Numbered from the whole stretch's first letter, positions 1 through 58,212 are shown. The stretch: DNA of 58,212 bases, filler included, from Sluysia triapertura (GCA_046118255.1; 4 parts of 4 records of this genome joined end to end with filler, not necessarily neighbours in it); one strand, 5' to 3'. Made by a program: numbers and translations. The notes: generated by a model from the letters alone, not told the origin.

Positions 1-13969: not shown

Positions 13970-14500
13970 TGAAAATACAGTAGATGAGAAGACGCCATAT
14001 CAATCATCACCATGTTTAGGTTGTGGCAGCACGAAATTATTTCCTAATTCTCCGACTTAATCAAATAATGACTACACCTCTCCATTTCGTCAATAATTAT
14101 CTCAAGATGAAGGTACTAAAAATGGTGATAATGTTATGAAACATGTTTATTCTAGATATAGTTCAGATACGATTCCGAGTACATTTGTTACTAATGGTAA
14201 CTTTGATTTTAATAAGACTGGATTAAAAACACGTGTCGAAGAATGAATATTAGATGAATCAGTAAATTTGTACAACTGTTGGAGCAAAAAGAAGTAACAC
14301 AGAAGCGCTTCCGAATTTCAATATGTGTTCTTCAAGTTAGTTAGATTAACATTTCTGCTTGCTTTTGTTTGGGTCATTGAGAGTTTTTCCAAGCCGTTAG
14401 TAAAATTCATCCAAACAACAACAATAACATCAACAACAGTGTCCACAGAAACACGAACTGAAATTACAATATGTGCAGGGGTAATTTCAAATTACTAAAA
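13970..14500 (+). pseudogene. Decayed protein-coding-like frame, unidentified
   Basis: One frame reads ~170 codons with four internal stops (…PYQSSPCLGCGSTKLFPNSPT*…VFFKLVRLTFLLAFVWVIESFSKP…), with GC above background and a hydrophobic segment. Confidence 0.3.
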
Positions 14501-16619
14501 ATAGATAATGAACTTTCAATTTCACTGAATATGCATATTCTATTGCAGAATTACGCGAGTGTAAGTCTGAATAAACAAATTAATCCTTCATAATAATAAC
14601 AATAATGACAATGATAATGATAATACTAATAATAATAAATAAGCCAATAATGAAGCCAATATTATGAAGCCAATGTATTAGAAATTAATATTAAAATGAA
14701 AGTACAAAATTGAGAAAATAGCATAATAAAAATAATTATGTAACAATAATGTTGTAATTTTTGAATGCATCCATCCTCGACCTCCCTAACTCCTTAAATT
14801 CAATGTATCCAATAAGAATTAGCAGCAATTACATCTGCTACATTCCGGATCCATTATTGTTGGTCCACATTCAGCTGTAGTGGCAGCCCTCTTAGATAAC
14901 TATCAATAAACATTATATTTATATATTTATTAATAAGTAATTACTCAGAAACAGTTATAATATTTCCCATTTTATTAGAACATCAATGCCAGCCCATTAC
15001 TAATCATTATTATTGTCATTTTGTCAATGTATAAATCAGAAACTTAGTCCGACTTACGAATTCAATAAGTACAAGCTGGACATAATGATCAGATTATCAA
15101 TATTATCACTGCGAGGCACACGTAGCTAGATAAGTAATATCAGATATACCCTTACTGTACCATCCTCTAGATGCATTTCCATTACAAATAGAGATTGACG
15201 AGTTAGTGAGTCGATAAAATGATACAAGTGTTAATACTAAAGTTTAACAAGAAAAAACTGAAGGACAATTTATTATTAAAGTGAATAATATATTTCAGAA
15301 GGAAATATTTACAGTTGCCTCATAAAAAGAGCAGCTGTCTGTCGGAAAGTGTGGTCTCAGTTCACTTACCAGAAGGAAGACTGCATCTTTCTCATAATTA
15401 TTCATCTCATTGTAAATATTTCAATCGAGAGTGCCCAATAAATTGATCAGGAAGTGAATGAATTATGAGAATAACTAAGAACAATACAACGACGAAGTGT
15501 AATATCTAGTCGCCCTTGAAAATAATCAAATTAGGCAATGAAAGAACAGGAGAATCGAGAATGTCAATAAATTGAGAAGTACATCAACGAAACATGGACT
15601 TATTTGATAAAGTTGCGATTTAAAAATAATTTGAATCAATAATTCGAGTTTTTATTCGTTGTTCATCAACCAATCAATTATCATTTTACATATTTCGAGT
15701 TTGCTTCTAATGTCAGCAATCCTTTATGGCAGTACTGATCGATTCAGTAGTAAGAATCAATTACTGTAACTTCATTTTATCTTCTGCTCTTCGTAAAAAT
15801 ACTGACTTGCTGTGGCTCTCTTAAATCTAAACCTAAGGTAAAATCAAAAATTGAGCAGTCTGGTTACACTAAACGTCTTACAAGGTATAGTTGGCGTTCC
15901 TATATTTATTCGTCTAATACGTTTCTAATTTAGTGACTGCGAAGAGGGTCTTACATAATTTTATCTTATACAACACGGTAAAAAATTTAACCAACAATGA
16001 GTGTATTAAAAATTAATTAAATGCAATAACTGAAATTATTCAAAACTCAAAAGAAAACAAAAATCGAACAGTTATTTGTGATTAAAATCTTACTGGGATC
16101 TTTAATCATTTATCTTCAAATTTTGAGTTGGAATTGTCCGCTAAATATCGCGGTTCTTACAATAAAATAATAAGATCGAGATTTGAAGACTATTTTAAAA
16201 TTCAGATTATTAAAATCAAAATTCCTTACAATAAAAAGATGGAAAAACGGGAACGAATTGCTAAATACCGATTGGATTGACTAAAAACTCTGAACAAAGC
16301 GAATTGTAAAATTATAAGATGGCTACTGCGAATGAAAAATGAATTGTAAATTGACCAATGATTTCTTTATTATTAGCCAATCATAGGTGAGGAGAATTCT
16401 AAAATGTATTTTTAAACTGATTTTAAAGACTTATAAATAATTTTAGATCATTTCAAATGATTATAGAGGGTCATGATGACCACCTAACAGACTTATTATT
16501 TGTATTAATAACCAAAAGACTATCACCACACTTAACGACGTCATCGACTATAACTAAGCACATTCTATATCCTATATCAGAGGAATATGTCGAGATCGAC
16601 CAAGAATATTTATAGACTG

Positions 16620-17000
16620 AGTTTTTTCTGCGTTATCCACATAGTTCGTAGCAGTTCTGTGGAGAATAAGAGTGTTCCGTATGACAACATATGCAATGCT
16701 TGATTAAATAATGCTGTATCTTTCCGGAATTAAGTCCACAATTACTTATTGAACTATTCTGAATTGTGCATGTTTCTGTAGCAGTCCATTTCCATTTCGT
16801 GTTTGTGTATTCTATGATGTTTCTTTATATCTTTGAATAATCCAGATTAACGAGCCCATCAGTGCACGCCAGTACTGGTTCTCACTCTGGAACGTCACAT
16901 ATAAATATTGCACGAACTCGATAATGTGTTTTATTGGTGAAACAGTTAATGTTAGAGATTGTTTTAGAACAAAACATTATTTGGATTATTATTATTTACT
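16620..17000 (+). mobile_element. Penelope-like retroelement relic (GIY-YIG endonuclease)
   Basis: ~16892-16980 reads NVTYKYCTNSIMCFIGETVNVRDCFRTKH, matching the PLE pattern NVVY...C..C...YIGET...L..R..EH. Confidence 0.5.
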
Positions 17001-17339
17001 GTTTCGACAAACCAATGACCATCTTAATCAATCTCATTCTTGTTGCTCCAGTGACACAATGTGATTCATCGAGGGAGGGAACCACTGCAATCTACCACCA
17101 CTCATTTAGATGACATTTCTGGATTATTATTTCACTTTCTTCTCTCTCGTTTCCGTAGAATGTTTCTTGTTCATTGTTTTCTCATTAATAATTACATTGT
17201 CGACTTCCTTCTTACATAAACTTATCTTAGCATTGCTTATATTGCAATTCGAACTAACGTTTCCTACACTTTGGTTTCTGTGGGCGATTCAAATTGCTTG
17301 ATAAAAGATTTGCAGCACACCGTATTATGTATTGTTAAT

Positions 17340-17407
<68 letters not shown>

Positions 17408-17912
17408 TTACTTTTTTACATTGTTTACTTTCCATTTTGTTTATGATTTTATTTCCTATGTCATCAAAAGAGAAATGAGATTTAATTTAGTTTGTCATCG
17501 TTTATTAATCGATGAAATAACTTATTTTGAAAGATTTTTCCACTAAACTAATCCAAACTGTACCGTAAAAATATGAGCAGTTCTTTTGGAAACTGTTCTA
17601 CAAAATGTCTTCTAAAATTATTCGCTGCACTTTGTGCATCACAATATTAATACATCAGTGAAATATCACAGAAGCACAACATGCAAATAGAGGCTTGTAT
17701 CTTTTTCTATCTTCTTCAGGAGTCTCTTGTGCTTCCACATTTCATTTTGATTATCATTTTTTAATACATTAGTTGGCTATTCGTTTGAAACGAAGATCTA
17801 CATAATTTGAAATACTTCTATGAAGTATTAAGAGATAATTTAGAGAGGAAATTAATTATACTATTACTTCTATTTTACTTAAATAGTATGTTCACGTTTA
17901 ACAATAATTTTA

Positions 17913-17976
<64 letters not shown>

Positions 17977-18035
17977 ATTTATTGTATTATCAATAAAGGT
18001 TTTGAGTCATTATATCGTCACGATTTTAGCTTAAT

Positions 18036-18184
18036 NNNNNNNNNNNNNNNNNNNNNNNNNNNNNNNNNNNNNNNNNNNNNNNNNNNNNNNNNNNNNNNNN
18101 NNNNNNNNNNNNNNNNNNNNNNNNNNNNNNNNNNNNNNNNNNNNNNNNNNNNNNNNNNNNNNNNNNNNNNNNNNNNNNNNNNNN
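18036..18184. other. Assembly gap (N run)
   Basis: Run of N. Confidence 0.99.
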
Positions 18185-18340
18185 CCTTGAAAAATAATCT
18201 CCACTCTGTTTATGTTTGAGGCTGTCTTTGTTCTCGAAATTACCTCATCAATTATCTGTTCAATTATCCACGTCGTCAATTAAGACTGATTAAAGTATTA
18301 ATAATTGTTTTCATCGAAGTCACTTATAATATTATTACAG
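18185..18340 (-). mobile_element. Possible Penelope-like RT-thumb region relic
   Basis: Broken frames SDFDEN..NTLISLN / TTWIIEQIIDEVISR resemble the PLE F..E...I...L..N.YP.W.I motif. Confidence 0.3.
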
Positions 18341-19633
18341 AGGATCAAAAAATACTACTCCATGTTGCTTCTCCTGTCACCAAGGCAACACAGCTATTTG
18401 AAAAATCCGCACTCGACAGTGAAATAATGTGGAAATCCACAACAATATGGGATCCATTTCAAATTATAACAAATTATAACATAACAATAATGATAGTGTC
18501 ATCAAATTGTTATTTTTAGTAACAAATGATCAAATTCTGAGTAGAATAGCAAAATCAGCAGAATTAAAGTAAAAACGAAATATTCTTTGTGTCATCACGT
18601 ACGAAAATGAAAACGGTCTGCAGAAATAACGGCTTCATTAGTAAGATCTATTACTACTTACTTTTCTGGCCGAGTCGGGGCGACGCTCATTAATATATTT
18701 TCAATTTATCAAGGTGGAGTTTTCTTCCACGATATTTGATTTCCCTCGAGAAATGTCAGTCTGTAATATTTACTTTAATATTAGTAAATAATAATTAATA
18801 ATTGGATCCATAACTGAGAGCCCTGTCAATACTATGTTGCGGCTAAACGTGTGCATTAAAATGTGATGTGTGCATGCGTGCGTGCGTGTACAGTAACGTT
18901 TCAGAAATTATGATATCCGGTCTTGAAAATGACAGTAGCTTCTTCTTCAAGTAGATACTCGCACAAACAGGTTCTTACGGGTTCCACTAATCAATGTATT
19001 CTACACCAATATGTTTTATTAAAGTCGAATACGGTCGAAGGTGCGTTATGTTCATTTTCAAATGCGTCTTTATTTTCAAAAGTTGTCTTTATTACAAGAC
19101 TCTAAATTGAGAATGCAACAACAATACAGAAATACAAACAATTTCAATTTCCTGTCGAAATATTTATATTTATTTTATTTGTACTATTGAGGTGATACAC
19201 ACGCGACTTTAACTGCTGACACAGCATTTTCTGTTGAAACACTTCCTAAGATACAAAACCTTCTTTAGTAATTTTAATTTTTAGACCAGTAACACAATTT
19301 AGTAAGTGAAAATGAAAATGTAAAACCATATTTTATCACTTTATAAATCTTAAAACCGCAAATAAAAATTTTTTAAAATTACCAAACTTTTCGATAAATT
19401 TAAATATTTATATTTAAATTAAAAAATCACTGCAATTCGTACTTAGTTGTGTTACTCAGTAACTAATTGTGTGTGTGATGTGTGTGTATGTTGTGTACAT
19501 GTCAGTGTGTTCCACATTTGAAGGACAATATCAATACTTGTTACAGTAAACGAATAAAGCACACCGACATATTGAACCTCAAATTAGTAACGATTAATCG
19601 TCTTGCTCCAAATTATGGACAGCGTTATTCATA

Positions 19634-19701
<68 letters not shown>

Positions 19702-19731
19702 AATGTACTTTTATTGAAAACACCACATTAC

Positions 19732-19812
19732 ACTCGCTGACAAAGTTATACAATCGATTATCTCGGTACTCGCTGACAAAGTTATACAATCGATTATCTC
19801 GGTACTCGCTGA
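19732..19812. repeat. 36-bp tandem repeat, ~2.25 copies
   Basis: ACTCGCTGACAAAGTTATACAATCGATTATCTCGGT twice, plus ACTCGCTGA. Confidence 0.95.
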
Positions 19813-22269
19813 GTTATTTGGTATTGTGAATTTTATTTTGAACTACCTTTCATTAAGCATGACTAAGTTCGTGTCGTTATCTCTTTTAACAATGCATGTA
19901 TTATATTCTAAAAATAGAAAGTTCATACAATAAATGACGACTTTGTTCAATCACGTTATTAACAGAAACATTAATGAAATATTTCGAATTAGAATTATTC
20001 TGCTCTAATAAAAACTAATAACGTTTTCCAATAATATTCTTGAAATTGCTGTACTCAAACCTTTCCATAAATTATCAAATACATTAATTGTTAAAATAAA
20101 TAAGTAATCAAGTAAAAGAGATTACTCGGTTCATAAGTGACGCCACTTGCTACTTGCAGATGTACATCGAAAAACCAGAAAATCATAACAATATAAATAA
20201 AGTATAAATAATGCTTCTTGTTCAAAATATAACAAAATATAATAATTCCAGAATTTTAGACCAAATCTTATTTAACATGGAACATATCAATATTAAAATT
20301 TAATTGTTTTAATTTATCACTTTAGAATATTCAAGGTTATTTCACAATGAATCATGCAATGAGCACCAACTTCAAGTGATACAACATCGATATAAACATT
20401 TTATTGATATATTAAGCGAATAATATCCTCGGAGGCATGCGTAAAACTAGAAATCAAATGAAATAAAAAATACAATTTAGCAAATTTCCAAATAAATTCT
20501 GTAAAAGTGTAAAAATTGTTTAATATGAATTGAATATACTTGACTGGATAATTTTAAAATAGCTCGAGAATGTGAAATTGCAATGTTCAAAAAATTTGAC
20601 TTTGGAAATTTATTGAACATTTTGGCGATTCATTCAAATATTGATACAGTTAATTCAACAAATTCGTGTTTAGAATATGCTGAGTGGACTAAGATTTGAA
20701 GAGATAATTTGATAATTATAAGAAATTGTTATAGTTGTGATTAAATAATACCTAATAAGAGAGTTTCCAAATAATTTTAATGAATTTTGTATTATTTAAA
20801 AATTACCTTTGGTCCTTTAATGTTATAAATTTTTCAATTAGTAATTGTTATAAATAATAATAAATTAATTTATATCACGCTCATATCTACTACAAAGTAA
20901 GTACTCAAAAGAGCTTAAAATAAATCATTCATTGTAATATTTCTGAAATAGAAACAACTTTGTCTTTTTCTTAAATATTTCATAATCTTCCAGTAATTTG
21001 ACATTCGCTGGTATTACTGGTTGTATATTTTGAAACATGAATGGTATACAACCTATCATCTAGCTCTTATTATCACTGTGGATTCTGTATGGATTATTAT
21101 TATGTCCCAATGAAATATTCATCTTGGTTTCCAAATTTTTTATTATTTCTAAGACATAATCAAATTAGAATATACTTTTATTTTTCAACTAAACGGAAAT
21201 TTCCAGTCAGAGTTTGCAAAAGAAAGTACTCCCATTTGTATTCGATATTGTAAAAATTAAGTTCGAATTTAATTAAAACAGAAAAAACAATAGAAAATAA
21301 AAATGCATAATGCAATTTATTTATACTAATGCAATAAATAAATTAATGCAATAAATGAACTAATACAATTTATAATGCAATAACAATATTTAAAGTATTA
21401 ATTTTTCTATTACATCGATACTGAAATACGTCAGCAGATTTCTGTGGAACAAACTAACAATTGAAAGAGTTTAAATATTATTCCAGATTCGTTATGCAAA
21501 TCGAACATTGCTACCGATATTAGTCTTTGTTAATCTCTGTCAGAGCTTATCACAATAAAGTCGTGCAAGTAGTAGATTCCTAGATAATTCCCAGTAGAGT
21601 ACCGCGGTGCTGGGACAACACTCCCTGAAAAGGTGGTTGCGAAAGCCCTGTTATTACAATAATGAAAGTCACGTTAAATATTTGGGACCCTTGAGAAAAT
21701 ATTATCAGTTAAATATTAATAAACTGATTCTTGTTGGATTTCTTCCACGTTATGTCAAATAAAAGTTGTTATAATAATATTTCAATTAAAGCCAGAAATG
21801 GGCTACAAAAACTATAAATAAATAATCGGTTGCTGAATACATTGTTTCACACGATGTGAATCGATTGAATTTACTCGAAAAAAGATGTGCAATTTCAGAA
21901 GGCGAAGAAAGAATACTTATTCTGAATTTAATTGCCAAAGGAAAGACAACATATTTAATATAAACTACCTGTTCAGAAATGAATGTGTACTTCGATAAAA
22001 ACACGTTACAAAAGCAGCAGCAGCAGTAGTAATAGTAGAATAAAGACACTGACAATTGCAGCCCACGTTACATTATTCATTGTTATAAGACACACAAACA
22101 CACACTCTTAACATTACAGGTGTACTACTACTACAGGTGCACCACGGTAATTGATGCATTAATTATCCTACAATGCGATATCGCGATTGATTATCGAAAG
22201 AGCACTTTCAACGAATGTGTGTTAATCCAAATAAGCATATTTGTGCGCTATCATTTGGTGAAATCTGAT

Positions 22270-22460
22270 TATAATGATAACAATAATAACAATAATAATA
22301 TTAATAGTTATAATAACAATAGTAATACTAATAATAACAATAATAATAGTAATAATAATATTAATAGTAATAATGACAATAATAATTATAGTAATAATGA
22401 CAATAATAATTATAGTAATAATAACTAACAATAGTAATAATAGCAATAATAATAATAGTG
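22270..22460. repeat. Compound degenerate AAT/AAC/AGT trinucleotide minisatellite
   Basis: Seen directly; includes a repeated AATGACAATAATAATTATAGT core. Source of spurious poly-N and poly-I ORFs. Confidence 0.9.
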
Positions 22461-22638
22461 TTAGATTAGTAATTATAGGTGTTTATGAGTTTATAAAGTT
22501 TATAACTTGGCTTTGACTTAGCTCTTTTTACCTATATTATTTTCTAACACTTGTATTAACTTCTGGAGGTTACTGTTCACTCGTCTCTGGTGTAAGAGAT
22601 GGGAGTGTTGAGAAGCAATTACATTGCGTGGACTTTAT

Positions 22639-23382
22639 TTAAAATTCAATATAGGCACCATCATTCTCCACCAGTTTCTTAAGTCGACCAGGAATTGCAT
22701 CAATTGATTTCACAAGAAACTCCTGCTGGATGAAAGCCATAACTTCACGTATTCATCATTCCAGAGAATAGTTTTAAAGAGACCAGGTCTACATTACCTC
22801 TCTAAATTCCTTACGAATGTCGCAGTCTTCGGCGGAAAGTGCTTTACAGTAGTGCGGCTTCCAAGCACACCATCCAAGCTCATTTTTTTGCACTATACGT
22901 ATGCAGTAAAAGGAGAGCCCACTTTCCCGTGTTGCTTGTCGAATTGACTTCTGTGGGTTACGGGTGAACATTTCTTGAACAACTTGCACTAACTCAGGGT
23001 TTCTGGACTTTGAAGGGCGACCACTTCTTCAGCCACACATCTGTGGTCATGACTTTTTAATGATAATTCTTGATCGTATTTTGGGTCAATGTGAGCATGT
23101 TTTTCTTAATGATTCTGCACCATCTTTGCACTTGAACAATGGATCTCCAAACTTCGTAATGTGTAGCCAATTGGGGCACGTTCCTGGGGTGTAAGACGTC
23201 CAACTATTTTTATAGGGTTTTGAAATTTCAAAAAAATTAATTAAATCAAATTCACAAAATGAGAGCATAGATTAAATTGCCATACATTAAGTAAGGTGTA
23301 CACAAAAGTTGAGAAACATATTACGGCATTTGAATTATATTGTAGGTATTTTAAAATGGGGAGTTACTTTTCAATGACCCTG
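22639..23382 (-). mobile_element. Internally deleted Tc1/mariner transposon (Tc3/maT-like HTH)
   Basis: Minus strand: terminus CAGGGTCATTGAAAAGTAACTCCC at 23382; VQEMFTRNPQKSIRQATRESGLS...WKPHYCKALSAEDCDIRKEF; C-terminus IDAIPGRLKKLVENDGAYIEF* (stop 22639-22641). DDD/E core missing. Confidence 0.8.
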
Positions 23383-26295
23383 CATGTTATAATATATAAT
23401 ATAATATAGTACAAAATGATGCAAGGTAATGAAATATTATTATACTACTTATAAACGGCTATCAATGTGGCAACAATTAAAAATACGTCACATTCATCAT
23501 TGGCAGCAGTATTAAATGGACGAGAAATATAATATATCAAATATGACAATAGAAAAGGTATAGAAAAATATTAAATATTGTTGTAGTATTGTTTCAAATT
23601 GTATTTTCTGAAGTTGGTGATAAATAGGACCTGGATATTATCAGCAAAGAGTCAGGTGACCAAGGGAATGTTAAGTGTAAGAAAATATTAAATATCTAGG
23701 AAGACAGTAGATGTTAGATGTTGGATGTTCGTGAAGCAATTTTTACATAACTTGAAAAACTTGCAAAAAGAATGTTCCTGTATAAATCACGATATGAACA
23801 TGTACTTCTTAAAGTATCTGCAGGATAAGTTACATGATCATTGACTTCTTTGTGATTAATTGGAAACTGAACGAGAATATTAATTGGAATCACTGTTATG
23901 ACTTGTCTTAAGATCGTATTCTAAATAATATTTATTCGTCTTTTTTACCTTTATATAGATAAGTTCGGATAAAATATAATTTAAAATAGAATAGTTTAAG
24001 AATGGCTATGCTACATTTGAACCTTAATACCGGATGATCGAACACGTTGGGAATTTATTTCACTTCATATATCCAATTTCAATTGTTCCATAAATAATCT
24101 TATCTTTTAACTGAAAGCGATTTTCTGAATAATACAAAGAATAATGATGACAAATAGAATTCCCATAATTTTGCATAAAGAGTTATGTAAAAATTAAATA
24201 GAGAAAAATATTCACGAAAATGTTGTCTTGATTCAATATTCAAAAATTCGAAACTTCATTAAAAAAGCTTAGAACTAATCGTCTAACATTTTATGATGAA
24301 TCTGATACTACGATTTCTGAAAGTTCTACTATATTTTTAACTATAATTTCTTGATTCAGGAGTGCACTTCAGACCTAGTCCATATTTTACCAGGTAATTG
24401 TAAATGAATAAAAACAAAAGGCAGTCTTCGATTTGTGACTGTACACGAATTAGAATATAAGGTCTCAGTTGACTTCTAGAATTTGACAATGAATGTGACA
24501 ATGGCACATGTATGATGCGTATGCGATAAACTCATTTTCATAGTTTCAGGAATTAAAATTTTCTAAACCTAATTTAATGTTTCATAAACAGTTCTGCGAA
24601 TGTTATGAAATTTTGATATTGTATAAAAATTTGAATTAAATCTTAATTTTAAAGCTTGCTTGAATCAGCATTAAAAATGGAATCTTCAGACAACGTGCAA
24701 GTTATTCGTCAGATTCAAGCATATGCATTCACTATCAATCAGTTATCAAATACAGAGAGACGATGACATTCTACTATGAATGAAGGACCATCAGTTACAA
24801 TTGTTATTTTATTTAAGATGATACTGGATCATTTTTTCATGTAGAAATTATTTAAATATAAGTTCTTTTCATCCCTCAAGATATTCCAAATGACTGTATC
24901 GTTTCTGTGCATAATACAAATCTTCAAATTTCGAAATATCTTTTGGCAATTTCTGTCGACAAAGAAATTCTTCCATAAAACTTCGACTATTTGTATCATT
25001 TTTAAATTGAGGAACAATAAAAATAAAGAATGACTATCAAAAGTGAAAAAATATTGGAAACAATACGGATAAGATAATACAACATTAATAAGAAAAATAG
25101 CAATAACAAAAAGGAAGGAAAACATAACTACATTTTAGATGACGATGATGATTATGATAATAATAATGTCAAACTATACAAAGTCAAAGTGTTTATGTCA
25201 TCAAATTATAATTAAATATAATTAAAAGTATGTCACATCAATAAAGAATTTAAAGATTTAATTACGTAAATTATTTAAGTAAAGAATTTAAAGATTTTAA
25301 TGTGAATTATTTTAATTTAAATAATCATAATTGTGTATACCATGTTTGCAAATCAATTAGTTTATAAACTGATAATAATTAAAATATTTTGTTTAAACTG
25401 CATGTCTAAGTCCATTGCATTACAGAATATAAAAGCACTAGTTATATCTATCTCAAGCACAATTAACCTTCAAATTATTGTTACCGATCTCTTCTACAAT
25501 TAGTAATTAGTAACTCTACCGTCACAAATTTTTTACAGTTCCTACGATTTCAAAAGTAACTATTAATGGGCTTCTTCGAATAGTGAAATGACTGCAATAA
25601 TTTTTTGAACTCCAATTTTGGAAATAATAATTTATTTATCGTTAGTTTATCTTAACAAGTTGAACCTATTTTAATATAGGTAGAAAACTTAACGTAAAAT
25701 TTATTTCATAATTTTAAATTGGTCTTGTAAATTAAAATATTGATTAAAATTAAAATCAATCATTTAATTATTGATTATTCATTAATCAAGTAAAATTTTA
25801 TTCTCTGATTATGCTCATTTACAATTTTTATATATTTGTATTGTTAAATTGTTTTGTCATTAATATAGTTTGAATTATTAGGATTGATAAAGAATTGCAA
25901 TAGGTTATACCGTGTAATTATGCAGTTGTAAAATCTTACTTAAACTATTATCATTGGATTTAATTTGATAAGGAATATCGTTTTTAAATACATTGTACAA
26001 TAATTCATTTGCTTTATCTATAATGGTTTCAAGAGTTATTTGTGATAAAATCCACATTACAATTAGTTATACTGGAATGGTTGTAAAACTTGTTAAAGAC
26101 CATTTTCAAAATTTAAATTGCGTGAACATTATCCTGACATACAATTTATACAATTTAGAGAGGATTATAATGCAAGTGAGATTGATTCTCTTCGAATAAA
26201 ATTAGATTTAATTTTATGTGATGAAATACTTCGTGGTCTAAACCAGTTTTAGTTATAACTTTTAATTATGAAAAAAGAAATTAAAATTTTAACAG

Positions 26296-26395
26296 NNNNN
26301 NNNNNNNNNNNNNNNNNNNNNNNNNNNNNNNNNNNNNNNTTAATTAATTAANNNNNNNNNNNNNNNNNNNNNNNNNNNNNNNNNNNNNNNNNNNN
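26296..26395. other. Artificial contig linker N44-TTAATTAATTAA-N44
   Basis: Same spacer as at 12526. Confidence 0.97.
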
Positions 26396-26452
<57 letters not shown>

Positions 26453-27132
26453 GGTAATTTAGGTCTAGGACCTGATATAAGTAATAAACTTCTAGCAATA
26501 ATGAGACGATTTTATTTATGCAAGCATTCGCTTTAATATAAATTCTTCAAATGGATCAATGACCTCTTTACAATGAAACACAGTAAGGACAAAAAACTAA
26601 TAAACTTTTGCGGGGATTCTAAACCTCAATTCATCCTATCAAATACAATAACGTCTTTTCAACATTCTCACAAAACTATTAATTCACATTCAATCTTTCA
26701 CTGTTTCATCTTCATCTTTACAGGTTTACATTCTCATACACTTCCACACTTTCAATAACCTTCTCTACATTAAAAACTTTAAAGTTCAATCAATTATTAT
26801 AGTTTAGTCTTTTTAATATTACAGATTTTTAATATTAATATTACATTCAGGTTTTAAATCTAAAAATTTGTTCTTGCATCTTTTATATTTCTGTGTCTAA
26901 TGAGTTTTGAGTTTCATTATGTGTATTTAAGGTTGTTTTCAGAATTTTGCTATCAGAAAGTGCGTTATGTGTAATATTGTTTAAGAAACGATGCTATAAC
27001 ACACCATACACTATTACAAACTGAATGAGATACATCATTTTAAAGTGAACTAGAAAATCGAATTCTTAGACAATATAAAAATACCTGTTGAGTTATTTTT
27101 GTAAATGATATTTTATATTTACATAATTACAG

Positions 27133-30100
27133 TTAAAGGAATGGAATTATTGTTGTGGAATCCATTGGTGGTAATAAAGAAATATTTCGATGACAATGAT
27201 GCTGATGTTGATATTAAAAATACTAATAATCGATATATTGAAGTTGATTTTCAAGATAAAGGTGCAAGTAAAAACTTAATTCTGCCGCATGAAGTGGTTG
27301 AATATCACATGGCCGATGCAAATTATGCCGCGTTGATGCTGATTTCTGTTAAGGTTATATATCAATATGTTAAACATTAACATTTTGTTTAAATGAGATG
27401 TGCGCATTATCACTAATTGTCACTTTTGTAAATAACGAAACTTATTAAAATTAATTTTATAATTTTTATTCTGAAAAAAGGTCATTAATTTGGGACTTTC
27501 TTGTCCTTGTAAAATTTTTATTTATAATTTTTGTGTTTTATAATATTTTATAGTTTTAAGATCTGTTCACTAAACGTATTTTTAAAAATTGGATTATTTG
27601 GTCTCCAGATCATTTAACTTGGTGCTTAATTTTAATATAGCCTTGTAAAATGAAAAAATGAATAATAAATTGGTGATCATATTAATCAAATTTACAACTT
27701 GTAGGACGAGAATAGTGATTATGGAGCTCGAATTGATGTTCGACCTCTGGGTAATTCAAAATGGTCCGAATGGACTCAGTACTTGCCAGAAAAAGAATAT
27801 CCGATCTGTTGTGCTTTGGTTAGTAATCGATATGCTACAACACTAAGTAGTAATGGTATTCTTCGGTGGTTTTCGTTACTGAGTGGTGATTTAGTGGATC
27901 AAGAAAGTATACCGGGATCTCCTGTAACTATTGCAGGTTTTGGTTCATTATGTAGTGCCTATAACGATTTTTCACTTAACAGTGACCGTATTAGTAATTT
28001 GGAAAAGGATAGTCTTTTAGTTGTCACTGATTGGGGTAGTTCTGCTTTGTACTGTCGTTGTGATAGAATTAAAACACCTGTTCCTGGACAGTTACGAAGC
28101 ACTGTTTTGTATGAAAGTTTTGTTAATTGGATTCCAGTGTCTATTTCTAAAGGATCTACTTTAATTTGGATCGGGTAAGTTAAGTTGAATTAGCAATTAA
28201 CACTTTGATTGAAGATGCTTTGAAATTAATGTAAAGTTATTATTTCACGACATTCTAAAAATTTAATATTTATTGATATAGAACATGACTTCAATGAATT
28301 ATTTTTTAGTATATGATTACTGCAAACATCTTCCACAGAGAAGGAAATGTGTATATTGTAAAACATGATACCTGGTATTGAAATATATCAATCCGAAAAT
28401 ATATGCTTTTTTCGTTGCATTTTACGACAAGCTCTTTCAAATATTTAAAACTGCACGTTTTACGTTTTTCACAAATATTGTCATTCATTTCATTCACAAA
28501 AAATGTGGATGATATAAAATCGTATTCACGGTTGGTTCTAGGTATCATTTATTGACACCTTTGATTTCTGGTTTCACAGGTACTTCGAGAAAGTAAAATT
28601 TAAACTCAATATAAAACGAAAGCGTATTTCTGTATCAGTATTAAAAGTACTTTAAAATAGAAAGAGGGACAGACTAAATTTATAAATTATTCACTAAACT
28701 AGATTTATTAATATTGCCATGATTTGTTATTAGTTTTTCTGATACTGGAGCCATTTTCTCGGTGGATTCAAAAAATCAGGTTCGCAAACTGTTAGAGGAT
28801 CGATGGAAACCGGTATTGGACTTGAAGAAGAGTTTACCATCTGCTCAACGTATTACTGATCGTTATTTTCCAATTGGTGTGATGGATAAATGGCGTGGTG
28901 AAAGCGATAGTATACCTTGCGGTGTTATGAGTGTGTTGTGTTGTGGTACGCGATCTCCTCGACTCACGCCTCTTCCACATCTTACTGTGGTGCCGTTTAA
29001 AATCCCAGTATGTCCTCAGATAAGTGAAATCAATGTAAGTTCTTTGTATCATTTTTTCAATTTGCTCTTTCAATTTTTAATCATTCCGATAATACGCATA
29101 ATTTACAGATAAAAAAACAACTGTCACTTCTCAAAATACCTAATTGTGGGTTTATGCTCAAGATGTACGATATTATTTAACATTGAATTTATCATTTTTC
29201 AAATTATAAAATGTTTATACAAAATGATAAATGTTTTATTATTTTAATATATTGTAATATATTTACATTTTAATTTAGCACAGTATTTTGTACAATCATC
29301 ATATTTACGATTGGTCAGATTCAAATAATTACGATGAGTTACTTTTAAAAGAACAAAAGATGCTTCTTACATTGTTTGCTGTTAGTACTTTTAATTTCTT
29401 ATATATTTATCTAGACTTTTCATTATTTTATATGAAATAGTAATCAATTTATAATTTAATTTTAAAGACAATTAAATGTACATTGTTTTAATTTTTTAAG
29501 CGATAAAATATTTGTAAATATTCCTTTTGTTTAGTAATCTTTGAATTTCAAAATATTTTATTAATCATTGTGATTTTTAATTGTGATAGAAACACAATAT
29601 TTATAGTCTTCCAAAATCTGTTTGCATAACCTATTTATAAACATTTTTGCAAACCTTTTCAAATATTGGCATAAACAAATATGAAGATTTAACTTATTGT
29701 CTATATTGTATACTGATGCTTAATAATAGTATGTCTGCATGATTTATGTCTATTTACTAATTAAGCTTTAATTCAACTATTTTATAAAAAATAATAAGAC
29801 AAGCTCTATTTTTATAAATAAAGATAACTAGTTTTAACATTTAATTTATAGTATCATAAATGTACTTTCTAGAAACTTGATCACAAAAGTCAGGATTATT
29901 TGTATACTTCATATTACTTAGTCTATAATAGTTTATTAATTTTTAACGAGTTATAATCTGAAGTATATTCAAATAGATTATTTCGTATTTATAAGGCAAT
30001 TGTTTACATATTTGTACTATAATCCTGCTATCACTATGACAATTACACAAACAAGATTAAATAATATATATTTCAAATGAGAAAGTTATAAGTAATTATG

Positions 30101-33100
30101 CAATTTTGGAATTGAATTAAGGGCTTGAGAATTTTGATAAAATATTGATATAATTTCGATTTCACCACTAATATTAAATTTATAGTAATGTAAAAAATTA
30201 AAAAGTTATTAGTTTATGTTTTATATAATATGTATGTGTTTGTAATGAACTTTTAATTTCTGCTAATAATCTAAATTTCTTTATTCTTATTCTTTAGTAA
30301 TAACTTAAACTTTAATATTCTCACTTTATATTACTGGAGATACAATCTTTTATAAATGTAAAATTATTTAATGTAAAAATTTTTACTTTTTCGTTACTTT
30401 GACAAAATTCAAAATTTATATGTTTTATACTTTTTAATTAACTTCTTAAACTTTAAGTTTTATTTTAATTAGTTAAACAATTGTCTGGAGGTACAAATTC
30501 GTCCTAGTTGTTCAGGATAGAAGTGCTAAATAATCGGTTATGTAATTAAATTCTCAATACTAACTTACTATTTTTTTCGTCAAATTCATAGCTTGTTGTC
30601 TTAATTCAAATATTGAGGAAATTACTTGATTCTTTTAAATCACTATCTTTCATGAATTTTAGATTTTATTGTACGAGCTCTATTGTCAAGCCCTTTTACT
30701 TTATGTTTTAAATAGAAAAAATATAAAGAAACTCAAATGCTAAATATTTATTCAATAAATTTCAACTTTAAATTACAAAGTTTTTAATTTTTTAATTCAA
30801 ATATCATATAATAAGTACAATAAATTTATATTAATCTTAACCGAAAATAACATCCACTCACTTTTTATAACTTGATAAATAATCGAATGTAATGATAAGA
30901 TTTTTTAAAATAGCTCTAATACTATCCCAATAGGGACGTTCTATAAAGACCTTTATCAGTGCACAATAATTTATATTTCGAATATAACCGTGTTTTGTTT
31001 TGGTTTTCTGTTTTAAGTTCTTAGTGTATTTATACTATTATCAATTAATCATAATTCAGTACATTATAATAACCCAAAATACTTCGATAAATTAATTACA
31101 ATCATAGAACAACCAATTTAAACAAATGATTTAATATTTTCGGTGCACAATAATTCTATAAAATCATAATACATATAATTTATTATTTTAACATAATTAT
31201 TGTAATAATATAAACTAATTTATCAATAACTTCTAATTCAAACTGAATATAATCAATAACTTCAAACTAAATAATAGTTGTATCATTTTCGGTCAAAATT
31301 TGATTTTATATTACTGATAATTAAATTTTAAATTCATATTACTGTTACTGATTTTTGTTTGATTATAATTCTTTCAAAAAAAATTAGGTATAATTCTATT
31401 AATGTTTATCAATTTTAATTTCATATTGTCTTTATTGAATCTTACTTGAAGATTGTTATTTAATTTGATTGTTAGTAAATTTTGAATTTATATTAACTAT
31501 ATTGTAATCTCATTTTAAATTGATACTAAAGCATTATACTCTTAGTAATTTTTTGAGCAATATTATTTTAATATTATACTTTATCATATCATTAAAAATT
31601 TTTAAAATGAACATTATTTATTTACAAAATGCTAAAGGTGAAATGAGTATGATATTTAAAATTCTTTTACAATTTACAAAACAAAATATTACAGTAAATT
31701 ATACGTTTTTGATCTTTAAAATTGTTTCATTAGGTCTTGGGTGAATAAACAATACCAAGTGTCTTTAATTTTTTGGCATAAAGTTAAGATATTAATCTGA
31801 TTATATTATTCGTATAGCTTTCTGCTAGTGTCTTATAATTAAAAAGATCCAGTTTCTAGTAATTTGGGGCCAATCTATTTTGATAATAAGGTAAATATGA
31901 CTATGTTATTACACATTTTATAGTTATTTAACAAAAACTTCATCTTACACCAATTTTCAGGCCATTTCGTCATTCTTGCAAGCAATTTTGTCAACTTAAA
32001 AATAAAATTAATTTATTATTTAAACTTTCAAAAATTATTTTAAAATGATGTTATTAGCTTTATATATATTAAAAAATTAATAATCAGTAATTGGTTCTCC
32101 CGCTAAACATCTAACGTATTGCTTCCATTGGAAAACATATTTTCAATTGGATTGAGAAAAAGCAGGAATATTGTGCAATTTATTCTCGCTTCAGAGACCG
32201 ATATTTCAAAATCATTCATGCACCTCTGTTTCAGTTTTATCAACGGAACTGAGCAATCCTGATGGATCCATTCTTTTATTTTAGCCTTTTGAGGGATTGT
32301 TAATTTTGGTGCACGGTCTTATCCAGGACGTTTGACCATTACTTAGCCAGTTTTATTGTATAGCGTAATAAAGCTACTAGCGGTGGTCCTTTTAATACCC
32401 ATGATAACTCCAAATAGGAATCTATTTGTCTATCTGGATTTGTAATTTTTGCATAAGGATTTCTGGTTTTGTTTAATTCAGACATACGATAAAGCTAATA
32501 ACATTTTAAAATTATTTTTTAAATTTTAAATTTATTTTAAATATTAAATTAATTTTATTTTTAAGTTGACGAAATTGCTTGCAAGAATTACGAAATGGCA
32601 TGAAAAATAGTGTAAAATAAAGCTAATACGACGCATTAATTTTAAAAAATGTATCAAAAGAAATTTTCTTAAATTAAGATTTAAACAAAAGAAACAAAAA
32701 CATAATATAATAAACATTGAGTGGAATTCACTACACTTAATTATCAAATCGCGGAAGCTATGGAACAGACGTTAGTACTGGAAGGACCAAAAAACATGAT
32801 TTTAAAATAGAAATGAATGAACAAATGTAAACTGAAAAAACTACATGGTTTCATATGAATACATAAAAATTATAGCTAAACTAATATGTAAATTTTTAAA
32901 TTAGGATGTGATTTAGGATGCCTTATCCTTAACCTAAGTTCTCTATGATACTGGACTTACTGAAGGGCCAGCACATAGGTTCGCAGATTTTAAGAAAGAA
33001 GAGATAAGAACTTGATGTTTATATTGATATTTAATTATGTTTCTTAGATCCAAATAATTATTGTTTTTCTTCAATTAAGATTTTACTATAATTTGGAAAA

Positions 33101-35498
33101 TAGCCAGTATTCAAAGAATTGTCAGTATTAATTCAAATATTATGCTACTTAGCAAGCTTATTTTATTCAAAATATTACCAATTATCAAAAACACAAATTC
33201 TAACATTATGAATTATTTATATAAAAAATACAAATACATAAAAGTTTAAACACTTATACAATTAATAAATAGCAAATTGTTAATTATCAAATAAACTTAG
33301 AAAGTGTCAAACATATACAAAATTCTATGCAAAAATTAAAAGTTCATTTATATAAATGTTGAATAGTATTAATTTAATATGTCAAATGTAGCGATTTAGA
33401 TTTGCTATTTATAGTGTTTCTAAATATTATTTTTTGTAATTCTATTAATAAAATAGTAACTTTAATAATTAATACAATTTTTTAAATTAATTATTATATT
33501 TTTACTATATTTAAATACTATTTTAATAATTTCTTAACAATTTAATATTTTTAAAATAATTTAATATTTTTTAATAAATACATTAATAATTTTAATATTT
33601 AAATTTAATACATTAATAATTTAAAATAATATTTAAAATATGAAAAATACAATAAAATACACACAATATACATAAAATTATAATAATATATAATACGTTA
33701 CAATAATATTGTAGAAGAAAATTAATTAATATATAGTTGAAAAAGGTTATTTATTACAATAAATAAATAAAAATCATTTATACGATATTAACTGGGAAAA
33801 AAATGACCATGTAATATAATTTACTGCAATGAGAAATTAATTGCAGAAAAATTATTATTGAATAGGATTGAAGAATTTTTTAGCTATAAAATAAATTTAA
33901 AATCGGGTAACTTAATAAGCATTATAAAATTAATTAATTAATTACAAGGAAAGATCAAACGAGACTTTGATTTATTTTCTAAAATTATATAATTAAACAA
34001 TTGGACTAATTTTATTTTTCGTGAATTATTAAATGTGCCAGGATTTTCTATTAGTATGAATTTATTATTTCAGAGCAAAATGATAAGTAAGGGGCCCGCC
34101 TATATTGAGTCATATCTTTATACTTCTGAGTCTTTAATCAAAATCTTAGAGTAACTCTACTACTACTTACTGATACAACACTGCTTAATCTGAGTTTTTT
34201 ATTTGGTACAGGTAATCTGATGCGCAATGTATGTGGACTTATTCGTGTTTACAATATTATAATCGTACGATAGGGCCAATGGTATATAGTAATAACGACA
34301 TATGAATGTCTGATAAAAAATTTGGGTAAATTCTTATTTAACTAGTTTACGTTGCTCAATTTTTAGTTTTCTCGTTAAAATTGTTTAAAGTTATGCTAAC
34401 ATTTTTCAATGAACTCTAATGAATAAACAATAATAGAAATAATAAATTATTATAATTTTATTCTAAATTTTGAAGGTAGCCTGAAATTTCCTGCATCTTA
34501 AACCTTGATGTAACTTAACAAGTATAAACATACAAAAATAAATCACAAAATTAAGTACATCTGAAACTATTTAGAACTATTTACTAATTCAAAAAGGAAT
34601 TAGTATTGCCAACAAAATTGGCCACAAATGGACTTGTGTCGTAATATTCAATCTTAAGGTATCTCTGAATCACTAACAATTTATATTACTAACAATCTTA
34701 ATTTAATGGGTGTTGTGCCCTGATTATTTTGTGATCTTTACTATTATTCTAATTATTAATTATCATAATTATATTTATTATAATTTATTATTAATACATA
34801 TTACTCTATTATCATTACCATTATTATAAGGTTAGTACCTGACAAATATATATTCAATTTATAGGTATTCCATTTTAGAATTTCTTCGGCAATGGATTCA
34901 CTATACAATGATTTCCCACATACATCTTCAAAAGTTTATAAAAGTAGTTTTAATAGATAGCTATATGCGAAGAATTATTTAACAATTTATAGTAATTCTT
35001 TTGATTTTGTTTATTGTGACTATATTGTTTACTTAAAATAGTCGACTGTATTATATTAAAATCATTGTGTTATGTATTATTGTTTATAATTATTATATTT
35101 TATTTTCGATCATTTATAGTTATAATAATCTAACTATATTCTTTGCAGATATATAAAAATTTATTTGCATTAATTGATATTGATTATATTACTTATATAA
35201 TTTTTTGTTAAGATGTGTCTAAATAAAAATGAAGATTCACGTGCTTTTGGTCTTGCAAAATTAATGCCAGATTCTCGTACTGTAAATATGGCGATTCAGT
35301 GTGCTGCTAAATGTCACAAACGAGTATTAGTTCAACGACTTGGTGAATTGGCATTAGAATTAGACAAACAAGAACTAATATATAGACAAGACAAATCTGT
35401 CGAAATGAAACAATTTAATTACAGTGACCCGATAGAAATTCTCAAAAAACAAATATTTGATGCATCACAAAGTACTGTTTTAATTTTTAATTTGTTTC

Positions 35499-35577
<79 letters not shown>

Positions 35578-35814
35578 GAGTCAGTTGATAATGAAGAGAC
35601 GCAAATTGATGATTATAAAGAAAATGAAATGAATCAAACTTCAGAAACTGCAGGTCTAGTTAATTTATTAAATAAATTAGATGATGATAATGATGAGACC
35701 GATTTAGATGAAGATAGATCAACTTTTCAGCAATCGCAAACTGCTCCAAATCAATATAAAATAAGTAAATCACCATTTATAGTTAGTTATTACTATTACT
35801 ATTATTATTATAAC

Positions 35815-35875
<61 letters not shown>

Positions 35876-36133
35876 CATAAATAGAAAGCTTTGTCGAATG
35901 ACACATCAGCTCCGGTTGAATTGGATAATATAATAAATGGTAATAAGTCCACATCTGATAAAAAGTCGAATAGTAAATTCAATTCGTCTACGATATTTGG
36001 TCAATTTAAACCAACTATTCCACCACATAAGAAAACATTCGTATTAAAAAAAAAGTCTGTTGCACGTAAAAAGAATGATAATGATGCCGATAAAGATGAA
36101 AGTAGTCCAGTCGCCAAAATGATGAAATTCTAG
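27133..36133 (+). CDS. WDHD1: WD repeat and HMG-box DNA-binding protein 1 (AND-1/Ctf4), 3' part: exons 27133-27353, 27705-28174, 28734-29034, 29279-29380, 35213-35471, 35579-35781, 35885-36133
   Basis: GT-AG exons join in frame into the SepB domain: LLWNPLVVIKKY..IEVDFQD..; EWTQYLPEKEYPICCAL..GSPVTIAG..; LIWIG|FSDTGAIFSVDS..WKPV..PFKIPVC; KEQKMLLTLFA|MCLNKNEDSRAFGLAKLM..AIQCA..LVQRLGELA. Colinear with AND-1/Ctf4 as remembered. Ends with TAG at 36131-36133. N-terminal WD40 exons are not on this scaffold. Confidence 0.9.
31948..32612 (-). mobile_element. Internally deleted IS630/Tc1-like (DD37E/TRT-like) transposon with long TIRs, inside the WDHD1 intron
   Basis: TA-flanked; ~110-bp imperfect TIRs (CACCAATTTTCAGGCCATTTCG... 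/ ...CGAAATGGCATGAAAAATAGTG). Minus-strand frames GIKRTTASSFITLYNKTG..KLTIPQKAKIKEWIHQD..ISVSEARI and FLNPIENMFS/WKQYVR (cf. YSPFLNPIE..FS.WK). Confidence 0.85.
32885..33700 (+). repeat. Long direct repeat, copy 1 (in WDHD1 intron)
   Basis: Highly similar to 37405-38627 (e.g. CTGAAGGGCCAGCACATAG...TTTTAAGAAAGAAGAGATAAGAAC... through ...ACGTTACA). Confidence 0.9.
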
Positions 36134-37404
36134 TTAAATTTAATTTATTAGACTTCTGGAATTTATTATTTTTTTACATTAATGTTTGATAAGTTACAAT
36201 AAAAATAATGTCAAATAAATTAATTTAAAAGTTAACTAAAGAAATTAAAAATAGAATGTAAGAAATATGTACTTGAAATTTGCGCACTAAGCCTCAAAAA
36301 GATCATAAGTTAATAAAAATACATAAATATATACAAACAACTGCAAGATTCTTTCATTCCAGGTTATTTGCGAGTTACATTACCAAACTAATATTACAGA
36401 GTAAATACTATAAAATATATGAAATTTCGTCATAATATTACGATCATATATATTATGTTACTAGAAAACACTATAGAGACAAAAATAAAATTTATACAAA
36501 ATCTAATTATAAAATTAGAAGAATTTAATATCGCATTTATTCAAATTGACGTTTTTAAATTTATCATTCACATTGAATTGATTTGAACTAACTATATTGA
36601 TTTTTTTATTTAAAATCAATAGAATTTTGTTTGGGTGAACGCGTTTAGTGAATTTAGATTTAAATATCATGAAACTGAAATTAAATTGTGTTTATTGTAA
36701 TATAATGTTCATTTATTTTTAAATTTATCAAAATTTTAAATCAAATCTAAAGTCCATTTAATTGGAATTCATTTCTTTAAATAAATTAGAATCATAGTAT
36801 TGCTTTTATATCAATTTAAAATGAAATTTAATAGAGTTAATATAAATTCGAAATTCAACAGCAAATAGAAACCCATTTTAAATTGAAATTAAACGAATGA
36901 TAGATTCTATAAAGAGAGTGCAAAATCATACTTTAAGAACATAAAGCACAATAAAAATCATTTTAATACGTAAGTTATAATTATGTTAAACTGAGATTGA
37001 ATAAAACTTGATTTAATTCAAAATTAGTAACATTATTCTCGATTAAAATTAACTTAAATTAAAGATTGGGCAGAACAGGGAAATAAATTATTCAGAAAAA
37101 AATTAGTATTACTATTTATTACTTGTATATATTTGCTAACTACTATTATTAATGTTTGAATAATAACTAGTTATATTACAAAAATTATATTCATACAAAA
37201 TAAAAATTCTAAAAATTAATTATTTAAAGCTTAACAAAAAACAGTATAAATACTGTTACCGAAAATAAAAAGCACCGAGTTAATAGAAGGCAAGGTTAAT
37301 TATAAGTGGAAGCTGAATGTGGTGCCCAAGTTATTCATAAATTCTCAATTACAAATATTTCATACACATTACAACCTCGCTACATTTTGCATGCACGATA
37401 TATA

Positions 37405-38627
37405 TAATGGAAATTTTAGATTCGGATGTCATTAAGATTTTGATTTTGGATTAAGTCTTATCATTAACGTTAGGTCTCTGTGATACTTGACTTACTCACT
37501 GAAGGGCCAGCACATAGATTCGAAGATTTTAAGAAAGAAGAGATAAGAACTGGATGTTTATATTGATATTTAATTCTCTTTCTTAGATCTATATAATTAT
37601 TATTTTTCTTCAATTAAGATTTGGAAAATAGTCAGTATTTAAAGAATTATCCGTATTAATTCAAATTAAGATTTTAAGATTTTACTACAATTTGGAAAAT
37701 AGGCAGTATTCAAAGAATTGTCAATATTAATTCAAATATTATGCTACTTAGCAAGCTTATTTTATTCAAAATATTACCAATTATCAAAACACAAATTCTA
37801 ATATTATGAATTATTTATTGAAAAACAACAAATACATAAAAGTTTAAACACTTATACAATTAATAAAAGGCAAATTGTTAATTATCAAATAAACTTAGAA
37901 AGTGTCAAACATATACAAAAATCTATGCAAAAATTAAAAGTTCATTTATATAAATGTTGAATAGTATTAATTTAATATGTCAAATGTCAAAAATTAAAAA
38001 TTTGTCTATATTATAGGGATAAATGTTGAACAAGATTAATATATAATTAATATGTTGTGATTGAATGTTAATAAATAATTTTTTACTGTATTAAATATGC
38101 TTTTAGTTTATAAATTAAATTTGAGTCTATTTTATATAATTACAAATTAACTTCACTTAAAAAAGCATAAAACTAACCATTAATATAAATTAATTTTTCC
38201 AAATATCAATAATTTTTTTAAACAAATAAGTTTCTTTTCTCCAGATATAAATGAATTGTCAATATCATTAAAAAATATATTTTTAAACTTTTAAAATTCA
38301 AATTATATTTATGATTTTGTAGCGATTTAGATTCGCGATTTATAGTGTTTCTAAATATTATTTTTAGTAGTTCTATTAATAAAATAGTAACTTTAATAAT
38401 TAAAACAAATTTTTAAATTAATTATTATATTTTTAATAATATATTTTTTAAATACTATTTTAATAACTTCTTAACAATTTAATGTTTTTAAAATAATTTA
38501 ATATTTTTAATAAATACATTAATAATTTTAATATTTAATACATTAATAATTTAAAATAATATTTAAAATATCAAAAATACTATAAAATACACACAATATG
38601 CATAATTAAAATATTATATACGTTACA
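37405..38627 (+). repeat. Long direct repeat, copy 2 (downstream of WDHD1), with ~330 bp extra internal sequence and a short internal duplication
   Basis: Colinear with 32885-33700; extra segment ~37988-38318 bounded by TGT microhomology. Confidence 0.9.
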
Positions 38628-39229
38628 TATCTAAAGACGTAACATTATTATTCGTTTGTGTAATTTGTGTTTTTAATCATTTGTGGTAATTTTATTTATT
38701 GGTATTCAGAAATATATTCAGAACATATATTTCTCCTTAAAATTTAACTAGAATCTTCTTTACTATTTTTAATTGACAAAAATTATCATACAATAATCCC
38801 CCTTGCTCTTTGAAATTAAAAATTTTATAACCCTTTTAAAGCTTATTAAAATTAAGAAGATAATTCAATATTAACGGTAACAATAGCTAAAAATGTTTTG
38901 TTCAGCAATTAAGATAAAATAAAATTAATTTCTTATATTAAATTGTGCTTAATGTAGAACAAAAATTTCAATTATGAATTTAGTAGTAGTCTTAAATTAC
39001 TATAAAAAAGAGATCAAAGTATTTTAAGGTGGATTTTATTCCTTGTCGTAATCAAGGCAACTTTATTAAATACAAACTTACGATAACAGAATTAAAAGTT
39101 TTGAGGGAAACTGGTTGTGTGCAATGTGTAACTAAAATAATTAATTCACCAAATTAAATAGCTTAAAAATATTGCAAGTGCTTTTTCTCTTAAAAGAACT
39201 TAACATACTTACAAAATATCTGATGAGTC

Positions 39230-39703
39230 GGCCCGCCTAATATACACTGTTTATACCACTATTGGAGATGTGCTATTAGGATTTTTATAACTTATACTTA
39301 ACTTAAAATATTTAAAAACTTTTTGCTTACATCTTACTGTGTATATGACAATAATTAATTGCTTATGTCTCTTCGATTAATTTATAATGCAACCCTTTAC
39401 GAGGTGTTGTTTAATTAAAATTACAAATTTTACTTGTACGCAACCCATAATAAGGTGTTGCTCTTCAAAATAAATATAGATTACAAAATCTGTATTAAGG
39501 TGCTGCTTTAAAGAAAAATCAATTTATTAAATTTACTAAATTCATTTAAAATAAAATTAACCCTCTTAAGATATATTACACTTAAAAATATACAACTTTT
39601 AACAAACAAATAATTATAATAATATTTTATACAACAACTCAACCTCGGTTGGTTGTTAATGTTTTTTGCGATTATATTTTGCAACTCTTTTTAAGGTGTT
39701 GCA
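39230..39703 (+). repeat. Repeat element with GGCCCGCCTA..CTATTAGGATTTT head and an array of GCAAC..GGTGTTGC imperfect palindromes
   Basis: Motifs at 39388, 39439, 39483 (degenerate), ~39634 (variant) and 39680; head shared with 40677-40730. Confidence 0.55.
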
Positions 39704-51580: not shown

Positions 51581-53387
51581 GTATTTATAATACTTTTTGC
51601 TATTTTTATGAAATCTAAATTAATTAAATCTAAATTAATTAAAGGATACATAATAGGATTAATATTTTATCTGTAGATAAAATAATTATTATTTGAATTT
51701 TACTGCATAATTAAAAAAAACTTTTAATATATAATTACTGTAATAAAAGTTTTGTAATTACGTTAAAGTTAAAGCAAAACTAAGATGCCTTAGAAATCTC
51801 AGTAGATTTAAAGATTTAAAATTAAGAAAGCATGCCTTCTGATTCACGTAAGTCAATGACATAAATAAAACAAAACTGCATCTTTACAACTTTAAATAGA
51901 GATCAAACAATTTCAAAATAATTACAATTAAATAAAATTAAATAATTACAAATTGAGAAGACGCGAAAAATATGAATTGAATTTCCTTTTATTATAAATT
52001 ATACATAACACCGTTATATGTAAAATAAAAATGGCATATATAAAAAAGTAGAAGCAGATAATTTTAAGAATTTTTACGTCATTGTTTTCGGAATGCTCAA
52101 AATATGTAACAATCAAAAGTTATATTGATAACAGATAATGTGATTTTCATGCTTCAGTGGAGGAAGTTTTTGAAGAAAATGAATTTATTTCCGTTTTATG
52201 TATTTAACAAAAATAACAGTAATTTTAAATTTTATATTTAAATGTTTGGTAATCTATTTTCTGCTTCAAATTTATTTTGCAGTAGATATTAGCTCAATGT
52301 AAATTAATATATTTTTATTATTACTGTTTAATCCCAGTTTGAAGTTGTAAAATTTTAGAATGTGAGAAACATGTAATGGATTCAATCATACTTAGTAGTT
52401 ACAGAAAGTTAAGTATTAAATGGAAGCATCGTAAAAATGAAAAAAACAAATGCTAGAAAGTATAAACCAACACATTAAATTAAAAACATCCATACATAAA
52501 ATTTTTCTTACACGACTTTATTCAATGAAATGTGAATTGTGAATTATTATTATTGATTGATTGATTGATTGATTGATGAAAGTGTATTTTACTGATCGAG
52601 TCTTAGTGTAATTTCTTCTGTTCTTAGACTATAAACCCTTTGAATAACATTTTTGACGACATCGAAATTATGACTTGCAATCATAATCAGTACTTGTCTT
52701 TCGCGTTTTGTTAATTTAAGTTGTAGTTTGGAAACTTATTTATACTTCATCTTAAATCTGACGGTAATTCTTGAACTAATCGCGTTAATAAATGATATTT
52801 TTCTAGACTTTTAACTTATAAACGTTGAATTTTCGCTTTCATTTGAATTAATTATTACTATTATTGTTTATTATTATTATTATTATTATCATTGTTGTTG
52901 TTGCTGTCTTATATTATATTACATTATGTTTTTGAAATTATATAATTAAATAAACCTAGAATCTCTTAGTAAAGTTTTTAAAGATATTTAAGGTACATAA
53001 AGGTTCTTTTAACATCATATCTTAAAGAATTAAAAGTGTGAAATGAAGTTTATTAATAACTTAAGTATTTTAGGATCTAATACGAATGATGTAAATTGAT
53101 GTTTAAATTAAAAATGATTTATCTTCAACTCTTTTGTGTATTTAAAATCAAATATGATAATTTTACCTAAAGCTGTGATTGTTAGATATTTTTTTGGCTG
53201 GTAAAATATTTATTTATTATTAAAAATTTATTAATTATATAAAGAAAAGTTATATAATAATTAAATGAGCTTGAAATCATTTCTCTTTACATTATCTGTG
53301 ACATTTTTATAGGTTTAAAAACAATTACACAATAATTGAAAAGGTAAAAGATATGTTTATTAATTTCTACTAAAATTAAAATTTTTA

Positions 53388-53693
53388 TTATTTCTTTTGT
53401 AGATATTCTATACATCGCCTCGGACCTTGTCTTGAATTGAATTTATTATGAAATTTTACCAATGAATTTGTCCTAGTAATACAGGAACATATACTTGAAA
53501 TTTGTTGTCTCGAAAGCCACTTGATTGTAATCTCAGATATTTTTTCGATAGATCGGATATGGTCTGTAGTTACTTCGACAACCAATCTTGACAAGAATTG
53601 ATGGCTGTTTTTGCTGTAGTCTACTGCATATTGTTGATCAAAGTTTAGTACCATCACAATATTCCAATTATAGTTACGTTTTAAAATTTTCAT
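53388..53693 (-). CDS. Orphan 101-aa ORF, probably the frameshifted continuation of 53722-54432
   Basis: Starts 28 nt after the upstream stop; its frame stays open upstream (TGYYYYLCKRLYYCYFNE-MKIL) across a short TAT repeat overlapping the end of the first ORF. Confidence 0.4.
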   Translation of the reverse strand: MKILKRNYNWNIVMVLNFDQQYAVDYSKNSHQFLSRLVVEVTTDHIRSIEKISEITIKWLSRQQISSICSCITRTNSLVKFHNKFNSRQGPRRCIEYLQKK

Positions 53694-53721
53694 TTCATTA
53701 AAATAACAATAATATAATCGT

Positions 53722-54432
53722 TTACAAAGATAATAATAATAACCGGTTTACGTTGGAAGATGAATCCACGTATTTGAAAATAAACAAATTTGCAGAGGCA
53801 TAAAAATGATTAAAATGTCTTAATCGAAATATGACATTTATAGACATATCAGATTTAACTAAATCGAATAGTAGAATTTTGATATCAAATGTTCTTACAA
53901 ATAGAAATATTATACGAGCTTTCAAATTGTCTAATGATTTTGATAAAACTTTAAAATTTTTAATCATATCTAATTTAATACTTTGTTTAGCAAATACCAA
54001 CTTTACGTAAACTAGATCACGCATAGAACATCTTTTAGTAATATACAGCTTTTGTTGTTCTGAAGGATTAGACAAAAGAATTGTGCTTTCTTGGAAATGA
54101 ATTCGAAAGTCTTTTTGTTTTAAAGAATCTTTTGCTTCACAATAGTCATATCTACTTGGGATATGCTTATTTAATTTATCATATACTTTCATACACAACT
54201 CTAACGATTTCAACGAAATCAAACAAAAGTCATTTTTACTAAATAAGACATTAATTTTCTCATCATTTGTAGAATTACAATGAAGTAACCCATATGATAA
54301 AATAATCTTTTTGATATCTGGTTCCAATATATACATATAAATACATGATTTAATTCTTCTTTTGCTTTCATACTTAAACGTTACCTTTTGCCATTTCTTT
54401 TTATGAAAATATTCAGCATCAAATGTTTGCAT
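53722..54432 (-). CDS. Orphan 236-aa basic protein ORF
   Basis: Long ATG-initiated non-repetitive ORF in very AT-rich DNA, where such length is unlikely by chance; no recognised motif. Confidence 0.5.
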   Translation of the reverse strand: MQTFDAEYFHKKKWQKVTFKYESKRRIKSCIYMYILEPDIKKIILSYGLLHCNSTNDEKINVLFSKNDFCLISLKSLELCMKVYDKLNKHIPSRYDYCEAKDSLKQKDFRIHFQESTILLSNPSEQQKLYITKRCSMRDLVYVKLVFAKQSIKLDMIKNFKVLSKSLDNLKARIIFLFVRTFDIKILLFDLVKSDMSINVIFRLRHFNHFYASANLFIFKYVDSSSNVNRLLLLSL

Positions 54433-54564
54433 TATTTACAAAAATAATATTTAGTAATTTTCGTAGTATTTATCAACAAAATTTTTAATAACTATTATTT
54501 TTAATTAATTTGCATTCACTATTTTTTGAATAATTTTTATTTTTAGCTTTCAAGAACGTGGTTG

Positions 54565-54676
54565 GTCATCCAATCAGGGCCTCTAGTATATAATTAAATG
54601 AATTTAATCCTGATTGGATGACAGGTAGAAAACAAATTTTATTTAGAACAATGATCACTGATGATTGGCCATCATC
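54565..54676. promoter_or_regulatory. Inverted CCAAT-box pair enclosing a TATA-like element, plus a third ATTGG palindrome
   Basis: GTCATCCAATCAGG (54565-54578) and its exact reverse complement CCTGATTGGATGAC (54609-54622) flank TATATAA; GATGATTGGCCATCATC at ~54660. Lies 130-240 bp upstream of the orphan ORF ATG. Confidence 0.5.
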
Positions 54677-55079
54677 AATGTTGACACGATAATGAAGATT
54701 GTGATGAGTAGTGTCAACCAATTTTGACTTTAATGAATATTAAATAATTGTTAAATTTAATAATTTGGTAATAATAATAACAATAACAATATTATTATTA
54801 TTAACAAAAAAAGAAAAAGTAAAATTGCATGAATTCATTTAATTATTAACTCACACGAACTTTCTATCTTTTGTTCTTTATTTCTAGACATATAAAAGAA
54901 AAAAAATGAAATAAAAATTGATAATATTGAATGAAATAGCGACAATAACAGGGCGCACTATGCTCGAGTTATTGTTATTTTGTTGTATAAAATTGAATTC
55001 TTTAAAACTGTACACGATCTTCCTTAATTCATAAAGGTTTCTAACATATTGAAATAAATTAAAAATGTATTTGGGACTA

Positions 55080-56250
55080 AATTTCTGAGTAAGAATTGTT
55101 TTTTGAAAGAATTAATAAGTATAATTGACCTTTGAAGATGTAATAATTGATTTGAGTCGTGAGATGAAATAGAGAATGTTAGAATGAGTTCTTAGATGTT
55201 GATTAAAGTTCATAAATGAAAACGAGATTTAAGTATTGGAAGATCGTAGATAAAAGGCTTATTGAGAAGATTGTAATTTAATAAATCTAAAAAGGCAACT
55301 ACAATACAACTGTTGGTATATTTAAGATATTATTGTTCAATGTTTTGTGTGATTTGTTTATTTGATGGTGTTGTATTGTGTTCTTGATGATTATGTATAA
55401 ACCAATAGTGAATTTAAGATGTTGTGATTGATTCGAATATGTGAAGTAGGTATTTTACATGTTTCAAGTAGATTTGCTGGTGCTATCTAATGGTATTAAA
55501 TGTAATTGTGGTTTATATGTTATAAGTTTGTGACTATGATTTAGTTTAGGCAAATAAACTATTAAATGAATATTATTAAATATTAAAGTGTTACGGGTAA
55601 TTATTAAAGCGTAGTGTAAAATGAAGGATTCGAAAGTACAGAGTGGATTATCTCGAATGTATTTGTTGTTGGATTATTACTGATGTCGAGTTACATGTAG
55701 TTGGTGGATTAGTTAGTGTAAATTGGTAATGCTGGGTGTAATTGTGATTTGTATGTTGTGGAATTGTGAGTATGGATAGATTTAGAAGGTATGTAAGAGA
55801 TGAATGTTTGAGTGTTAAAGTGTGATGAAAAGGAAAAAATATTAGTGTTTAATAAAATTTTAGTGGTTGTAAAGGTTGACCACTACATTTATATGAATCA
55901 AAGGCTGTTAGCGAAACAAGAAAATGTGACTAGTGAAAATAATTCAATCAAAAGTCTGGAAATACAATTACCTAAAACCGATAATAAATAGATTTGTTTG
56001 TAAGGTTCGATAGAATGGTAGTTGAGAAATTAAAGCAGCGTTTGTCATGCTGAAGAAACACTGAAGCAACAGGAACCTTTAAGATTAGAATATTGTAAGT
56101 TGAAGGAAAAATGTGTAGGAAGACGAGAAAAAATTCGCAATTTGGAACGAAAAATTGCAAAAAATTGAAGTTTATTGTCAGAAGTATAATATTAAGTGGG
56201 AATAATTTATATATTATAATAGTAATTATAATAACGGTAATCATTTTATA
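55080..56250 (-). mobile_element. Possible degraded non-LTR retrotransposon
   Basis: Strong G/T-rich plus-strand (A/C-rich minus-strand) skew over ~1.1 kb; no motif could be read with confidence. Confidence 0.2.
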
Positions 56251-58212
56251 ATACTAATAATAATAATAATCAGCATCAAAAATTTGCGAAATTCAATGTG
56301 ACCAAGTTGGTACATTTGTTAGTCTCTCTCGGAAATCCAATTAATATTTCATTGGGCATATGTGTAACAATATGTTTATTTTTCGTTTATGTATTGTCAG
56401 AACCTTCAACATAAGAATAATAACAATAATAACTATAATAATAATATTAATAACAAATTATAAATAATATAATAATATTATTAAATGATATAATAATATT
56501 TTGTTATAATAATAATAATTTTAATAATATAAAAATAATACACAAAATAATAACACATAAAAATAATAATATCATTATTAATCACTTAGTGCAATGAATA
56601 CGTACACGCTAACTAATCTATTCAGAAATTAGTACTGTTAGGTTTCCATCATAACCCTACAAAATAATTTTAAGATGTCATGACACTTTAAATTTATTAA
56701 AACTATTTAAATTCATAAAAAAATTATTTGAAATCATAAAAATATACTAAAATCTTTTAAAATTAATTAAATAACAATTATTTTCCAAAAAAGAAAATTA
56801 GCTTCTCTAAATAGCATAGAAGCTTCTAGAATGTTCTAGAATATTCTAGAACATTCCATTGATTTTCATTGGATGATGACTACTACATAAACTAGCATCA
56901 ATACAATGAAAACCGTCATTTGCAATAATATCAATTGTAATGGAAGCAGCCATTTTAAAATTTTTAGACAGCCATTCTGCAAAAATCCTTGTTAAATTTT
57001 TCACGTGACACAGTTATCTACATCCACAAAATTTGATTCTGCAATGCTGGTAATCTTATGTGACGTTCAGTTTAATGTAAATATTCAGGAAGACAATTTA
57101 GAATATGCTCAGTTTAATGTTAATAATCGTGAACTAAAATTATTGGATGATGAATTATATGTAAACAGTTGAGAAGTAAAGTTGATTAAACGTAAAGAAT
57201 TATCAAGCAAAGTTAATTAATGCTGATTGATGATGCTAACGATATACTGTTTAAAGAATCTGAAGTTGATCAATGAAATCAGTATATTTGTTGACCAATG
57301 ATTACAATTTCCAATCAATACATTTCGAAAATAATGTATATCATCCAATGAGGTTGAAGATGATCTTGAAGTGAATCCAAGACGGCGTAACAAAAGAAGC
57401 TACTGCTTTGCATCTGCAAGAAGAAATTATCAAGTATGCATTTTATTAACATTGTGTACTTTTACAAACGTAATAATTTTTATAAAGTTTCTTAGTGTTA
57501 TTTTGTGTTTAGGCCAGTTCAGTTCCTCAAAATTAATATCACTAATTATGCCAAATTAATATATGTAGTGTTCAGAATAAAATATAAAGTTTTATATCTT
57601 TTAAAACATAATTCTCTGATACAATTGTCGGTATGCATGTTAAAATAAACACGAGCCGACATTATCGTCGTAAACTCATTAAACACTCAGTAAACAAAAT
57701 TCGCGTGATAATAAATTTAAAATGTACGAGAGAACTGCTAGATGATAGAATCTAAGATAATATCATGTTTTATCTTATGAACTTCAAATTAAACTAGAAA
57801 AAATCATAATTTAAGTAAAATGTTGAAAAATAACATAGTTTGTCTTTTAAAATCCATAACTCGACTTAATTACATATATAAGCTGATAATTGTATATTTA
57901 CATTTCAATCTCATGACACAAGAAGCACAAAACAATTTTATGGAACCATATCTATAAAACTAAATAACACTTGAGATTGTGTTGTGAAATATATTCTGGC
58001 TCTTTTTTAAAATTCACATAATAAAGATTCCATTTTAAGACCCACACTTCACAAAATGGAATCCGTCATTATTCGAATAATATGCACCGACAACTTTTTT
58101 TACTAAAAGTACCAATCCAATAATCTCGTAGCAAGTGTAAATAATTTATGTGTATCTGTAAATATATTAATGTATAAAAAATTTAAATAATTGAGTATTT
58201 TAAAAATAATTA

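What the first reader, a model, noticed from the sequence alone, without database searches (positions are those of the whole stretch)
35472..35884. WDHD1 exon clamped between complementary microsatellites: (AAT)26 runs straight into the acceptor AG and (TAT)n follows the donor
Seen: intron 35472-35578 is mostly (AAT)26 (35499-35576) ending directly in AG, with no polypyrimidine tract next to the acceptor. The next intron (35782-35884) is almost entirely (TAT)n. In the pre-mRNA the two runs are reverse complements and could form a ~60-75 bp AU duplex with the 203-nt exon in the loop. Established: flanking inverted repeats promote back-splicing or skipping, and simple-repeat pairing can substitute for a polypyrimidine tract. 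Inference: a microsatellite-driven circRNA/skipping switch on a replisome gene (skipping would frameshift), or U2AF-independent acceptor definition.
Basis: partly seen in the sequence, partly recalled or inferred. Interest (0 to 1): 0.7.

Follow-up and report, generated by a model that had tools for sequence, protein, structure and literature searches.

The report
Exon flanked by complementary AAT/ATT microsatellite introns
A real coding exon of a replication-fork gene (Ctf4/WDHD1) lies between two tiny introns made almost wholly of mirror-image AAT and ATT repeats that could pair in the RNA, but this is most likely two ordinary repeat expansions, and no RNA data exist to show any effect on splicing.

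Summary
(AAT)26 at 35499-35577 is perfect and runs straight into the acceptor AG at 35577-78. (TTA)29 at 35787-35873 starts five bases after the donor GTTAGT. The gene is a very divergent Ctf4/And-1/WDHD1 orthologue (Pfam Mcl1_mid and Ctf4_C). The 203-nt exon is real coding sequence: it is open in exactly the frame that links its neighbours (about 0.1% of shuffles or background windows). As naked RNA the two runs pair with probability about 0.9 (duplex about -70 kcal/mol), with the exon as the loop.

This geometry loops out an exon, as in skipping or back-splicing. It does not bridge an intron, which is the arrangement known to replace U2AF2, so that part of the reading fails. AAT/ATT arrays are common here (5 in 14.6 kb). 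They contain no GT or AG, and the AAU run supplies branch-site-like UAAUAAU motifs. Intron 2 keeps a near-consensus TATTAAC branch site.

My best reading is two near-neutral microsatellite expansions in short AT-rich introns that happen to lie in opposite orientation. By-product skipping or circRNA is possible. No RNA run of this organism and no close relative was available, so splicing behaviour is untested.

The parts
27133..27353 (+). Exon of the Ctf4/WDHD1 orthologue (start of the Mcl1_mid/SepB region). The gene's 5' part lies beyond the piece's edge.
   Evidence: Open frame with an AG acceptor and a GT donor. Weak Mcl1_mid match. Aligns by eye with P0002 residues around 405-470.
27705..28174 (+). 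Exon, Mcl1_mid beta-propeller.
   Evidence: Pfam PF12341, E = 4e-07. 36% identity to P0002 over all 157 aa.
28734..29034 (+). Exon, end of Mcl1_mid.
   Evidence: Pfam PF12341, E = 7.5e-11. Splice sites read.
29279..29380 (+). Exon, followed by a 5.8-kb repeat-laden intron (29381-35212).
   Evidence: Open frame, acceptor AG 29277-78, donor GTTAGT at 29381. Its ...LLTLFA end matches P0002 ...LLKLFA.
35213..35471 (+). Exon with the Ctf4 C-terminal helical domain. It ends in phase 1.
   Evidence: Pfam PF20946 Ctf4_C, E = 9e-09. 40% identity to P0002 818-882, E = 2e-14.
35472..35578 (+). Intron 1, 107 nt, GC 5.6%: GTACTG, a 21-nt T-rich stretch, (AAT)26, then AG.
   Evidence: It holds only one AG, its last two bases.
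35499..35577 (+). (AAT)26.3, perfect. It contains no GT or AG. It reads as 24 overlapping TAATAAT motifs, each matching 5 of 7 positions of the TACTAAC branch-site consensus.
35579..35781 (+). 203-nt exon (phase 1 to 0) encoding a 68-codon acidic, Asn/Asp-rich linker. GC 28%.
   Evidence: Open in the required frame in only 30 of 20000 shuffles and 12 of 10283 background windows. No Pfam or P0002 similarity.
35782..35884 (+). Intron 2, 103 nt, GC 7.8%: GTTAGT, (TTA)29, TATTAAC, 7 nt, then AG.
35787..35873 (+). (TTA/ATT)29, 90% pure, with a perfect (ATT)19 core at 35816-35872. It is the reverse complement of the AAT run.
35869..35875 (+). TATTAAC, a branch-site-like motif (6 of 7 positions of TACTAAC), ending 9 nt before the acceptor AG of intron 2.
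   Evidence: That it acts as a branch site is inference.
35885..36133 (+). Last exon: 82 codons plus the TAG stop (36131-36133), with a basic C-terminal patch. A second AG at 35887-88 gives an alternative start at 35889.
   Evidence: 0 of 10240 background windows of 246 nt are open. No Pfam HMG box.

Best explanation
These are two separate, nearly neutral AAT/ATT microsatellite expansions. They have taken over the spacer part of two short (about 105 nt), extremely AT-rich introns that flank a genuine coding exon near the 3' end of a very divergent Ctf4/And-1/WDHD1 gene.

The expansions are tolerated for three reasons:
1. Neither (AAT)n nor (ATT)n can create a GT or an AG. The donor therefore still sees the same first AG.
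2. The intron ends are intact: GTACTG...AG for intron 1, and GTTAGT...TATTAAC-N7-AG for intron 2.
3. In intron 1 the AAU run is a tandem array of branch-site-like UAAUAAU motifs close to the AG. This genome's acceptors carry only weak pyrimidine tracts anyway.

The two runs are complementary simply because they lie in opposite orientation, a 1-in-2 outcome. The predicted AU duplex is a real physical property of the pre-mRNA. It may cause some by-product exon skipping or a 203-nt circle. It is not a selected switch, and normal linear splicing gives the functional protein.

Shown: the repeats, the splice-site dinucleotides, the coding frame, the pairing potential and the gene identity. Inferred: which branch sites are used, constitutive splicing and neutrality.
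For: - AAT/ATT arrays are the commonest repeat of the locus: 5 arrays in 14.6 kb, in intron and in flanks.
- Both runs lack GT and AG. Intron 1 has a single AG, at its end.
- The only strict yTnAy motifs of intron 1 start 8 and 15 nt downstream of the donor GT. That is too close for a lariat by general knowledge of spliceosomal introns, so the branch must lie in the AAU run, which offers 24 TAATAAT motifs.
- Intron 2 keeps TATTAAC, ending 9 nt before its AG.
- Other acceptors of the gene have a pyrimidine fraction of only 0.50-0.62.
- Exon and last exon are open in mutually compatible frames, far beyond chance: 0.15% of shuffles, 0.12% of background windows, and 0 of 10240 windows for the last exon. 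The included form must therefore be made and selected.
- Liang & Wilusz found that hairpin stability does not predict circularisation, that low-complexity repeats can inhibit it, and that exons of 400 nt or less circularise poorly (PMC4201285).
Against: - At equilibrium the duplex is predicted to form with probability 0.91-0.93, even within 1.4 kb of context. Neither run has any competing self-structure.
- The stem closes exactly at the exon's two splice sites. Its outer end puts the upstream donor (27 nt away) next to the downstream acceptor (11 nt away). That is the geometry shown to promote back-splicing and skipping (PMC8330042, PMC4201285).
- If the duplex forms before intron 1 is spliced, it buries the only possible branch region of intron 1.
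- Both repeats are long and the first is perfect. Both nearly fill their introns, which is a striking coincidence.
- No RNA data were available to show constitutive splicing.
Confidence: 0.6

Rival explanations
1. Exon-looping duplex with real consequences. In vivo the (AAU)26 and (AUU)29 runs pair co-transcriptionally and loop out the 203-nt exon. A sizeable share of transcripts then skip the exon, or the exon is back-spliced into a 203-nt circle. Because microsatellite length is mutable, the ratio could vary between individuals. It might be used to tune the level or the C-terminal tail of the replisome adaptor.
For: - Pairing probability is 0.91-0.93, the duplex is about -70 kcal/mol, and neither run has self-structure.
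- The arms are 60 nt perfect and 79 nt at 95%. This is well above the 30-40 nt that suffice with miniature introns under 100 nt (PMC4201285), and above the 13 nt that suffice in C. elegans zip-2 (PMC8330042).
- The stem abuts both splice sites of the exon and brings the outer donor and acceptor together.
- A skip to the AG at 35887-88 stays in frame and would give a protein lacking only the acidic linker.
Against: - No RNA evidence exists.
- The included reading frame is clearly maintained.
- Exons of 400 nt or less circularised poorly, and low-complexity repeats or over-stable hairpins can inhibit circularisation, in the only systematic test (PMC4201285).
- AU-only helices slip between registers, so the centroid structure lacks the stem.
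- Such helices are easy prey for helicases and A/U-binding proteins (inference).
- AAT/ATT arrays are frequent here, so chance inverted pairs are expected.
- Conservation could not be tested, because no close relative exists in the protein libraries.
Confidence: 0.22
2. The gene model is wrong at this point. Either the coding region ends at the TAA at 35501 with intron 1 unspliced. Or 35472-35884/35888 is one 413-417-nt intron, bridged by complementary repeats at its two ends as in fish (AC)m-(GT)n introns, and the '203-nt exon' is not an exon at all.
For: - Neither tail exon has any detectable homologue or Pfam domain.
- The one relative found, P0002, has only about 50 residues after the Ctf4_C domain.
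- For the composite interval, the repeats do sit at opposite boundaries, as in the bridged introns of PMC4691745.
- A splice from 35471 to 35889 is in frame.
Against: - The 203-nt segment is open in exactly the linking frame: P is about 0.0015 by shuffling and 0.0012 in background windows.
- It has exon-like GC of 28%, against 5.6-7.8% in the flanking introns and 21.5% in the large intron.
- It is bounded by canonical AG and GTTAGT.
- The last exon's 82-codon frame is unmatched in 10240 background windows.
Confidence: 0.08
3. U2AF-independent acceptor definition: the repeat pairing replaces the missing polypyrimidine tract of intron 1.
For: The acceptor lacks a pyrimidine tract (pyrimidine fraction 0.35). 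Structure-bridged introns that do without U2AF2 exist in fish (PMC4691745).
Against: - In the known mechanism the complementary repeats lie at the two ends of the same intron. They are specifically not enriched across exons (PMC4691745).
- Here the partner lies in the next intron. Pairing therefore does not bring the donor and acceptor of intron 1 together, and it would occlude the intron's branch region.
- The AAU run already offers branch-like motifs next to the AG, which is a simpler explanation.
Confidence: 0.03

Closest known systems
Exons flanked by reverse-complementary matches (RCMs) in their introns, which promote back-splicing and exon skipping. Examples: Alu pairs in human ZKSCAN1/HIPK3, and 13-nt RCMs in C. 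elegans zip-2 (PMC4201285, PMC8330042).
   Same: The complementary tracts lie in the two introns directly flanking one exon. They are long enough (60-79 nt), they sit right next to the splice sites, and the introns are miniature (about 105 nt), like the minimal constructs that work.
   Different: The arms are pure A/U trinucleotide microsatellites, not transposon copies or unique sequence, so they pair in many registers. The exon is only 203 nt, a size that circularised poorly in the tested system. No circular or skipped RNA has been observed here.
(AC)m-(GT)n structure-bridged, U2AF2-independent introns of teleost fish (Lin et al. 2016, PMC4691745).
   Same: Complementary simple-sequence repeats lie next to splice sites. 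One acceptor has no polypyrimidine tract.
   Different: In fish the pair lies within one intron and is depleted across exons, whereas here it spans an exon. The repeat unit here is a trinucleotide and A/U-only. Only the hypothetical composite interval 35472-35884 would have the fish geometry.
Ctf4 / And-1 / WDHD1 replisome adaptor (host gene).
   Same: It has the Mcl1_mid (SepB) propeller and the Ctf4_C helical domain, in the canonical order.
   Different: It is extremely divergent: only one true relative, at 36-40% identity, appears among 1.84 billion representatives. No HMG box is present in the C-terminal exons. The N-terminal WD40 part lies outside the piece.

Membership tests
Ctf4/And-1/WDHD1 | Mcl1_mid (SepB) beta-propeller | tested here: met
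   PF12341 in 27705-28175 (E = 4e-07) and 28723-29010 (E = 7.5e-11). The second is above the gathering score.
Ctf4/And-1/WDHD1 | Ctf4 C-terminal helical domain after the propeller | tested here: met
   PF20946 in 35213-35470, 35.9 bits against a cut-off of 26.4. 40% identity to the same domain of P0002.
Ctf4/And-1/WDHD1 | N-terminal WD40 domain | not testable with these tools
   It would lie upstream of 26396, outside the piece.
Ctf4/And-1/WDHD1 | C-terminal HMG box (metazoan WDHD1 only) | tested here: not met
   No HMG match in 35581-35781 or 35885-36130 at E up to 1. The relative P0002 also lacks it.
RCM-flanked circularised or skipped exon | Reverse-complementary tracts of about 30-40 nt or more in both flanking introns | tested here: met
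   Arms of 60 nt at 100% and 79 nt at 95%. Pairing probability 0.91-0.93.
RCM-flanked circularised or skipped exon | Observed back-splice or skip junctions in RNA | not testable with these tools
   The only run holding the locus behaves as genomic DNA, and no RNA run holds it.
RCM-flanked circularised or skipped exon | Exon long enough to circularise efficiently | tested here: inconclusive
   The exon is 203 nt. Exons of 400 nt or less circularised poorly in the human ZKSCAN1 vector (PMC4201285). The rule for this organism is unknown.
Structure-bridged U2AF2-independent introns (Lin et al. 2016) | Complementary simple repeats at opposite boundaries of the same intron | tested here: not met
   The two runs lie in different introns, across an exon. 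The paper reports co-occurrence across introns, not exons.
Structure-bridged U2AF2-independent introns (Lin et al. 2016) | Splicing independent of U2AF2 | not testable with these tools
   Needs in vitro or knock-down assays.

The most novel reading that the evidence does not exclude
A length-mutable pair of complementary A/U microsatellites acts as a heritable, tunable 'rheostat' of exon inclusion on a replisome gene. The longer and purer the two runs, the more the 203-nt exon is looped out. The looped exon is either skipped or released as a 203-nt circRNA. A skip to the AG at 35887-88 stays in frame and gives a protein without the acidic linker, while a skip to 35883-84 truncates the protein. 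If inverted AAT/ATT pairs were enriched across exons genome-wide, this would be a microsatellite-based splicing code in an extremely AT-rich genome, the exon-looping mirror image of the fish AC/GT intron-bridging system.
Probability: 0.08. Interest if true: 0.65.

Novelty: new member of a known kind. Interest (0 to 1): 0.3.

Why it matters
If the duplex does act in vivo, this would be a compact natural case for testing how far pure A/U simple-repeat pairing can redirect splicing. The introns are about 105 nt and the exon 203 nt. It would also test whether microsatellite length variation changes isoform ratios of an important replication gene. As it stands, the locus mainly shows how AT-rich short introns can be almost entirely replaced by AAT/ATT arrays without losing their splice signals. 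Those arrays contain no GT or AG, and in the AAU orientation they mimic branch sites. That is useful for gene prediction in such genomes: acceptors directly behind (AAT)n should not be rejected for lack of a pyrimidine tract.

Tried and rejected
1. RNA evidence. The look-up of sequencing runs returned one true holder, X11 (share 0.70, covering intron and flanks alike, so genomic DNA). It also returned ten runs with 5-6% of the words. Three of those were laid and none gave a contig on the stretch, so their share is probably the microsatellite words. X11's contigs stop at 35490 and resume at 35884, at the two repeats. The exon between them had no contig laid, which the tool itself says proves nothing.

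2. Comparative evidence.
- The search for homologous proteins with the 35201-35500 frame found nothing.
- The exhaustive HMMER search with the 157-aa exon found one true relative, P0002.
- Its DNA is not on record, its cluster has one unnamed member, and its next relative is fish WDHD1 at 24% identity.
- Conservation of the repeat arrangement therefore could not be tested, and the organism remains unidentified.

4. A transposon-type origin of the inverted arms was rejected. Complementarity beyond the microsatellites falls to about chance level for AT-rich sequence. It is 86% over 100 nt against 95-100% inside the runs.

5. Read-through of the repeats as coding was rejected for the standard code. 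The AAT run reads TAA in the upstream exon's frame. The ATT run reads poly-Tyr and then TAA.

6. Rfam found only a sub-threshold tmRNA-like match (16 bits against 47), taken as chance.

7. Pfam found nothing in the repeat-element ORFs.

8. A competing pairing partner upstream, the degenerate TTA array at 34738-34827, was rejected. Its duplex is only -24.9 kcal/mol and its pairing probability is 0.00.

9. The joined, spliced protein was not built or searched. Exons were searched one by one by reference. Only short junction neighbourhoods were translated in a script to check frames.

Full report
**What is there**

The piece (26396-40984) is 15-32% GC in 500-nt windows, mostly about 23%. On its + strand it carries the 3' two-thirds of a Ctf4/And-1/WDHD1 gene.
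- Pfam finds Mcl1_mid in the frames 27705-28175 and 28723-29010, and Ctf4_C in 35213-35470.
- Reading the splice sites directly gives these exons: 27133-27353, 27705-28174, 28734-29034, 29279-29380, 35213-35471, 35579-35781 and 35885-36133 (stop TAG).
- A 5.8-kb repeat-laden intron (29381-35212) separates the fourth and fifth exons.
- The N-terminal WD40 part lies beyond the piece's edge.
- The joined protein was not assembled or searched. Exons were handled one at a time by reference.

**The observation**

- (AAT)26.3 at 35499-35577 is perfect. (TTA)29 at 35787-35873 is 90% pure, with a perfect (ATT)19 core.
- Intron 1 (35472-35578, 107 nt) is GTACTG, then 21 T-rich bases, then the AAT run, whose next A is the A of the only AG in the intron.
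- Intron 2 (35782-35884, 103 nt) is GTTAGT, then the TTA run, then TATTAAC, then 7 nt, then AG.
- The 40 nt before the first acceptor are 35% pyrimidine. The five acceptors checked correctly in this gene have 50-62%.
- The arms are 60 nt at 100% and 79 nt at 95% complementary.

**Is the exon real?**

Yes, as far as sequence can show.
- The 203-nt segment is open in precisely the frame that carries phase 1 of the upstream exon into phase 0 of the downstream one.
- Only 30 of 20000 shuffles of the exon, and 12 of 10283 non-coding windows of the same piece, do that.
- The last exon's 82-codon frame is matched by 0 of 10240 background windows.
- GC is 28-32% in the three exons, against 5.6% and 7.8% in the two introns.
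- Neither tail exon has a homologue or a Pfam domain. This support is therefore statistical, not comparative.
- Retaining intron 1 stops translation at 35501. Retaining intron 2 gives poly-Tyr and then a stop.

**Pairing**

- The 413-nt interval folds as RNA to -100.8 kcal/mol (shuffles -55.7 ± 4.7, z = -9.5). A continuous AU stem of about 57 bp forms, and the exon is the loop.
- The centroid structure lacks the stem only because it can form in many registers.
- Summed over registers, each base of the AAT run pairs with the TTA run with mean probability 0.93. The value is still 0.91-0.92 within 0.9 and 1.4 kb of context.
- The bimolecular duplex energy is -70 kcal/mol, and each run alone has no structure at all.
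- The degenerate TTA array 670 nt upstream is no competitor: -24.9 kcal/mol, probability 0.00.
- The same holds for single-stranded DNA (-65 kcal/mol, z = -10.7).
- The stem's inner end abuts the exon's acceptor and donor. Its outer end leaves the upstream donor 27 nt away and the downstream acceptor 11 nt away.

**What the literature says about that geometry**

- Reverse-complementary matches in flanking introns promote both back-splicing and skipping of the enclosed exon (C. elegans zip-2, PMC8330042).
- Miniature introns under 100 nt with inverted repeats of 30-40 nt suffice for circularisation (PMC4201285).
- The same paper shows that hairpin stability does not predict efficiency, that low-complexity tracts can inhibit, and that exons of 400 nt or less circularised poorly.
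There the complementary AC and GT runs sit at the two ends of one intron and are explicitly not enriched across exons. The present pair spans an exon, so that family's defining feature is not met.

**How intron 1 can do without a pyrimidine tract**

- The only strict yTnAy motifs in intron 1 start 8 and 15 nt downstream of the donor GT. From general knowledge of spliceosomal introns, that is too close for lariat formation.
- The branch must therefore lie in the AAU run. The run is 24 overlapping UAAUAAU motifs, each matching 5 of 7 positions of UACUAAC.
- Neither repeat can generate GT or AG. Expansion therefore creates no cryptic site, and the first AG after any branch remains 35577-78.
- AGs at 35579-80 and 35583-84 follow. 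The last of these is also in frame, so the acceptor may be off by 6 nt.
- These are inferences from sequence, not observations of RNA.

**Chance**

- AAT/ATT-type arrays occur five times in 14.6 kb: 26396-26452, 34738-34827, 35499-35577, 35787-35873 and 40370-40462.
- At that density, roughly one array in ten would have an oppositely oriented neighbour within 300 nt.
- This is a rough figure from a very small sample.

**Missing evidence**

- No RNA run holds the locus.
- The one holder (X11) covers intron and flanks at even depth with 0 mismatches. Its contigs break at both repeats.
- No close relative exists in the protein libraries. The exhaustive search found a single true relative, P0002 (924 aa, WD40 + Mcl1_mid + Ctf4_C, no HMG box, 36-40% identity). 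Its DNA is not on record.
- Conservation of the arrangement and the identity of the organism remain unknown.

**Verdict**

- The sequence feature is real and neatly described.
- The most probable account (about 0.6) is two near-neutral microsatellite expansions in short AT-rich introns that happen to lie in opposite orientation, with normal linear splicing producing the protein.
- A real exon-looping effect, meaning appreciable skipping or a 203-nt circle, keeps about 0.2.
- A wrong gene model keeps about 0.08.
- The U2AF-substitute idea keeps about 0.03.
- Interest is modest (0.3). It would rise sharply with a single RT-PCR showing skipped or circular products.

Noticed in passing
window 32955-33690 and 37494-38620: A dispersed repeat of about 0.7 kb or more is present twice in direct orientation at 87-97% identity. 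One copy lies inside the 5.8-kb intron of the gene and one lies downstream of it. Each copy carries AT-rich tandem arrays of 8-49 nt period (33489-33706 and 38409-38589). The second copy is about 330 nt longer in its middle. Its ORF fragments have no Pfam match.
   Followed up: partly
window 31938-32024 and 32536-32622: 87-nt inverted repeats, 91% complementary and 511 nt apart, lie inside the large intron. This looks like a small foldback or MITE-type element. The ORF fragments just upstream of its right arm (32106-32494, minus strand) gave no Pfam hit.
   Followed up: partly
window 26396-26452, 34738-34827, 40370-40462: Three more TTA/ATT arrays are present: (TTA)19, perfect and cut by the piece's edge, and two degenerate ones. 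All are in the T-rich orientation on the + strand. The AAT run at 35499 is the only A-rich one of five. The sample is too small to call an orientation bias.
   Followed up: no
window 35577-35584 and 35883-35888: Both acceptors have tandem AGs. The first has AG at 35578, 35580 and 35584, of which 35578 and 35584 are both in frame and 6 nt apart. The second has AG at 35884 and 35888. A skip of the 203-nt exon to 35889 keeps the reading frame, whereas a skip to 35885 stops after 5 codons.
   Followed up: partly
window 27133-36133 (whole gene) and protein P0002: The Ctf4/WDHD1 orthologue is unusually divergent. An exhaustive HMMER search of 1.84 billion representatives with its 157-aa propeller exon gave only 5 hits at E up to 0.001, and only one of them is a true orthologue (36% identity). 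Neither protein has an HMG box. P0002 reads ...LFAVSCKCLLPIIF... where this gene has the donor GTTAGT (which would read Val-Ser) right after ...LFA. P0002 may therefore contain an unspliced short intron at the same position.
   Followed up: partly
window 35512-35868 in run X11: The one public run that holds this locus has contigs ending at 35490 and restarting at 35884. No contig was laid on the 203-nt exon between the two repeats. The tool warns that its filters can cause this, and contigs ending in AAT repeats may be removed as human-like. It is therefore not evidence of absence.
   Followed up: no
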